Of a stretch of DNA of 64,000 nucleotides, positions 1-64,000 are shown in pieces. A program made the position numbers and the translations under genes. Numbering within the stretch: the stretch's first letter is position 1; each line of letters begins with the position of its first letter. The DNA lies in the NCBI GenBank assembly GCA_964622215.1, contig CAZUNT010000009.1, positions 2,081 to 66,080 of the forward strand, given 5' to 3'. The notes under the pieces were generated by a model that worked only from the letters and a program-made list of their open reading frames with translations, did not search any database and had not been told where the DNA came from. The stretch is from an uncultured Caldilineaceae bacterium (GTDB lineage: Bacteria > Chloroflexota > Anaerolineae > 4572-78 > J111).

Positions 1-285
1 GCCCCCCAACACCGAAATCTGGTTACGTTCCCGTTCGTCGACCAGGATAAAAAGGAAAAGTTCCTGTTCGGAAAATTCCTCGATCCTGACCCAGGGCAGG
101 CCATAGCCGGAGGGGCCAATGACCAAATCCAGCGGTTGAGCCGCTTGCAAGGCTTCAACCAGAATTTGGGGATTAGTCCCAATCTCGGCGGAAGGAATGG
201 TCGTGTCCAGAAAAACGTGGCCATTCTCCAGCCCGCAGAGATCGAAGCTCACCGTACCCGGATCGATGCCAATGACTCGCGCCAT
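1..285 (-). CDS. 5' part of an actin/ASKHA-fold ATPase-like protein (DUF1464-like); continues beyond the window start
   Basis: Absent from the ORF track because there is no stop in the window. My translation from the ATG at 285 is MARVIGIDPGTVSFDLCGLENGHVFLD... (95 codons), with an (I/V)GIDPGT phosphate-1 motif. GAAAGGAAGGG lies just upstream. Confidence 0.6.
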   Translation of the reverse strand, partial: MARVIGIDPGTVSFDLCGLENGHVFLDTTIPSAEIGTNPQILVEALQAAQPLDLVIGPSGYGLPWVRIEEFSEQELFLFILVDERERNQISVLGG

Positions 286-318
286 CGTGCCCTTCCTTTC
301 TATGGTCAATAAAAAATA

Positions 319-3300
319 CTAACCTACCACCATCATTTCTTCACCGGCATGTTCGCTCAGGAGTTGGGCTACCTTCTCGGCCAGGTTGCCAGCTTGGCCG
401 TTTTCTCGAACCGCAGCTACTACCTGGTCGGGCAGTTCAGTCACTGCTCTGGCCAAAAGACGGCTCGCTTTATCTCTGGTTCCCTTTTTGCTGGCAGCAT
501 GGTTAAGGGGAAAAGCAAGCAAGTTCATGGCCTGTATCGTCCTGCCCTCTACCATAAGAAGTTTAGCGAACTCGGTTAAAATATCTAAAACTATCGGCAC
601 AGCATGGGTTTCTTGGGTAGCCTGCAGAGCCTCAAGTAAATATTTTTTGGCTTCTTTGTATTCCCCCAGCGTAAAAGCCACCTCCCCTAAAGCATTAAGG
701 GATTGGGTAATTCCTCGTTGGTAGGCCAGTTTCCTGGCAATGGTCAAACTGTCGGTTAACAGACGCCGGGCCTCCGTGTGCTCCCCTAAGAAAAAGGCTG
801 TATGCCCCAAATAGTACGAGGTCATAGCAATGCCTAAGGAGTAATCCATCTCTTTACACGTTTGCAAAACCTCTTGATGAAGTTGTTTGGCTTCAGTGTA
901 CTCGCCCAGATTCCGGGCCACAGTCCCCAGCAAGTTCATGCAAAAGGCGATGCCGCTACGATAACTGAACGCCTTAAAAATATCCAGGCTCTTTTGAGCC
1001 AGGGCTTTAGCCTCGGTATACTCACCCTGGCTGATGGCGATCACGCCCAGGTATTCCAGAGACAAAGCTTCTTCCCACCGATCACCAATCTCCCTGGCTA
1101 GCTGCAAACTCTCCTGGCAGAGCTGCTTGGCCTCTTCATACTCGCCAAGATTATGGGTGGCGATACCGAGCAAGTTGAGAGAAAAGGCGATGCCACTACG
1201 ATAACCGAACTCCCTAAAAACAGCCAGGCATCTTTGAGCTATCACTTTAGCGTCAACATAATCCCCCAAGCTAATGGCAATCATCCCCAAGTATTCAAGA
1301 ACCCAGGCCTGTTTCCACCGATCCCCCGTTTTTTCGGTTATGACCAAACTTTCCCGGCAAAGTTGTTTGGCCTCTACATACTCACCTAAGGCCCAGGCAA
1401 TCGCTCCCAAATAATTGAGGCTCAGGGGCGAACTCTGGCGGATAGCCGCATCTTGAAAAATAACCAGGCCTTCTTGCATAATGAGTCTGGCTTTGTCGTA
1501 GTGTCCCAGGCTGGCGCAGAAGACGCCTTGTCGAGCCAGAACATGCCCCAACATTTTATCTATATTCCGGTCGGAGTTGATCTTTTCTTTTGCTTTCCGT
1601 AGGCTTGTCGCTGCTTGCCTAAAGACTGTCTCGCCTTCTTGAAACCAGCTCTGCATGTTGTGGACTAAAAATAGGCCCTCACGATAGTTTTCAAAATCCT
1701 TTTCTCTCCTGTTGGCAACGGCCCAATGCCATCCGGCTCGGATATTTTCAATTTCCAGGCCGATAGCCTCTAAGGCTTCCTTTTGCTGCCCTCTTTTCAG
1801 ACGGGCTTCTTGGGCCTGCAAAAATTCGGCGTAATAGCTACAGTGCTGATCCTTGACCTTTTTTTTCTCGACGGGATTCTCTGCCAATTTTTCGGCCCCA
1901 TACTGGCGCACAAGCTCATGGATTTCATAACGATCTGCGGTTGTCCGGCGGAGTAAAGATTTGTCCATTAAAGCCGACAGCAGAAAGGCGGAAGCGCCGA
2001 CGACTTGCCCGGCCGACTTTCGGCTAAAGCCGCCCCAAAAAACAGATAATTTTCTAAATACGCTTCGCTCTTCTTCGGAGAGCAGCCCCCAAGAATGTTC
2101 AAACACGGCCTGTACACTGCGGTGCCGGGGGGGGATATTTTGGAGCGCAGCAATCAAAAAGTTGTAGTTTTTTTCAAGCTCGGCCGCAATCTCTTGACAC
2201 GAGAAGGTGCGGGTCCAGGCCGCGGCCAACTCGATCCCCAGGGGGAGACCCTCGACTAACCGGCAAATACGGGCTACCGCAGGTTTTTCCAAAAAACTCA
2301 GCCAAAAATCTGCCCGGGCCTGCTGGGCCCGCTGTAGAAACAACTGGATAGCGCTATAGTTTTCTATCTGCTGCAGGTCCTCACCCTCGGGAAAAGGAAG
2401 TCCTGGCAGGTCGAGCACCCATTCTTCATAGAGGCCCAAACGTTCCCGCGAGGTAACCAATATTTTCAGGTGAGGGGCGCGCTGTAGAATTTCTACCAAT
2501 AAGTTTGCGCCGGTAATTAAATGCTCAAAGTTGTCCATCACCAGGAGCATTTCTTTGGTGTTGAGGTAATTTAGAAGCTGGGCTTTGGGATCGCCCCGAC
2601 CATAGAGCGGAAAATCGAGCGCGTCGGCAATGGTAGAAACGAGAAACTCGGTTGAACTGGTGGAGACCAAAGGAATGAAGCAGACCCCATGGCGAAACCT
2701 GGTGGTGGTTGCAGCGGCCTGGAGGGCCAGGCGGGTTTTACCAATGCCACCCAGACCGATAATCGTCAGGAGCCGGGAGGTTGGATCGGCCAGGTACTTA
2801 TCAATGAGGGCCAGTTCTGTTTCCCGGCCAATAAAAGAGGTGGCTTGAGCGGGTAAATTATTGAAAGGAGCCTCGGCCTGGGCAAGTAGGAAGGTAGGGG
2901 TGGAGGTTTCTGGACTGGTCGAGGCATTTTCTTCCCGGCCAAACTGGCCCGCCCGAATCTGCTCACCCAACTCAACCGTCTCTTTTGAGGGCTTAACCCC
3001 TAACTCGTCGGTCAGAAAGCGGCAACAAATTTCATATTGAGCCAGGGCCGCGCTGCGCTGCCCGCTTTGGACCAGCAGTAGCATTTTTTGCCGATGGCCT
3101 TCTTCATCACCCGGATCGATGGCCAACAGGCGAGAGATGAATTGGAGGGCCTGTTCCCGTTCATTTTGCCTCGTATAATGAGCCGCCAGGTCTCGTAATA
3201 CTTGCGTCACCCGCCGGCTCCAGCTTGCTTGCTCTAGCCCCAGCCACTGTTCAAACTCGGGGCAATCGTCCAGATACATGCCGGCCATAAATTCACCCCG

Positions 3301-3666
3301 ATACAGGTCGGCGGCCATCATCAAAGAGCTAACTTCACCCCTGGCGACCAGTTCATTGAACACTTTTATGTCCAACCAGGTGGAAGTAGAATAACAAAAC
3401 TGGACCGTATGGCGATTAGCCTCGCAGCAGCCCGGCCACAGGGTTGAAATGTTGTGCAGGGCCTGGCTCAGGTTGTTTCGGCTCCGATCTCCGGCTAAAT
3501 CGGGCCAGAAGAGATCCGCCAGGGTGTCGCGGGAGACGGGTTGGCCCTGGCTGGCCAGGTAGCCAAGCAGAGCCAGGGTTTTACGGGACTTAAAGCCCTG
3601 TAATGGTTCGCCGTTCTGTTCCACCTGGGCAGAACCTAACAACCGGAAACGGAAAAGATGCACCAT
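319..3666 (-). CDS. SARP/BTAD - NB-ARC (STAND) - TPR transcriptional regulator (AfsR-like)
   Basis: N-terminal OmpR/SARP winged helix (KSRKTLALLGYLAS..VSRDTLADLFWPD), a BTAD region, P-loop GLGGIGKTRLA, and many LGEYxEAKQL-type TPRs. Start moved to MVHLF (ATG at 3666) behind a GGGGGGAAG SD. Confidence 0.85.
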   Translation of the reverse strand: MVHLFRFRLLGSAQVEQNGEPLQGFKSRKTLALLGYLASQGQPVSRDTLADLFWPDLAGDRSRNNLSQALHNISTLWPGCCEANRHTVQFCYSTSTWLDIKVFNELVARGEVSSLMMAADLYRGEFMAGMYLDDCPEFEQWLGLEQASWSRRVTQVLRDLAAHYTRQNEREQALQFISRLLAIDPGDEEGHRQKMLLLVQSGQRSAALAQYEICCRFLTDELGVKPSKETVELGEQIRAGQFGREENASTSPETSTPTFLLAQAEAPFNNLPAQATSFIGRETELALIDKYLADPTSRLLTIIGLGGIGKTRLALQAAATTTRFRHGVCFIPLVSTSSTEFLVSTIADALDFPLYGRGDPKAQLLNYLNTKEMLLVMDNFEHLITGANLLVEILQRAPHLKILVTSRERLGLYEEWVLDLPGLPFPEGEDLQQIENYSAIQLFLQRAQQARADFWLSFLEKPAVARICRLVEGLPLGIELAAAWTRTFSCQEIAAELEKNYNFLIAALQNIPPRHRSVQAVFEHSWGLLSEEERSVFRKLSVFWGGFSRKSAGQVVGASAFLLSALMDKSLLRRTTADRYEIHELVRQYGAEKLAENPVEKKKVKDQHCSYYAEFLQAQEARLKRGQQKEALEAIGLEIENIRAGWHWAVANRREKDFENYREGLFLVHNMQSWFQEGETVFRQAATSLRKAKEKINSDRNIDKMLGHVLARQGVFCASLGHYDKARLIMQEGLVIFQDAAIRQSSPLSLNYLGAIAWALGEYVEAKQLCRESLVITEKTGDRWKQAWVLEYLGMIAISLGDYVDAKVIAQRCLAVFREFGYRSGIAFSLNLLGIATHNLGEYEEAKQLCQESLQLAREIGDRWEEALSLEYLGVIAISQGEYTEAKALAQKSLDIFKAFSYRSGIAFCMNLLGTVARNLGEYTEAKQLHQEVLQTCKEMDYSLGIAMTSYYLGHTAFFLGEHTEARRLLTDSLTIARKLAYQRGITQSLNALGEVAFTLGEYKEAKKYLLEALQATQETHAVPIVLDILTEFAKLLMVEGRTIQAMNLLAFPLNHAASKKGTRDKASRLLARAVTELPDQVVAAVRENGQAGNLAEKVAQLLSEHAGEEMMVVG

Positions 3667-3681
3667 CGATCTTCCCCCCAA

Positions 3682-4043
3682 ATTGCAATGCTCTTGGTAA
3701 TGCCTAAAAAGGGATTGGAAACAGTTTGGAAATGATTTAGAAAGACTAAAGGTTTATAATCTTATAACCGTAGAGATTGTAATTTTAGCACAGACAACCA
3801 ATATAGAAAACTTTTGTTAATAAAATGCAAGGGTTTATTTAGTGTTGTCAGCCAATCTCGAACAGCCTGCTTCGCTTCAGTAACTCTCCACAACTAATCA
3901 AGACAGTAGAAAGGAGGTGAGTCATTTAGCCAAATGGTGTTTTGGTAATCCTCAGTGTCTCTCAGCGTAAGTTGGTTGAGGTAAAGAGGCCTCTAAACAT
4001 TCTTAAAAAGATTGTTTTCAATGAAGAAAAGGAGAATTAAATA
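3682..4043. promoter_or_regulatory. AT-rich divergent intergenic region between the SARP regulator and the 513-aa gene
   Basis: 360 bp, markedly AT-rich. TATAAT at 3755-3760 plus further -10-like boxes. AAGGAG SD at 4029-4034, 9 nt upstream of the ATG at 4044. Confidence 0.3.
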
Positions 4044-5585
4044 ATGTCAAAAGCTATCCATGAGGCTATGGTCAAGCAAGCCATGGCGGCGCTCAAGGCC
4101 GATGTAAACAACATCAAAGCCAAGCGGGGTACGGAATTTAAGATCACCGATGCCCAACCCTATGTTGACGCCGTTAATGGCATGAAGGCCGTTGACAATG
4201 AATTACCGGAAGTTATTGCCCTCCATGTCGACTCGGTCAACGCCCACTATGAAATCCTCAAGTCGCTGACCAAAACGGTGCGGCCTGAGGATGATCCCTT
4301 TGTCGAGCATTACCAGACCGGCCCGATTATGGAAATCCTCTATGAAGAGCAACCGGATTTCAAAGCCTCGGTCAAAAAGTTTATTGACGCCATTCCCAAG
4401 AACCGCGCCCTGGTTGGCCGCGAAGCCGCCCGGCTCTATGGCGGGCTGTATGGCCCAACCTGCGTGGTCGACTTTACCCTCAGCCCCGGCTCCACCGCCA
4501 ACGTCGTCAACCGGATTTTGCAGGGGTTAGATATTCCCAAAGATCACAAAAAGACTATTCTGGCGGCCAAATCCTTTGGTATGACCACCTCCTACGGCCT
4601 GGGCGCAGCCTTCAAAGGCTCGGTAGAAAGTGGCAAAACACTCGATCAGGCCCTCGACGACGAAATTGCCACCCTGCAGATGATCTATGATACCCCCTCT
4701 GAGGCCCAAACCAAGATTATGCTGGGCCACAACCTGGGCGGGCATGGCGGCCACAATTCCTTCGATACGGCCGAATACCAGAAGCAATACAAAGCGCGCA
4801 TGAAGCCGACCGTCAAGGCGGCCCTGGCCAAAGGCGTGCATCCGGGCAATGTCGTCTGCGTTCCGGCCTATTGTGTGGGTGACGTGGCTCACCACAACAG
4901 CCAGACCATGTTCAACTTTGCTCAAGACCCCATTGTCATGGCTATTTTTGAGGCTCACACCGAAGCCCTCGAAAGCACCCTGAAGCGCGGCCTGGATCAG
5001 GGCTTCAAGAATGAGTACGGGGTGGTCGGGCTGGCGGTTGGCACGAGTGCGGCCTTGATGGCCTATGAATTCCTGCTGGATTACATGCCGATCCCCAGCA
5101 TCATCGAGCTGCTGGTCAACCGCTTCCACAACATGGTGGCCATGAACCCCAACCGCGACTCGGCGGCCGAGCTGCACAACGTGGACCTGATGATGTCCAT
5201 CTGGCGCGGCTGGAACATCCTCAAACCCAAGCCGCTGGGCGGCGGCGGCGAAATTGACGGGGTCAAGATTGATCTCGGCCCGGTTGACAAGCACGACGTG
5301 CTGGCCAATATCCATCGCTACACCTATCCGCCCTGCGCCATCACCCAACGCGTGGGCACCATGCTCAAGTTCGCCGACTTCCCCTGCTTGCTGACCAGCG
5401 AGCCGGTCACGGCGACCCTGCTGACCCACGTCGTGGCCCAGCATCCCGAGTCGGCCTCCTTCCCGCTGCGCATTGATAAGGATTGGGGCGCGACCGAGTA
5501 CCGTTTCATCAATACCGGCCTGGGTGTCAAAGGCTTTGGCGCTGACCCCGTGGTTGGGTACGAGCAACGCGCTGCGAGCGTCTAA
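4044..5585 (+). CDS. Conserved-looking hypothetical protein (513 aa), family not recognised
   Basis: Long ORF in the native GC context with a strong SD. Soluble-looking, with no P-loop, Cys cluster or TM segment. Motifs GGHGGHNSFD and GGGGEIDG. First gene of the C1 block. Confidence 0.8.
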   Translation: MSKAIHEAMVKQAMAALKADVNNIKAKRGTEFKITDAQPYVDAVNGMKAVDNELPEVIALHVDSVNAHYEILKSLTKTVRPEDDPFVEHYQTGPIMEILYEEQPDFKASVKKFIDAIPKNRALVGREAARLYGGLYGPTCVVDFTLSPGSTANVVNRILQGLDIPKDHKKTILAAKSFGMTTSYGLGAAFKGSVESGKTLDQALDDEIATLQMIYDTPSEAQTKIMLGHNLGGHGGHNSFDTAEYQKQYKARMKPTVKAALAKGVHPGNVVCVPAYCVGDVAHHNSQTMFNFAQDPIVMAIFEAHTEALESTLKRGLDQGFKNEYGVVGLAVGTSAALMAYEFLLDYMPIPSIIELLVNRFHNMVAMNPNRDSAAELHNVDLMMSIWRGWNILKPKPLGGGGEIDGVKIDLGPVDKHDVLANIHRYTYPPCAITQRVGTMLKFADFPCLLTSEPVTATLLTHVVAQHPESASFPLRIDKDWGATEYRFINTGLGVKGFGADPVVGYEQRAASV

Positions 5586-5613
5586 GTAGCGTTCAGAAAT
5601 AACTTTTCGTTTC

Positions 5614-5646
5614 AGACCCTAAAGGCCTCCGAGACCTTTAGGGTCT
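5614..5646 (+). terminator. Intercistronic stem-loop (possible attenuator or mRNA stability element)
   Basis: Perfect 12-bp stem AGACCCTAAAGG/CCTTTAGGGTCT with a 9-nt loop, between the 513-aa gene and mtd. The U tract is weak. Confidence 0.3.
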
Positions 5647-5673
5647 TAGTTATGACCCAAAAAGGCGGTGCTC

Positions 5674-6531
5674 ATGAAAAAACTCTTAATCCAACTGGAC
5701 AGCGATAAACACCCCAGCTCCTTTGACCGCATCGTGCCCTACGACGCGGACGTTGACGATGTGCTCAGCTATGGTAATGTGACCGTTGAAGATGTGCCGG
5801 CGCTGGTACAGGGGGGCTTTTTCACCCGCGGCGTGCCCGACTTAAAACATACCGCGATTTGGATCGGCGGTTCTCACGTGCCAACCGGTGAGGCCCTGCT
5901 GGCAGCCGTTCGAAAATCCTTCTTTGGCCCCTTTAAACTTTCGGTGATGCTCGATTCTAACGGTTGTAACACCACTGCGGCTACGGCGGTGGCCAAGATT
6001 GTCAAGGCTCTGGATATACGCGACCAGCGGGTCGTGGTAGGAGCCGGCACCGGGCCGGTTGGGATGCGGGCGGCCGGGTTGTTGGCCGGCGAGGGCGCTA
6101 AAGTCACGCTCACCTCCCGCGCCCTGGAACGGGCCCAGGCTGCTGCCGCAACCGTCAGCGAACGTTTTGGGGTAAAGGTGGAGGGGGCAGTGCTGGCCGA
6201 CGACGCTTCGGCCCGCCAGACCCTGGAGGGCGCAGTCGCCCTGTTTACCTGCGGGACCGCAGGCGCGCAGCTAGTCAGCCAGGCCGTCTGGACCGGCATC
6301 TCCAGCCTGAAGCTGATTGCCGATATCAATGCCGTGCCGCCGCTGGGCATCGAAGGGATTGATATGAACGATAATGGGAAGGAGCGGGAAGGCCGTATTT
6401 CCTTTGGGGCGCTTGGCATCGGCGGGCGTAAAATGAAGGTGCATCGCACCTGCATCGCCAGGCTGTTTGAAGCCAACGATATTATCATGGACGCCGAGTT
6501 GGTTTATAAAGTGGCCAAGGAGTTGGTGTGA
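5674..6531 (+). CDS. mtdA: NAD(P)-dependent methylene-tetrahydromethanopterin dehydrogenase (MtdA/MtdC type)
   Basis: Collinear with my memory of M. extorquens MtdA: MKKLLIQLDSD.., FFGPFKLSVMLDSNGCNTTAATAVA, GTGPVGMRAAGLLAGEGA, FGALGIGGRKMKVHRTCIARLFE. Start set to the ATG at 5674. Confidence 0.9.
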   Translation: MKKLLIQLDSDKHPSSFDRIVPYDADVDDVLSYGNVTVEDVPALVQGGFFTRGVPDLKHTAIWIGGSHVPTGEALLAAVRKSFFGPFKLSVMLDSNGCNTTAATAVAKIVKALDIRDQRVVVGAGTGPVGMRAAGLLAGEGAKVTLTSRALERAQAAAATVSERFGVKVEGAVLADDASARQTLEGAVALFTCGTAGAQLVSQAVWTGISSLKLIADINAVPPLGIEGIDMNDNGKEREGRISFGALGIGGRKMKVHRTCIARLFEANDIIMDAELVYKVAKELV

Positions 6532-6554
6532 GGGAGACGCCCCGCAATTTTAGA

Positions 6555-6594
6555 AGACCTGACGAACCGGCCACGCCGCCCGTTCGTCAGGTCT
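6555..6594 (+). terminator. Intercistronic stem-loop
   Basis: Perfect 13-bp stem AGACCTGACGAAC/GTTCGTCAGGTCT with a 14-nt loop, between mtd and the ATP-grasp gene. No clear U tract. Confidence 0.3.
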
Positions 6595-6605
6595 AATTAG
6601 CGGCG

Positions 6606-7754
6606 ATGAACAGCCAGGTACAGCCCATTTTACTGGCCGGATTAACCGTGCGCATGCTGGCCGAACTGGCCGTGCAGGCGGGTTACGAGGTGACAGCGCT
6701 GGATTATTTTGGCGACTTCGACCTGCAGGCGCTCTGCCCCGTCCGTTCACTGCTGCGAGATTACGGCCAGGCTTACGACGTGCCGGCCCTGGTCAATGCC
6801 GCCGGCGACATGGCTGCGCCGGCCGTAGTTTACAGCGCCAACCTGGAGAATTTCCCTGAAGCCGTAGCCCGCTTGGCCCAGGGGCGACAACTCCTCGGCA
6901 ATACCCCGGAGACGCTGGAACAGGTGCGCAATCCGCTTCGTTTGGCCGCCGCTTTGCGGGCCGGAGGCTTTGCTTTTCCCGAAACCTTCATCTCCACAGC
7001 CGGCCTTGCCCCCGACGCGGCCCGGCGCTGGCTGTGGAAACCACTCTCCAGCGGCGGTGGGCATGGTGTTCGACTCTGGCGTAATGGGCGCTCGCCGGAG
7101 GGGGGCGTGTTCCAGGAGCGCCTGGGGGGGATGGTCGGCTCGGCCTCGTTTGTGGCTGATGGCCGGCAGGCGGTTTTGCTGGGGTTGACCGAACAACTGG
7201 TGGGGCAACCTGCCTTTGGCGCTGCCGGATTTAACTATTGCGGCAATCTTGTCCCTCCTTCCATCCCGCCGGACGAACTGGCTGCCTTGCTCCGGGAGGT
7301 ACGGGCTATTGGGTCGCACCTGACCGAGATTTTTGGACTGCGCGGCCTCAACGGGGTGGATTTCATCTGGCAGGCCGGGCGCGCCTGGACCATCGAGGTC
7401 AATCCCCGGCCGTCGGCCTCGCTGGAGTTACTTGACTTGGCCTACGGGCTGCGCGTGTTCGATGCTCATGTGCGTTCGTTTAGCGACCAGTTGCCAGATT
7501 TTGACCTGGAACAAGCCCTGGTCGGTGGCGCGGCGGCAGGCAAGGCGATTGTGTATGCGCCGTATGATCTGAATGTGGGCGATACCGGCGACTGGGCTGC
7601 CCGAGGTATCCGTGATATTCCTCACCCCGGAGAGCAGATCAGCCGCCAGCAGCCGGTCTGTACCATTCTGACCACTGCCGCCTCACCCCTGGCTTGCCTG
7701 CGCCAGCTTCAAGCGCAGGCAGCCGAAATAAAGAGATGGTTCAAACGAGTGTGA
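6606..7754 (+). CDS. ATP-grasp enzyme of the H4MPT/MFR-linked set (Orf5/COG2232-like)
   Basis: 382 aa with ATP-grasp-like layout (WLWKPLSSGGGHGV, GLNGVDFI..IEVNPRP). Positioned in the C1 cluster. Confidence 0.7.
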   Translation: MNSQVQPILLAGLTVRMLAELAVQAGYEVTALDYFGDFDLQALCPVRSLLRDYGQAYDVPALVNAAGDMAAPAVVYSANLENFPEAVARLAQGRQLLGNTPETLEQVRNPLRLAAALRAGGFAFPETFISTAGLAPDAARRWLWKPLSSGGGHGVRLWRNGRSPEGGVFQERLGGMVGSASFVADGRQAVLLGLTEQLVGQPAFGAAGFNYCGNLVPPSIPPDELAALLREVRAIGSHLTEIFGLRGLNGVDFIWQAGRAWTIEVNPRPSASLELLDLAYGLRVFDAHVRSFSDQLPDFDLEQALVGGAAAGKAIVYAPYDLNVGDTGDWAARGIRDIPHPGEQISRQQPVCTILTTAASPLACLRQLQAQAAEIKRWFKRV

Positions 7755-7772
7755 CTATAATTTGACGATTTT

Positions 7773-7914
7773 GTTACTACTCAGGCTACCCCAAATTGAG
7801 TATTCCTGACCGCAGACCGCAGACTGCCGACCGCCATAATTCGCCCTGTACCCTGTCTTTTCGGCGGTCAGCGGTCAGCCGTCGGCGGTCGTGGGGGTAG
7901 GGCTGAGTAGTTAC
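7773..7914. mobile_element. MITE-like element, family A, with 8-bp target-site duplication
   Basis: Imperfect TIRs GTTACTACTCAG / CTGAGTAGTTAC. Arms are built of CCGACCG-type heptamers. Flanked by direct repeats ACGATTTT at 7765-7772 and 7915-7922. Confidence 0.65.
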
Positions 7915-7942
7915 ACGATTTTTACTTCTGGGGCTGTTTTTT

Positions 7943-7971
7943 TTGGTTTTTATCAATATAGCGTTTATAAT
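7943..7971 (+). promoter_or_regulatory. Candidate sigma70-type promoter for fwdD
   Basis: TTGGTT (7943-7948), 17-nt spacer, TATAAT (7966-7971), in an AT-rich stretch. Confidence 0.35.
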
Positions 7972-8038
7972 TTTTAATAATAAATATCACCCACCCGCAG
8001 AGTATACAATCAATCAATTCATAGCCATCGCTCACAGA

Positions 8039-8114
8039 CACCCGGTTTTTCACTTGAGGGATCGTCTCTTTGCCCAGAGAAGTGCTATGAGACCCGAAAA
8101 ACTGGGTGTTTTTT
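8039..8114 (+). terminator. Terminator-like structure inside the fwdD leader (possible attenuator or riboswitch expression platform)
   Basis: CACCCGGTTTTT (8039-8050) pairs with AAAAACTGGGTG (8097-8108) and is followed by TTTTTT (8109-8114). The SD AAGGAGG at 8120-8126 and the ATG at 8133 lie downstream. Confidence 0.3.
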
Positions 8115-8132
8115 GTTGCAAGGAGGTAAGCT

Positions 8133-8474
8133 ATGGCCGAAACAATGACCCTGATTGCCGGTCGCTCAAGCAAGCAGGGTGCCAGTCTGAATGTCAGCAA
8201 ACTGGAAGGCGAGTACGCTGAGATTACGACCACCGTGGAAATGAATGTCGACGATATGGCTCGCCTGGGGCTAAAAGAGGGCGACAGCGTGCGGTTGTGT
8301 TCGGCTACGGGCGAGACGATCGTCCGTTGCAAAGGACGCAAGGCCGAGGATTTACCCGCCGGAGTATTATTCCTGGCCTATGGCCCCGCGTCGAGTCAAC
8401 TGATGAGCAGCGACACCGCCGGTACCGGTATGCCGATTTCGAAGAACCTGGATGTCGAAGTTGAGCCGCTTTAA
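8133..8474 (+). CDS. fwdD: Formylmethanofuran dehydrogenase subunit D (molybdopterin dinucleotide-binding beta-barrel)
   Basis: 113 aa, LIAGRSSKQG...VEMNVDDMARLGLKEGDSVRL...GVLFLAYGP. Typical FwdD/FmdD size and motifs. Confidence 0.8.
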   Translation: MAETMTLIAGRSSKQGASLNVSKLEGEYAEITTTVEMNVDDMARLGLKEGDSVRLCSATGETIVRCKGRKAEDLPAGVLFLAYGPASSQLMSSDTAGTGMPISKNLDVEVEPL

Positions 8475-8482
8475 AAAACGTA

Positions 8483-8602
8483 GGATAAGCTAACAGTTTG
8501 CCTTACTTACTAATCTTACGCAGGAGTCCAGACTTTAGTCTGGGAAAACCCGAATAAATTCGGGACTCCTACTAGAGAAACTGTGTAACGTGAGTTACTT
8601 AT
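8483..8602. repeat. Multi-hairpin repeat related to the core of the MITE at 18087-18206
   Basis: AGGAGTCC..hairpin CCAGACTTTAGTCTGG..hairpin CCCGAATAAATTCGGG..GGACTCCT. The core is collinear with GGAGTGC...GCGGAATGAATTCCGC..GCACTCC at 18122-18184. Confidence 0.45.
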
Positions 8603-8623
8603 AAATTTTGGAGGATAAACCTG

Positions 8624-8836
8624 ATGAGTTGGATTGATATCGGCGACTGGGCCGAGGCAATGAGCTTAAAACTGGAACAACAGCGGCGCGAACGGCTAAA
8701 AGTAGCCGCCAAACATTTTGGGCTGGATGTGCTGGACATCCTGGGCGACAAGGAACTCGAACAGCAGGTGCTGGCCCGCTACGAAGCCGCCGGCCTGCCC
8801 TGGCCCGTTTTGGATGAAGAAGAGGAAGACGAATAG
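8624..8836 (+). CDS. Small acidic hypothetical protein (70 aa) between fwdD and fwdB
   Basis: GGAGGA SD 8 nt upstream of the ATG. C-terminal EEEEDE tail. No family recognised. Confidence 0.5.
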   Translation: MSWIDIGDWAEAMSLKLEQQRRERLKVAAKHFGLDVLDILGDKELEQQVLARYEAAGLPWPVLDEEEEDE

Positions 8837-8913
8837 TGATTAGTAAACAGTAAACAGTAAACAGTAATCAGTAATCAGTAATACTAATTACTGATCACTG
8901 ATTACTGATTACT
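8837..8913. repeat. Heptamer tandem-repeat palindrome (STRR-like)
   Basis: (GTAAACA)x3-(GTAATCA)x2 ... (TGATTAC/TGATCAC) arms form a long hairpin. Followed by ATTTTTTGAGGAG and the fwdB ATG. Confidence 0.8.
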
Positions 8914-8931
8914 ATTTTTTGAGGAGAATCA

Positions 8932-10275
8932 ATGAGTGACAATATTCGTATTATCGAAAATGCAACCTGTACCTTCTGCGGCTGTGTTTGCGATGATATG
9001 GTCCTGACCGTAGACTTGGACCAAAAGCGCATCACCAAGACCAAAAATGCCTGTGTGTTGGGCAAAGCCTGGTTTAGCGAACATGTCGTGGAAAATCGCC
9101 CTTTTGCCCTGATTGACGGTAAGGAAGCCACCACGGCCGAAGCCGTCGAGTCGGCGGCGCAAATCCTGGCCCAGGCCTGTTATCCGGCGATTTATGGTTT
9201 GAGCGATACCACCTGCGAGGCTCAGCGCCAGGCCGTCGCCATTGCCGATATGCTCGGCGCAAATATCGGCACCACCAGCGAGGTGTGTCACGGGCCGTCG
9301 GGGATTGCCTTCCAGGGCGTCGGCGAGAGTACGGCTACGCTGGGCGAAATTAGAAACCGGGCCGACTTGGTCATCTTCTGGGGCAGTAACCCGGCTGAGT
9401 CCCACCCCCGCCACTTTGCCAGGTACTCGGTCACGCCCAAGGGCATGTTCGTTCCCAACGGCAAGAAAGACCGCACCGTTGTGCTGGTGGACGTGCGCCG
9501 CACCCCCAGCGCGCCGGTGGCCGACATCTTTATCCAGGTGAAACCGCGCCGGGATTTTGAATTGCTGTGGGCTTTGCGCGCCCTGGTCAAGGGCCAGCGG
9601 GTTGATCCCTCCGTGGAGGAGCTGACCGGCGTTTCCCTGGCCGCGATGCAGGATTTGGTCGAGCGCATGAAGAAGTGCCGGTATGGAGTGTTGTTCTTTG
9701 GGATGGGCCTGACCATGACTCGAGGCCGGCATTTTAACACGGGGGCGCTGATGTCCCTGGGCACCGATCTAAACGAATTTACCCATTTTGTGGTCAAACC
9801 GATGCGCGGCCACGGCAACGTCACCGGGGCCGATAATGTCGTCGCCTGGCAGACGGGGTTTCCCTTTGCCGTCAATTTCAGCCGAGGTTATCCCCGTTTT
9901 AACCCAGGTGAGTTTTCTGCGGTTGACCTGCTGGCGCGAGGTGAAGCCGATGCGCTGCTGGTCATTGCCAGCGACCCGGCCTCCAATTTTGCGCAGGGGG
10001 CCATCGACGCGATGCACCGTATCCCGGTCATCGTGCTCGATCCCAAATTTACCCATACCGCCCGGTTGGCTCGCGTCGCTTTTACCACCGCTACCTACGG
10101 TATCAACGTAGCCGGTACGGCCTATCGGATGGACGATGTGCCCATCACCCTCCGTCCCGCCTTCGAGTCCCCCTACCCCAGCGATGAGGAAGTGCTCACG
10201 GCCATCAGGAAGCGGCTGCAAGAACTGTTGAAGGATAGACCGGTCCAGGTCATGCCGCCGGTGGGGGGGGCGTAA
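8932..10275 (+). CDS. fwdB: Formylmethanofuran dehydrogenase subunit B (molybdo/tungstopterin subunit family)
   Basis: N-terminal CTFCGCVCDD...NAC Fe-S-like cysteine pattern, a TSEVCHGPSG (Cys-His) motif, and IFWGSNPAESHPRH. 447 aa. Confidence 0.85.
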   Translation: MSDNIRIIENATCTFCGCVCDDMVLTVDLDQKRITKTKNACVLGKAWFSEHVVENRPFALIDGKEATTAEAVESAAQILAQACYPAIYGLSDTTCEAQRQAVAIADMLGANIGTTSEVCHGPSGIAFQGVGESTATLGEIRNRADLVIFWGSNPAESHPRHFARYSVTPKGMFVPNGKKDRTVVLVDVRRTPSAPVADIFIQVKPRRDFELLWALRALVKGQRVDPSVEELTGVSLAAMQDLVERMKKCRYGVLFFGMGLTMTRGRHFNTGALMSLGTDLNEFTHFVVKPMRGHGNVTGADNVVAWQTGFPFAVNFSRGYPRFNPGEFSAVDLLARGEADALLVIASDPASNFAQGAIDAMHRIPVIVLDPKFTHTARLARVAFTTATYGINVAGTAYRMDDVPITLRPAFESPYPSDEEVLTAIRKRLQELLKDRPVQVMPPVGGA

Positions 10276-10504
10276 GGTTCAAGACCGCCGACCGCCGACG
10301 GCCGACCGCCGTTAAGGAAATCATGGCGGTGATAGCAGAGTGGTTTTGGGCGATGCCGGGCGAAGCTGTATAAAAAACGTTGAGGGGGTCTTAAGGAGAA
10401 ATATGCCTCATAAGGCCCCTTTTGGAGAGGGAGAAGAATTCCATAAAAGTTCCATAGACTCACAAGTTGGGCGGACTCGTTGCAAATGAAAGTAGGGTAA
10501 TCTA

Positions 10505-11686
10505 ATGAAACATTTGCTAATTGCGACTATTGCTGGACTTGCACTTGTAATGGTGACTGGTGGCATTCTTGTAGCACTAGCAAGTAGCCCTCTATATCAG
10601 ACAACAGCAATGAAAAATATAATACCTCTGACATCTTCCTGTGATAAGGGTCCAATTAATCCTCCTGATTTGGCAACCGGTAACTTGGAGGAAGATGCCA
10701 AGGATTGGGGTGTCTTCTGTGATTTGGGGACGCCGACATGGGTCTTAACAGATGTTACAACACCGGCACTTGACGGCAAATCACTTCGTTGCTCAATTAC
10801 CGGAGGTCAACCCAATTCTCATGTGCATTGCTATAGAAACTTACTATCAGAACCAGCAGCGAGTGTTTTTGTACTGACCATGCCCTTTTATTTTACCCCT
10901 GCAACAACATGTAACAACCAAGGGGAATCTTCCATAATCCAAGCACTTGAATTCACCATGAGCAAGTGGCATCAGGGTCAACGCTATGAGTTTGCCGTTC
11001 AATGGGAAAATGTTGCCGAGACTCCTGGGGATGGCGCTCCTCAGTGGCGCTATTGGAATTCCTCTCAATGGGTGCCTTTCAACCCCAAAATCACCCAATG
11101 CCTAGCAGCAGGACAGTGGTACACCCTTACGTTGGAAGGGGAGATTGTTAATAGTCAAGTGCATTACCACAGATTTGCTATTACTAATACGAATCATATT
11201 CTTGATTTGACAGTTCCTCCCATTCCTGACTCAGCGCATGATGATGGCCTAGCGATTGCCGTTCAACTGGATGGAAATTTCCAAGAGGATGCTTATGATG
11301 TATTTGTTGATCGAGTAAGCTTCGTGAGAAAGCCCGCTCTAAGCGTGACCAAACAAGCTAACCCCAGTCCAGTGCAGGATGGAGCACAACTGAAATACAC
11401 TATCCATGTCACTAATAATACGAATGTGACTCTCACTGCTACTGTAACAGACATCTTGCCAAGCTATGTCGCACCTAGCGAAGTCCTTGTTTGGACGCCG
11501 ACTATCACTGCACCCGGTGGCGTCTGGACACAACAGACTATCGTCACTGTTGAGACGGGTTTTACAGGATCACTGACCAACAAGGTTCAAGCCACGACTG
11601 GGGGAGGCGTTATAGATACAGCTAGTGTCACAGTCTGTGCCAATTATTGTCTTACATATCTTCCAATAATTCTAAAGAATTCATGA
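10505..11686 (+). CDS. Membrane-anchored/secreted protein with a C-terminal DUF11-like repeat domain
   Basis: N-terminal TM helix. C-terminal LKYTIHVTNNTNVTLTATVTDILP is a DUF11-type motif. The gene is AT-richer than its neighbours. Confidence 0.6.
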   Translation: MKHLLIATIAGLALVMVTGGILVALASSPLYQTTAMKNIIPLTSSCDKGPINPPDLATGNLEEDAKDWGVFCDLGTPTWVLTDVTTPALDGKSLRCSITGGQPNSHVHCYRNLLSEPAASVFVLTMPFYFTPATTCNNQGESSIIQALEFTMSKWHQGQRYEFAVQWENVAETPGDGAPQWRYWNSSQWVPFNPKITQCLAAGQWYTLTLEGEIVNSQVHYHRFAITNTNHILDLTVPPIPDSAHDDGLAIAVQLDGNFQEDAYDVFVDRVSFVRKPALSVTKQANPSPVQDGAQLKYTIHVTNNTNVTLTATVTDILPSYVAPSEVLVWTPTITAPGGVWTQQTIVTVETGFTGSLTNKVQATTGGGVIDTASVTVCANYCLTYLPIILKNS

Positions 11687-11882
11687 TGATAAAAATGTGA
11701 GTATCAAATCAACCCAAGGTCCGCCCACCGGCTTGCACCCGACTGCCTACCAGCCGGTTTATCAACCACACTTTGCCAGCGAAAATGCCTTTGATTGGGA
11801 TGAGGCTTGCTGGCCCGGCAGTAGGTGAAGTCGAAGCGTTGGGTGGATGAGAATGACGAACAACATTATGATGAAATGAGAT

Positions 11883-12530
11883 ATGGAAAATCAAATCGTT
11901 ACTCGACAAATCATAGAAAAGTGTATTTTATGTCTAGTAAATGAATTCTTACAAGAACCATTTACTTTTTTTAATGAAGCAGAAGCCGTAACTCGATTTC
12001 ATAAGCTACTCATTGGCGAACAAAGTTTTAGTCGTTCAGTAAAAACCCAAGATGGTCACGAGATTAGTCAAATTCACCTGGAATACCCAACACCTTTTGC
12101 AAAAGAAGACTCATCAAAACGCCAAGAGGCGTATGGTAAATATGACGTTACTATTCTAAATCCTGAATATATTAAAAATAATCAAGTTGATGATGTAGCA
12201 AAGCCTGATCTAAAATCCAGACGAGACAACGAGCCAAAACCATTTATAGCAACAATTGAGTTGAAGTTACACTATGAGTCATTGGGTAAAAATCGTGCGG
12301 ATGATATTGTGGCCGCTTTACTCAAACTAGATTTAAGTCAAAAATACACAGAATTTCGATATTTGATATGTTTGCAAAGATATCTTGATAGAAATTTAAA
12401 TAAGTGGAACGAAAATTGGCCTATAGTTGAAAAAGCGCAGAGTAAGTATGATATATCTAGCATAATAGGAATATATTGGCGACGGTTTCCGGAAAATAAA
12501 CCGAAAATTTATTTTGGAAAGTGGTTGTAA
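11883..12530 (+). CDS. Hypothetical protein, possible PD-(D/E)xK nuclease fold
   Basis: AT-rich ORF of 215 aa. YDVTIL ... IELK spacing is compatible with a D...ExK motif. This is weak evidence. Confidence 0.45.
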   Translation: MENQIVTRQIIEKCILCLVNEFLQEPFTFFNEAEAVTRFHKLLIGEQSFSRSVKTQDGHEISQIHLEYPTPFAKEDSSKRQEAYGKYDVTILNPEYIKNNQVDDVAKPDLKSRRDNEPKPFIATIELKLHYESLGKNRADDIVAALLKLDLSQKYTEFRYLICLQRYLDRNLNKWNENWPIVEKAQSKYDISSIIGIYWRRFPENKPKIYFGKWL

Positions 12531-12779
12531 ACACAAAAAGGTTCATAAGTAGCGACGTTGCATGCAACGTCGCTACAAAATTAGACAATATTCGGCATAT
12601 TACCGAGAATTGGATAACCGTTGAAAATTAGCGAGAAAGCCGGCGCTGTTATGCAAGCTCGATGATTGAAATCATCGGCTGATACAGGAAGTGCGTTCAA
12701 AACGCACTAGACGGCTGTATTTCAACCCGTTTCAACGGGTTTTCCATTACCAGCGGGGCGTTTCAACGCTTCGCTCCAA

Positions 12780-12876
12780 GGCCGGTAAGTTTACAGTACC
12801 GCCATAATAATGTATTCGGAAACCCATTTTTAAGGCTGATTCGTAGTGAAGTAGAAGCGCTGGTAGATGAAAAGAC
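12780..12876 (+). pseudogene. Decayed fragment duplicating codons about 38-70 of the 13261-13611 gene
   Basis: About 90% identical by eye to 13375-13470 (…AAGTTACAGTACCGCC…GGAAACCC…TTTTTAAGGCTGATTCG…GAAGTAGAA…CTGGTAGATGAAAAG), with a 1-nt indel and an in-frame stop. Confidence 0.7.
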
Positions 12877-12903
12877 CTAATGTCTGATGTGAAAAGACAA
12901 TTT

Positions 12904-13098
12904 GGACCACGAAAACTTCGGCACTGGGTTCACTTAATGAGAAACAGAAAAATGGAACACAGAGAACACGGAGAAGTCACAGAGTTCACAAAGAATCTCT
13001 GAGTTCTCTGTGTCTTCTTTGTGTTCTCTGTGTTAAAATCTTAAAATTCCATTGAGCGACCCCAGTACTTCGAAATAGCGCGAAAAATGTCGTGGTCC
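12904..13098. repeat. CACAGAG/CACGGAG-heptamer hairpin element (same core as 20133-20296)
   Basis: The core ACACGGAGAAGTCACAGAGTT is shared with 20183-20203. The outer stem is GGACCACG/CGTGGTCC. Confidence 0.6.
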
Positions 13099-13260
13099 CA
13101 AAGATGTTGGGCATTTCCAATACATCTTAAGGACCGAGGCTGAATCCGTCGGTCACGCAAGCGAGAGCGAAGCCCTAATGGGCTGGATTCTTAGCTCGCA
13201 GAGCTTCGCCCTCTCAGCGCGGCGGCTTCAGCCCCGCGCTATAATCGAGGAGTAGATTCG

Positions 13261-13611
13261 ATGTACCCTGGCGAAGCAGATTCTATTTGGACCAAAAAAG
13301 GGGCTACGCTGAGTGACAAATCGGCTCGAAAAGAGTTTGGGTTGACCCAAGAAGAAATTATTGAGGGAATCAGGGCCGGCAAGTTACAGTACCGCCAGAA
13401 TAATGTGTTCGGAAACCCCTTTTTAAGGCTGATTCGCAGTGAAGTAGAATCGCTGGTAGATGAAAAGTATGGAAATAACTACCTTAAGCAGAAAAAACTC
13501 AAGCAGGAGTTAACCCAGGTCAATGCAGAACTAAAGCGATTGAAAGCTCAAGTAGCCTCCCTGGAACAGAGAAAAGCTGAGTTACTGGCTAGTTTTAATG
13601 AAAATGTCTGA
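13261..13611 (+). CDS. Small protein with an excisionase/MerR-like HTH-type N-terminal half and a C-terminal coiled coil
   Basis: LTQEEIIEGIRAGKLQY...LRLIRSEVESLV resembles Xis-type wHTH. The C-terminus KQELTQVNAELKRLKAQVASLEQRKAELL is a heptad coiled coil. Confidence 0.5.
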   Translation: MYPGEADSIWTKKGATLSDKSARKEFGLTQEEIIEGIRAGKLQYRQNNVFGNPFLRLIRSEVESLVDEKYGNNYLKQKKLKQELTQVNAELKRLKAQVASLEQRKAELLASFNENV

Positions 13612-13658
13612 GGCGTTACTTTCATCGGCAAGAACCATGGGGGAGGAAGGAAAATAAC

Positions 13659-14354
13659 ATGCCTGTCTTTCATCGTGAGCGGCACCGGACCCAGCACATC
13701 GGCTGGCTGCGTGCCGCCGTTTTGGGCGCAAACGACGGTATCGTCTCCACCGCCAGTCTGGTGGTCGGGGTGGCTGCGTCAAATTCTACCCACAATGCAG
13801 TGCTGGTGGCCGGTGTTGCCGGTTTGGTGGCCGGCGCCATGTCTATGGCGGCGGGCGAGTATGTTTCGGTCAGCTCGCAGTCGGATACCGAACAGGCGGA
13901 TCTCGAGCGGGAGCGAACGGAACTTGCGACCGATAAAGATAACGAGAAAAAAGAGCTGGCCGCCATCTACGTTGAACGGGGACTTGAAGCCGGGCTTGCC
14001 CAACAAGTCGCTGAACAATTCATGACCAGGGATGCGCTGGCCGCCCATGCCCGGGATGAACTCGGCATCTCCGAAACGATCACCGCCCGGCCTGTTCAGG
14101 CCGCGCTGACATCCGCTGCAACGTTTGCCGTTGGCGCTGCCCTCCCTCTACTTGTCGTCATCGTTGCGCCTGCCGCTAACCTGGGGCTGTTTGTGGCCGG
14201 AACTTCGCTCTTCTTTCTCGCCCTGCTGGGAGCACTAGCGGCTTATACCGGCGGGGCGCGCATCCTCGTCGGCACGGCCCGGGTCACCTTCTGGGGCGCT
14301 CTGGCTATGGCCCTGACGGCCGGCGTAGGCGCTTTGTTTGGAACGACGGTGTGA
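13659..14354 (+). CDS. VIT1/CCC1-family iron/manganese transporter
   Basis: [37 protein letters not shown] plus C-terminal TM helices are typical of the VIT family. Confidence 0.8.
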
Positions 14355-14454
14355 AAACGCTTACAGGGAAGGTTACCAGATAAATTATAACTTTTTATCC
14401 TCACGCTGGGATGCGGCCCGGAAGCCGCAACCTATGGAAAGGCAGGGTGACTGT

Positions 14455-16101
14455 ATGACAGCAACATTTCGGATTGTCAACGGTCGGGTGTATGACCCGA
14501 TCAACGGCATAGACGGCGAGGTGCGCGACGTGTGTGTGCAGGACGGCAAAATCGTCGAGAGCGTGCCACCGGAGGCCAAACGGATTGACGCCACAGGCAT
14601 GGTGGTCATGCCCGGTGGGGTGGATATTCACTGTCACATCGCCGGCCCCAAAGTCAACATGGCCCGCAAGTTGCAGCCCGAAGATCACCGCTTCGACGTT
14701 CAGCCACGCACGGCCTTCACTCGTTCCGGTACGGGCGGCACGGTGCCATCCACCTTCGCCACCGGTTATCGTTATGCGGCCATGGGCTATACTACGGCTA
14801 TGGAAGCTGCCGTCCCTCCCCTGGGGGCGCGCCACACCCTGGAAGAATTGCACGATACGCCCATCATTGATAAAGGCTTCTACGTCCTCATGGGTAATAA
14901 TGTGCTGCTCTACCGGCTGCTCAAAGAGGGCCGCTATGAAGAGTTCCGCGAGGCCGTAGCCTGGTGGCTGAATGCCAGCCGGGCCTATACCATCAAGCTG
15001 GTCAACCCCGGCGGTGACGAACCCTGGAAGGGGCAGCGTAACGCCAACATCACCAATCTGGGCGAAGAAATTGACGCCTTTGGCTTTACCCCGCGCCAGA
15101 TCATCAAGGCCCTCATCGATGCGGCCGACGATCTGGGTTTGCCCCACCCGGCCCACATTCACTGCAACAATCTGGGCCTGGCCGGCAACTCCGATACGAC
15201 CCTGGAAACTATGCGCGCCGCCGACGGCCGCCGCGCCCACCTGACCCATATTCAGTTTCATTCCTACGGGGGCGAGTTTGGCCGCAAACCGACCTCCAAG
15301 GCCGCCGAGATTGCCGAATACATCAACACTCACCCGGAGATTAGCGCCGATGTCGGCCAGGTGATGTTTGGCAAAGCCACCGGCATGACCGCCGATGCAC
15401 CGCTGGGTTGGATGCTGCGCCGGATCAGCGGCAACAAGTGGGTTAATGCCGACACCGAACACGAGAGCGGCTGCGGTATCGTCCCCTTTGCCTACAGCGA
15501 TAAAAATTATGTCCATTCCTTGCAATGGGGTATCGGGCTGGAGTTATTACTGCTAACCAAAGACCCCTGGCGTATGATCCTGTCCACCGACCATCCCAAC
15601 GGCGGCTCTTTTATGAGTTATCCCAAACTGATTCGTCTGCTGATGGATCGCCAGTTTCGGGCTGAGCAGGTCCGCTCGGTCAACCAAAAGGCGATGGAGC
15701 AAACCGTCTTGTTGGATGGCCTGGAGCGTGAGTACACTCTGCGAGAGATCGCCATCATCACCCGCGCCGGCCCGGCCAAACTGCTGGGGCTGCGGCACAA
15801 AGGCCACCTGGGTGTCGGCGCTGATGCGGATATTACCATCTACATGGAGCAGGACGACAAAGAGGAAATGTTCAGCACTCCACGCTACGTGTTCAAAAAC
15901 GGCCAGATCATCATCGAAGGCGGCGAATTTCGAGCTGACTGCGATGGACGAATTCTGCATGTAGCACCCGACTACGACCCCAAAATCGAGCAGATCATCC
16001 GGCCTTTCTTCGAGGACTACTACTCCATCCAGTTTGAGAACTACGCCGTCAGTGAAAAATATCTACATCAGCATCAAGTGACGCCAACGGCTAATCAGTG
16101 A
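14455..16101 (+). CDS. fwdA: Formylmethanofuran dehydrogenase subunit A (amidohydrolase)
   Basis: [15 protein letters not shown]..., [13 protein letters not shown] (HxH), [17 protein letters not shown]. Start moved to the ATG at 14455, giving 548 aa. Confidence 0.9.
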
Positions 16102-16108
16102 GTGAACT

Positions 16109-16168
16109 GGTTGAAGGTTAAAGGTCAAAGGTTTCTAACGGACAACATTCAACCTTTAACCTGAAACC
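16109..16168. repeat. Heptamer tandem-repeat palindrome (STRR-like)
   Basis: GGTTGAA GGTTAAA GGTCAAA ... TTCAACC TTTAACC TGAAACC, followed by CTATTTTTGAGGAG and the ftr ATG. Confidence 0.75.
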
Positions 16169-16194
16169 TACAACTATTTTTGAGGAGCAGGGCT

Positions 16195-17100
16195 ATGTAT
16201 ATCCAAAATACCGAAATTGTTGATACCTTTGCCGAAGCTTTCAAGATGTGGGCAGCGCGGGTCATCATCACCGCCGAGACACCCCAGTGGGCGATGAACG
16301 CGGCCCTGTCGATGACCGGCTTCGCCACTTCGATTATTGGCTGCAAGTGCGAGGCCGGGATCGAGGCGGAACTGCCGCCCGCCGAAACATTGGATGGACG
16401 CCCCGGCGTAAGCGTGCTGTTTTTTACGGTTAAAGCCGACGATATGGGTAAGCGCCTGTTAGAGCGGGTGGGCCAGTGCGTGCTGACCTGTCCGACTACG
16501 GCCTGTTTTGATGGACTACCGGCCGAACAAAGCGTTGTCGTCGGTGGGCAGTTGCGCTTTTTTGGCGATGGCTACCAGATCAGCAAGGTCTTGGAGGGCC
16601 GGCGTTTCTGGCGTATCCCGGTCATGGAGGGCGAGTTTTTGGTTGACGAGCGCTTTGGGGTCCAGCCGGCCATTGGCGGCGGCAATATTCTGATTCTAGG
16701 CCGGAATGTGACTGCCACCTTGCACGCGACCGAGGCGGCTGCGGCGGCGATGCGGACCGTGCCCGGCGTCATTTTGCCCTTCCCCGGCGGGATCGTCCGC
16801 AGTGGCAGCAAGACACGCTCTCGCTACAAGGGGTTGTTCGCCTCCACTAACGACGCCTTCTGTCCCACCCTGCGCGGCTTTGCCATCGAAACCCAGGTGC
16901 CGCCTGAGGCGGGCTGCGTGCTGGAAATTGTGATTGATGGGCTAGATCTGCCGGCGGTCGAGGAGGCCACGCGGCGGGGTATGATTGCGGCGGCTGAAAC
17001 GGGCGATGCCTTGCAAATATCGGCCGGTAACTACGGCGGAACACTGGGCCAGTATCAAATCAAGCTGCACAGTGTGTTAGATGGAGTTAGTGTTCAGTAA
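16195..17100 (+). CDS. ftr: Formylmethanofuran:tetrahydromethanopterin N-formyltransferase
   Basis: MYIQNTEIVDTFAEAFKMWAARVIITA...SMTGFATSIIGC is typical of Ftr/FhcD. 301 aa from the ATG at 16195 (GAGGAG SD). Confidence 0.9.
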   Translation: MYIQNTEIVDTFAEAFKMWAARVIITAETPQWAMNAALSMTGFATSIIGCKCEAGIEAELPPAETLDGRPGVSVLFFTVKADDMGKRLLERVGQCVLTCPTTACFDGLPAEQSVVVGGQLRFFGDGYQISKVLEGRRFWRIPVMEGEFLVDERFGVQPAIGGGNILILGRNVTATLHATEAAAAAMRTVPGVILPFPGGIVRSGSKTRSRYKGLFASTNDAFCPTLRGFAIETQVPPEAGCVLEIVIDGLDLPAVEEATRRGMIAAAETGDALQISAGNYGGTLGQYQIKLHSVLDGVSVQ

Positions 17101-17224
17101 TCAGTGATTAGTAAACAGTAAACAGTAAACAGTAAACAGTAATCAGTGTTTACTGTTCACTGTTCACTGCTAACTGTTCACTGTTCACTGTTCACTGTTC
17201 ACTGTTCACTGTTCACTGCTAACT
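17101..17224. repeat. Heptamer tandem-repeat palindrome (STRR-like), 124 bp
   Basis: (GTAAACA)x4 on the left arm and (TGTTCAC)x9 or so on the right arm. It fills the whole ftr-fwdC spacer. Confidence 0.85.
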
Positions 17225-17236
17225 GTGAGGAATCCT

Positions 17237-18055
17237 ATGAGCATCACTTTAACTTTACAAACCGACTTGACGGCGCCGTTAGAGGCCGAAGTTATTACAC
17301 CCAACCGGCTGGCGGGCCTGAACCAGGCCGGGATTGCGGCCCTGCCGGTTCAACATGGTAATCAAAAAGCAGCCCTGGGTGATTTTTTCCGGGTGACTGG
17401 GTCTAGCAATGGCGAGATACGGGTGGAAGGTGACCTGAGCCGGGTTAAGCTGATTGGCGCGGGCATGACCCGGGGACGAATCGTGGTTGCCGGTAATGTA
17501 GGCATGCATGTCGGCGCGGGCATGCGGGGCGGCGAAATTGCGGTTGAAGGCAACGCCGGCGACTGGGCCGGAGCCGAGATGGTGGGCGGCCGGCTGGAAA
17601 TCAAGGGCCATGCCGGTCACCTGGTCGGCAGCGGCTACCGGGGCAGCGCCAGCGGCATGCAGGGGGGTGAAATTATCGTGTTTGGCAACGCGGGTAACGA
17701 GGTTGGCGGAGCCATGCGGCGCGGACTGATTGCCATTGGCGGCGATAGCGGCGATTTTACCGGTGTGAATGTGTTGGCCGGTACAATCATCGTTTTGGGC
17801 CGGCTTGGTTGGCGTAGCGGCGCGGGTATGAAACGCGGCTCAATTATCTCGATGCACGATGCTCCCATTCTGCCCACCTATACTTTTGCCTGCACCTACC
17901 GGCCTACGTTTCTGCCCATCTATCTCCGGCGGCTCCGCTCGCTGGGCCTACCGATTGACGATCGGCAGATCACCGGTTATTACCGGCGTTGGAGCGGCGA
18001 CTCGGTCGAACTGAACCGGGGAGAGATATTGCTGTATACGACCGCCGACCGGTAA
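17237..18055 (+). CDS. fwdC: Formylmethanofuran dehydrogenase subunit C (beta-helix)
   Basis: Repeated G-x-x-G-x-x-M-x-G-G turns (VAGNVGMHVGAGMRGGEIAVEGNAGDWAGAEMVGGRLEIKGHAG). 272 aa from the ATG at 17237. Confidence 0.9.
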   Translation: MSITLTLQTDLTAPLEAEVITPNRLAGLNQAGIAALPVQHGNQKAALGDFFRVTGSSNGEIRVEGDLSRVKLIGAGMTRGRIVVAGNVGMHVGAGMRGGEIAVEGNAGDWAGAEMVGGRLEIKGHAGHLVGSGYRGSASGMQGGEIIVFGNAGNEVGGAMRRGLIAIGGDSGDFTGVNVLAGTIIVLGRLGWRSGAGMKRGSIISMHDAPILPTYTFACTYRPTFLPIYLRRLRSLGLPIDDRQITGYYRRWSGDSVELNRGEILLYTTADR

Positions 18056-18086
18056 CCGCCGACCGCCGGAAAGTGTATGATTTACC

Positions 18087-18206
18087 GAGTATTTCCCACT
18101 TAGTAGCGTAAGTAAGGTCGCCGGAGTGCAGAATTTACGCTGTGCGTACCGGTAGCCTAAAAGCGGAATGAATTCCGCACTCCTCCACGTTAGATGGGAA
18201 ATACTC
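18087..18206. mobile_element. MITE-like element with perfect 12-bp TIRs and an 8-bp target-site duplication
   Basis: TIRs GAGTATTTCCCA (18087-18098) / TGGGAAATACTC (18195-18206). Direct repeats GATTTACC at 18079-18086 and 18207-18214. Internal GCGGAATGAATTCCGC hairpin. Confidence 0.75.
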
Positions 18207-18214
18207 GATTTACC

Positions 18215-18236
18215 TGTTTACTGTCTACTGTCTACT
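18215..18236. repeat. Short heptamer tandem repeat
   Basis: TGTTTAC TGTCTAC TGTCTAC T, followed by ATTTTTTGGGGAGG and the mch ATG. Confidence 0.6.
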
Positions 18237-18258
18237 ATTTTTTGGGGAGGTTTAAGCA

Positions 18259-19212
18259 ATGGCGCTTTCACTCAATGAACAGGCGTTGATGTTGGCTGAG
18301 GAATTGATCGCCAGAGCCGAGGCGTTGGGCGTGATGGTGCATATCCTGCCGAACGGGACTCGGGTGATCGACTGCGGCATAGACACACCGGGCGGGTTAG
18401 AAGCCGGGCGTTTCTTTGCCGAGGTCTGCATGGGCGGCTTGGGCCGGCTTTCTTTCACCCACCTGGCGCTGGACGGCTGGTGGCTGCCCGCCGTAACCGT
18501 TCACACCGATCAGCCGATGGTGGCTTGTATGGCCGCCCAGTACGCCGGTTGGCAAGTCAATAAGGATAACTACTTTGCCATGGGCAGCGGCCCGGCCCGT
18601 GCTCTGATCCGCGCTGAAGAAAAACTTTACGACGAATTGGCTTACAGCGACCCGGCCCGCGTGGCCGTGTTGTGCCTGGAAGGCCGCACTATCCCGCCGC
18701 CCGAAATTGCCGGCTACATCGCCGAGCGGGCCAAGGTGCCGCCGGAGCACCTGACCCTGTTGATTGCGCCGACGGCCAGCGTGGTCGGCGGTGTTCAGGT
18801 GGCGGCGCGGGTGGTAGAGACCGGCTTGCATAAGCTGCACGAGCTGGGCTTTGACCTGCGCCAGGTCCAGAGCGGCCTGGGAACCTGCCCTCTGCCGCCG
18901 GTGGCCAAAAGCGATATCCGAGCTATAGGCCGCACCAACGACGCCATCCTTTACGCCGGCCAGGTGCATTACACCGTCCGGGCCGACGACGCCGAGCTGG
19001 AGCAAGTGGTCTCTCGTGTGCCGGCCTCAACCTCGCGGGATTACGGTGCGCCCTTCTACGATACCTTTAAGGGTTACAAATACGATTTCTACCAGGTTGA
19101 CCCGCTGCTGTTCAGCCCGGCCGAAATCTTTATGACCAATGTGGTCAGCGGGCACACCTTCCATGCCGGACAAGTGAATGTGGATGTCTTAAAACAGTCG
19201 TTCCTGGAGTAG
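18259..19212 (+). CDS. mch: Methenyltetrahydromethanopterin cyclohydrolase
   Basis: LNEQALMLAEELIARAEALGV..LPNGTRVIDCGIDTPGGLEAG and the 317-aa length match Mch. Confidence 0.9.
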   Translation: MALSLNEQALMLAEELIARAEALGVMVHILPNGTRVIDCGIDTPGGLEAGRFFAEVCMGGLGRLSFTHLALDGWWLPAVTVHTDQPMVACMAAQYAGWQVNKDNYFAMGSGPARALIRAEEKLYDELAYSDPARVAVLCLEGRTIPPPEIAGYIAERAKVPPEHLTLLIAPTASVVGGVQVAARVVETGLHKLHELGFDLRQVQSGLGTCPLPPVAKSDIRAIGRTNDAILYAGQVHYTVRADDAELEQVVSRVPASTSRDYGAPFYDTFKGYKYDFYQVDPLLFSPAEIFMTNVVSGHTFHAGQVNVDVLKQSFLE

Positions 19213-19216
19213 GACT

Positions 19217-20128
19217 TTGAAGGTCGCTATTTTGGGAGCTAACCCCGGCTGGCATGCCGAACAGTTACAGCAAGCACTTCAGGCCCGGGGGCACGAGTCT
19301 ACCCTGCTGCCGATTAACCAAATGGCGGCCCGGGTGGCTCTGACCCCTCGCCTCGGCAGCCTGAGCGCGGACCTGGACGCTTTTGATGTGGTCTTGGTAC
19401 GTTTTATCCCTCGCGGTTCGTTAGAGCAGATTATCTTCCGTATGGATGCGCTGCACTTGCTCGAAAGCCGAGGGATGCGGGTGGTTAACCGGCCCAAAGC
19501 CATCGAACGTACGGTGGATAAGCTCTATACCTCGGGCTTACTCGATCAAGCCGGCCTGCCCACCCCCCGCACCGTCGCCTGCGAAACCAGCGACGATGCC
19601 CTAAAGGCATTCACTGCCCTGGGCGGCGATGTGGTAGTCAAACCATTGTTTGGGGCGATGGGCCTGGGCATCGTCCGGGTGGAAGAGCGGGATGTGGCCT
19701 ATCGGGTGTTCAGGGCGTTGGAATTGGAACGAGCCGTTTACTACTTGCAGGAAACCATCGCCCACAACGGCTGCGATATTCGTGCCTTTATCATTGGCGG
19801 GCGGGTGGTGGCGGCCATGGAGCGGGTCTCGGACGATTGGCGCACCAACGTGGCTCGCGGCGCGTTGACTCGCCCCTGCCGTCTGACGGCCGCGCAGGAG
19901 GAGCTATGCCTGCGGGCTGCCGAGGTGGTTGGGACCGACTATGCCGGGGTAGACTTACTGCCGGCTGTCGATGGCCGGCTTTATATTATCGAGGTGAACA
20001 GTATCCCCGGCTGGAAGGGACTGCAAACGACCAGCCCGGTTAATATTGCCGAGGAGATGGCGATTTACCTTGAAACCGTAGCTAACCAGCCCTTTATAGC
20101 TGACCAGAGGAGTTTTTGCCGGGATTAG
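19217..20128 (+). CDS. mptN: RimK-type ATP-grasp ligase (H4MPT:alpha-L-glutamate ligase MptN-like)
   Basis: MKVAILGANPGWH..., VVKPLFGAMGLGI, YIIEVNSIPGW. TTG start 4 nt after the mch stop. Confidence 0.75.
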   Translation: MKVAILGANPGWHAEQLQQALQARGHESTLLPINQMAARVALTPRLGSLSADLDAFDVVLVRFIPRGSLEQIIFRMDALHLLESRGMRVVNRPKAIERTVDKLYTSGLLDQAGLPTPRTVACETSDDALKAFTALGGDVVVKPLFGAMGLGIVRVEERDVAYRVFRALELERAVYYLQETIAHNGCDIRAFIIGGRVVAAMERVSDDWRTNVARGALTRPCRLTAAQEELCLRAAEVVGTDYAGVDLLPAVDGRLYIIEVNSIPGWKGLQTTSPVNIAEEMAIYLETVANQPFIADQRSFCRD

Positions 20129-20132
20129 GCAC

Positions 20133-20296
20133 CTTACGAGTCAGATTCTTGTACATTGAGCAAGAAGTTGTTACACAGAGAGACACGGAGAAGTCACAGA
20201 GTTTCACGGAGGGATTTTTAGAGCATCTCTGTGCGCTTCGCGTCTGTGAAAACTCCGTGTAACTCCGTGTTCCTTTTTGGTTCTGGCTCGTCCAAG
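20133..20296. mobile_element. MITE-like CACAGAG/CACGGAG-heptamer hairpin element with an 8-bp target-site duplication
   Basis: Direct repeats TTAGGCAC at 20125-20132 and 20297-20304; the left copy contains the mptN TAG stop. Imperfect TIRs CTTACGAGTCAGA / (rc) CTTGGACGAGCCAGA. Confidence 0.65.
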
Positions 20297-20374
20297 TTAG
20301 GCACTTAAGAATCGAGTCGTTGCTCATTGGGCAAGAAAATCATTGCAACCAATTGCGCGAATTAAACAACTTTT

Positions 20375-21268
20375 TTGGAGGGCTATATATTAGAAACGTG
20401 CGCTCTTTCTTTACCGGCCTCCTGGACACCTGACGCCGTTGGCGCGGCGGCGCAGTTGGCCTGCCTGCTGGAAGTCAGCGCCGACAAGCCCGGCAACGTC
20501 ACCCCCACCCACGCCTTCCACGACATGAGCTACGAGGATTTCCTGCGCGGCGCGGTAGCGTTGGGGCCGGAGTTGGCCCGAGCCGGGGAGCGCAGCGCCG
20601 GCGAAACTATCCTGGCGGCGATAAGAGCCACGCGCCGTTGGACCCGGGCCAACACCAACCTGGGCATTGTGCTGCTGTTCGCGCCGCTGGCCCGGGCGGC
20701 TTTGACCGGTCTGGACGGCCTAAGAGATAACCTGGCGGCGACCCTGCGAGGCTTGACGGTAGAGGATGCCCGTTTCACTTATGCCGCCATCCGGCTGGCC
20801 GCGCCGGGCGGCTTAGAAGCCGAGGTGGAGCATGACGTGCGGGCCGAACCCACCATCACCCTGGGCGAAGCCATGGTCAGCGCCGCCCACCGAGACAGTG
20901 TCGCCGCCGAGTATGGCAGCGACTACGCCATTACCTTTGAGCGGGGCCTGCCGGCCTTGCAGGCCAGCCTGGCGAGAGGGATCAACACCGGTCAGGCCGT
21001 GGTGCAGACTTACCTGGAACTGTTGGCCGCCGTGCCCGATACCTTGATTGCCCGCAAACGGGGAGTAGCCGCAGCTCAGGCTGTTTCCAATCAGGCGGTC
21101 CAGGTGTTGGCCGCCGGGGGTGTTTTTACTGCAGAGGGACGCCAAGCTCTGGCTGAGTTGGATATTTATTTGCGGGGGCAGGCGAATAACAGCCTCAACC
21201 CCGGCACAACGGCTGATCTGGTTGCGGCTGCCCTGTTCGTAGCTTTGTTAGAAGGGGTGCTTACATAA
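20375..21268 (+). CDS. Triphosphoribosyl-dephospho-CoA synthase family protein (CitG/MdcB-like, H4MPT-cluster Orf7 type)
   Basis: EVSADKPGNVTP motif and the C-terminal NPGTTADL are typical of the CitG family. The start is uncertain: the TTG at 20375 overlaps a GGAGGG that looks like the real SD. Confidence 0.75.
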   Translation: MEGYILETCALSLPASWTPDAVGAAAQLACLLEVSADKPGNVTPTHAFHDMSYEDFLRGAVALGPELARAGERSAGETILAAIRATRRWTRANTNLGIVLLFAPLARAALTGLDGLRDNLAATLRGLTVEDARFTYAAIRLAAPGGLEAEVEHDVRAEPTITLGEAMVSAAHRDSVAAEYGSDYAITFERGLPALQASLARGINTGQAVVQTYLELLAAVPDTLIARKRGVAAAQAVSNQAVQVLAAGGVFTAEGRQALAELDIYLRGQANNSLNPGTTADLVAAALFVALLEGVLT

Positions 21269-21270
21269 GC

Positions 21271-21556
21271 CTTTATGTAACCAACTTCTTGTATATTGAG
21301 CCAGGCGTTTTAACACAGAGAGCACAAAGAAAACGCCGAGAAACACAGAGTTTCTGGGGACCTTTATGGCAACCGAATGAATTCGGTCGCTGAGATGAAA
21401 AACCTGTTAAAACAGGTTGATTTGGCTCCGCATAACGTGTTTCTAACACGTTTCTCATCTCAGGCTGCGAATTCATTCGCAGACAGTAACTCAGAGAAAA
21501 TTTTTCGATTTTCTCCGTGTTTCTCTGTGTCTTCTCCGTGAACCTCTGTGTAGCCT
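21271..21556. repeat. CACAGAG-type hairpin element carrying a nested insertion (see 21368-21484)
   Basis: The left end CTTCTTGTATATTGAG..ACACAGAGAG parallels 20145-20182. The right arm is CTCCGTGTTTCTCTGTGTCTTCTCCGTG. The loop is interrupted by a 117-bp element. Confidence 0.55.
21368..21484. mobile_element. 117-bp multi-hairpin MITE-like element, family F, copy 1
   Basis: CAACCGAATGAATTCGGTCGCTGAGATG...CATCTCAGGCTGCGAATTCATTCGCAGAC. Nearly identical to 22521-22637. Confidence 0.7.
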
Positions 21557-21581
21557 GAGCATGCCAGGGGACATGAGCCTT

Positions 21582-22073
21582 ATGGAAATTGTCTACAAAC
21601 CAATCGGTATCATTCACACTCCTTTTCATAGTTTGGAAGAAATGCCCATCCAGCCGACGAGCGATGCCAGCCAACCAGGCAGCGTCGAAATCTATCCTGA
21701 CTATATTGATGGGTTGAAGGATTTAGAAGGTTTCTCTCATATTTATCTTCTCTACCATTTTCACAAGGTATACCAGTCAAGATTACTTGTAACCCCCTTT
21801 CTTGATAAAGAGCCGCATGGAATCTTTTCAACTCGTGCGCCTAGCCGCCCAAATCCAATAGGCTTATCTTTAGTGGAAATTGTTCGCATCGAAAATAATT
21901 TCATCCAAATTGCTCAAGTAGACGTACTCGATGGAACCCCCGTTCTGGACCTTAAGCCATACGTGCCTGAATTTGAATCCATTCACGATGTTCGGGTAGG
22001 CTGGCTGGAACAAGCAAAAGGACAAATCCCTACTCGGAAGTCAGACGACCGCTTCAAACAAGTCCTCTCATGA
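21582..22073 (+). CDS. trmO: TsaA/TrmO-like SAM-dependent methyltransferase (YaeB family)
   Basis: YKPIGIIHTPF..., GFSHIYLLYHFH, RPNPIGLSLV, VLDGTPVLDLKPY. The start could be 21561, 21573 or 21582. The gene is AT-richer. Confidence 0.8.
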   Translation: MEIVYKPIGIIHTPFHSLEEMPIQPTSDASQPGSVEIYPDYIDGLKDLEGFSHIYLLYHFHKVYQSRLLVTPFLDKEPHGIFSTRAPSRPNPIGLSLVEIVRIENNFIQIAQVDVLDGTPVLDLKPYVPEFESIHDVRVGWLEQAKGQIPTRKSDDRFKQVLS

Positions 22074-22094
22074 CGAAAGAAGGAGACCCAAGAA

Positions 22095-22463
22095 ATGGAC
22101 ACCCATGGGAAAATTTTAATAATTTTTAATCGACCGCCTTATGACGGTACAGATGTCACATGGAATGGTTTACGACTTGCCGGCAAATTGTTTGAAGCAG
22201 GACAAGAGGTCAGAATTTTCTTAATGAGTGATGCCGTCGATATGGCCCGAGACACCTGTAAACCGCCGGAAGGTTACGATCAAGACCTTGTCCAAATGGT
22301 GAAAAAATTGATCTCAAATGGTGTAGTTGTAAAAGTATGCGGTACATGCATGGCCCGGTGCGGAATTTATAAGAATCAGCCTTATTATGAAGGAACTTAC
22401 CAATCAACTATGCCAGAACTTGCAGCTTGGGTGGTTGATAGTGATAAAGTCATAACATTTTAG
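22095..22463 (+). CDS. DsrE/DsrF-like family protein
   Basis: 122 aa, ILIIFNRPPYDGT...VKVCGTCMARCG. DsrE-fold pattern. Confidence 0.7.
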   Translation: MDTHGKILIIFNRPPYDGTDVTWNGLRLAGKLFEAGQEVRIFLMSDAVDMARDTCKPPEGYDQDLVQMVKKLISNGVVVKVCGTCMARCGIYKNQPYYEGTYQSTMPELAAWVVDSDKVITF

Positions 22464-22520
22464 TGACCAAAATTTTTGTTCTAATCCGTGTCAATCAGTG
22501 TTTATCCGTGTGACAAGATG

Positions 22521-22637
22521 ACAACCGAATGAATTCGGTCGCTGAGATGAAAAACCTGTTAGAAACAGGTTGATTTGGCCCCAAATAACGTGTTTCTAAC
22601 ACGTTTCCCGTCTCAGGCTGCGAATTCATTCGCAGAC
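22521..22637. mobile_element. 117-bp multi-hairpin MITE-like element, family F, copy 2 (same orientation as copy 1)
   Basis: Differs from 21368-21484 at only a handful of positions. Confidence 0.7.
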
Positions 22638-22786
22638 ATTGAATTACCGAATGCTTTCTATTCTGTTTGGCGTTGGCTTGGTCAGATTAGTAGATATTGA
22701 CATCATCTTGCTGAGGCGTGAAATTTTTGGATCGCTCTGTTCTAAAAATTGGATCGTTTGTTTGAAAGAATTAACGCATCTAAATA

Positions 22787-23359
22787 ATGTTTTCTAAACG
22801 GTTTAAACAGATTTTTTATCCCGATAAATTTTGGAAAAGGGAAGAACTTCTTGGTTTCGATTCCCCCCTTCCTGATAAGCCCGGAATTTATGCCTGGTAT
22901 TTTTGCTCATATCCATCAGTGATCCCGGTTCATGATGTTTACCACTATCAAGATATTCCCTTGCTTTATGTGGGTGTTGCTCCTTCCCGTCCAGATAGTA
23001 AGAGCAATTTGAAGAAAAGGATACAGCAACACTTCAGAAGTAATGCATATGGTTCAACTTTAAGATTAACACTGGGCTGTTTGCTGGGTTTAGAATTAAG
23101 ACGAGTAAGCACAACTCGAATGACATTTACTAAAAGTGGGGAACAGTGGTTATCAGAATGGCTATCTAAAAATGCGTTTGTCGTATGGCAACAAGAAGAT
23201 GAACCGTGGTATTTAGAAGAACAAATACTTGCAGAAATATCTTTGCCTTTGAACCTGCGGGGAAACGAAGCCCATCCTTTCTATTCAATATTGACGGAAT
23301 TACGTCAACAAGCAAAGCAGCGAGCGCAAAGCTTGCCAATCTTAATTGAACGAATATGA
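22787..23359 (+). CDS. GIY-YIG-like nuclease-family protein
   Basis: PGIYAWYF...LLYVGVAPSR...LKKRIQQHF resembles GIY-(x)n-YVG..R..H. AT-rich ORF of 190 aa. Confidence 0.55.
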   Translation: MFSKRFKQIFYPDKFWKREELLGFDSPLPDKPGIYAWYFCSYPSVIPVHDVYHYQDIPLLYVGVAPSRPDSKSNLKKRIQQHFRSNAYGSTLRLTLGCLLGLELRRVSTTRMTFTKSGEQWLSEWLSKNAFVVWQQEDEPWYLEEQILAEISLPLNLRGNEAHPFYSILTELRQQAKQRAQSLPILIERI

Positions 23360-23377
23360 AACCATCCTAAAATAGGA

Positions 23378-23442
23378 CACAGATTCACACAGATTTCGTA
23401 GATTATGTCAAAAAATTAAGAGAAAATCTGGGTGAATCTGTG
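23378..23442. repeat. CACAGAT-heptamer palindrome
   Basis: CACAGATTCACACAGATTT ... AAATCTGGGTGAATCTGTG. Confidence 0.6.
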
Positions 23443-23533
23443 CAAAAAGTAAGAAAACCCCTAATCTCCTAATCCCGGCCCTAAAATGGGTGTTTTTTAC
23501 GAGTCTGGTGAGTAGTTACGAGGAACATAACCC

Positions 23534-25024
23534 ATGAACGGTGAACATGTTTATATTGCCCTGGGCAGCAACTTAGGTGACCGGCGGGCCAACCTGATTG
23601 ATGCCATCAGCCAGTTACGCCAAAAAGTAACGGTTGAGCAGAGTTCTTCGGTGTACGAAACCGAACCGGCTTACGTTACCGACCAGCCCCGTTTCTACAA
23701 TATGGTTCTGCGCGGCCGTACCCAGTTAGCGCCCGAAGAACTGCTCCGCTTCCTTAAAAGTATTGAGCGGCGGATGGGCCGGCAGCGGCTCAAACGCTAC
23801 GGACCGCGGCCGATTGATCTGGATATTCTGACCTATGGCAACCTGCAGTTTGATACGCCCGACCTGACCATCCCCCACCCCCGGATTGCCGAGCGAGCCT
23901 TCGTGTTGGCCCCTTTCGCCGAAATTGACCCTGACCTGAAACTCCCCGGCCTGACCCAGAGCATCGCCGAGTTGTGGCGACAACTCGACGGTGGAGGCTA
24001 CGGGCAGGTGGTGCAAGTGATGCAAAAATTGACCATGCACGTGGGGCGTGATCTGCAGGCCGAGCGCCCTCCGGTCCACCTCGGCCTGACTCACGTGGGG
24101 GTCAGCGGGATCAAACGTATTGTGCGCCTGATCGGCGAGGAACGGGATGATCTCTTCTACGCCGAAATCGACCTGTCGGTTGAGTTAGGGCCGGAGCAAA
24201 AGGGCGCCCACCTGTCGCGTTTTAGCGATACGGTATCAGAAATTATTGACGCAATTAGCAATGAGCGGACCCCAACCCTGGAGGTTCTGGCTGAGCGGTT
24301 AGCCCAAGAGGTGCTAAAGGGGCAAAGCGGAATCCGGTCTGACGTCCATATTCGGGCCAGGTTTCCCCAGGAACGTTATGCCCCTGTGTCGGGCAAGTTG
24401 ACCCAGGAAATTTATACCCTGATTGGCCTCGCGGCCGCTACCAGGGAGCGGACAGCGCGTTTGGTTGGGGTGGAAGCGGAAGGCACGATGGCCAGCCCAT
24501 CGGCGCAGGAGATGATTGCCGGCCAGGCCCAGGAGCGGCTGCTGGAGGCCGGTTTTAGTGTTGAACAAGTGGAGCGAGTGCTGGAGATCGTCCCGCTAGC
24601 CACTCACAATCAGCGGGGACGCGGCACTTTGCTGGTGGGCGCCGGCTATCCCATCCGGGCGCAGGAACTGGTCCACATTGTGGAGGGGGCCATGAGCAGC
24701 GAAAGTTACGATCTACTCAAACGCCCCGACGAGCTATTTGTGGTAGCCAAGGCCCACCGCCACCCCCGCCTGGTCGAAGATGCGGTGCGGGAAATCATTT
24801 TGGGCCTGATTGAGCTGTATCCTGACCTGCCTGATGATACCTTTGTTCTGGCCCGCCAGGTTAACCTTGAAACCATTCATAAACATGATGTTTATGCCGA
24901 GCGGACCGGCGTCCTCGGCGAACTCCGGCATGAACTCACCAACAGTAGTTACGTCACCCCCCATACCACCCTGGACTCCTGGTTACGAGTACAACTGAAT
25001 CTCGAAAGAAATAACATTCTATAA
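23534..25024 (+). CDS. folK/mptA: Fusion protein: HPPK (FolK) N-terminal domain + GTP cyclohydrolase FolE2/MptA-family C-terminal domain
   Basis: N-terminus VYIALGSNLGDR...GPRPIDLDIL...IPHPRI (HPPK). C-terminus KGAHLSRF ... ATHNQRGRG (type IB / MptA family). Confidence 0.8.
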   Translation: MNGEHVYIALGSNLGDRRANLIDAISQLRQKVTVEQSSSVYETEPAYVTDQPRFYNMVLRGRTQLAPEELLRFLKSIERRMGRQRLKRYGPRPIDLDILTYGNLQFDTPDLTIPHPRIAERAFVLAPFAEIDPDLKLPGLTQSIAELWRQLDGGGYGQVVQVMQKLTMHVGRDLQAERPPVHLGLTHVGVSGIKRIVRLIGEERDDLFYAEIDLSVELGPEQKGAHLSRFSDTVSEIIDAISNERTPTLEVLAERLAQEVLKGQSGIRSDVHIRARFPQERYAPVSGKLTQEIYTLIGLAAATRERTARLVGVEAEGTMASPSAQEMIAGQAQERLLEAGFSVEQVERVLEIVPLATHNQRGRGTLLVGAGYPIRAQELVHIVEGAMSSESYDLLKRPDELFVVAKAHRHPRLVEDAVREIILGLIELYPDLPDDTFVLARQVNLETIHKHDVYAERTGVLGELRHELTNSSYVTPHTTLDSWLRVQLNLERNNIL

Positions 25025-25053
25025 AGAAAGGAGGGAAGCGGAAAGATAAAACG

Positions 25054-26100
25054 ATGATCAGAGACTCAAACAGCCAATCTGGCCGGGGCAATCCGGCGGT
25101 CACAGGCTGGGATATTGGGGGAGTTAATCTTAAAGCGGCCCGGTTGAGCGCCGCCGGCCTGCAAGTCGTCCAGCAGCCCTTTGCTATCTGGCAGCGACGT
25201 GACGACCTAACTCAAGCCCTTATCCGGCTTTCAGCCCAGCTTGGACCGGCCTCTCGTGTGGCCGTGACGATCACGGCTGAACTTTCCGATGCTTTTCGGA
25301 CCAAGCGTGAAGGCATCACCTTTGTGCTTGACGCGATCCAGGCGGCCCTGCCTGAAACGGAACTAAAGATTTTTGGTCTGGACGGAAAGTTTCATGCTCC
25401 GGCCCTGGCCTATGAGCAGCCGATGTTGGTGGCCGCCGCCAATTGGTTAGCTACGGCCCTGCTGGTAGCGCGCGAGGTGGCCGACTGCTTGTTGGTGGAC
25501 ATTGGCAGTACCACAACCGATATTATTCCTATCGGCGGGGGTAAGGTGCTGGCCGAGGGCCGCAATGACCCGGAGCGGTTGGTCCGGGGTGAATTGCTTT
25601 ACACCGGCGCTCTGCGCACCCCCATCTGCGCCATTGTGCCGCGTGTCCCCTTGTGGGGTGGTTGGTGCCCGGTCGCCGCCGAACTTTTCGCCACGGCTCA
25701 AGATGTTCACCTGCTGCTGGGCTACCTGCTCGCCGAGTTGTGTACCAGCCCCAGCGCCGATAGCCGTCCGGCGACGCCGGAGTTCGCCTTGGAACGGTTG
25801 GCCCGCGTGGTTTGCGCCGACAGAGAGCTACTGAGCGGGGCAGAAGTTCGGGCGATAGCGCAGTATATCGCCGCCGAGCAGGTTCACCAGATTGCCGGGG
25901 CCGTCACCCAGGTGCTGTCGAGGGTCAAAATTGATGGCCCTGTCGTGGCGGTAGGCGTAGGGGCATTTTTGGCCGAGGCTGCCGCCGCCCGGCTGGGCTT
26001 GGACTATCTGCGCCCGGCTGCTCTGGGGGATGAAGCGGCCGGCATCGCCGCGCCGGCAGTGGCGGTGGCGATGCTTCTCAACGAACCAGATCATGTTTGA
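25054..26100 (+). CDS. Hydantoinase-A-like protein of the H4MPT-linked C1 pathway (Orf21 / TIGR03123 type)
   Basis: GWDIGGVNLKAA..., LLVDIGSTTTDIIPI. ASKHA-fold motifs in the cluster context. Confidence 0.7.
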   Translation: MIRDSNSQSGRGNPAVTGWDIGGVNLKAARLSAAGLQVVQQPFAIWQRRDDLTQALIRLSAQLGPASRVAVTITAELSDAFRTKREGITFVLDAIQAALPETELKIFGLDGKFHAPALAYEQPMLVAAANWLATALLVAREVADCLLVDIGSTTTDIIPIGGGKVLAEGRNDPERLVRGELLYTGALRTPICAIVPRVPLWGGWCPVAAELFATAQDVHLLLGYLLAELCTSPSADSRPATPEFALERLARVVCADRELLSGAEVRAIAQYIAAEQVHQIAGAVTQVLSRVKIDGPVVAVGVGAFLAEAAAARLGLDYLRPAALGDEAAGIAAPAVAVAMLLNEPDHV

Positions 26101-26749
26101 TGCCTTAGTCAAGATAGGGGGGAGTCTATATCACCAGCCTGAGCTGCCGGTTATGGCCGTTGCCTGGGCCAAACTGGCGAAGGTGTATCGCCTGCTGTTC
26201 CTGCCGGGCGGAGGCCCCTTCGCTGATCAGGTGCGAGCTGCCGATGCTCGTTTCCAGTTAAGCGACAGCGCCGCCCATTGGATGGCGATTCTGGCTATGG
26301 ATCAGTACGCTTACCTGCTGGCGGACTTAACTCCCCAGGCTAACCTGGTGCGCGATATAACGGCGGCAGCGGCTGCATGCGCCGCAGGACGGCCGGCTAT
26401 CCTGGCCCCTTCAGCCCTGTTGCTCCAATCCGACCCGCTGCCTCATAGCTGGCACACTACCTCGGATTCGATTGCGGCCTGGCTGGCGGAGTACGCCGGG
26501 ATTCGCCTGTTGATTCTACTGAAAAGTATCGCCGGAGTTTACGAAACTGACCCACAGAGCAACGTATCCGTGCTTCTGGGCCAAGTTTCAAGGCCAACCT
26601 TAGCCAAGCACGACTTGGTTGACCCTTATTTTGGGCAAACCTTATCATCGGCGACTCGGTGCTGGCTAATCGATGGCCGCTACCCGGAGCGACTGGCTGA
26701 ATTGCTGGACTCGGGTCATACCGAGGGTACTGAAATAGTGGAGGTGTAA
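26093..26749 (+). CDS. Amino-acid-kinase-fold protein (H4MPT-cluster Orf20 type)
   Basis: MFDALVKIGGSLY..., FLPGGGPFAD. The ATG at 26093 overlaps the upstream stop by 8 nt. Confidence 0.65.
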   Translation: MFDALVKIGGSLYHQPELPVMAVAWAKLAKVYRLLFLPGGGPFADQVRAADARFQLSDSAAHWMAILAMDQYAYLLADLTPQANLVRDITAAAAACAAGRPAILAPSALLLQSDPLPHSWHTTSDSIAAWLAEYAGIRLLILLKSIAGVYETDPQSNVSVLLGQVSRPTLAKHDLVDPYFGQTLSSATRCWLIDGRYPERLAELLDSGHTEGTEIVEV

Positions 26750-26753
26750 AGAT

Positions 26754-27458
26754 TTAATCTACCAATCCCGCCCGCAAAGCGGCCACTAACTCGACCTCGA
26801 CCCGGCCATTGACCCGATCTCCCCGGCAGGCTGCGCTGCGAAAGCCGGCCACGTCGGGGCGCAAGCGGCGGAGTGCCGGCAAATCAGCCTGGCCTAATGA
26901 ACCGGCCAGAGCGGACAGCAAACCGGCGGCACGGCACTCGGCTATCCAGTGGGCCAGGTCCGGTTCGGCGCAGTGGTCGAACAGCCGGCGGCCGTCTTTC
27001 AGTGCCGTATCGATCAGGCAGCCTTTGATCCGGGCTGTATGGGCTACTTCGGGCAGCATACGCCAGGATAAAGCTCCGATTTCGGCGGCATCGGCATAAC
27101 CTACGGCAATCAAGGCGCAAGCGGGATTGGCCAGGTGGAGGCTGGATTGAATAAGTTGAAGGAGGGCGATAGCTTCGGCGGGGTCGGCCATCTGCAAACC
27201 TAGCTTGACGTAGCGGACGCCCAGGGTGGCCGCCCCATAGGCGGCTAAAGCCAAAACCCCCGGCGCGGAATTCGACTCACCCAGGGCGGCGCTGGCTACG
27301 CCTTCCGGGGGAAGCAGGGCACAGACATCGCGCAGGGCGGCGACAGCAGCCGCCCCCAGCGCCCCTTCGGCCGGGTTTTTAACGTCAATAATGTCGGCTC
27401 CGCCATGAATCGCGGCCTGAGCCTCTGTGGCCGAGGTCACACTAATCAGCAATTGCAT
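26754..27458 (-). CDS. mfnB: (5-formylfuran-3-yl)methyl phosphate synthase (methanofuran biosynthesis)
   Basis: MQLLISVTSATEAQAAIHGGADIIDVKNPAEGALGA, DTALKDGRRLFDH, ALAGSL and RSAACRGDR match my memory of MJ1099. Confidence 0.85.
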   Translation of the reverse strand: MQLLISVTSATEAQAAIHGGADIIDVKNPAEGALGAAAVAALRDVCALLPPEGVASAALGESNSAPGVLALAAYGAATLGVRYVKLGLQMADPAEAIALLQLIQSSLHLANPACALIAVGYADAAEIGALSWRMLPEVAHTARIKGCLIDTALKDGRRLFDHCAEPDLAHWIAECRAAGLLSALAGSLGQADLPALRRLRPDVAGFRSAACRGDRVNGRVEVELVAALRAGLVD

Positions 27459-27596
27459 AGAAACCCTCCCTAAAACTTGATGGTTTGACGAACCTTTTTT
27501 TAAACTTATAATCTAATGTATTCCCGCAGAGAATTTTAAAAAGCATAACATTAATATTCTACCAGGTCAAAGCTTGACCATAAGGGGGTAAAAATC

Positions 27597-27956
27597 ATGT
27601 CCAAAGAGCTTAAAGCTTATAGCGAAGAAGAAGTCAAGGAAAAGTTGGCCAAGGAACTGCCCGGCTGGTATTTGGAAGGCAGGTGGATCCGGCGTCAGTA
27701 CAAAACCGATGGCTGGCAGGCCACGCTGATGCTGGTGAATACCATTGGCTACATCGCCGAGGCAGCCTTTCATCACCCGGATTTAGAGGTGACCTGGGCC
27801 AAAGTTTGGGTCAAATTGATGACCCATTCGGCTAACGGCATCACCGACAAGGATTTTGATCTGGCCAAGCAGATCGAGGCGGTGGTGCTGTGGCGGCCGG
27901 ATAAGGAATCGGTGTTTGAGGGGGGCACACCCAACAAGTGGGTCCGGAGTGGTTGA
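27597..27956 (+). CDS. phhB: Pterin-4a-carbinolamine dehydratase (PCD/DCoH family)
   Basis: EGRWIRRQYKT..., AEAAFHHPDLEVTWAKVWVKLMTHS, GITDKDFDLAKQIE. Confidence 0.85.
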   Translation: MSKELKAYSEEEVKEKLAKELPGWYLEGRWIRRQYKTDGWQATLMLVNTIGYIAEAAFHHPDLEVTWAKVWVKLMTHSANGITDKDFDLAKQIEAVVLWRPDKESVFEGGTPNKWVRSG

Positions 27957-29412
27957 TTGGTCGCCATTCAATAAAATTCTGTTTGTAACCGGCCGGCTGG
28001 CCGAGCCAGCTTTGCGTCGTACCCTGGCGGGGTTAAAACTGCCGTGCGCTTACGATATTGTCGTGATGCCCATCTCGATCGCGGCCCTCATGACGACGTC
28101 GTGGCTGGCGCGCCATTTTACACTGCCTGAAAGTCATCCCCGCCATCGCCGCATTCCCCCCGATTGCGATTTACTTATGATTCCCGGCCATTGCCAGGGT
28201 GAGCTGGCCGAAATCGAGCGGGCTTGCCGGCTGCCTGTCCAAAAGGGGCCAACCGACTTGCAAGACCTGCCCCACTTTTTTGGACAGAAACGGCAGCGCG
28301 AAGATTACGGCCGTTACGATGTGCAGATTATGGCCGAAATTCAAGATGCGCTGCAACTCACTGAAGCCGCCCTGCTGAGCCGGGCTGACTATTACCGAAC
28401 CGGCGGCGCAGATGTCATCGATGTGGGGATTACTCCCGGCAGTTCCCCCGACCATGTGGCTCGTACAGTGCAGCGGCTCAAGCAGGCCGGTTACCAGGTC
28501 AGCGTTGACAGTATGGTTCCGGCCATCATCCAGGAAGCCGATGCAGCCGGGGCCGACTACATCTTAAGCCTCAACGGCAGCAACCTGGAACTAGGACGCA
28601 CCCTGCGAGCCAAGGCGGTGGTTATCCCCGATGAAGAGGGTGATGTAACTTCCCTCTGGCGCAATGCCGAGCAGATGTGGGCCTGGGGTCAAGAGTGCAT
28701 CTTGGACCCGATCATACAGCCCATCAGCTTTGGCTTTAGCCGCTCCCTGACTGACCTTTATCACACCCGCGAGCGTTACCCTACCGCTGCCTTAATGATG
28801 GGCGTCCACCATCTCAGCGAATTGACCGATGCCGACAGCACCGGGATCAATGCTCTGTTGATGGGCATTGCCCAGGAGTTGAAACTCTCTTTTGTGTTAA
28901 CCACCGAGGTCGCCCCGTGGGCCAGAGGCAGCGTGCGCGAATTGGATATCGCCCGCCGCTTGATGCACTATGCCGTCAACGCGGGGCTGCCGCCGAAACG
29001 CCTGGAAGAAGGACTGCTGACGATCAAAGAGAGCCGCCTGCTGCGGCAGGATGAGGCGACGCTGCGTGAAATGCAAGCGGCCCTCACCGACCCAAATTAT
29101 CGTATCTTTGTTGACGACCGGCAAATCTACGTTTTTAACGCCGACCGCTTTATTACCGGCGCGGATATCGAGGCTATTTTTGGACAGTTGGCGGTTGACG
29201 AAGCAGGGCATGCCTTCTATCTGGGGCATGAACTGACCAAAGCCCAGTTAGCCTTGTTGTTGGGCAAAAACTACCAGCAGGACCAACCCTTGCGTTGGGG
29301 TTATTTAAAGGTTGAAGAAATTCAGCCGGCGCACGAGCGACACATCCGCCTGACTCAGCGCCGACGGCATCCACCCCCCGACTCAAACGAAGAGATAAAT
29401 CATGATCATTGA
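27949..29412 (+). CDS. Dihydropteroate synthase-related protein (MJ0107/TIGR00284 type)
   Basis: Pterin-binding-type GGADVIDVGITPGSSP. The GTG at 27949 overlaps the PCD stop. 487 aa. Confidence 0.7.
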   Translation: MVDWSPFNKILFVTGRLAEPALRRTLAGLKLPCAYDIVVMPISIAALMTTSWLARHFTLPESHPRHRRIPPDCDLLMIPGHCQGELAEIERACRLPVQKGPTDLQDLPHFFGQKRQREDYGRYDVQIMAEIQDALQLTEAALLSRADYYRTGGADVIDVGITPGSSPDHVARTVQRLKQAGYQVSVDSMVPAIIQEADAAGADYILSLNGSNLELGRTLRAKAVVIPDEEGDVTSLWRNAEQMWAWGQECILDPIIQPISFGFSRSLTDLYHTRERYPTAALMMGVHHLSELTDADSTGINALLMGIAQELKLSFVLTTEVAPWARGSVRELDIARRLMHYAVNAGLPPKRLEEGLLTIKESRLLRQDEATLREMQAALTDPNYRIFVDDRQIYVFNADRFITGADIEAIFGQLAVDEAGHAFYLGHELTKAQLALLLGKNYQQDQPLRWGYLKVEEIQPAHERHIRLTQRRRHPPPDSNEEINHDH

Positions 29413-29959
29413 ATGTATTTTAACCACCACTGACGCCGCCGGCCAGGTCAATTGCGCTCCTATGGGGGTGGAGTGGGGCGAGGAGATCATTGTCGTCAAG
29501 CCGTACCAGGATACTGCCACTTACCGCAACCTCAGCGCACGTAATTCCGCCATTGTCAACCTGACCGATAATGTGCTGCTGTTTGCCCAAAGCGCTATTG
29601 CCAACCCCGTTTTTCCCACCCGGCCGGCTGTGATGGTGGCCGGGGTGGTGCTGCAAGATGTCTGCTCCTGGCGTGAAGTGCAAGTCGAGACCATCGACAG
29701 CCACGAGCCGCGGGCGCGAATCACTACCCGGGTGGTGTATCACGGCTTCGCCCGCGAGTTTTTGGGCTTCAACCGCGCCCGCCACGCCGTACTCGAGGCC
29801 GCTATCCTGGCCACGCGGACCCGCTTTCTGCCACGTGAGCAAATTTTGCCCGAATTCGAGCGCCTTCAGGTGATTGTCGAGAAAACTGCCGGCGCACAGG
29901 AGCGCGAAGCCATGCAAATTTTGACCGATTATGTTTATGCTGCCCTGGAGGTTCGATGA
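29402..29959 (+). CDS. DUF447 (OrfY-type, FMN-binding split-barrel-like) protein
   Basis: MIIECILTTTDAAGQVNCAPMGV... Size and cluster context match. Overlaps both neighbouring genes. Confidence 0.65.
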   Translation: MIIECILTTTDAAGQVNCAPMGVEWGEEIIVVKPYQDTATYRNLSARNSAIVNLTDNVLLFAQSAIANPVFPTRPAVMVAGVVLQDVCSWREVQVETIDSHEPRARITTRVVYHGFAREFLGFNRARHAVLEAAILATRTRFLPREQILPEFERLQVIVEKTAGAQEREAMQILTDYVYAALEVR

Positions 29960-30900
29960 AAACGGTGTATGTCAAAGCCCCGGCCCGGCTGCACCTGGGT
30001 ATGATCGATATTAGTGGTAGTTTAGGCCGCCGCTTTGGCGGTCTGGGCGTGGCGATTGCCAGGCCGGCCGTGATTCTGGAAGCCAGCCTCAGTAACCAAC
30101 TCACGGCGGAAGGTCCCAGCGCCGACCGGGTCTTGGAATTTGCCCGCCGCTACCTGAGGGCGACCGGTCTCCAGGTTGGGGCCCACTTCTGCATTGATCA
30201 AGCCATTCCCTCGCATGTTGGGCTTGGCTCTGGCACCAAGTTAGGGCTGGCAGTTGCCCAGGCTCTGGCTACCCTGTACGATCAGCCCACTGACCCATAC
30301 ACATTAGCCGGGGCAGTAGGTCGAGCGGAACGTTCGGCCGTAGGGTTGTGGACTTTTGTCCAGGGTGGGTTCGTGGTTGAAGGGGGGTATTGGCCCGAAA
30401 GTAATCTCCCCGCGCCGCTGCTGCTGCGCTACCCGATGCCGGCCAATTGGTATTGCATTTTAGCTATCCCTGACCAGATTACCGGCTTAAACGGTCATGC
30501 CGAGGCGACAGCCTTTGACCAGTTGGCGATTCCCGCCGATCAAGCCGCCCGAATTGCGCATGTCGTCCTGATGTCATTACTGCCGGCCCTGGTTGAAGGC
30601 CAACTCGGTGAATTTGGCGCGGCTTTAACCCAGGTTCAACGTTTGGTGGGTGATTGTTTTAGTTCAGTTCAAGGAGGGCAGTTCGGCAACTCTCGCTCGG
30701 CTGAGTTGGTTGAGGCCTTCTTGCGCTGGGGCGCGGTTGGGGCCGGTCAAAGTTCCTGGGGGCCGGCCGTGTATGGGTTAGCAGCCGACGAAACCCAGGG
30801 GCGCCAACTGGTCCATTTGGCTGAGGAATTTTTGGCCGGCAAGGGCTTGGTAGATTTGGTCACATTCGACAACCAGGGTGTCAGGGTTGAAAAGGGGTAG
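29956..30900 (+). CDS. mptG: Beta-ribofuranosylaminobenzene 5'-phosphate synthase (GHMP-kinase fold)
   Basis: VKAPARLHLGMIDISGSLGRRFGGLGVAI, PSHVGLGSGTKLGLA. Confidence 0.85.
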   Translation: MKTVYVKAPARLHLGMIDISGSLGRRFGGLGVAIARPAVILEASLSNQLTAEGPSADRVLEFARRYLRATGLQVGAHFCIDQAIPSHVGLGSGTKLGLAVAQALATLYDQPTDPYTLAGAVGRAERSAVGLWTFVQGGFVVEGGYWPESNLPAPLLLRYPMPANWYCILAIPDQITGLNGHAEATAFDQLAIPADQAARIAHVVLMSLLPALVEGQLGEFGAALTQVQRLVGDCFSSVQGGQFGNSRSAELVEAFLRWGAVGAGQSSWGPAVYGLAADETQGRQLVHLAEEFLAGKGLVDLVTFDNQGVRVEKG

Positions 30901-31645
30901 GAGTGCCCCGCAACTTCAACGCCGCCTCTGCTTCGGCCAGATGAGCTTCTGTGTTGATGCCCAGGGTTTCAATCAGATCGGCCGTGGTAACCGCTTTGAC
31001 TGAATACCCCTGCTGCACGGCAATAGCCACTAAATCAGTCAGATAGTATTCCCCTTTAGGACTTACCTCAATTTTAGCCAGGTTAGGCCACAGCCAATCA
31101 GCCCGGATGCAGTAAACGCCGACGTTCAACTCTTTGATGGTCAACTGCTCTGGAGTGCAATCTGCTTCCTCTACAATGGCAATGACGGCTCCCTTTTCAT
31201 CCCGGACAATGCGGCCAAAACCACGCGGCTCTTCGGCCATGACGGTTAGCATAGTCAAGGGGCCAGAGTTGCTGGCCTGCAAATTAACCAATTTGCTCAG
31301 AGTGGATCGGCTAAGAAGTGGCATGTCGCCATACAAGATCAAGATATTACCGGGATGGCTTCTTAAGAGAGGCTCGACTTGGGCAACAGCATGACCCGTA
31401 CCCAACTGTGCTGTCTGTTCGGCGTAAAGGACGCTAGGGCCTACGTTCTCTCGGACCAGGTCGGCCCGGTGGCCGACGACTAAAACTATCTTGGTGGGAT
31501 CAAGTTGCCGCGCGGTTTGAATAACATGCTGAATTAAAGGCCGCCCCTCCAGGTGGTGCAACACTTTCGGCAGATCGGATTTCATGCGCGTGCCTTTGCC
31601 GGCAGCCAAGATGATGACCGCCAAAGGGGGAGATGATTTTGTCAT
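30881..31645 (-). CDS. Sugar-1-phosphate nucleotidyltransferase, GlmU N-terminal-domain-like (no acetyltransferase domain)
   Basis: ILAAGKGTRMKSDLPKVLHHLEGRPLIQHVI, YGDMPLL. 254 aa. The 3' end overlaps the mptG 3' end by 20 bp (convergent). Confidence 0.8.
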   Translation of the reverse strand: MTKSSPPLAVIILAAGKGTRMKSDLPKVLHHLEGRPLIQHVIQTARQLDPTKIVLVVGHRADLVRENVGPSVLYAEQTAQLGTGHAVAQVEPLLRSHPGNILILYGDMPLLSRSTLSKLVNLQASNSGPLTMLTVMAEEPRGFGRIVRDEKGAVIAIVEEADCTPEQLTIKELNVGVYCIRADWLWPNLAKIEVSPKGEYYLTDLVAIAVQQGYSVKAVTTADLIETLGINTEAHLAEAEAALKLRGTPTPFQP

Positions 31646-31659
31646 TGAAGATTCCTTGT

Positions 31660-33060
31660 CTATTTTTTGACCAACTCAGCTTCTATTAAAGGCCGCACTT
31701 CTCGCTCGATCCGTTCCATCTCCGCCGCCGTTTCCCCTTCGGCTCGAAAAGTGAGCGCGGGTTGGGTATTCGATGGACGGATTAAGGCCCACCCGTGTTC
31801 AAACACAATTTTTACCCCATCGGTCGTATCAACAGCATGGGTGGTTTGAAAATGCGCAAGGATGTTCTGGACAACCCGGGCTTTGTCGTCGTCCGGGCAG
31901 AAAATACGGTAGTTGGGCGTAGTGTGATACCGGGGTAAATCGGCAATGAGGCTGGAAACGGCTTGCCCGCTGCCAGAGATGTAATTGAGCAGTTTAATGC
32001 TGGCTAGAATCGCGTCGTCAAAGCGGAATTCGCCGTCCAGGCAAAAGATGTGGCCGGCTGCTTCACCTCCCAGAGTCGCTCCTACTTCCTGCATTTTGTG
32101 ATGCACAAAGGCATACCCTACCGGCGCAGGATAGGATTGGCCCCCATGGGCCACAATATCATCCCCTAGGGCTTTAGTGCTGGAAATATCATGAACTACT
32201 TTGAAGGGGCCTTGTTGGGCTGCTTGCCGGGCCAACAGCATCAGGATAATATCGCCAAAGTGAACCTCTCCCTGGTCGTCAACCAGCACAACCCGGTCGC
32301 CGTCGCCGTCATAGGCCAACCCCACAGCGGCCTTCTCGGCCCGCACTCGTTCCGACAAAACCGCCAACGCTCCGGAGGCTGTGGGGTCGGGGTTACGATT
32401 CGGAAAATTGCCATCCGGTTCACAGAAAAGTTCAATCACCTGGCAGCCCAGACCGCGCAAGAGTTGGGGGACGATGAGACCATTGGTTCCATTTCCGCCG
32501 TCAACCACAACTTTTAAGACCTTTGAGGTACGCTTTGCGGAAACCTCAAAGGTCTGCTGGGGTGATGGGAAGTGAGCCAAGACTTTATCCAGGTAAGTGG
32601 GAATAATCTGGGCCTGCTCTACCAGGCCTGGGCGATTTGGCTCTGAGGTTGCCCCTGCCGTAGTAGCCAGCCGGTAGATTTCCTGAAATTCGTCTGCATC
32701 CAGAGTCCGGCGCCTGTTGCGAATTTTGAAACCATTGTGCTCCGGGGGATTATGGCTGGCGGTCACCATAACCCCACCCGCGGCGGCATAGAAATCAGTG
32801 GCAAAATTATGTACGGGGGTGGGAACAACCCCTACGTCAATGACTTTGAGGCCGCTGTGGCTGAGTCCCTGGATGAACGCCTGGCTAATGCGGGCGGAAC
32901 TAAGCCGCACATCCTGGCCAACCACCAGGTTATAGCCTTCGCCCTGCTTGAAAAATGCACCAATAGCTCGTCCGATGAGGCCGACCGTTTCGTCGGTTAA
33001 ATCCCGGTCGGCTATGCCTCTAATACTAAACTCACGAAAAATATTAGGATTGATAAGCAT
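31660..33060 (-). CDS. Phosphomannomutase/phosphoglucomutase-family protein
   Basis: TASHNPPEHNGFK, AYDGDGDRVV, GGEAAGHIF. Start set to MLINPNIF (33060). Confidence 0.85.
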   Translation of the reverse strand: MLINPNIFREFSIRGIADRDLTDETVGLIGRAIGAFFKQGEGYNLVVGQDVRLSSARISQAFIQGLSHSGLKVIDVGVVPTPVHNFATDFYAAAGGVMVTASHNPPEHNGFKIRNRRRTLDADEFQEIYRLATTAGATSEPNRPGLVEQAQIIPTYLDKVLAHFPSPQQTFEVSAKRTSKVLKVVVDGGNGTNGLIVPQLLRGLGCQVIELFCEPDGNFPNRNPDPTASGALAVLSERVRAEKAAVGLAYDGDGDRVVLVDDQGEVHFGDIILMLLARQAAQQGPFKVVHDISSTKALGDDIVAHGGQSYPAPVGYAFVHHKMQEVGATLGGEAAGHIFCLDGEFRFDDAILASIKLLNYISGSGQAVSSLIADLPRYHTTPNYRIFCPDDDKARVVQNILAHFQTTHAVDTTDGVKIVFEHGWALIRPSNTQPALTFRAEGETAAEMERIEREVRPLIEAELVKK

Positions 33061-33142
33061 GGCCCCGATTGTAGCAGTGAGCAATAGAATTACCAAATTT
33101 ATATGAGGGTACGTTTGCGGCGGTCGTTAGCCGGCGGTCAAA

Positions 33143-33901
33143 TTAAGCAAGCAGTTGAGCGGTTGTTTGTTTGAGGCTGATTGTCAAGGGATGATCGGGA
33201 TACATTAGGGCAAAGATATGGGCGTTGGCCGAGGCCATTAAATCCTGAGAGTGAGGCAGAATAGCCACTACTTCACATTGGTAAGCTTTTTGCAATTCTG
33301 ATTTGACGGCAGCAAAGTTAAAAGTCAAGGGTACTTCATTGACTACCAGAACCCGCCGGGGCGGCATGTCGAGTTGTGTGGTCAGGTCAACTAGGACGCT
33401 GGTTCCTTGAAAGTCTTGCCGGTCAAGGCGTAGAATGATGGCCAGGGTATTGGCAATAGCAGCAGAAGCCAGTGTTTCCGCGTTGAGGCCGGCTTGGGTG
33501 TCGATGAGCAGCACGTCGAGGTCGAGTTTCTCCTTCAACTCAAGGCAGCCGAAATTGATCAAACCGGCGTCATAACCATCGCGCAGGATTCGTTTAATCT
33601 CGCCAAAGTCGTTGCTGGCCGGAATTAAAAAAATCTGCCCGCTGAGATGGCCGGGTGAGCCTGGGGTTACGTCGTGAATGGTCTGTTGAATCTTGCACTG
33701 ACCTGCCAGGAATTCATTAAGGGTATGGTTGAAATCATTTTCCTTAAGTCCAAATAAAATGTGCAGGCTGGGCGATTCGAGATTGGTATCAAGCACCAGG
33801 ACTCGCCGTCCCTCAGCCGCCAGCAAGGCCGCTATGTTGGCCGTTACAATGGATTTGCCTGTTCCCCGGCGAAATGAATGGATAGAGATTATCTGGGTCA
33901 T
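33143..33901 (-). CDS. MinD/ParA-family (SIMIBI) ATPase-like protein, paralogue 2
   Basis: IISIHSFRRGTGKSIVTANIA is a deviant Walker A. About 50% identical by eye to 55848-56603. Confidence 0.8.
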   Translation of the reverse strand: MTQIISIHSFRRGTGKSIVTANIAALLAAEGRRVLVLDTNLESPSLHILFGLKENDFNHTLNEFLAGQCKIQQTIHDVTPGSPGHLSGQIFLIPASNDFGEIKRILRDGYDAGLINFGCLELKEKLDLDVLLIDTQAGLNAETLASAAIANTLAIILRLDRQDFQGTSVLVDLTTQLDMPPRRVLVVNEVPLTFNFAAVKSELQKAYQCEVVAILPHSQDLMASANAHIFALMYPDHPLTISLKQTTAQLLA

Positions 33902-33918
33902 GGTCGCTGCTCCAAAAG

Positions 33919-35994
33919 TTACTGCCCTGATTCACCGGAAGGTGGAACCTTGCCCGGCTCGCCACCGGGAGAGCGGCGGCTTCTAATTTCCCGGGCTTTG
34001 GCCTGCAAATCCTGGAAGAAGTCTGTGTCTACAATCTCGCTGACCTGTTTTTGGCGTTTGGCCTCATCAACCTCGATGCGGAGTTGCTGAATCTGTTGTT
34101 TGAGACTTTGCTCTCTGATGTATGCCTCCAGTGCCGCTACCGCTAATGATGAATATGATCCCATCATCTGCTGTAAATTAGCGTCAAAGGGAATGACCTG
34201 GGTGGTTTCGGGGTCCTGGGCGTTGATGAGTTGGAGCACACCCAGTACTTCACCCTCACTATTTTTCAGAGGGATAGTCAGGTAAGAGACAGAACGATAG
34301 TCAGTTTTTTCGTCAAAAATGCCAGGACCGTAATCTTCGGCAATGTCGGGTTGATAAGCATCGGCGATATTGATCGCCTCGCCAGCGCTCGCCGCGTGCG
34401 CAGCGATACTCTGATGTTCCGCACCGGGCGTGGTTTCGTCGTCATAAACGGGCAATTCCACCGGCAGCCGGGAGTGGGTAATCTCCTTGCTCCCCGCCCC
34501 GCCCATAGCAATTTTGAGGGTATCGTTGCGGACAATCACAAACTTAAGGCGATCATTTTCCTTCAGGTACACCACACCGGCATCGGCATTACAGAACTGC
34601 TTGGCTTCGACCAGCATCTTTTCCAGTAGCCGGTTGAAATCTTTTTCCGAAGATAATTCCACGCCGATGGGAATAACCACGTGGAGCAGGTCATCGGCTC
34701 GCTTCTTTTCTTTTCTTACCTGGAACAGGGTTCGGCGGAGTTGGCCGGTCATGTTGTTGAAAGTTGCAGCCAGCGTGCCAATCTCGTCAGCCGATTCGAC
34801 CCGGGCTTGGGCTTCCAGGTCGCCTTCTCTAATTCGTTCCGCCACCGCCGTCAGTCGGCGTACCGGCCTGGCTACCGCCACTTGAGAAACAAAGCCCATC
34901 GCCAGGCCCACCAAAAGAGCGATGATGCCGCCGCCGAGAATCCACTGATTGGTATTGGTCAGAGCGCGCCGTCCCTCGGCCAGCTCACTTCTTAGCGACG
35001 TTTGCTGGCTGTTAACCAGTTCACCCAATGTTTGCTGCATATCATTAGCCAGCGGCACGGCTTCTGTTCTAAAACGGTATAAATCTTCTCGCCAGCGGTC
35101 ACCTTCCAGGGTGCTAAACATCTGCTCAGGTAATTTCAGGAAAGCCTCACGATTTTGAGTTATCTCGTCGAGCAATTTTTGCTGGCTGGGGTTGAGCATG
35201 GCGCGGGTGCGGGCGCTGGATAATCGTTCCCAGACATTATCGTTGTCGGTGCGGTTGACTTCATATTCTCCACGATAGATACGATTGCGGGTGGTGACAT
35301 AGCCGCGCAGCGCCGACAGCATAGCCGCAAAATTGCCCTGAAATTGGGCCATATCTTGCAAGAGGGCCAAATTTTCGGTGGTTGGCTCGCTTTGGCCTTG
35401 CGTCTCGATCAAGGTCTTGGTGGTAATCAAGACCTTGCCGGCATTACGGATGCCTTCTGTGGCCAAAAGTTTATAAGCCGGCTCGCGTTCCAGTTGATCA
35501 TTACGCAACTCGAAGAGCTGATTGGGCAAAGTTGACCATCGCTCATAATCAGTTTTGAGCTTTTCCAGGCGGCGCTGATTTTCCGGGTCTGGATTTTGGG
35601 TTAACAGCCGCTCCAGCTCGGCCAGGTCGGCCTCAAACGAACGGCTGGTCTGCTCGAAGCTGTCACCATATTTGGTATCCTGGTCGCCCAGAGCCAGGTA
35701 GCCTTGCACATCGCCCAGCATTTGGAGCAAATCAGCCTGGGCCTGGGCAGCGATGAGCGCCGCCGGCATACGCACATTTTCGGTCAGATTAATCCGGGTA
35801 GTGGCCCGGAAACTGCCCAGGAAGCTAATCCCAGCGCTCACAAAAATCAACGCCACCAGGATGCCAAAACCAATGGTCAGTTTGCTCCCGATTTTGAGAT
35901 TCCTGAGAAATGCCGGAAATTGAAGGTAGGAGGGTTGATCGGCCGGCATTAAAACCGGTTGGTGAGTCTCCTCGACTGAAACTTGACTAGTCAT
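33919..35994 (-). CDS. Membrane sensor: CHASE3-like periplasmic region - TM - HAMP - GAF - C-terminal coiled coil, with no recognisable output domain
   Basis: Two TM segments. HAMP (PVRRLTAVAERIREGDLEA..IGTLAATFNNMTGQL). GAF-like region (FCNADAGVVYLKENDRLKF...GVLQLINA). Confidence 0.75.
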   Translation of the reverse strand: MTSQVSVEETHQPVLMPADQPSYLQFPAFLRNLKIGSKLTIGFGILVALIFVSAGISFLGSFRATTRINLTENVRMPAALIAAQAQADLLQMLGDVQGYLALGDQDTKYGDSFEQTSRSFEADLAELERLLTQNPDPENQRRLEKLKTDYERWSTLPNQLFELRNDQLEREPAYKLLATEGIRNAGKVLITTKTLIETQGQSEPTTENLALLQDMAQFQGNFAAMLSALRGYVTTRNRIYRGEYEVNRTDNDNVWERLSSARTRAMLNPSQQKLLDEITQNREAFLKLPEQMFSTLEGDRWREDLYRFRTEAVPLANDMQQTLGELVNSQQTSLRSELAEGRRALTNTNQWILGGGIIALLVGLAMGFVSQVAVARPVRRLTAVAERIREGDLEAQARVESADEIGTLAATFNNMTGQLRRTLFQVRKEKKRADDLLHVVIPIGVELSSEKDFNRLLEKMLVEAKQFCNADAGVVYLKENDRLKFVIVRNDTLKIAMGGAGSKEITHSRLPVELPVYDDETTPGAEHQSIAAHAASAGEAINIADAYQPDIAEDYGPGIFDEKTDYRSVSYLTIPLKNSEGEVLGVLQLINAQDPETTQVIPFDANLQQMMGSYSSLAVAALEAYIREQSLKQQIQQLRIEVDEAKRQKQVSEIVDTDFFQDLQAKAREIRSRRSPGGEPGKVPPSGESGQ

Positions 35995-37807
35995 GGGTAA
36001 TGCGCCTCCAATCTTTAATATTCCAGGTATTTGTATCCCAGGGGGTCAAGTCTATCCCTTCCAGGGAGTTGCTTACACCGGCAACATCGGCCACATGGAC
36101 CATAGGAATCATGACCACATCTTCAACCAGTATATCGTTCATTCCGATGATGAGGTTGCGGCGTTTTTCAGGGTCTACTTCTATCGCAGATTGCTGGTAG
36201 AGGGCGTCGTAGTCATGATTGATCCAACGTTCCATGTTCGTGCCGGCCCAGTTGTTGACTTGCTGCGGAATCTGGGTACTCAACCAAAGTTGCATAAAAG
36301 TACCGGGATCAGGGTCGCCTACATAGCCGATCAATTGCATGTCGGCGTTGAAGCGCGTCCAGTGGTCGGGAGTGGCCGATGGGTCGGCACTGAACATGAT
36401 GCTGGCGTCAACCCGTTTCGGTTCCACTTCCACCCCAATGGCGTTCAAATTCTTTTTGATAATATCCTGCATTTGATCATAGATGGGACTAATAAATGAC
36501 TGGATGACCACTCGCATTTTGCTCCCATCTTTGTCCATCACACCGTCGCTGTTGGTATCGCGCCAGCCAGCTTCGGTCAACAAGGCTTTGGCTTTCTCCG
36601 GGTTGTACTCATAAAAGGAGTGAGGTGACTGGTATTGGGGCGGAGCGACCAAATTGTTGGTGGTGGCCCGGCCGGCCGGGCCATAAAGCTGGGCAATGGC
36701 TTCTCGATCAATGGCATAGGCAAAGGCCTGGCGCACTTTCTTGTCACTGAAGAAGGGATGGGGGAATTGCAGGCTGGAACGTTCGCCGTCAGCCGTTTGC
36801 TGCCTGGGATTGGTACGATTGAGGAGAAGCCGGTCCACCTTGGAGCCAAAGTTGGTCACCAGATGCCCCTGCTTGGCTGTTTCCAGTTGGGTCAATTTTT
36901 CGGCGGGCAATTGAAGGGAGAAGGCAAATTCAACTTGGCCGGTTTCTAATGCCAACCGGGCGGCCTCGTCAACCAGGCCGCCGCCTTTTAATTCGATGGT
37001 ATCGAAGAGAGGCTGGCCGGTTTCTCGGAAGTAGGGATTAGGTTCAAATACAATTTTGTTCGTTTCAACAATCTGAGTGCCCAGGAGTAAAACCTCTTGG
37101 GGCTTAATCCCCGGCGGACGCACCCGATAGGGGCCGGTACCCACCGGCAACGTGTTAGCCGGCGCTTCCCGAGCGTTAGCGCCGTTATAAGCCTCAAAAA
37201 CGTGGCGGGGCAAAATCACCCCCTGCACACCCACAAAAGGCAGCGCCCAGGCCGGAGTCACGTCTTTAAAACTGATTTTAACGGTGTAGTCGTCAATAAC
37301 TTCGACTTTTTCAATCGCCTGATAGATTCCTACTGCCTGGACAGTGGCCGAGGCCACTGCCGGGTTCACAATGAAGTCGTAAGTAAAGCGGACGTCGTCG
37401 GCTGTAAAAGGCTGCCCATCAGACCATTTAATTCCTTGCTTAAGCTTCCAGGTGACCCATTTTAAGTCAGGCGCAAGCTGACCATTCTCCAAGCTGGGGA
37501 TTTCGGCGGCCAGGAAAAGTACCAGCTTGCCGTCCTTGTCAAAACTGGCTAATGGCTCTAGCGTGATCCGACTGGCCTCCCAATCTTGGATAACGGCGTT
37601 TAAGTGGGGATTGAGCGTGGTTGGCGCTTGCCAGTTAAGGAGGTGCAGCGTATTTTCTACACGCGGGCTAGCAGGTATGGCGGTTGGCGTAAGGGGGATT
37701 TCTGCGGGCGAGGCTGTCTGATCGGCGCAGGCGGCTAATAACAAAACAATGACCAGCAACAGAATTAATCTGGAGAAGCTATTATAGCTTTTTAGAAATT
37801 TGACCAT
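35987..37807 (-). CDS. ABC transporter substrate-binding lipoprotein, family 5 (peptide/nickel type)
   Basis: Lipobox LLLAAC. Size and motifs fit SBP_bac_5 (WSDGQPFTADDV, GTGPYR). Start set to MVKFLKS (37807) behind GGAGAGGGAA. Confidence 0.8.
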   Translation of the reverse strand: MVKFLKSYNSFSRLILLLVIVLLLAACADQTASPAEIPLTPTAIPASPRVENTLHLLNWQAPTTLNPHLNAVIQDWEASRITLEPLASFDKDGKLVLFLAAEIPSLENGQLAPDLKWVTWKLKQGIKWSDGQPFTADDVRFTYDFIVNPAVASATVQAVGIYQAIEKVEVIDDYTVKISFKDVTPAWALPFVGVQGVILPRHVFEAYNGANAREAPANTLPVGTGPYRVRPPGIKPQEVLLLGTQIVETNKIVFEPNPYFRETGQPLFDTIELKGGGLVDEAARLALETGQVEFAFSLQLPAEKLTQLETAKQGHLVTNFGSKVDRLLLNRTNPRQQTADGERSSLQFPHPFFSDKKVRQAFAYAIDREAIAQLYGPAGRATTNNLVAPPQYQSPHSFYEYNPEKAKALLTEAGWRDTNSDGVMDKDGSKMRVVIQSFISPIYDQMQDIIKKNLNAIGVEVEPKRVDASIMFSADPSATPDHWTRFNADMQLIGYVGDPDPGTFMQLWLSTQIPQQVNNWAGTNMERWINHDYDALYQQSAIEVDPEKRRNLIIGMNDILVEDVVMIPMVHVADVAGVSNSLEGIDLTPWDTNTWNIKDWRRITHD

Positions 37808-37824
37808 TTCTTCCCTCTCCTTAA

Positions 37825-38472
37825 CTAAACCCACTGCCAACATTTAAGCTGCCAGCCGTGCCCTTTTACGGCCAGGGCGGCTGCATAGCCGGGAGCGGGA
37901 GCCAAAGTCTGAATAGACCAGGGAGCGGCAGCTTGGCGGTCGCCGCCGATGCTTAATAATCCGGCCGCTTCCCCCGGTGCTAACGAAACGTCAAACCCGG
38001 CTAAGGGCTGCGCTAACCCATCGCCCAGGGCTTTAATGTAGGCTTCCTTCCGAGTCCAGCAGTTGAAAAAGGCTGCTTGTCTCTGATCCGGCGGAAGCGA
38101 CAGCCATACGGCGCTTTCCTGGGCCGAAAAGAAACGGGCGGTGATTTGGTCGGCTTCGGAAATGGCGCGGATATATTCAATATCTACGCCGATTTCCCGC
38201 TCGCAGGTCACGGCATAGATGGCCAGGTTTTGCGAGTGCGCCAGGTTAAAACAGAGCCTGCCTGTCTGCCCGGTAAGCGTTCCAGCCAGAGCCGGCTTGC
38301 CGTGAGGACCATAGCAAAACTGTAACCGGCCTGGCTCAAGCCCCAGGTATTGCCCCAAAATCATTCTGAGTATCCCCCGGCCAACAATGAACCGCTGCCG
38401 ATCCCGCTCAAAATGGAAGCGTTCAACCCGCAGGCGTTCGTCTGGGGTCAGCGTTTGGGCCAACTGCTGCAC
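37825..38472 (-). CDS. Sfp-type 4'-phosphopantetheinyl transferase (the true start is probably upstream of 38472)
   Basis: LTPDERLRVERFHFERDRQRF, FNLAHS, GVDIE, WTRKEAYIKA. The reading frame stays open and conserved-looking up to 38577. Confidence 0.85.
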   Translation of the reverse strand: MQQLAQTLTPDERLRVERFHFERDRQRFIVGRGILRMILGQYLGLEPGRLQFCYGPHGKPALAGTLTGQTGRLCFNLAHSQNLAIYAVTCEREIGVDIEYIRAISEADQITARFFSAQESAVWLSLPPDQRQAAFFNCWTRKEAYIKALGDGLAQPLAGFDVSLAPGEAAGLLSIGGDRQAAAPWSIQTLAPAPGYAAALAVKGHGWQLKCWQWV

Positions 38473-38566
38473 CCGCGTGGCTGGCTGATCTAATACCGCG
38501 CACCAGACATGAATCTCATCGAACGCCGCCAGTTTGGCCGGTTCCGGCGGGGCGGGCCAGGAACAT

Positions 38567-38785
38567 CTAAGAGTCAGTGGACCCCTCCATTTTTTTTCTC
38601 AGGCTAAGAGGCCGCATGTCGGTCCAGACCTCTTTGATGTAGGCCAGGCAGTCTGCTTTGGGGCCGCTAAAACCCGCATCTCGCCAGCCCGGCGCGTTTT
38701 CCCGGTCGGCCGGCCAGATGGAATACTGTTCTTCATGATTGACAACAACTTTGTATATGGTATTGTCTTCCTGATCTTTATACAT
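38567..38785 (-). CDS. mbtH: MbtH-like protein
   Basis: [49 protein letters not shown]. The classic three-Trp MbtH signature. Confidence 0.95.
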
Positions 38786-38831
38786 TTTATCACTATTCCT
38801 TCAAAACCACTCATCAGGGGTTTGTTTTTTA

Positions 38832-41800
38832 TTACTTCGATGGCGGGGGTAGAAAGCCCCTACGAATAAAATATGACAGGTATACCCCAAACCGTTCGGC
38901 GTCAACGACAGGGCAGGTCAGATCAGAACCGGCCAGGGCATTTGTCAGATTCTCGGAGCCAAATTCAGGCGCTCGCTCTTGAGTGAATAGTTCAGGCATG
39001 GTCAGCATCGCTTCTCCTGGCGCTCGTTCGATGTAAAAGGGTAACAGCGAATATAAAGCATTCTCTGTAGAGTGTCCAACCTGTTTCATTAGCAGATTCA
39101 GCCACTGTTTATAGGGCGTCTGCTGCACCGGGTAGCCAAAAGCCGCCAGCCATTCGGCCAGCCGGCCCAGGGGCAAGCGGTGAGGCGTCAGCGTGTGAAA
39201 AACCTGGCCCCACGACTGCGACCGGAGGGAGAGGTAGATGATAGCCCGGCTGACAAAATCTACGGGGGTAAGCCGGGTGATTTCGTCCAGATCGGGCATC
39301 TCTCCTAATTGGATACAGCCTTTGATGAATCGGCATAAATAATCATCCGTGTTCCAGGCGCCGGTTTGGCTGTGTCCCACCACCGTTCCGGGCCGGTAGA
39401 TCGATACAGGCAGACCCCGCTCCCGGGCGGCCACAACCAGTTTTTCGGCTACCCACTTGCTCTGGGCGTAACCGAACAACAAGCTGTCACTGTGGCCTAC
39501 TTCGTCTTGCTCCCGGATGAGCTGCTTTTGGAGGTAGCCTAGCGAATCAAAAACGGAGATGGTCGAAACATAATGCACCGGGATGGCCTTGAGCCGGGTC
39601 GCCAGGCGCAAAACTTCCTGGGTTCCCAGGACATTGGCCGGTTTGAGTTTATGGTAGGGGTAGACAAAGTTAACCACCGCGCCGTTGTGATAAATGGCGT
39701 CCAGTTGACCGGCCAAATGCTGAAATTCTGAGGTTGATAGCCCCAAATAGGGTTGAGCCAGGTCGCCTACCACCGGGATAACCCGGGTAGTTAAGTGGGG
39801 ATGGTGCAGGAGATAAGTTTCAAAGTTCCGGTAGATTTTTTGGCGGCCCGCTTCGGCGTCGGCAGCGCGGACCAGGCAGTAAATGTGAGCCGAAGTTTGC
39901 TGCAAGAGTTCATACAACAGAAAAGCGCCTAGAAAGCCGGTAGCGCCGGTTAAAAGGATCGAAGCCGGATGGGCAGGCGGGGCTGGGAGCGGCGGCACAG
40001 CCGGGGGCCGAATAGCAGGGTCGAGGACGGCCTCGGCCTTAAAATCGATGCTTGGGGCAGTCGCAGCGGGGCCGGCGCGGCGAGTCAGATCGATGGCTTG
40101 GGCTAACCCGGCGACAGTTGCTGTGGTAAAAAATTCGCGTAGTGATAGTTCTACCTGAAAAACCTCACGCACCCGCAAAACCAGTTGTGTGGCTAACAGC
40201 GAATGTCCCCCTAACTCAAAAAAATCGTCGTGGATACCAACCCGCTCCAGGCCCAGAATTTCGGCCCAGATCGTAGCCAGCATTTCTTCCGTCGGATAGC
40301 GAGGTAAGGTGTAAGATTCACTTACTTCCGGCCTGGCGGAATCAGGTGCGGGTAAGGCTTTACGATCAATTTTGCCGTTGGGCGTCAGAGGCAGGGCCGC
40401 CAGGAAGACGAAACTGGATGGAATCATATAGTCGGGTAGGGTTTGTTTCAAAAAATTCCGCAGGTCGCTGTTGCGGGGCCTATCTCCCGGATGGGTGACG
40501 AGGTAGGCCACGAGTTGTTTTTGGTCTGACCCATCCTGGTTACTGCGGAACAACATCACGGCTTCACGCACGGCGGGATGGCGTCTTAAAGCGGCTTCAA
40601 TCTCGCCCAACTCCACCCGAAATCCCCGAATTTTGATCTGATGGTCCAGCCGGCCCAGGAATTCGATGTTACCGTCGGGCAGGTAGCGGGCCAGATCACC
40701 GGTCTTATAGAGACGACTGCCAACCACCGACGGCAGGCCGTTAAACGTTGGTACCTCCTCGGTGGCGATCGGCCGTTGTCCGTTAGCGGCCGAGCTAAAG
40801 GGATTTGGAATAAATTTCTCGGCGGTCAATCCTGGCCGGTTGAGGTAGCCGCGAGCCAGGCCGGCCCCACCGAGATACAGCTCACCGGGAACGCCGATGG
40901 GCACGGGCTGCAACTGCGCATCCAACAGGTAAACCTGGGTATTGGCAACCGGGCGGCCGATAGTCGCCGGCCCCTGGCTGCTGCGGAGGGCAAAGGTGGA
41001 GTAGGTGGTATCTTCGGAAGGTCCGTACAAATCAAAAACCCGTTGGACACTTTTCTGACGATAAAGCTGTTGTACCAATTCCGGGCGGAGCGGCTCACCG
41101 GCCAAGTTGACGGTTCGAACCGAAAGGGGCAAATCGCCCAGGCGTAATAACTCAGTCATAGCCGAGGGAACGGTATTGACCAGCGTAACCTGATGGGCGG
41201 CGGGCAAGGTAGGCAAGTGCAGAGCGTTCTCAACCAGAATGACTCGCCCGCCCCAACTCAAGGGCACAAACAGTTCAAACACGGACAGGTCGAAGTTGAT
41301 GGAGGTGGAGGCCAGTACCCCGGCCAGGTCGTCGGCGGTAAAGATTTGGCCGGCCCAGGCGACCAAGGCGACCGGACTGTGATGCTCGATGGCGACGCCT
41401 TTGGGCTGGCCGGTGGAGCCGGAGGTAAACAGGACGTAGGCCAAATTCTGAGGCGTCACTTCGCCGGCGGGGTTGTCGGCGCTGTGTTGGGTAATGGTCG
41501 GCCAATCCCGATCCAGGCAGACCAGCCGGGCGGAATGGCGGGGCAGCTTTTTGATAAGGCGCTGTTGGGTCAACAAGAGAGGGGTTTGGGTATCGGCCAG
41601 CATCCAGGCCAGGCGGTCGGGGGGATAGGTGGGGTCGAGAGGCAGATAAGCCGCACTTGCTTTGAGGATACCGAGCAATCCTACGACCATTTCCAGCGAG
41701 CGTTCCACGCAGAGGCCGACGATGACCTCCGGCCCTATCCCCTGCGCCCGCAGATAATGCGCCAGTTGGTTGGCCCGCCGGTTTAACTCGCCGTAAGTGA

Positions 41801-43298
41801 GGGTTTCGCTCTGGTAGGTGAGAGCATTGGCTTCAGGTATTTGCGCGACCCGGGCTTCAAACAGGTGATGGAGACACTGCTCTTGGGGGTAGTCGGCGGC
41901 GGTGTTGTTCCACTCAACCAGCAGTTGGCGCTGTTCGGCGGCGGTCAAGATGGATAAGTCCGACAGGCGAGCAGCAGGTTGGTCAACCATACCTTCCAGC
42001 AAAGTCTGAAAGTGGCCAAGTATCCGGCTGATGGCGGCGTGGTCAAAGTAGTCGCTGTCGTAGCTGAAACGCAGCCACAGGGCCGGCCCCGGCTCGACGA
42101 TGATGGTCAGGGGATAGTTGGTCTTTTCAAAAAAGTGGACATTACGAATGGTGATATGCTGGCCTTGCGCCGAACTCGGTTGGCTAACCGGATAATTCTC
42201 AAAAATCAGGATACTCTCAAACAAAGCTTGGCCCCGCGCTACCTCGCTCCAGCCCTGAACCTGGGCTAAGGGGCTGTATTCGTAATGGCGAGCTTCGATC
42301 TGCCGGGTCTGAAGTGTTTTGAGCCAGGCTGCCAACGTTATCTGCGGCGATACTGTAACCCGAACCGGCAGGGTGTTGATAAACAGCCCCATCATCGTCT
42401 CAACACCGCTCAGGTCGGCCGGACGCCCGGAAACGACTGCGCCAAAGAGTACATCCGCCTCACCACTGTAGCGGCTGAGGAGGATGGCCCAGGCTCCTTG
42501 TACCAGCGTGTTGAGGGTGACCTGGTACTGTCGGGCCAGAGCTTGCAGGGCCGTTGTAGCGGCCGGTGAGAGTTGTACTTGCTGCTCGGCGTATTCGTGT
42601 TCAGGACTCGACCCACTGCCCGGCAAGCGGTCAAAAAACAGCCGGGTTGGAGTGGTAAAACCTCTCAGTGTTTGCCGCCAGTAGGTCTCAGCTTGACCCA
42701 AATCTTGTTGTTGTAGCCAGGCAATGTAATCCCTGTAGGGACGGTCGGCGGCAAGGGGTAAATCTTCGCCGCGACAGCGGGCCTCATATAAGGTAAATAC
42801 CTCATTAAACAGCCTGGAAGCGCTCCAGCCGTCAAGCAGCAGGTGATGGAAGCTCCAAATAAAATGGTAACTGTGTTCAGCCAGGCGAATCAACACCAGG
42901 CGCATAAGCGGCGCTTTGGCCAGGTCAAACCCTTGCCGCCGGTCAGCTTGTAAAAAGGACTCTAATTGCCGTTGTTGTTCATCCGGCAGCATGTTGCGCC
43001 AATCGTATTCAGTCCAGGGCAATTTAACCTGCCGGCGGACCACCTGGAGTGGTTTGTCGCGGCGTTCCCACATAAACAGAGTGCGCAGAACTGCATACCG
43101 CTCCACCGCCTGCTGCCAGGCCTGTTGAAAGGCCGAGCGGTTCAGTTCACCGTGCAGGGTACAATCTAACTGTTCAAAATATATACCCGACGCCGGCGCA
43201 TAAAGGGTATGAAACAGCATGCCTGCCTGCATCGGTGAGAGAGGATAAATGGCTTCGATGTCGTTTTTAGCCATTGTTGTTTTGCTTACTCCTTCCAC
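38832..43298 (-). CDS. NRPS module 3: C(DCL-type)-A-T-R (terminal thioester reductase)
   Basis: YPLSPMQAGMLFH, HHLLLDGWS, LAYVLFTSGSTGQPKG, YKTGDLARY, NGKIDR, FFELGGHSLLA, LLTGATGFLGAFLL, YAQSKWVAE. Confidence 0.95.
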   Translation of the reverse strand: MEGVSKTTMAKNDIEAIYPLSPMQAGMLFHTLYAPASGIYFEQLDCTLHGELNRSAFQQAWQQAVERYAVLRTLFMWERRDKPLQVVRRQVKLPWTEYDWRNMLPDEQQRQLESFLQADRRQGFDLAKAPLMRLVLIRLAEHSYHFIWSFHHLLLDGWSASRLFNEVFTLYEARCRGEDLPLAADRPYRDYIAWLQQQDLGQAETYWRQTLRGFTTPTRLFFDRLPGSGSSPEHEYAEQQVQLSPAATTALQALARQYQVTLNTLVQGAWAILLSRYSGEADVLFGAVVSGRPADLSGVETMMGLFINTLPVRVTVSPQITLAAWLKTLQTRQIEARHYEYSPLAQVQGWSEVARGQALFESILIFENYPVSQPSSAQGQHITIRNVHFFEKTNYPLTIIVEPGPALWLRFSYDSDYFDHAAISRILGHFQTLLEGMVDQPAARLSDLSILTAAEQRQLLVEWNNTAADYPQEQCLHHLFEARVAQIPEANALTYQSETLTYGELNRRANQLAHYLRAQGIGPEVIVGLCVERSLEMVVGLLGILKASAAYLPLDPTYPPDRLAWMLADTQTPLLLTQQRLIKKLPRHSARLVCLDRDWPTITQHSADNPAGEVTPQNLAYVLFTSGSTGQPKGVAIEHHSPVALVAWAGQIFTADDLAGVLASTSINFDLSVFELFVPLSWGGRVILVENALHLPTLPAAHQVTLVNTVPSAMTELLRLGDLPLSVRTVNLAGEPLRPELVQQLYRQKSVQRVFDLYGPSEDTTYSTFALRSSQGPATIGRPVANTQVYLLDAQLQPVPIGVPGELYLGGAGLARGYLNRPGLTAEKFIPNPFSSAANGQRPIATEEVPTFNGLPSVVGSRLYKTGDLARYLPDGNIEFLGRLDHQIKIRGFRVELGEIEAALRRHPAVREAVMLFRSNQDGSDQKQLVAYLVTHPGDRPRNSDLRNFLKQTLPDYMIPSSFVFLAALPLTPNGKIDRKALPAPDSARPEVSESYTLPRYPTEEMLATIWAEILGLERVGIHDDFFELGGHSLLATQLVLRVREVFQVELSLREFFTTATVAGLAQAIDLTRRAGPAATAPSIDFKAEAVLDPAIRPPAVPPLPAPPAHPASILLTGATGFLGAFLLYELLQQTSAHIYCLVRAADAEAGRQKIYRNFETYLLHHPHLTTRVIPVVGDLAQPYLGLSTSEFQHLAGQLDAIYHNGAVVNFVYPYHKLKPANVLGTQEVLRLATRLKAIPVHYVSTISVFDSLGYLQKQLIREQDEVGHSDSLLFGYAQSKWVAEKLVVAARERGLPVSIYRPGTVVGHSQTGAWNTDDYLCRFIKGCIQLGEMPDLDEITRLTPVDFVSRAIIYLSLRSQSWGQVFHTLTPHRLPLGRLAEWLAAFGYPVQQTPYKQWLNLLMKQVGHSTENALYSLLPFYIERAPGEAMLTMPELFTQERAPEFGSENLTNALAGSDLTCPVVDAERFGVYLSYFIRRGFLPPPSK

Positions 43299-43361
43299 CT
43301 GGAAAGGCTAAAGCAAGCTTTGGACCCCATTTCCAACTGAAATTGAATACATCCAAATGAG

Positions 43362-46300
43362 TTACTCCATTGTCTCGTTCAAATCGGCCAATAGGTCGTC
43401 CAGCTCGGCTTGACTTAAATTTGCTTCCGGGAAGTCAGACGGGGTGTAGCCCCCGGCTTCGGGAGATTGGCAGTGGAGGATGAGAGCGCGCAGGGCGGCC
43501 ATAAAATCTCCGGCCAGGCGTTCGATGGTGGAACGCCGGTGAATATTTTCGCTATAAACCCAGGCCAGTTGCAATTGGCCGGCTATGATACTACTCTCAA
43601 CTTCCAGTACATAACGCCGTTGCCCACGCGGGCTGTGCTCTGAGCCGCTCAACTCGCGGGCCAGGCGAAATAAAGTTGACCCGCCCAAAACCTGGTCGAA
43701 TTGGCCCAGGTAATTAAAGCTTATCTCGGCTTGAGGCTGAGCGCGTAGTTGACTTTTGATGGCCGAGTCTTCGCTTAGATAGCGCAGCAAGCCGTAGCCA
43801 ATCCCATGCTCTGGGATCCGGCGTAGTTGTTCTTTGATAGATTTAAGCGCTTCACCGGGCCGGTGCGCCGACCGCAAATCTAAACATACCGGAAAGATGG
43901 TGGTGAACCAGCCGACCGTGCGCGATAGGTCTACTCCGGGCATAATTTCTTCGCGGCCATGACCTTCCAAGTCAAGCCGTAGGGCGGGGCTGCCCGTCCA
44001 TTCGGTCAGCGTCTGCGCCAGGGCCGTTAACAATACCTCATTGATTTGCGTGTGATAAGCAGCCGGCACATCCTGGAGTAGAGCGCGAGTCTCTGCGGTG
44101 GTGAGCGCCACCGTCACCGTGCGGGCCGAGGCTTCAGGGTTAGTCTGGCGTCCTTCCGGGTAGTCGATAGGAAGCGGCGGGATCGGCAGCGGTGATTCGG
44201 CCAGCCAGTGGGCCAACCCGGTCTGTTCGGTGGCCCGCTTTTTAGCCGCTTCAGCCAAACGTTCGGCCCATTGTTTATAGGAAGTGGTCTTGGCCGGCAG
44301 GTGGACAACCTCACCTTGCTCTAGTTGCTGGTAAGCCGTTTGTAAATCTTCCAGCAGGATACGCCAGGACACACCGTCAACAACCAGGTGATGGATGACG
44401 ATAAGTAAACGGTTTGGCTGCTCCGATCCCAGGTCAAGCAGAGCTACCCGTAACAGCGGTCCCTGGGTCAGGTTCAAGCTGGCCTGTAATTCGGCAGCGG
44501 CTGCCTCAATCACCGTGCCTGGCTCGATTGCCCCACGCGCAGCCAAATCAAGATGGGTAAAAGGCGTGTGCTCGGCCAGATCGGTCTCGATCTGCTGCCA
44601 GTTCCTCTCTTTACCCCCCGCTAGGGGAATGGAAGAGGAGGGATAAAACCTCATCCGAAGCGCATCATGATGAACCAGCAAGTACTGGATCGCTTGCTCC
44701 AGCAATAACGGGTTCAAAGGCTGTTTAGCCTCCAGTAACATCGCCTGGTTCCAGTAATGGGGGTCAGGTAAATTTTGTTCAAAGAACCAGTGCTGGATGG
44801 GGGTCAACGGCACGGGGCCGGTCACCGGACCCTGTTCGATGGAGGTTATTAAGGCTGTATCCGCTACTGCCGCCAACTCGGCAATGGTCTGATGTTGGAA
44901 GAATTGCCGGGGGGTTAGCCGAAGTCCGGCCTGATTGGCCCGAGCGATGATCTGAATACTGAGGATCGAGTCTCCACCCAGTTCAAAGAAGTTATCAAAT
45001 ACACCAACTCGTTCGATTTGCAGCACCTGGATCCAAATTTCGACCAACGTCTGCTCGATTTGATTCCGAGGGGCCGTGAGTGTTTTTTCTGCCGAGATGG
45101 GGCCGGCTTGATCCGGTACGGGTAGGGCGCGGCGGTCTATCTTGCCGTTGGGGGTGAGCGGCATTGCCTCCAGAAAAACAAAGGCGGAGGGAATCATATA
45201 CTCAGGCAGGGTTTGCTTGAGGAAAATTCGCAGTTCGGTCAGGGTGGGCCGGCGCTCCGGTTCAGCGACCAGATAAGCCACCAGTTGTTTTTGGCCTGGC
45301 CCATACTTGTCACTCCGGGCCAGTACGACTGTTTCCGACACGGTGGGATGCTGTCGCAGCGCCGCTTCAATCTCGCCCAATTCAATCCGATAACCGCGCA
45401 CCTTAACCTGGTGGTCCACCCGGCCCAGGAATTCTATGTTGCCATCCGGTAGATAGCGGGCCAGGTCACCGGAGTTATAAAGACGACTGCTGACCACGGA
45501 CGGCAGGCCGCTGAATACTGACGGTTCGGTTGCGGCAGGCGGGAGGTGGCGGTCGGCGATCGGGTTGAAGGGATTGGGAATGAATCTCTCGGCGGTCAAA
45601 TCGGGCCGGTTGAGATAACCCCTGGCCAGGCCGGAGCCGCCGAGATACAACTCACCGGGCACGCCGATGGGAACCGGCTGTAAGTGGGTGTCCAGAATAT
45701 AAGCCTGCACGTTGGCAATCGGGCGGCCGATGGAGATGAAGTGGGGCTGATCTCCACGCGGGCAAACCCAAAAAGTGGCGTCAATGGTGGCTTCGGTAGG
45801 GCCGTAGAGATTGATCAAATCTGCCGGCAATTGGGCATAGAAATGGGCTACCAGCTCAGGGGGCAGCGGCTCACCGCCGCAAAAAACTCGTTTCAGTGAG
45901 GTGCAAGCGGCAAATCCCGGCTCCGACACCAGCAGTTGCAGTAAAGAAGGGACGAGCTGCAGGATTGTAACCCGGCGTTCAGTAATCGTTTTGATGAGAT
46001 AGGCCGGGTCGGCATGCCCACCTGATCGGGCCAGGACCAGCCGCGCTCCGGCGAGTAGGGGCGCGTAAAATTCCCACACCGAGGCATCGAAACTAACCGG
46101 CGTTTTTTGGAACACAGCATCAGTTTCGTTTAACGGGAAGGCCGTTTGCAGCCATTGCATATGGTTGGCGATGGCTCGGTGTGAAATCATCACCCCTTTC
46201 GGCCGGCCGGTGGAGCCTGAGGTATAGAGGACATAGGCCAGGTTATCCGGTGTTATTTCGCTGCGCAAGTTTTTATCAGGTTGATTGGCGATAGTTTCCC

Positions 46301-48275
46301 AATCAGTATCCAAACAGATGAGTTTTGCCTCCTGCTTAGGTAAACGCTCGACCAGGCGGTGTTGCGTTAACAGCACCGGCGCTTGGGCGTTGGCCAGGAC
46401 AAAGGCGATTCGTTCCAGGGGATAGGCGGGGTCTTGCGGGATATAGGCCCCCCCGGCTTTGAGGACGCCGAGCATCGCCACGACCATCTCCACCGAGTTC
46501 TCCAAGCAAATGCCCACCAGTACATCTGGCCTCACTCCTAAACTCCGCAAATAGTGGGCCAGTTGGTTGGAGCGCCGGTTTAGCTCCCGGTAAGTCAAAA
46601 TTTGTTGGTCGAAGATGACCGCGATGGCGTCAGGTGTCCGCTCGATCTGAGCCTCGATGAGTTCAGGCAGGGTTAAAGCCGGGGTATACTCTGCCTCCGT
46701 AGCGTTCCATTCCTCCAGTAATTGCCGTCGCTCGGCCAGGGTAAGCAACGGCAGGCCGGAGAGTCGCTGGTCGAGGTTGGCGACGATACTCTCCAGCAAA
46801 GTCTGGTAATGCCCTGTCATCCGGGTGATGGTGGTGGAGTCAAACAGGTCGGTGTTGTATTCCCATTTTCCCAGCACTCCCTGGGGTGTATCGGTTACGT
46901 ACAAAGTCAACTCAAACTTGGTTACACCCGTGTCAACTTCAAACGGGCTAACAGTCAGCCCTGCCAGTTTTAGCAGCGGCAGAGAGGGCTGTGGAGCAAA
47001 AGCTACCTGGAACAGCGGGTTGTGGCCCAGGTCTCGCTCCGGGTGCAACGCTTCGACCAATTTCTCAAAGGGTAAATCTTGGTGCGCCTCAGCTCCCAAC
47101 ATCGTTTCTCGAACTCGTCCCAGTAACTCCCGAAACGTAGGGTGGCCGGCCAGGCTGGTGCGCAAGACAAGGGTGTTGACAAAAAAGCCGATGAGTTCCT
47201 CCAACTCGCTCCGGTTACGGTTGGATATCGGCAGGCCCACAATGACGTCGTCCTGGCCGGTGTAACGATAAAGCAGCGTCTTGAACGCCGCCAGGAGGGT
47301 CATAAACAAGGTGATACCGACCTGTTGGCTTAAAACTCGCAGGGCCTCGCTCAATTCCTGGGGCAGCAGCCATGTTTGGGCCGCGCCCCGGTAGGTTTGC
47401 ACCGCGGGTCGGGAGCGGTCGGTGGGCAGTTCCAGGCTGGGCGGATGGCTGCCCAAGCACTGACGCCAGTAGGCCAGTTGCTTTTCCAGCACCTCTCCTT
47501 GTTGCCACTGCCGCTGCCAAACGGCAAAGTCGGCGTATTGAAGGGACAGCTCAGGCAGCAATGCGGGTAATCCGGCCAGGTAAGCCTCGTAAAGCAGTGC
47601 TAGCTCGTGGAAGAGAACCTCCATAGACCAGCCATCGGTGATGATGTGATGCATAACCAGGAGCAATACGTGCTCCGTCTCGACCAATTGGAATAGAGCA
47701 ACTCGTAGGAGTGGACCTTGAGCCAGGTTAAAGGGGCGGCGAGCCTCCTCTTGCATTTTGGATTTTAAAGTTTGAATTTTAGACGGCTTATCTGATGAAG
47801 GGTGATCCTGGATTTGGGTCAAATCGTAAATCGTAAATCGTAAATCCAAAATTGGGTGGATAACTTGCACCGGTTGTCCGTCCACCGTTACAAAAGTGGT
47901 GCGCAAGATTTCGTGGCGGCGCACCAGGTCGCCCAGGCTTTGTTCCAGCGCGGTCATGTTGAGCGGGCCGACCAGGTGAAAGGCAGCCGTTTCATTGTAG
48001 GTGGGGCGGCCCGGTTCCAACTGGTCGAAAAACCAGAGGCGCTGCTGGGCAAAAGACAGCGGCAAATTTTGCCGGCGTGAGGCCGGCGTGATGGGTGGGG
48101 AGCCAGCTTGCACCCGGCGAAAAAATTCAAGGATTTCGGTTTTGCGGGCGCTCAATTCGGCCCGCAAGGCCGGGGTTACCGTCCCCTGGGGCGCGTTGTA
48201 ATGCAGCCGATCTCCATCGGCCGAAAGGTTGATCCCCAACTGGCGGAGATGGGATAGAAACTCGAGTAAAGTCAT
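43362..48275 (-). CDS. NRPS module 2: N-terminal docking domain-C(LCL-type)-A-T-E
   Basis: TubC-like N-terminus (LLEFLSHLRQLGINLSADGDRL), LSFAQQRLWF, MHHIITDGWS, LAYVLYTSGSTGRPKG, GGDSILSIQ (the T type found before E domains), HHLVVDGVSWRIL. Confidence 0.95.
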   Translation of the reverse strand: MTLLEFLSHLRQLGINLSADGDRLHYNAPQGTVTPALRAELSARKTEILEFFRRVQAGSPPITPASRRQNLPLSFAQQRLWFFDQLEPGRPTYNETAAFHLVGPLNMTALEQSLGDLVRRHEILRTTFVTVDGQPVQVIHPILDLRFTIYDLTQIQDHPSSDKPSKIQTLKSKMQEEARRPFNLAQGPLLRVALFQLVETEHVLLLVMHHIITDGWSMEVLFHELALLYEAYLAGLPALLPELSLQYADFAVWQRQWQQGEVLEKQLAYWRQCLGSHPPSLELPTDRSRPAVQTYRGAAQTWLLPQELSEALRVLSQQVGITLFMTLLAAFKTLLYRYTGQDDVIVGLPISNRNRSELEELIGFFVNTLVLRTSLAGHPTFRELLGRVRETMLGAEAHQDLPFEKLVEALHPERDLGHNPLFQVAFAPQPSLPLLKLAGLTVSPFEVDTGVTKFELTLYVTDTPQGVLGKWEYNTDLFDSTTITRMTGHYQTLLESIVANLDQRLSGLPLLTLAERRQLLEEWNATEAEYTPALTLPELIEAQIERTPDAIAVIFDQQILTYRELNRRSNQLAHYLRSLGVRPDVLVGICLENSVEMVVAMLGVLKAGGAYIPQDPAYPLERIAFVLANAQAPVLLTQHRLVERLPKQEAKLICLDTDWETIANQPDKNLRSEITPDNLAYVLYTSGSTGRPKGVMISHRAIANHMQWLQTAFPLNETDAVFQKTPVSFDASVWEFYAPLLAGARLVLARSGGHADPAYLIKTITERRVTILQLVPSLLQLLVSEPGFAACTSLKRVFCGGEPLPPELVAHFYAQLPADLINLYGPTEATIDATFWVCPRGDQPHFISIGRPIANVQAYILDTHLQPVPIGVPGELYLGGSGLARGYLNRPDLTAERFIPNPFNPIADRHLPPAATEPSVFSGLPSVVSSRLYNSGDLARYLPDGNIEFLGRVDHQVKVRGYRIELGEIEAALRQHPTVSETVVLARSDKYGPGQKQLVAYLVAEPERRPTLTELRIFLKQTLPEYMIPSAFVFLEAMPLTPNGKIDRRALPVPDQAGPISAEKTLTAPRNQIEQTLVEIWIQVLQIERVGVFDNFFELGGDSILSIQIIARANQAGLRLTPRQFFQHQTIAELAAVADTALITSIEQGPVTGPVPLTPIQHWFFEQNLPDPHYWNQAMLLEAKQPLNPLLLEQAIQYLLVHHDALRMRFYPSSSIPLAGGKERNWQQIETDLAEHTPFTHLDLAARGAIEPGTVIEAAAAELQASLNLTQGPLLRVALLDLGSEQPNRLLIVIHHLVVDGVSWRILLEDLQTAYQQLEQGEVVHLPAKTTSYKQWAERLAEAAKKRATEQTGLAHWLAESPLPIPPLPIDYPEGRQTNPEASARTVTVALTTAETRALLQDVPAAYHTQINEVLLTALAQTLTEWTGSPALRLDLEGHGREEIMPGVDLSRTVGWFTTIFPVCLDLRSAHRPGEALKSIKEQLRRIPEHGIGYGLLRYLSEDSAIKSQLRAQPQAEISFNYLGQFDQVLGGSTLFRLARELSGSEHSPRGQRRYVLEVESSIIAGQLQLAWVYSENIHRRSTIERLAGDFMAALRALILHCQSPEAGGYTPSDFPEANLSQAELDDLLADLNETME
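47810..47847. repeat. In-frame heptamer tandem repeat inside the NRPS2 C domain
   Basis: GGATTT..(AAATCGT)x3..AAATCC on the + strand, encoding ..LDLRFTIYDL.. on the - strand. Confidence 0.7.
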
Positions 48276-51200
48276 ATTTCGCCCTCTTCACGCTCTCCCC
48301 AATCCCCGGGCTGGGGGCCGGGAAGCCCGCCCTGGGCGGCCCATCGGAGCGTTTCGATATGTTCGGCCAGGGTGGCGACCGTAGGAGTTTCGAACATGGT
48401 ACGCAAAGGTAATTCTAACTGGAGCGTATCGCGGAGCCGGGAGATAATGCGGGTAGCCAGGAGGGATTGGCCGCCCAACTCAAAGAAGTTGTCTTGAACG
48501 CCAACTTGTTCCAGGCCCAGTACCTCGGCCCAAATACCGGCCAGGAGGGCCTCAGTAGGGGTACGCGGAGCTGCGAAAGTTTCCCCAGATTGGGGCCGAG
48601 CGAAATCGGGTGGGGGCAGGGCGCGGCGATCTACTTTGCCGTTGGGCGTTAAGGGGAGCGTATCTAGTAATATAAACACGGACGGCAGCATATAGTCAGG
48701 TAGTTTTGCCGGCAAGAAACGGCGCAACTCAAATATTAGGGAGGTGGGTATAGGGTGGGGAGCTTGTTTGGGAACCAGGTAAGCAATCAAACGTTTGTCT
48801 CCTGCCGGGTCTTCATTAACCACGACCACACTTCCCTGTACGGCCGGGTGCTGATTCAGCGCCACTTCAATCTCACCCAATTCAATCCGGTAGCCACGTA
48901 CCTTGACTTGGTGATCCCGGCGCCCGAGAAACTCAAGGTTACCATCCGGCCGGTAGCGGGCCAAATCACCGGACCTATAAAGGCGGGACGCTTCGCGTGA
49001 GGGCTGAAGGATGAAGGGAGGGGTTTCATCCTTCTTCTGCTTTTCTTTCATCCTGCCACCTTCATCCTTCATCCTTCCAAAGGGGTTTGGGATAAATTTT
49101 TCGGCGGTGGCCGTCGGGTGATCGAGGTAGCCCCGGGCCAGGCCGGCTCCGCCAAGATATAACTCGCCGGGAATACCGATAGGCACGGGCTGCAACTGCT
49201 CGTCCAGGAGATAAATCTGGGTATTGGCAATGGGGCGACCGATGGTGGCCGGCCCCTGGCTATCTCGAAGGGCAAAGGTAGAGTAGGTTGTATCTTCAGA
49301 GGGACCGTAAAGGTCAAAAACTCGTTGAACGCTCTTTTGCCGATAAATCTGCTGCACCAATTCGGGGCGGAGCGGCTCGCCGGCCAAGTTGACGGTTCGG
49401 ACCGAAGCGGGCAAATTGCCGGCCCGCAACAATTCAGCCATAGCTGAGGGGACTGTATTAATCAGAGTCACTTGTCGGGCTGCGGGTAAGGTGGGCAAAT
49501 GCAGAGCATTCTCGGCCAGAATAACGCGCCCGCCCCAACTCAAGGGCACAAATAGCTCAAACACCGATAGGTCGAAATTGAGCGAGGTGGAGGCCAATAC
49601 ACCGGCCAGGTCACTCGCCGTAAAAATCTGACCCGCCCAGGCCACCAGGGCGACCGGGCTGCGGTGCTCAATGGCGACCCCCTTGGGCTGACCGGTTGAA
49701 CCTGAGGTAAACAAAACATAGGCTAAATTTTGCGGCGTCACCCCACTGTCCGGATTCTCAACGTTGTACCGGGTAATGGCCGGCCAGTCTTTGTCCAGGC
49801 AGATGACGCGAGCCTTATGTTCCGGTAGTTTTTCAACCAGCCGCTGTTGGGTTAGTAACACCGGAACCTGGGTATTGGCCAACATCAGGGCCAGCCGTTC
49901 CTGGGGATAAACGGGGTCGAGCGGCACATAAGCCCCACCCGCCTTGAGGATGCCCAACAGCCCTACCACCATTTCCAGGGAACGGGTTATACAAAGGCCG
50001 ACGATAACCTCCGGGCCGACTCCGTGCGCTTGCAGATAATGCGCCAGTTGGTTGGCCCGCTGGTTCAATTCTTGATAGGTGATCATCCTTTCCCGCTCTC
50101 TGGCCAAAAGGGAGGTGCTGGGGCGGGTGAACGGGGTCACGGCAATTGCTTCAGGCACTCGTTCCACCTGAGTTTCAAACAGTTGGTGCAAGCAGCGGTC
50201 GCGGGGATAATCGGCTTCAGTTTGGTTCCACTCTACCAACACCTGGCGGCGTTCGTCTTCCGGCAGGAGAGACAAATGGACCAGGGGTTGGTGAGGTTGG
50301 CTAATGATACTTTGGAGCAAGGTGCTGAACTGAGCGGCTATCCTGACCAGGTTAGACTCGGTCAGAACTTGCGGGTCATAGAGCCAGTAACAGGAATAGC
50401 TCGTTTCTTCCAGTGGAATGACCAGCGTCAAATTACTGTCAGCCGTTTCAGACTTGTGGGGATCGATTAGGTTCTCGACTTGTTCAACGATGACAGGCCA
50501 GAGAGGTTTTACCCCCGGTTGGGGTAATGAACTCAGTTCCGGGTATCTGGCCGGAACATCGCGGGCATAAGTCTGGTGATGATTGACTAACTCAACCCCG
50601 TCGCGCATGGCCTGGTAGACCTGCTCAAAGGGCCACATGGGATTTAGCTCAATTCGTAGGGGAACTGTTGCGCTGAACAAGCCCTCCAATCCGGCCAGGC
50701 TGCGCTTCAACTCGGCCGGTTTGAAACCCAAATCAAAACAGCTAACCCCGTTAAGCCGGGCCAGGTAGGCAACCCAGGCCGCCAGTAGAAAATCGCTTAA
50801 CCGCCAGCCGGACTGTTGGTTCTGGAGGAAGGTATTAACTTCGGCGGGAATGGGCATGGGTAAACGAACTCTTCGCGCTGATTGGTCAGGTGTGGCATCT
50901 CTTTCCAGGTAGGGCAATGAAATGGGCTGTATCGTCGCCAGGCGCTCCACCCAGAAGGACTCATGCGGGCAAAGGGCTGCATACAGGGTGGTCATACGGC
51001 CGGTTATCCCCAGATCAAGGTCGGGCAGCCGGTAGCCCTCGCCCAGCCCAAATTGAGTGACGAGATCAGGAATCGCCAGAGGGCGACCATCTATAGTTAG
51101 CAACCGGCGGAGCAAAACCTGATGGGTGGCAGAGGCGACCTGAAGAAAATCAGGCCCCAGGTAGGTGATGGTCCCTGGCGGGACCGGAATTTTCGCGGTG

Positions 51201-51961
51201 AAGATTTCGACTTCTGAGACAAGGAGAAACTCTGGGCCCAGGAATAATTTTGGATAAGCGACCGGGTTGGGATACGGTCCAAAATGCAGCGCCCGAACCA
51301 GGGCCTCAATATCGGCGGCGGTTTGTTGCCACGAAAGCAGGCCACCGGCCGATGGTTTTTGGCAGCGCCAAAAGTAGGTGCGTTCGGCCAGATTTTGGGG
51401 GTGCGCCGGTACACGCCCACGCGCCAAATCATCAACTAACTCAGCAAATGAGCGTATCGCGGCGTCGTAGCATTTGGTGTTGAGTGTCAACGCGGTCTCA
51501 TCGGCAGCAAGATCAACAGGGACCTGTTTTAAGATATCGCCCGCGTTGACCTGGGGGGTCATCACGTGCCAGGTGACGGCGTAGGCGGTTTCGTGTTGAA
51601 GAATAGCCCAGGAGGTAGGGTAATGGCCGGCGTATTTGGGCAAAGGCCCGTCATGATAATTGATGGCCCCCCGCCGGGGTAAAGCCAGCACAGAGGGGGG
51701 AAGGATGACATCACTGGCGAGGCTGAACAGATAATCAAAGGAAGCCTGGCCCAACCAGGCGATAAGATCAACTGGGGTGGGTAAGCCCTTGTTTATTTTA
51801 AGATGGGGGATGTTTTTTTTTGCCGCCCATCGGAGTAGTGATATATCGGAGGAAACAACACCACAAGCGGTATGTCCGGCCTGGAGCAGAATGTCGATAC
51901 ACTGAATGGGCAGCGTCCCTTCACCAATGATCACACTGCTTAATTTGTCATAGCCGCTCAT
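48272..51961 (-). CDS. NRPS loading module: formyltransferase-like domain - C-terminal half of a C domain - A - T
   Basis: INYHDGPLPKYAG and NAGDIL (Fmt-type Asn/His/Asp), a C-domain-like region without HHxxxDG, LAYVLFTSGSTGQPKG, GGQSLLA. The 4-nt ATGA overlaps the NRPS2 start. Confidence 0.9.
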   Translation of the reverse strand: MSGYDKLSSVIIGEGTLPIQCIDILLQAGHTACGVVSSDISLLRWAAKKNIPHLKINKGLPTPVDLIAWLGQASFDYLFSLASDVILPPSVLALPRRGAINYHDGPLPKYAGHYPTSWAILQHETAYAVTWHVMTPQVNAGDILKQVPVDLAADETALTLNTKCYDAAIRSFAELVDDLARGRVPAHPQNLAERTYFWRCQKPSAGGLLSWQQTAADIEALVRALHFGPYPNPVAYPKLFLGPEFLLVSEVEIFTAKIPVPPGTITYLGPDFLQVASATHQVLLRRLLTIDGRPLAIPDLVTQFGLGEGYRLPDLDLGITGRMTTLYAALCPHESFWVERLATIQPISLPYLERDATPDQSARRVRLPMPIPAEVNTFLQNQQSGWRLSDFLLAAWVAYLARLNGVSCFDLGFKPAELKRSLAGLEGLFSATVPLRIELNPMWPFEQVYQAMRDGVELVNHHQTYARDVPARYPELSSLPQPGVKPLWPVIVEQVENLIDPHKSETADSNLTLVIPLEETSYSCYWLYDPQVLTESNLVRIAAQFSTLLQSIISQPHQPLVHLSLLPEDERRQVLVEWNQTEADYPRDRCLHQLFETQVERVPEAIAVTPFTRPSTSLLARERERMITYQELNQRANQLAHYLQAHGVGPEVIVGLCITRSLEMVVGLLGILKAGGAYVPLDPVYPQERLALMLANTQVPVLLTQQRLVEKLPEHKARVICLDKDWPAITRYNVENPDSGVTPQNLAYVLFTSGSTGQPKGVAIEHRSPVALVAWAGQIFTASDLAGVLASTSLNFDLSVFELFVPLSWGGRVILAENALHLPTLPAARQVTLINTVPSAMAELLRAGNLPASVRTVNLAGEPLRPELVQQIYRQKSVQRVFDLYGPSEDTTYSTFALRDSQGPATIGRPIANTQIYLLDEQLQPVPIGIPGELYLGGAGLARGYLDHPTATAEKFIPNPFGRMKDEGGRMKEKQKKDETPPFILQPSREASRLYRSGDLARYRPDGNLEFLGRRDHQVKVRGYRIELGEIEVALNQHPAVQGSVVVVNEDPAGDKRLIAYLVPKQAPHPIPTSLIFELRRFLPAKLPDYMLPSVFILLDTLPLTPNGKVDRRALPPPDFARPQSGETFAAPRTPTEALLAGIWAEVLGLEQVGVQDNFFELGGQSLLATRIISRLRDTLQLELPLRTMFETPTVATLAEHIETLRWAAQGGLPGPQPGDWGEREEGEI
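48986..49078. repeat. In-frame GGATGAA/TTCATCC heptamer palindrome inside the NRPS1 A domain
   Basis: GAAGGATGAA (49006-49015) / TTCATCCTTC (49025-49034) hairpin plus three or more further TTCATCC copies. It encodes GRMKDEGGRMKEKQKKDETPPFILQPSREAS. Confidence 0.75.
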
Positions 51962-51963
51962 GA

Positions 51964-54900
51964 TTAATCGAACTTGTCATAAAACTTCTGCAATTCACGG
52001 GTTCGAGCACGGGTCAAGTCGGCAATCCGGTCGTTAGCATCCCGTAAGCGTTGGCTCAGCACCTTGATCAGTTCCAGGGATAGATCAGGGTATTGGCGAG
52101 CCAGGACGATTAAAGGTTCGCGGCGTAGCCGTAAGATTAAGGTATCTTGGATGGCAGTTGCACTGGCCGAGCGCGGACTGTCGTCAAACAGATTCATTTC
52201 ACCAAAGTAAGAGTGAGCTTCAATAGTAGCCAGACGGGCAAAGGAACCTTTTCGTTTTTCTTGTTCAATGGCCACCCGACCACTAACAACTACATACAGT
52301 GCACCGCCGGGGTCATTTTCATTAAAGATACGGGTATCCTCTTCAAATAATTCCTCTTCGCATACATTCGCCAGCACTTTCAACTGATCAATGGTCATAC
52401 CCTCGAAAAAGGGAACTTCCTTCAAAAAGATAATTTTTTCGATGGTTGAAAGCAAAATTCCCTCCTCCTGGACTAAATTAGCAATATAAACGCCGGCCAT
52501 CATCTGTTTGGCGGCGCGTGCGGCCAGGCGCACATCAATGGAAGGATCGGCAAAGGCCTTGTCTACCAATGCTTCAATTTCCGACAGGGTAAAAGGAACC
52601 GGGCCGGACGAAGCTGCTGTGTTATTTACTTCGGGTTTTTCATCAGGCATGGGAGTGGAGCCAGGGCTGCCCACCAACGCACCCAGCAGGTCAACTGGCC
52701 TCCTCCGCCGTGTTTTTAAGTTTTCCGGGGGACTCTCTGGGGCGGATGGCTCGTCTTTGGCTGTTTCTGCCAGCGCGTTTAGCAGGTCGGTGGGATTGGG
52801 CCGGCGGGCCCGACGAAATTCAGGTTTGGTTTCTTGAAGCGGTTGGATGTCACTATCTGGTTCGGTTGGGGTATCAAATATACTGGCCGGTTGGGGCCGG
52901 CGGGCCGAATCCGAGGCGGCCTCGGCCAGGGATGAGTCACCCGGCCCTGCGGTCTCCACAGGCCGCAGAGCTGCCCCCATTTCGCCCAAAGCCAACGTCA
53001 TGATGGCTCGAAAGGATGAGTCGTCAGCGGTGGTGAGGAGTTGTTTAGTAGCGGTTGCCATGTCGGGAAAGGGCATGGCCCAGGTTTCCTGGCTGATTTG
53101 CAATAACTGGCTGAAATCGGGTTCCGGTTCAAACAGCGGCGCCAACAAGTGGGCCGTCTGGGGAGTAGTCAATGCTTCGAGCGCCTCCAGGGCATTAACT
53201 CGCACATGAGACGTTTCGCTGCGGAGCGACTCCGCTACCGTTTTTATCGTCTCTGGAGTATGGATAGCGGCCAGCAAATAAAAAATTTCTGTGACCAGTT
53301 GTTGATTTTGTTCCCGGAGCGCACTCTGTAAAACAGAAATACTGGGGTATACGGCGCAAGACTTCAGGGCCGCCAGGCGACCCATGTTGCGGTAAATAGT
53401 CAGCAGATTGCCGGTGATGTATGTCTCGACCAGGGGGCCAAAGTTACGCTGGTTGATGCGGCTCAGAATGACCGCTGCCATTTTACGCTGTTGGGGGTCA
53501 GGCGAGTCGAGGAGCGGATGAACGATGGGAATAGCCCCTTTACCAATTTGAACCAGAACATTTACGGCTGTGGCCCTCACTTGAGGGCTGGGATCGGTCA
53601 ATGCCCCCACCAACTCTTGGTACGAGTCATGAGTACCGATACATCCCAATACGATCAGAGCCGTCCGGCGTACCCGTTCAATGGGGTCTCGCCGTAGCGG
53701 GTCTATCGCTTCCAAAATCAAGCTGGTGGCCGGGAGAGACAGTTTCTCTTGGGCCAAGGCTTCAACGGCCAGTGCTGCTTCCAGGCGAACTTCATCGGCA
53801 GGATCGGCCAGGTATTTAACCAAGCCCTCAACGAAATGTTGACCGTTGGTATGTTCCAATACCCGCACTCCCCGAACCCGTTGGTGGGCTTCTTCATGAC
53901 ACAGGAACCCATTCAACGCCTGGGTTGCCGCGTCTTGATAGACCGGGTTATGGGAGCGAAGCAGGATAGGCAAAGCGCGGACTTGCACCTCCACCTCGGG
54001 ATCGTCCAACATTTTCAGCGCGAGTTCTAGTAGTTCCTCTCCCCCTGTCCCTGCCCATTCTTCTAGTCCGGTCAGGGCCGCTTGTCGAACTTGCCCCTCA
54101 GGATCAGCCAAAAAATCGGTATAAAGTTGGCGCGCCGCCTCACTTCGTGTGTCGGCAGCCACAAGAACGTCAATGATGCCGGCCCGGATCCGCCCGTCAG
54201 TGGCCGATCTGGCTGCCTGTCCCAGGATGGAAACGGCTTCACTTCCGCCAATCTCGCTGATGAGTTTAGCCATGAAGAGGGTCAGTTCATAACTGGTGCT
54301 TTCCTGGAGTTTTTTGTGCAATCCATTAAGCGTAGCCGGATCGGCGGCCGTCAGCCGGGCGACGCCTTGGGACACCAGGGCCGAAAAATCTTCTTGCTCC
54401 AACATCTTTACCAGGGCCAGGCTGTACTGGCGGCGAATCGCCAGCGCGCTGATAACGAAAGTCACCGCGAATAGCCCGATAACTACCGGTAAAAATCCGG
54501 CTATTTTGACCAGGGGTAATGAGAGTAACGCTCCCCCCAGCAGCGCCCCCACCGGCACCACGATACCACCAATAAAAACGTGTGCTCGCCCTTTGACTCT
54601 CAAGGGAACGGCATTATATAACAGGCTTTCAATGGGATAGCCTACGTTGCTATAGAAAACGATCCGGCCAAAATGGGCCAGGGCTGCCGTGAACAGACCT
54701 CGCCAGAAAATTAATCCCCCGGAGATAGCCAGCATCCCGGTGGGATAAATCAAGTTAGCATTTCCTACACCAACCCGGCTGATCATCCGGCTCAACAGCA
54801 GAAGTTGTAGGGGTAAGACAATCAGGTTGGCAATCCAGGTGACTCGAGCAATAAAATTGGAAATATTTTTGGTGGTTTCGAGTTCGCTGGCTGTCGCCAA

Positions 54901-55716
54901 TCTTTCAAGTAGAATTCTACTGGTTTCGTACTGGACAAAAGTCAGCAATAACATTAGTAACAGCGCCGCTAAAGCTAACCAGCGCAGGTAAGTTGACTTC
55001 AAAACATAGCGGTAGCCTTCGCGGATGCTGTTAAGATAGGAAGGTGAAGTTTTACCGGCGTTGGTTAGTGAGTCGCCGGTTACATAACCAGGTGGTCCGG
55101 CGAGGGTTTTACCTTCTTTCAGGAGATAAGGCATCAACCAGGTCAGTAGGGCCGTAATTAACAGCATCACCAGCCACAGTATAATGATCTGGCTGGGTGC
55201 GAGGAAGTTATTCAGAGGTTCCATGGTCAAGCCGGCTACAATGGCTCCTACACCGATAGCCGTCCCTAATATCGGGACGATACGTTTAGCCGAGCGAGTG
55301 TCGTAAAAACCGTTGACGTAGGTATACCAGTGGGCGGCCAGAATATCGGCCAGAGGTACGTAGACGAGCAGATAGAGTAAGGGATAAGCCCAAGTGGGCT
55401 TGTCCAGACCAAGCAAGACCAGACCATTAACAATACCCAAGATGCCTACCGTTAAAATGGCGATTAAGAGTTTATCATTGGTCACCCGGTCGGCGAAAGC
55501 GGAATAAATAGCTACAGCTAGAATGGAGAACAGGGCTTTGACAATAAAAAACCAGGAGAGAGCCTCGACGCCAACTTGCCGCAAAAATGACGCTTCGGCA
55601 ATAGTTTCGCCCCAGGTAAGGCCGAGGGTCAGCGTAAAGGCTATCAAGTAGAGGAACAGCAAACGAGGCCATTCGGTTGGGCGGATATTCAACAATTTGC
55701 TGAGTAAGCGAACCAT
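51964..55716 (-). CDS. Multi-pass membrane domain (MFS/TLC-like) - HEAT repeats - low-complexity linker - cyclic-nucleotide-binding domain
   Basis: About 440 aa of TM helices. Repeated D(P/S)xxxVRxxA HEAT units. C-terminus FFEGM...YFGEMNLFDDSPRSASATA (cNMP phosphate-binding cassette). The stop lies 2 nt before the NRPS1 ATG. Confidence 0.85.
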   Translation of the reverse strand: MVRLLSKLLNIRPTEWPRLLFLYLIAFTLTLGLTWGETIAEASFLRQVGVEALSWFFIVKALFSILAVAIYSAFADRVTNDKLLIAILTVGILGIVNGLVLLGLDKPTWAYPLLYLLVYVPLADILAAHWYTYVNGFYDTRSAKRIVPILGTAIGVGAIVAGLTMEPLNNFLAPSQIIILWLVMLLITALLTWLMPYLLKEGKTLAGPPGYVTGDSLTNAGKTSPSYLNSIREGYRYVLKSTYLRWLALAALLLMLLLTFVQYETSRILLERLATASELETTKNISNFIARVTWIANLIVLPLQLLLLSRMISRVGVGNANLIYPTGMLAISGGLIFWRGLFTAALAHFGRIVFYSNVGYPIESLLYNAVPLRVKGRAHVFIGGIVVPVGALLGGALLSLPLVKIAGFLPVVIGLFAVTFVISALAIRRQYSLALVKMLEQEDFSALVSQGVARLTAADPATLNGLHKKLQESTSYELTLFMAKLISEIGGSEAVSILGQAARSATDGRIRAGIIDVLVAADTRSEAARQLYTDFLADPEGQVRQAALTGLEEWAGTGGEELLELALKMLDDPEVEVQVRALPILLRSHNPVYQDAATQALNGFLCHEEAHQRVRGVRVLEHTNGQHFVEGLVKYLADPADEVRLEAALAVEALAQEKLSLPATSLILEAIDPLRRDPIERVRRTALIVLGCIGTHDSYQELVGALTDPSPQVRATAVNVLVQIGKGAIPIVHPLLDSPDPQQRKMAAVILSRINQRNFGPLVETYITGNLLTIYRNMGRLAALKSCAVYPSISVLQSALREQNQQLVTEIFYLLAAIHTPETIKTVAESLRSETSHVRVNALEALEALTTPQTAHLLAPLFEPEPDFSQLLQISQETWAMPFPDMATATKQLLTTADDSSFRAIMTLALGEMGAALRPVETAGPGDSSLAEAASDSARRPQPASIFDTPTEPDSDIQPLQETKPEFRRARRPNPTDLLNALAETAKDEPSAPESPPENLKTRRRRPVDLLGALVGSPGSTPMPDEKPEVNNTAASSGPVPFTLSEIEALVDKAFADPSIDVRLAARAAKQMMAGVYIANLVQEEGILLSTIEKIIFLKEVPFFEGMTIDQLKVLANVCEEELFEEDTRIFNENDPGGALYVVVSGRVAIEQEKRKGSFARLATIEAHSYFGEMNLFDDSPRSASATAIQDTLILRLRREPLIVLARQYPDLSLELIKVLSQRLRDANDRIADLTRARTRELQKFYDKFD

Positions 55717-55847
55717 GACCGGTCTTGATGTAGTCTAGTCTGAGACTCTTAAAGTTCTAATTAAGGGAAAAAAGGCTAGGGCCAGGAACTGGCGTCCCAA
55801 CCCTAACCTCTTCATACAAATAAAACTAGACGACACAAAAAATTTAT

Positions 55848-56603
55848 TTAAGCAATCAACTTAGCCGCGACCTGCTTGAGTGATACAGTCACCGGGTGAT
55901 CGGGGTATTGTAGGGCAAAGATACCGGCACTGGCCAGGGCCATCATCTCGTCAGAGTGAGGTAAAACTGCGGCAACCTCGCTCTTATAGGTTTGCTCCAC
56001 CCGGGTACGAACATCGTTAAAGTTGAACACTTCGGGTACCTTGTTGACCATAAGCAGTAAGCGCGGCACATTCAGCTTGCGGGCCACTTCGACGGTGACG
56101 GCGGTGCCTTGATAATCTTGCTGGTCGGGCCGTAAGATGATGACCAGGGCATCCGAGATAGCGATAGACAGCAAGGTTTCCTCGTTCAGGCCGGGGTGGG
56201 TATCAATCATTAGCACGTCAAGGTTTAAATTTTCAACCAGGTCGTGGAAACCGTCGTTAAGCAGGCCCACATCATAACCCTCTCGCAGCACGCGGGCAAT
56301 CTCGCCAGCTTTGATACTGGAGGGGATGAGGAAAACTTTACCTTTAACTGTTGGCCCCAGGCTCGCCGTTACATCATGAGCGGTCTCTTCAATAGAGCAG
56401 CGACCCCATAAATAATCGTTGAGCGAATGGCCCATTTCATCTTCGTCCATACCAAACAGAACGTGAATACCCGGCGATTGAATATCGGTATCAATTGCAC
56501 CGACTCGCAATCCCTGGGCTGCCAAAATGGTGGTGATATTGGCGGTCGTATTCGATTTGCCGGTACCGCCGCGGAAGGAGTGAATAGAGATAATTTTAGA
56601 CAT
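55848..56603 (-). CDS. MinD/ParA-family (SIMIBI) ATPase-like protein, paralogue 1
   Basis: IISIHSFRGGTGKSNTTANI. Start set to MSKII (56603) behind GGAGAGG. Confidence 0.8.
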   Translation of the reverse strand: MSKIISIHSFRGGTGKSNTTANITTILAAQGLRVGAIDTDIQSPGIHVLFGMDEDEMGHSLNDYLWGRCSIEETAHDVTASLGPTVKGKVFLIPSSIKAGEIARVLREGYDVGLLNDGFHDLVENLNLDVLMIDTHPGLNEETLLSIAISDALVIILRPDQQDYQGTAVTVEVARKLNVPRLLLMVNKVPEVFNFNDVRTRVEQTYKSEVAAVLPHSDEMMALASAGIFALQYPDHPVTVSLKQVAAKLIA

Positions 56604-56617
56604 ACGCCTCTCCAAAT

Positions 56618-56959
56618 TTATTCTTTATCCAACATATCGTCTAAAGCTGACCAGACCCCCAGGGTCAATTTCTTATCAGGTTTGCGGGCGAAATGAGCCT
56701 TATACCAAATTTCATCCCGAACCTCAATTCGCCGCATCAACCCTTTCTGCACCAACTCGTCTAGCATCTGCTGGGTTTGGGCGAGAGATTGGCTCATATC
56801 TCTAGCGATGTCGGATAGGCTCATCCCATTCTTGCGGACGATTTTTTTAACAATCGTCGCCAATTCGGGGGGCAAATCTAATAGGTCAATAGGAGAAAGT
56901 CCTTCTTGCTGTCCCCGTGCGTCAATTTCACCCTGTAAGCGATCAAATAGTCCACTCAT
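56618..56959 (-). CDS. Small winged-helix (MarR/ArsR-like) DNA-binding protein
   Basis: MSLSDIARDMSQSLAQTQQMLDELVQKGLMRRIEVRDEIWYKA. The ATG at 56959 overlaps the upstream TGA (TGATG). Confidence 0.7.
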   Translation of the reverse strand: MSGLFDRLQGEIDARGQQEGLSPIDLLDLPPELATIVKKIVRKNGMSLSDIARDMSQSLAQTQQMLDELVQKGLMRRIEVRDEIWYKAHFARKPDKKLTLGVWSALDDMLDKE

Positions 56960-57171
56960 CAGTAAATCTCCGGCATCGGGATCGGCTCTGGCTGCGGTTG
57001 GCACACACCGCACCACAACGCCCCCGCAACTACAATTGTTTTTGGCGTTTGGGCCCGGCCTATATAAACGGCCAGAATCACGGGCATTTGGTTGTGGTGG
57101 TTGGCGCAAACGGCCCGGCCACAAAACTTGCAAATGCCCATAGCCTGCTGACCACACTTATGACACACCAT
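56959..57171 (-). CDS. Cys-rich zinc-ribbon / B-box-like small protein (70 aa)
   Basis: C-x2-C-x7-C-x2-C-x4-C-x2-H pattern (MVCHKCGQQAMGICKFCGRAVCANHH) plus a distal CGVC. AGGAGG SD. Translationally coupled to the wHTH gene. Confidence 0.65.
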   Translation of the reverse strand: MVCHKCGQQAMGICKFCGRAVCANHHNQMPVILAVYIGRAQTPKTIVVAGALWCGVCQPQPEPIPMPEIY

Positions 57172-57329
57172 AACTGCCTCCTAAAGGGTTATTGGTTGGT
57201 AAACCATGTTGCTAATCATCGCTGATTGGCCGGTAGGCAGATAGGCCAACATCTTTCAAATTTCGACCAATTGACAGGTATTAGCCTACCGCAACATGCC
57301 TGATAATGCAAATAAATATTGAAAAATTC

Positions 57330-60300
57330 TTACGACTCACTCTGGCCTAAAGTGGCCTGAATAAATTGCTCTAACCATGCCTCATACGGTCCTATCTCCC
57401 AGCCATGGCTTAAATTTTCGGCTAACGCTTCCAGGGCTGATTGGGCTAATCCTGGTTCGCCTTCAAGGGCTAACTGAGCCACCTTTAAAGCCGGCTCAAC
57501 CTGGTCACGTTGGGCCAGCAGCCAGGCTCGTGCTCCCTCCGCCCACGGGCGCAGCGCCGGGATGAACTCGACGCCAGCTAACACGGCCAAGTCGCCGGAT
57601 AAAATAGCCTGTTTGCCTGTTGCTTCCAGGCTGCCCAGCTTGGCTGCTTGAGAGTAGGCCGTACCCGCCGCGGGGTAATTTCTCTGCCAGGCCAGCACAT
57701 CCCCTTGGCCTTCGGCGGCGCTGGCCTGATCGGCGAGAGGCGCGTTGGATAGGGCTAAGACTTGGCCGTAATATTCAGCAGCCCCGGTGTAGACACCCCG
57801 CTCTCGCGCCTTGTGACCCGCCCGAAGCCCAAACTGAGCAGCTTTGATCGGGTCGGCTCCCCGCAGGTAATGATAGGCCATCAATTCCAAAAATTGATCC
57901 GCTTCCGTCTGGCTTTCCGCCAGCCAATCGCCAATTTGAGTATGCCAGCGCTGCCGTTGCGAAAAGGCTACGGTGGCGTAAATGGTCTCTTGTAACAGGG
58001 GATGATTAAAGCGATAGGTGGTTTTGTCGATGGGTGTGATAAACGAGGAGGTTATCACATCTTCCAGGGCGGCCTGCACCTCTAAGCGGCTCAGGTGAGG
58101 TTGGCACAACTTCATCAAACCCTCGCTCTGAAAAGTCAGTCCCAAGATGGCCGCCCGCTTGAGTACATCTTGGCTGGACAGGGCTAGCTCATCCAGACGG
58201 GATAGCAACAATGCGTGCAACGACAAGGGTAAATCCGGCTTTTGTCCTGTCCAGCGGACTTCCCCGGTCTCCCGATCCAACAGGATAGACTGCGATTGTT
58301 CCAGAGCCTGGCACAGTTCCTGGACATACAAAGGATTGCCATTGGCATATTGGGTTATCCACTGTCCCAGAGTTGTATCCACCGAACTGGCCCCCAACAC
58401 CCGTTGCGCAATCTGGATAAGAATCTCATTAGATAATTTGGCGAGTGGAAGCGGTGAGACCTGCCCGTGGATAGGCCGGGCTTCACGGCTGGTCAGCGCC
58501 ACCAGGAGGGGCAAGCCAGGCAACTGTTGCAGCAGGTTTTGTAATAAGGCCAGCGAATCCCCATCAATCCAGTCGATGTCTTCTAAAATCAGCACCAAGG
58601 GCTGGCGTTCGGCCAGCTTTTTGAGTAATTCGATGATAGCATGTGGACCGCTGACCCGCTCTTCGAGGCGGGTCCAAAGTGTTTGCCCGGTCCGATGTTG
58701 GGCAGAAAGTCGATGCTCCAATAGGGCCTGCAATGAAAGTTGGGGGGATGGTGGTGCAGGCTGATCTTGCCGTGTTTTGTTGCTTAAAAGGTCGAGGAAT
58801 GAGATAGGCTGATCGGTGGGGGGAGGCGGCGGCGCGGGCGGATGAATTGCTTCCGGGATATGGTCAAAGGCCGGCAGCCCTAACAAATTGGCCAGTATCT
58901 TATCAACTGAAGCCAGTCCCAGCATAGCCAGTTCGCCGGACAGCTTGGCTCGCTGTAAGCCGGGCTGAATGTGCTCGTCAAGATCAAGCCAGCCGGTCAG
59001 CAGGTCAATCCAGGGAAAGAGGGGGATATGTTTGCCGTGTGGCTGGCAGCGACCTACCAACACGGTCAAACTGCGTTGTCGAGCCAATTCGGCCAAATCG
59101 GAGATCAAAGCCGTTTTGCCCAGGCCGGTTTCGCCGCTAATGTACCAAACGCTGCCTGGCCGTCTTAAACCGGTTGGTGGGGTAGATAGGGGCCAAAGGT
59201 CGTCCAGGGCTTGCGCCAGGCGATTCTGCTCAATTTCCCGGCCTAGTAAAGGACGTTCCAACGGCAACAGGCGCGTGCCCCGTCGTACTTCACGGACGTT
59301 GACAATGACCACCTGTCCCTGGATGCCTTTGAGCGTAACCGGCGGCAGGGGGTCGCCCACAAAAGCGGTGCTGGCTTCATTCCAGATATCGGAGTCCAGG
59401 ATGATTTGGCCGGGTTTGGCTTTGCTCATCAGCCGGGCGGCCCGGTTCACTGCCGGCCCGGCGATAACGGACTCGCGGCGGTAAACTGCCCCGATCTCGC
59501 CGGAAAAGATGAGGCCCTGGGTAATGCCGCCCCGTTGTTGCAAAGGCGGCTTGAGATCAAACTCACCGTTGACTTGGTCCAAGAGGCGGCCCAGTTGCAG
59601 CGCCGCCGAAACCGCGTAGCGATTGGTTCCTTCGTGTGTCCGGGGCGTACCAAAAGTGTTGACCAGGATAAAACCTTTGCTCCAGGCGTCTACCTGGCTG
59701 ATAACTCCCTCGTGCTGGGTCACAATTTCCTGGGCGCGTACAAAGTAACGTTGAAAAACGGTCGTGGCAAATTCGGCTCCCCGTTCCAGGGCCAACTCTT
59801 CCAGGCCGACCAGATTAATAAATTGGATGGCGGCCGGGCGCAGTTCGGGCTGTAACTGACGCTGGCGGTTCGTGTTCACCAGGCGGGCCAGCATATCTTC
59901 CGGTAAAAAGGGAGCCAGCCGTTCAACCCGGCGCAGGGTCGTCTCGAGCGCTTCCAGAGCATCGGGAACGGTCAGGCCAAAAATGGCCGCCCCACCCGAC
60001 CGGCGAGAGGTGAGGGGCGCGATTTCGTAATCGCCCAGTTCGTCGCCCCAGTCGTCAATGACGATGGAACCATCCAGACGAAAATCTCCGGCAGTGATGG
60101 CAGCAGCCTGCTCTCCCAGAGCCACCTGGCCGGGCGCGGCTCGTTGTTCCGCCGCTGTAGCGCTATAAATGCCTGGCCCACTGACCAGGAGTTCCATACG
60201 TTCCCGGTCGCCCACTACCCCGGCATAGGCCAGGCCGCGTTCAACTCCGGCGCTCATGGTCAGGCTGCACCGGCCGAATTCTGTTTCAAAAGAGGCGAAA

Positions 60301-60839
60301 AGTTGGATAGCTCGCTCCATCCGTAGGGCGGCCCGGATAGCTTGTAATACATCCTGATCTCTGGCTTGTTTGGGAAAATAGAGCAGTACGGCATCGCCGA
60401 TAAAAAACAGTAGGTCGCCGCCGGAAGCGATCAACGGATCGAGGACCGTAGTAAAAAGATGATTCATGATCTGGTTCATGGCCTCATAACCCCGGCCCTG
60501 ACCCTGGCGGCTCAACAATTCGGTCAGAGCAGTAAAGCCGGTTACATCGGCAAAAATGAACGTGCCTTCCAGAATTTCTCCATGCGGTTGGCCTGGTTGT
60601 GGGTTCAGTTGGAGCAGATAACGAGGCATATAATTGATTAAAACGCGGTGCAGGGGATCAATACTACGCACAGCGCTCATAAGTTGCGAGGCAATAGCTG
60701 GCTGCTGGTCGTCGCCAGCCTCCGCTAAATTTTGAGGCAAGGTTCGCAGGCTATTGAAGCTACTTGAGGGAAGATAGCGAGCCAGGCGCGACAAGAGGCT
60801 GGGCCAAGATAAAGGGTAGACTGGTTGATGACCGGTCAT
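57330..60839 (-). CDS. Tandem class III cyclase-homology domains - AAA/STAND P-loop ATPase - TPR-like C-terminus
   Basis: CHD1 FIFADVTGFTAL / FFIGDAVLLYF. CHD2 GPAVNRAARL. P-loop ISGETGLGKTALI. Confidence 0.85.
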   Translation of the reverse strand: MTGHQPVYPLSWPSLLSRLARYLPSSSFNSLRTLPQNLAEAGDDQQPAIASQLMSAVRSIDPLHRVLINYMPRYLLQLNPQPGQPHGEILEGTFIFADVTGFTALTELLSRQGQGRGYEAMNQIMNHLFTTVLDPLIASGGDLLFFIGDAVLLYFPKQARDQDVLQAIRAALRMERAIQLFASFETEFGRCSLTMSAGVERGLAYAGVVGDRERMELLVSGPGIYSATAAEQRAAPGQVALGEQAAAITAGDFRLDGSIVIDDWGDELGDYEIAPLTSRRSGGAAIFGLTVPDALEALETTLRRVERLAPFLPEDMLARLVNTNRQRQLQPELRPAAIQFINLVGLEELALERGAEFATTVFQRYFVRAQEIVTQHEGVISQVDAWSKGFILVNTFGTPRTHEGTNRYAVSAALQLGRLLDQVNGEFDLKPPLQQRGGITQGLIFSGEIGAVYRRESVIAGPAVNRAARLMSKAKPGQIILDSDIWNEASTAFVGDPLPPVTLKGIQGQVVIVNVREVRRGTRLLPLERPLLGREIEQNRLAQALDDLWPLSTPPTGLRRPGSVWYISGETGLGKTALISDLAELARQRSLTVLVGRCQPHGKHIPLFPWIDLLTGWLDLDEHIQPGLQRAKLSGELAMLGLASVDKILANLLGLPAFDHIPEAIHPPAPPPPPTDQPISFLDLLSNKTRQDQPAPPSPQLSLQALLEHRLSAQHRTGQTLWTRLEERVSGPHAIIELLKKLAERQPLVLILEDIDWIDGDSLALLQNLLQQLPGLPLLVALTSREARPIHGQVSPLPLAKLSNEILIQIAQRVLGASSVDTTLGQWITQYANGNPLYVQELCQALEQSQSILLDRETGEVRWTGQKPDLPLSLHALLLSRLDELALSSQDVLKRAAILGLTFQSEGLMKLCQPHLSRLEVQAALEDVITSSFITPIDKTTYRFNHPLLQETIYATVAFSQRQRWHTQIGDWLAESQTEADQFLELMAYHYLRGADPIKAAQFGLRAGHKARERGVYTGAAEYYGQVLALSNAPLADQASAAEGQGDVLAWQRNYPAAGTAYSQAAKLGSLEATGKQAILSGDLAVLAGVEFIPALRPWAEGARAWLLAQRDQVEPALKVAQLALEGEPGLAQSALEALAENLSHGWEIGPYEAWLEQFIQATLGQSES

Positions 60840-61097
60840 CTGGTTTTCCCTATACTGAGTGCAACAACGCTGCTCAGAAGAATAGATCCGGTAATTGATA
60901 AATCTAGTTTACCATACCTTGTGGCCTTGTCAACCAAATCTGAACGGTTCTGGGAATATAATCCTAACCCGAACAAGCCGGAAGCAAACTTGTTTTTAAC
61001 GTAAAGGCGTAGAGGTGCATAGCCGCAAAGTTTCGGGCCGAAATTTTTGTCTACTCATTATTGATAAGCTTTTGACAAACATTCCATTGTATGATAC

Positions 61098-61141
61098 TCT
61101 CGACTCGAAAGGTCTACTCCTGTAGACTATTCGAGTCGAGA
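61098..61141. other. 44-nt near-perfect hairpin/palindrome (operator or small structured RNA candidate)
   Basis: TCTCGACTCGAA..GTCTAC-TCCT-GTAGAC..TTCGAGTCGAGA: a 12-bp outer stem and a 6-bp inner stem. Confidence 0.4.
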
Positions 61142-61182
61142 TGTGGTTGACTCCTCCAAACAATTGATAAATCACATGGCTT

Positions 61183-61236
61183 TTGACACTCTGAATATGA
61201 TATGGTATGATGTTGTATCTTCATGCACACGTGTGC
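61183..61236 (+). promoter_or_regulatory. Near-consensus sigma70-type promoter with an adjacent 12-bp palindrome
   Basis: TTGACA (61183-61188), 17-nt spacer, TATGAT (61206-61211), then GCACACGTGTGC (61225-61236). Confidence 0.45.
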
Positions 61237-61289
61237 GCAATATAAGGGTTGATTATCATTAAGGGTATCGTTAAATCGATAAATATTTC

Positions 61290-61442
61290 GTAATTACTCA
61301 GCCGACCCTATGTCTCAGCAACCCTGACCGCCGACCGTCGACCGCTGACCGCCGAAAAGACGGGTTACAGAGCGGATTATGTCGGTCGGCGGTCTGCCGT
61401 CAGCGGTCATGTGGCTCATTGGGGCTGACGGCTGAGTAGTTA
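61290..61442. mobile_element. MITE-like element, family A, inverted relative to 7773-7914
   Basis: Ends GTAATTACTCAGCC / GGCTGAGTAGTTAC. The centre CCGCCGAAAAGACGGGTTACAGAGCGGATTATG is the reverse complement of the 7834-7866 core. Confidence 0.6.
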
Positions 61443-61492
61443 CAAAGTTAATACCAATTCAACCTGTTGTGTCAACAGAAAGGGTGTCGTGG

Positions 61493-61702
61493 ATGACAAC
61501 CAAAGTCAATGTTGGACTAATTGGCGCCGGTCGTATTGGACAAGTACACACCGAAAATCTGGTCTATCGTATCCAGCAGACCGACCTGGTAACCGTGGCC
61601 GGTGTACTCCTTCTCTCCGTAACTCAGGATCCCCAGACTATTTTTTACAATGAAAATATTGATACCGTAGTTATTTACTCCGGTACTGATACCCACGCTT
61701 AA
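61493..61702 (+). pseudogene. Truncated Gfo/Idh/MocA-family oxidoreductase (N-terminal Rossmann part only)
   Basis: MTTKVNVGLIGAGRIGQVHTENL...IDTVVIYSGTDTHA then a stop. Only 69 codons where about 330 are expected. The next gene starts 17 nt later. Confidence 0.6.
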
Positions 61703-61718
61703 TTGAAAGAGAGGGTAT

Positions 61719-62738
61719 ATGAACCAAGCCACTACAGTCTCTCAAGGATTCAAGACCTGGACCCGAGTTCGAGCCAGATTGGCCGATTATCCCGAAATTG
61801 TAGCCTTGATCAGCTTTCTGATTTTGTTCCTGATTTTCGCTTTTCGGGCAGAAAACTTTCTCTCCCTCGTTTCTCTAACCAACATCCTGACTATCGCCAG
61901 CATCAAGGGCATTTTTGTGGTCGGCGTGGCCATGCTGATGATTTCGGGAGAATTTGACCTATCAGTGGGGTCGACGCTGGCTGTGGCGAGTTATATTTTT
62001 GCCTTGACACTGGAAAGTGGGGTGTCGCCGCTTTTGGCGATGCTGCTGGCTCTGGGAGTGAGTGCCTTGCTGGGGTTAATCAATGGATTAATTGTTACAA
62101 AAACAGGTATCCCTTCTTTTATTACCACACTTGGTACCCTGCTGGCCTATCGAGGGATTGCCCGCGCCCTGGGCGGCGGTGATTTTGCCCGTTATACGGG
62201 CGAGAAGCCATTTCTTTTTACAGTTTTAAACGGCGAATTTGAGTCCATCAATCAACTGGGAACCCCGGCTGGTAATGCCAGCCTGGCAATCTTCTGGTTT
62301 CTGCTTTTTGTTATTATAGCCGCCCTGGTGATGACCCGGACCCGCTATGGGAATTGGGTCTATGCCACCGGCGGTAGTCGGGACGCGGCCCTGGCCCAGG
62401 GCGTGCATACTAAATTTGTGATTATCACCAATTTTGTGATCACCGGGGTGCTGGCCGGCTTCGCCGGATTGGTCCAGTTTGCTTCGCGCCCGGCAGTTGA
62501 CCCCCTCCGCGGCGAAGGTTGGGAGTTGATTGCGGTGGCAGCCTGTGTTATCGGTGGTATCTGGCTAAAAGGCGGATACGGAACCATTATTGGCGCAGCC
62601 TTCGGGATTGTGCTGCTGCAAATGGTCGAGCAGGGCTTGATCTTGATCGGCGTAGATATCCAGTTGTTTCAGGCTACCGTCGGCTTTATCCTCGTTCTGG
62701 CCGTAATTGTCAGTACCTATCTTAGCCGGGGGCATTAG
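61719..62738 (+). CDS. Sugar ABC transporter permease (RbsC/BPD_transp_2 type)
   Basis: About 9-10 TM segments. GEFDLSVGS and TLGTLLAYRGIA motifs are typical of ribose/xylose-type permeases. Confidence 0.85.
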   Translation: MNQATTVSQGFKTWTRVRARLADYPEIVALISFLILFLIFAFRAENFLSLVSLTNILTIASIKGIFVVGVAMLMISGEFDLSVGSTLAVASYIFALTLESGVSPLLAMLLALGVSALLGLINGLIVTKTGIPSFITTLGTLLAYRGIARALGGGDFARYTGEKPFLFTVLNGEFESINQLGTPAGNASLAIFWFLLFVIIAALVMTRTRYGNWVYATGGSRDAALAQGVHTKFVIITNFVITGVLAGFAGLVQFASRPAVDPLRGEGWELIAVAACVIGGIWLKGGYGTIIGAAFGIVLLQMVEQGLILIGVDIQLFQATVGFILVLAVIVSTYLSRGH

Positions 62739-62740
62739 GT

Positions 62741-62902
62741 CTGCCCTGTAACCCTGTAACCCCGACCACCCAACCATTGACCGCTGAGAGCGCCTCGCCT
62801 CCCCTCACCCCTTCGGGTGCGTTGAAGAGCGTGAGGGACCGCCGAAAAGACAGGGTACAGGGCGAATTATGGCGGTCGGTAGTCTGCGGTTAGGAATACT
62901 CA
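62741..62902. mobile_element. Partial or rearranged family A MITE-like copy
   Basis: 62838-62902 is the near-exact reverse complement of about 7797-7870. The left arm is replaced by CCTGTAA heptamers and a CCCTCAC/GTGAGGG hairpin. Confidence 0.55.
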
Positions 62903-63015
62903 TTCGCCGGAAAGGAGGGAAAAACCGTTTTAGAGAGGATGATCTTACATACCTGTTTGTGACCGTCCGGTCAACCTAACTTAAATTCTATTTTATGATA
63001 CAGGAGGAAAAGCAA

Positions 63016-64000
63016 GTGTATACCAAGAAATTTGCCTGGCTCATGCTGAGTATTTTATTGGTCGCCTTTCTGGCCGCCTGGGGCCAACTTCCGGCGGTTG
63101 AGAGGGTAGAAACGGTTAACGTCGCCACCACCCCAACCACCGAACCGGAGGCTGTGACTGAAGAACCCGAATTTACGGGAGTTTTTACCCCGGCGATAAA
63201 AATTATTGCCGTGCAGCATGCCGAGTGTGCCTGGGATTCGTTCTGGTGCACGGTGCAGGCCGGTATTGAACAGGGTGCCAAAGACAATAATGTCGAGGTC
63301 ACTATTCTGGCCCCGGATGCCTTTGATCTGGACAAAACGGCTTCCTTGATCGAGCAGGCCGTGGCGGCCAAGCCGGATGCCATCATGCTCACTGTTACCG
63401 ACCCGGTCCTGTTCGAAGAGCCGATCATGAAGGCCATTGACGCCGGTATCCCGGTGATTGCCTACAACGCCGGCGCCGGCCCCATTGAAGATAACATCCC
63501 TTACTACACCTACTTGGGTCAAGATGAGTACCAGGGCGGTTACCAGGCCGGTCTGCGGATGGCGGTCGACGGGGGGAAAGGGGCGGTCTGCATTAACCAG
63601 CAGGTGGGTCACGCCGGGCTGGATAAGCGCTGCCAGGGTTTTATCGATGCTATGACCGAGAAGGACATCCCGGCCGAAGTGCTGGCCATTGGCGACGACC
63701 CGGCCGAATCCACGACCATCATTGGCGACTACTACGCCGCCAACCCTGATACAGACCTCTTCCTGACGCTGGGACCGAACGGAGCCAATCCCTTCTATGC
63801 CTTTGTCGAAAATGAAGGCCTGGCTGCCGGTGACTTCAAGCACGGCACCTTTGACCTGAGTGATGAAATCAAGGCCAACATTACCGACGGAGTGACCATG
63901 TTTGGCATTGACCAGCAGCCTTTCCTGCAAGGCTATGGCGGGGTGTCTATCCTGTCCTTAATTGTACGCACCGGTATCCTGCCGGCGCTGCCCGTAACCG
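63016..64000 (+). CDS. Sugar ABC transporter periplasmic binding protein (RbsB/PBP type I), 3' end beyond the window
   Basis: Absent from the ORF track (no stop in the window). GTG at 63016 behind AGGAGG. My translation is VYTKKFAWLMLSILLVAFLAA...IKIIAVQHAECAWDSFW...IPVIAYNAG...FGIDQQPFLQGY. Confidence 0.8.
   Translation, partial: MYTKKFAWLMLSILLVAFLAAWGQLPAVERVETVNVATTPTTEPEAVTEEPEFTGVFTPAIKIIAVQHAECAWDSFWCTVQAGIEQGAKDNNVEVTILAPDAFDLDKTASLIEQAVAAKPDAIMLTVTDPVLFEEPIMKAIDAGIPVIAYNAGAGPIEDNIPYYTYLGQDEYQGGYQAGLRMAVDGGKGAVCINQQVGHAGLDKRCQGFIDAMTEKDIPAEVLAIGDDPAESTTIIGDYYAANPDTDLFLTLGPNGANPFYAFVENEGLAAGDFKHGTFDLSDEIKANITDGVTMFGIDQQPFLQGYGGVSILSLIVRTGILPALPVT

What the first reader, a model, noticed from the sequence alone, without database searches (positions are those of the whole stretch)
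40716..49078. All three A domains carry a 27-31-aa insertion at the same loop, and the inserted DNA looks like the genome's intergenic repeats
GrsA has about 5 residues between FxxNPF and (S)RLY(K/R)(T/S)GD. Here:
- A3 has 27 residues (40716-40796: SSAANGQRPIATEEVPTFNGLPSVVGS).
- A2 has 27 residues (45486-45566: NPIADRHLPPAATEPSVFSGLPSVVSS).
- A1 has 31 residues (48986-49078: GRMKDEGGRMKEKQKKDETPPFILQPSREAS).

The A1 insert is a GGATGAA/TTCATCC heptamer palindrome that includes a 10-bp perfect inverted repeat. A1 and A3 are otherwise near-identical, yet they carry unrelated inserts. The A2 and A3 inserts share GGCCTGCCGTC(C/G)GTGGT, which resembles the GGTCTGCCGTCAGCGGTCA arm of MITE family A. 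A fourth case, (AAATCGT)x3, lies in frame in the NRPS2 C domain (47810-47847). Repeat elements therefore appear to be tolerated in, or recruited to, a specific surface loop of megasynthase domains.
Basis: seen in the sequence. Interest (0 to 1): 0.6.

Follow-up and report, generated by a model that had tools for sequence, protein, structure and literature searches.

The report
Genomic heptamer repeats inside NRPS adenylation loops
In an uncultured Anaerolineales (Chloroflexota) bacterium, one surface loop of all three amino-acid-activating domains of a peptide synthetase is filled, in frame, with copies of the genome's own 7-base hairpin repeats; these are recent, tolerated passengers that also sit in many other proteins of this genome, not a new enzyme feature.

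Summary
All three A domains (genes on the minus strand) carry 27, 27 and 31 extra residues between NPF and RLYxxGD, the A6-A7 loop. The canonical loop has about 6 residues.

- **A1 insert:** a copy of the genome's GGATGAA/TTCATCC hairpin family (31 nt at 97% to an intergenic copy; 13-bp perfect stem).
- **A2 and A3 inserts:** homologous to each other and significantly similar to the GACCGCC/GGCGGTC family that forms the arms of 'MITE family A' (0 of 300 controls reach their score).
- **Age:** the syntenic cluster of a same-genus genome has canonical loops in all three domains, so the inserts are recent.
- **Not artefacts:** three independent assemblies carry them. One differs by a 3-nt indel in the A1 hairpin loop.
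- **Copying:** A3 is a mosaic, and its insert travelled inside an A2-like tract.
- **Structure:** AlphaFold gives the insert low confidence inside a confident fold.
- **Not NRPS-specific:** about a third of heptamer arrays in this genome lie in frame inside long ORFs, including IleRS and a histidine kinase.
- **Where else:** long inserts at this loop recur only in Chloroflexota and cyanobacteria (0 of 41 domains in other phyla).

Best reading: tolerated, RPE-like in-frame repeat colonisation. The spreading mechanism is unknown.

The parts
48272..51961 (-). NRPS1: formyltransferase - partial C - A1 - T (initiation module; closest solved relative is LgrA)
   Evidence: Pfam PF00551/PF02911/PF00501/PF13193/PF00550; PDB best hits LgrA
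48986..49078 (-). A1 loop insert, 93 nt / 31 aa: GGATGAA-arm - loop - TTCATCC-arm hairpin plus a TCACGCGAAGCG tail
   Evidence: blastn-short to C6:24204 (31 nt, 97%) and C96:2870; 24 family loci; DNA fold -16 kcal/mol, z -3.0, 13-bp stem; lag-7 0.51; absent in G001; present in Logan L101/L102 with a 3-nt indel; AF2 pLDDT 47-70
43362..48275 (-). NRPS2: TubC-type docking - C - A2 - T - second condensation-family domain
   Evidence: Pfam
45486..45566 (-). A2 loop insert, 81 nt / 27 aa: degenerate (GACCGCC)n left arm and (GGTCNGC)n right arm
   Evidence: lag-7 0.49, reached by 0.1% of background windows; SW 43 vs control max 34; 29/34 match to the C89 element; no hairpin left (z +1.4); exact in Logan L103; absent in G001 A2
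38832..43298 (-). NRPS3: C - A3 - T - thioester reductase (termination module)
   Evidence: Pfam PF00668/PF00501/PF00550/PF07993
40716..40796 (-). A3 loop segment, 81 nt / 27 aa. The first 7-8 residues (SSAANGQR) look like the ancestral loop. The repeat-derived part is PIATEEVPTFNGLPSVVGS(R), homologous to the A2 insert
   Evidence: lag-7 0.39, reached by 1.5% of background; SW 35, 0/300 controls; 22/25 match to the C153 element; filled vs empty site comparison; exact in Logan L103 and L104
47753..47851 (-). Heptamer element in the C domain of NRPS2: (ACGATTT)3-4 arm ... AAAATTC/AAACTTT/AAAATCC/AAAATGC arm, read as LDLRFTIYDL...KPSKIQTLKSKMQ
   Evidence: strongest lag-7 peak of the region, 0.57; family has 65 loci, 26 in ORFs; G001 has unrelated sequence of nearly equal length; three Logan contigs break here
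7773..7914 (.). Reference copy of 'MITE family A', whose hairpin arms are (GACCGCN)n / (GGTCNGC)n, the family to which the A2/A3 inserts belong
   Evidence: sequence shown; pattern matches
61290..61442 (.). Second copy of MITE family A, with arm GGTCTGCCGTCAGCGGTCA

Best explanation
The extra residues are translated copies of this genome's dispersed heptamer-hairpin repeats. They entered, or overwrote, the solvent-exposed A6-A7 loop of the adenylation domains after this species split from its nearest sequenced congener.

There were two events.
1. A young GGATGAA/TTCATCC hairpin landed in A1.
2. An older GACCGCC/GGCGGTC-type hairpin landed in module 2 or 3. It was then copied to the other module inside a recombination tract that runs from the A6 motif through the A-sub domain.

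The inserts persist because the loop tolerates length and sequence change. Only copies that keep the frame and avoid stops survive. This explains why every coding GGATGAA copy seen is read either as RMKDE or, on the other strand, as FILHPSS. The inserts most probably do nothing for the enzyme.

Shown: repeat origin, recency, reality, module-to-module sharing, the genome-wide habit, and the predicted disorder. Inferred: neutrality, translation of the inserts, and how the DNA gets there.
For: **Repeat origin**
- A1 matches intergenic copies at 31 nt, 97%. The family has 24 loci, mostly inverted pairs.
- A2 and A3 score 43 and 35 against a library of 139 family loci; 0 of 300 GC-matched controls reach them. 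A1 serves as a negative control for this library and is not significant.
- Lag-7 periodicity supports a heptamer origin.

**Recency**
- G001 contigs C121 and C257 are syntenic across about 30 kb.
- Their loops are SDTPGT, SPQPGQ and SSQPGQ.
- The loop indels are the largest indels in NRPS1 and NRPS2.

**Reality**
- Logan assemblies from ERR14964780, ERR14964774 and ERR4539747 carry the inserts.

**Low constraint**
- There is a 3-nt indel between strains.
- Hairpin potential is lost in A2.
- The insert has pLDDT 47-70 within a model of mean pLDDT 89.6.

**Copying between modules**
- Informative sites switch from A1-like to A2-like about 25-30 codons upstream of the insert.

**Generality**
- Arrays inside long ORFs: 10 of 24, 39 of 139 and 26 of 65 loci.
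- Pfam or Pfam-annotated domains flank the insert in a histidine kinase, a cyclase, a STAND ATPase and IleRS.
- IleRS orthologues carry different repeat types in one loop.
- G013 has two A domains with independent GGATGAA-type hairpins in the same loop.
- Long loops occur in 0 of 41 domains outside Chloroflexota and cyanobacteria, against 18 of 47 inside them.
Against: - No terminal inverted repeats and no target-site duplication are visible at any of the four sites. The repeats replace ancestral codons rather than simply adding to them. A classical insertion is therefore not demonstrated.
- The A cores of modules 2 and 3 differ strongly between G000 and G001 (38% and 32% identity). Orthology of those two domains is therefore only partial, although it is good for the loop flanks and A-sub of A2 (78%) and for all of A1.
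- Neutrality is inferred, not tested.
- The lag-7 signal of A3 alone is modest (reached by 1.5% of background windows).
Confidence: 0.8

Rival explanations
1. The inserts are an ancestral, lineage-specific protein loop conserved for function. Their resemblance to the repeats is coincidental or runs the other way.
For: A distant homologue in another genus (G013 C242) also reads G-x-x-K-x-E-G-G-R-x-K directly after NPF.
Against: - The syntenic same-genus cluster has canonical loops.
- The G013 inserts are themselves full GGCGGAA/GGATGAA-loop-TTCATCC hairpins at DNA level.
- The syntenic G013 cluster (C252) has no such insert.
- The shared peptide follows from the single stop-free reading frame of the repeat. 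The same RMKDE reading appears in a kinase, a STAND protein and others.
- Inserts at this site are unrelated in sequence across taxa.
Confidence: 0.03
2. The repeats are assembly artefacts: chimeric joins at repeats in a fragmented MAG.
For: The genome is a 321-contig MAG. Short-read assemblies do break at the heptamer array in the C domain.
Against: - Contigs from three other runs, at 99.4-99.99% identity to the window, contain the inserts with intact flanks.
- A2 and A3 are exact in those contigs, and A1 differs only by a 3-nt in-frame indel.
- All inserts keep the frame and lack stops.
Confidence: 0.02
3. The inserts are retained because they do something. As RNA or DNA hairpins they might pause translation or transcription between A-core and A-sub. 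As peptides they might act as flexible docking or regulatory loops near the MbtH-binding face.
For: - All three A domains of the only complete NRPS cluster carry one.
- The site recurs in other lineages.
- The A1 segment folds significantly better than shuffles (z -3.0).
- An MbtH gene lies downstream.
Against: - Different, unrelated sequences occupy the site.
- A2 has lost all hairpin potential (z +1.4) and A3 is marginal.
- The orthologous cluster works without them, judged by its intact motifs.
- There is an indel polymorphism between strains and low pLDDT.
- The same repeats sit in many unrelated proteins.
Confidence: 0.1
4. The arrays arose on the spot by replication slippage of a chance heptamer seed in the loop (a local microsatellite), not by import of a pre-existing element.
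For: - There are no TIRs or TSDs.
- The net gain in A2 and A3 is exactly 63 nt, which equals 9 heptamers.
- There is a 3-nt slippage polymorphism.
- A possible relic of the ancestral loop (DETP against SDTPGT) lies between the two A1 arms.
Against: - The A1 insert includes the non-heptamer tail TCACGCGAAGCG and the GGCTGAAGGATGAAGG junction, found together in four other loci.
- Both arms of A2 have the polarity and sequence of dispersed elements.
- Local slippage does not create an inverted arm.
Confidence: 0.07

Closest known systems
Rickettsia palindromic elements (RPEs), as summarised in PMC10969869
   Same: Both are dispersed palindromic repeats that sit both between genes and in frame inside many unrelated, functional protein genes. 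They are read as extra peptide segments compatible with the fold.
   Different: - There is no sequence relation.
- The elements here are built from tandem 7-nt units in two inverted arms (about 60-100 nt), against about 150 bp for RPEs.
- The host is a free-living Anaerolineales with a 7-Mb genome.
- Several unrelated heptamer families are active at once, and they replace one another in the same loops.
STRR heptanucleotide tandem repeats and small dispersed repeats of heterocystous cyanobacteria (my own knowledge: Mazel et al. 1990; Elhai et al. 2008; not retrieved)
   Same: Both have a 7-nt tandem unit and many families per genome. Cyanobacterial A domains in my sample carry repeat-like peptides in the same loop.
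   Different: - The host is Chloroflexota, and HIP1 is not enriched (42 copies).
- The arrays here come as inverted pairs (hairpins).
- A third of them are intragenic.
REP/REPIN elements mobilised by RAYT Y1 transposases (PMC3116915, listed)
   Same: Both are short hairpin-forming dispersed repeats. One Y1_Tnp gene is present in this genome.
   Different: - REPs are extragenic.
- The flanks of the Y1 gene carry a different repeat with no heptamer arrays, so no link is shown.
Interrupted adenylation domains, e.g. TioS A-M-A, PDB 5WMM (one search list; sites from my own knowledge)
   Same: Both show that A domains tolerate foreign sequence in particular surface loops.
   Different: - Those insertions are folded catalytic domains at A2-A3 or A8-A9.
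- Here the inserts are short disordered peptides at A6-A7, a site not on the usual list of permissive positions.

Membership tests
NRPS adenylation domain (ANL superfamily) | AMP-binding (PF00501) plus AMP-binding_C (PF13193) profile matches | tested here: met
   All three proteins match, E 1e-77 to 1e-103
NRPS adenylation domain (ANL superfamily) | Core motifs A3, A5-A8 and A10 intact around the insert | tested here: met
   TSGSTGxPKG, GELYLGG, Y(R/N/K)(S/T)GD, GRxDHQVKxRG and NGK(V/I)DR are present
NRPS adenylation domain (ANL superfamily) | A-domain fold | tested here: met
   AF2 pLDDT 89.6, pTM 0.86; Foldseek TM 0.78-0.85 to ApnA A1, LgrA and EntF
RPE-like in-frame palindromic repeat colonisation | The inserted DNA belongs to a multi-copy dispersed family of the same genome | tested here: met
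   A1. A2/A3. C-domain site:
RPE-like in-frame palindromic repeat colonisation | Palindromic (hairpin-forming) element | tested here: inconclusive
   A1 yes (z -3.0); A3 marginal (z -1.7); A2 no (z +1.4). Both arm types are still recognisable in A2
RPE-like in-frame palindromic repeat colonisation | In frame, stop-free, in otherwise intact genes, at many unrelated loci | tested here: met
   75 of 228 arrays lie in long ORFs. Domains flank the insert in a histidine kinase, a cyclase, a STAND ATPase and IleRS
RPE-like in-frame palindromic repeat colonisation | Sequence homology to Rickettsia RPE families | not tested
   Not expected. The claim is 'works like', not 'is a member'
MITE (non-autonomous transposon) | Terminal inverted repeats and target-site duplication at the insertion | tested here: not met
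   The inserts contain only the heptamer arms, not the GTAACTACTCAG-type ends of MITE family A. No duplication flanks A1; A3 has only a repeated CGN codon
Cyanobacterial STRR | Tandem heptanucleotide unit | tested here: met
   Lag-7 autocorrelation
Cyanobacterial STRR | Host is a (heterocystous) cyanobacterium | tested here: not met
   IleRS is 85-87% identical to Anaerolineales MAG proteins; HIP1 is not enriched
Interrupted A domain | Insertion of a folded auxiliary domain between A2-A3 or A8-A9 | tested here: not met
   The site is A6-A7. The insert is 27-31 aa with pLDDT 47-70 and no Pfam match

The most novel reading that the evidence does not exclude
The heptamer-hairpin families of Anaerolineales, and perhaps of cyanobacteria, may not transpose. 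They may instead spread by a copy-and-replace process, such as template switching or short-patch conversion at hairpin-stalled forks, that overwrites loop-coding DNA without TIRs or TSDs. This process would continually rewrite surface loops of proteins, including essential ones such as IleRS. It would also mark the A6-A7 loop as a general permissive site usable for NRPS engineering.
Probability: 0.2. Interest if true: 0.7.

Novelty: new variant of a known kind. Interest (0 to 1): 0.45.

Why it matters
- It shows that in-frame colonisation of proteins by selfish repeats, best known from Rickettsia, operates at scale in a free-living Chloroflexota lineage, with a different kind of element (inverted heptamer arrays).
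- It identifies the A6-A7 loop as a naturally length-tolerant site of adenylation domains. That is useful for tagging or engineering NRPSs.
- It warns annotators that such loops are not conserved features, and that they break short-read assemblies of biosynthetic clusters.
- The apparent replacement, rather than insertion, of ancestral codons raises a testable question about how these repeats spread.

Tried and rejected
- **Cyanobacterial origin:** suggested by the best NRPS hits, but rejected. HIP1 has only 42 copies and IleRS is closest to Anaerolineales MAGs.
- **Taxon by other routes:** no 16S gene is in the MAG. Cluster look-ups of GroEL and AtpB gave no names.
- **Plain blastn-short of the A2/A3 inserts:** only short, insignificant hits. 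Their repeat origin showed only with lag-7 and Smith-Waterman tests against a family library.
- **Repeat as the recombination junction of the A3 mosaic:** rejected. Informative sites switch about 25-30 codons upstream, at the A6 motif.
- **Read-level check:** Independent Logan contigs were used instead.
- **Exact look-ups of P0001 and P0002:** nothing found. The annotated 1480-aa form (P0271/P0328) did work.
- **Candidate mobiliser:** there is a single Y1_Tnp gene, but its flanks hold a different repeat and no heptamer arrays.
- **Literature:** searches found no paper describing repeats in A-domain loops.


Full report
**Observation.** The three large minus-strand ORFs are as follows.
- 48272-51961 is F-(partial C)-A-T.
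- 43362-48275 is dock-C-A-T plus a second condensation-family domain.
- 38832-43298 is C-A-T-R.

Together they form an NRPS for an N-formylated tripeptide released by reduction. The quoted peptides sit exactly at the quoted coordinates, between NPF and RLY(R/N/K)(S/T)GD. This is the loop between core motifs A6 and A7. It is not the A-core/A-sub hinge, which lies at A8 about 25 residues further on.

In 120 homologues, 136 of about 180 A domains have 8 residues from NPF to the Y of A7. Every solved A-domain sequence aligns up to query residue about 375 and resumes at about 400-404.

**Origin of the A1 insert.** blastn-short against the whole 7.17-Mb assembly finds 31 nt at 97% identity (C6:24204, E = 3e-8). 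It also finds 28 nt at 96% (C96:2870) and dozens of shorter hits.
- The genome holds 24 loci with tandem GGATGAA, most built as (GGATGAA/GGCGGAA)n - loop - (TTCATCC)n.
- The insert has the same layout. It has a 13-bp perfect stem, a DNA fold of -16 kcal/mol and z = -3.0.
- It also carries the TCACGCGAAGCG tail seen at four other loci.
- Its lag-7 autocorrelation is 0.51; none of 4184 background windows reach that value.

**Origin of the A2 and A3 inserts.** Direct BLAST shows nothing convincing, but several tests agree.
- Lag-7 periodicity is 0.49 for A2 (reached by 0.1% of background windows) and 0.39 for A3 (1.5%).
- The genome contains 139 loci of the (G/C)GTCNGC family, whose inverted arrays form the arms of 'MITE family A'.
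- In Smith-Waterman comparison with that library, A2 scores 43 and A3 scores 35. Three hundred GC-matched 81-nt NRPS controls give mean 24.2, sd 3.0, max 34. A1 scores 29, an expected negative.
- The best alignments place a (GACCGCC)n left arm in A2 (29 of 34 positions) and a (GGTCGGC)n right arm in A2 and A3 (22 of 25).
- The two inserts are homologous. Both run from CCGATCGCC (PIA) to GGCCTGCCGTC(C/G)GTGGT...AGT (GLPSVV(S/G)S). They share the same departures from the family consensus (GGCC for GGTC, GTGGT for GCGGT) and differ by a heptamer indel.

**Age.** Contigs C121 and C257 of the same-genus genome G001 are collinear with window 31.6-61 kb. Flanking genes are 57-88% identical. NRPS1, NRPS2 and NRPS3 are 73%, 64% and 52% identical.
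- The three G001 loops are SDTPGT, SPQPGQ and SSQPGQ.
- In pairwise alignments, the loop gaps (25, 21 and 21 aa) are the largest indels of NRPS1 and NRPS2.
- One caveat applies. The specificity-conferring cores of modules 2 and 3 differ strongly between the two genomes (38% and 32% identity). However, the loop flanks and A-sub of A2 (78%) and all of A1 (87-89% core, 70% A-sub) are orthologous.

**Not an artefact.** Logan contigs from three other runs cover the region at 99.4-99.99% identity.
- Contigs from ERR14964780 and ERR14964774 carry the A1 insert with one in-frame 3-nt deletion in the hairpin loop.
- A2 and A3 are exact in the ERR14964774 contig, and A3 is also exact in the ERR4539747 contig.
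- Three of these contigs end inside the (ACGATTT)n array of the C domain, which shows that this array is a genuine repeat problem for short reads.

**Copying between modules.** A3 is about 90% identical to A1 in the core. From the A6 motif onward it is closer to A2 (73-85%). Informative sites change from A3=A1 (24 against 7) to A3=A2 about 25-30 codons upstream of the insert, and they stay A2-like downstream (13 against 30). The insert therefore lies inside the A2-like tract. One insertion followed by recombination explains both copies. The junction is at a conserved motif, not at the repeat.

**Genome-wide context.** The organism is an uncultured Anaerolineales: IleRS is 85-87% identical to proteins named 'Anaerolineales bacterium'. 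HIP1 is not enriched.

Heptamer arrays lie inside long ORFs, with at least 60 residues on each side, at these rates.
- GGATGAA family: 10 of 24 loci.
- GGTCNGC family: 39 of 139 loci.
- AAATCGT family: 26 of 65 loci.

These ORFs include real proteins.
- A histidine kinase, with the insert inside HATPase_c.
- A zinc-ribbon/cyclase protein.
- STAND ATPases.
- An HdrA/GltD-like protein, judged from its sequence only.
- IleRS.

Two STAND paralogues carry different repeat families at the same two loops. IleRS orthologues across the order carry GGTCNGC-type, AAATCGT-type or GGATGAA-like peptides at one loop.

Coding GGATGAA copies are always read as RMKDE, or on the other strand as FILHPSS. This is expected, because a perfect (GGATGAA)3 contains TGA in every frame.

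**Recurrence at this loop.** GGATGAA tandems occur in all six genomes of the genus and patchily beyond it.
- In G013, a non-syntenic cluster has two A domains with full GGCGGAA/GGATGAA-loop-TTCATCC hairpins after NPF. Its syntenic cluster has none.
- Other relatives (G003, G004, G038) carry other repeat-like peptides at this loop.
- In a broad sample, long loops are found in 12 of 28 cyanobacterial domains, 1 of 8 other Chloroflexota domains and 5 of 11 domains from Anaerolineales relatives. They are found in 0 of 41 domains from other phyla.

**Structure.** An AlphaFold2 model of the A1 domain (66-sequence alignment) has mean pLDDT 89.6 and pTM 0.86. Blocks covering the insert score 70, 54 and 47, while the flanking strands score 89 or more. 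The model superposes on ApnA A1, LgrA and EntF with TM 0.78-0.85. The insert is a looped-out, probably disordered segment between the strand ending in FIPNPF and the strand carrying A7.

**Mechanism.**
- Shown: repeat origin, recency, sharing between modules, tolerance in many proteins, and the frame filter.
- Inferred: neutrality for the enzyme, and translation of the inserts.
- Unknown: how the DNA arrives.

No TIR or TSD flanks any site. The A1 repeat abuts the NPF and RLY codons directly. The C-domain element replaces a stretch of nearly equal length (net +4 aa). A possible relic of the old loop (DETP against SDTPGT) lies between the two A1 arms. A copy-and-replace process fits better than cut-and-paste, but this is speculation. 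One Y1 transposase gene exists but is not associated with heptamers.

**Comparison and novelty.** The closest described phenomenon is the in-frame spread of Rickettsia palindromic elements (PMC10969869). The unit structure recalls cyanobacterial STRR heptamers (my own knowledge). I found no paper describing repeats in A-domain loops. Earlier unverified notes of this scan report similar cases in at least 19 other genomes.

I rate this as a new variant of a known kind. It is of moderate interest, mainly as a natural map of permissive sites and as a lead to an unexplained repeat-spreading mechanism.

Noticed in passing
G000 contig C314:2137-2157 (outside the window): Isoleucyl-tRNA synthetase carries a GGTCNGC-type repeat peptide (DRRQPTADGSQNMAVSGQRSAVNGQRS) in one loop. 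Orthologues from other Anaerolineales carry AAATCGT-type, GGATGAA-like or other repeat peptides, 15-44 residues long, at the same loop.
   Followed up: partly
G000 contigs C69:15048 and C95:12435 (outside the window): Two MalT-like STAND paralogues carry different heptamer families at the same two loops: after the Walker A motif, and before LEYLE(Q/R)xNLFIVPLDN.
   Followed up: partly
G000 contig C54:24589 (outside the window): A hybrid histidine kinase has a GGATGAA hairpin (GRRMKDENIGSDLPPSSFSLH) inside its HATPase_c domain. Pfam still matches across the insert.
   Followed up: partly
window 38832-48275 versus L013 (G001:C121): The specificity-determining cores of A2 and A3 are only 38% and 32% identical between the two congeners, and the A3 core of G000 is a copy of A1 (91%). 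The two species therefore probably make different tripeptides after recent A-core swaps.
   Followed up: partly
window 47823-47850: Three independent Logan contigs (L101, L102, L103) all terminate inside the (ACGATTT)n array in the C domain of NRPS2.
   Followed up: yes
window about 50010-50050 (P0003 residues about 610-625): There is an extra 12-residue segment (PFTRPSTSLLAR) just before the A1 motif of NRPS1. It is absent from LgrA and from A2/A3, has low pLDDT, and appears shared with G001. Its origin was not examined.
   Followed up: no
whole genome G000: The 'control' pattern (AAGTAGGAAGTAGG, the query read backwards) occurs 30 times here and up to 77 times in relatives. It is therefore another heptamer family rather than a neutral control.
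   Followed up: no
window about 37825-38790 (seen in L103 9066-10026): An MbtH-like gene and a phosphopantetheinyl transferase gene follow NRPS3. An SBP_bac_5 gene, a chemoreceptor-like gene and a ParA-like gene complete the conserved neighbourhood shared with G001.
   Followed up: no
G000 contig C42:12227-12568: This is the single IS200/RAYT-like Y1 transposase gene. It is flanked on both sides by a GGCTGAAGCGATTCTGTTGGCA repeat, not by heptamer arrays.
   Followed up: partly
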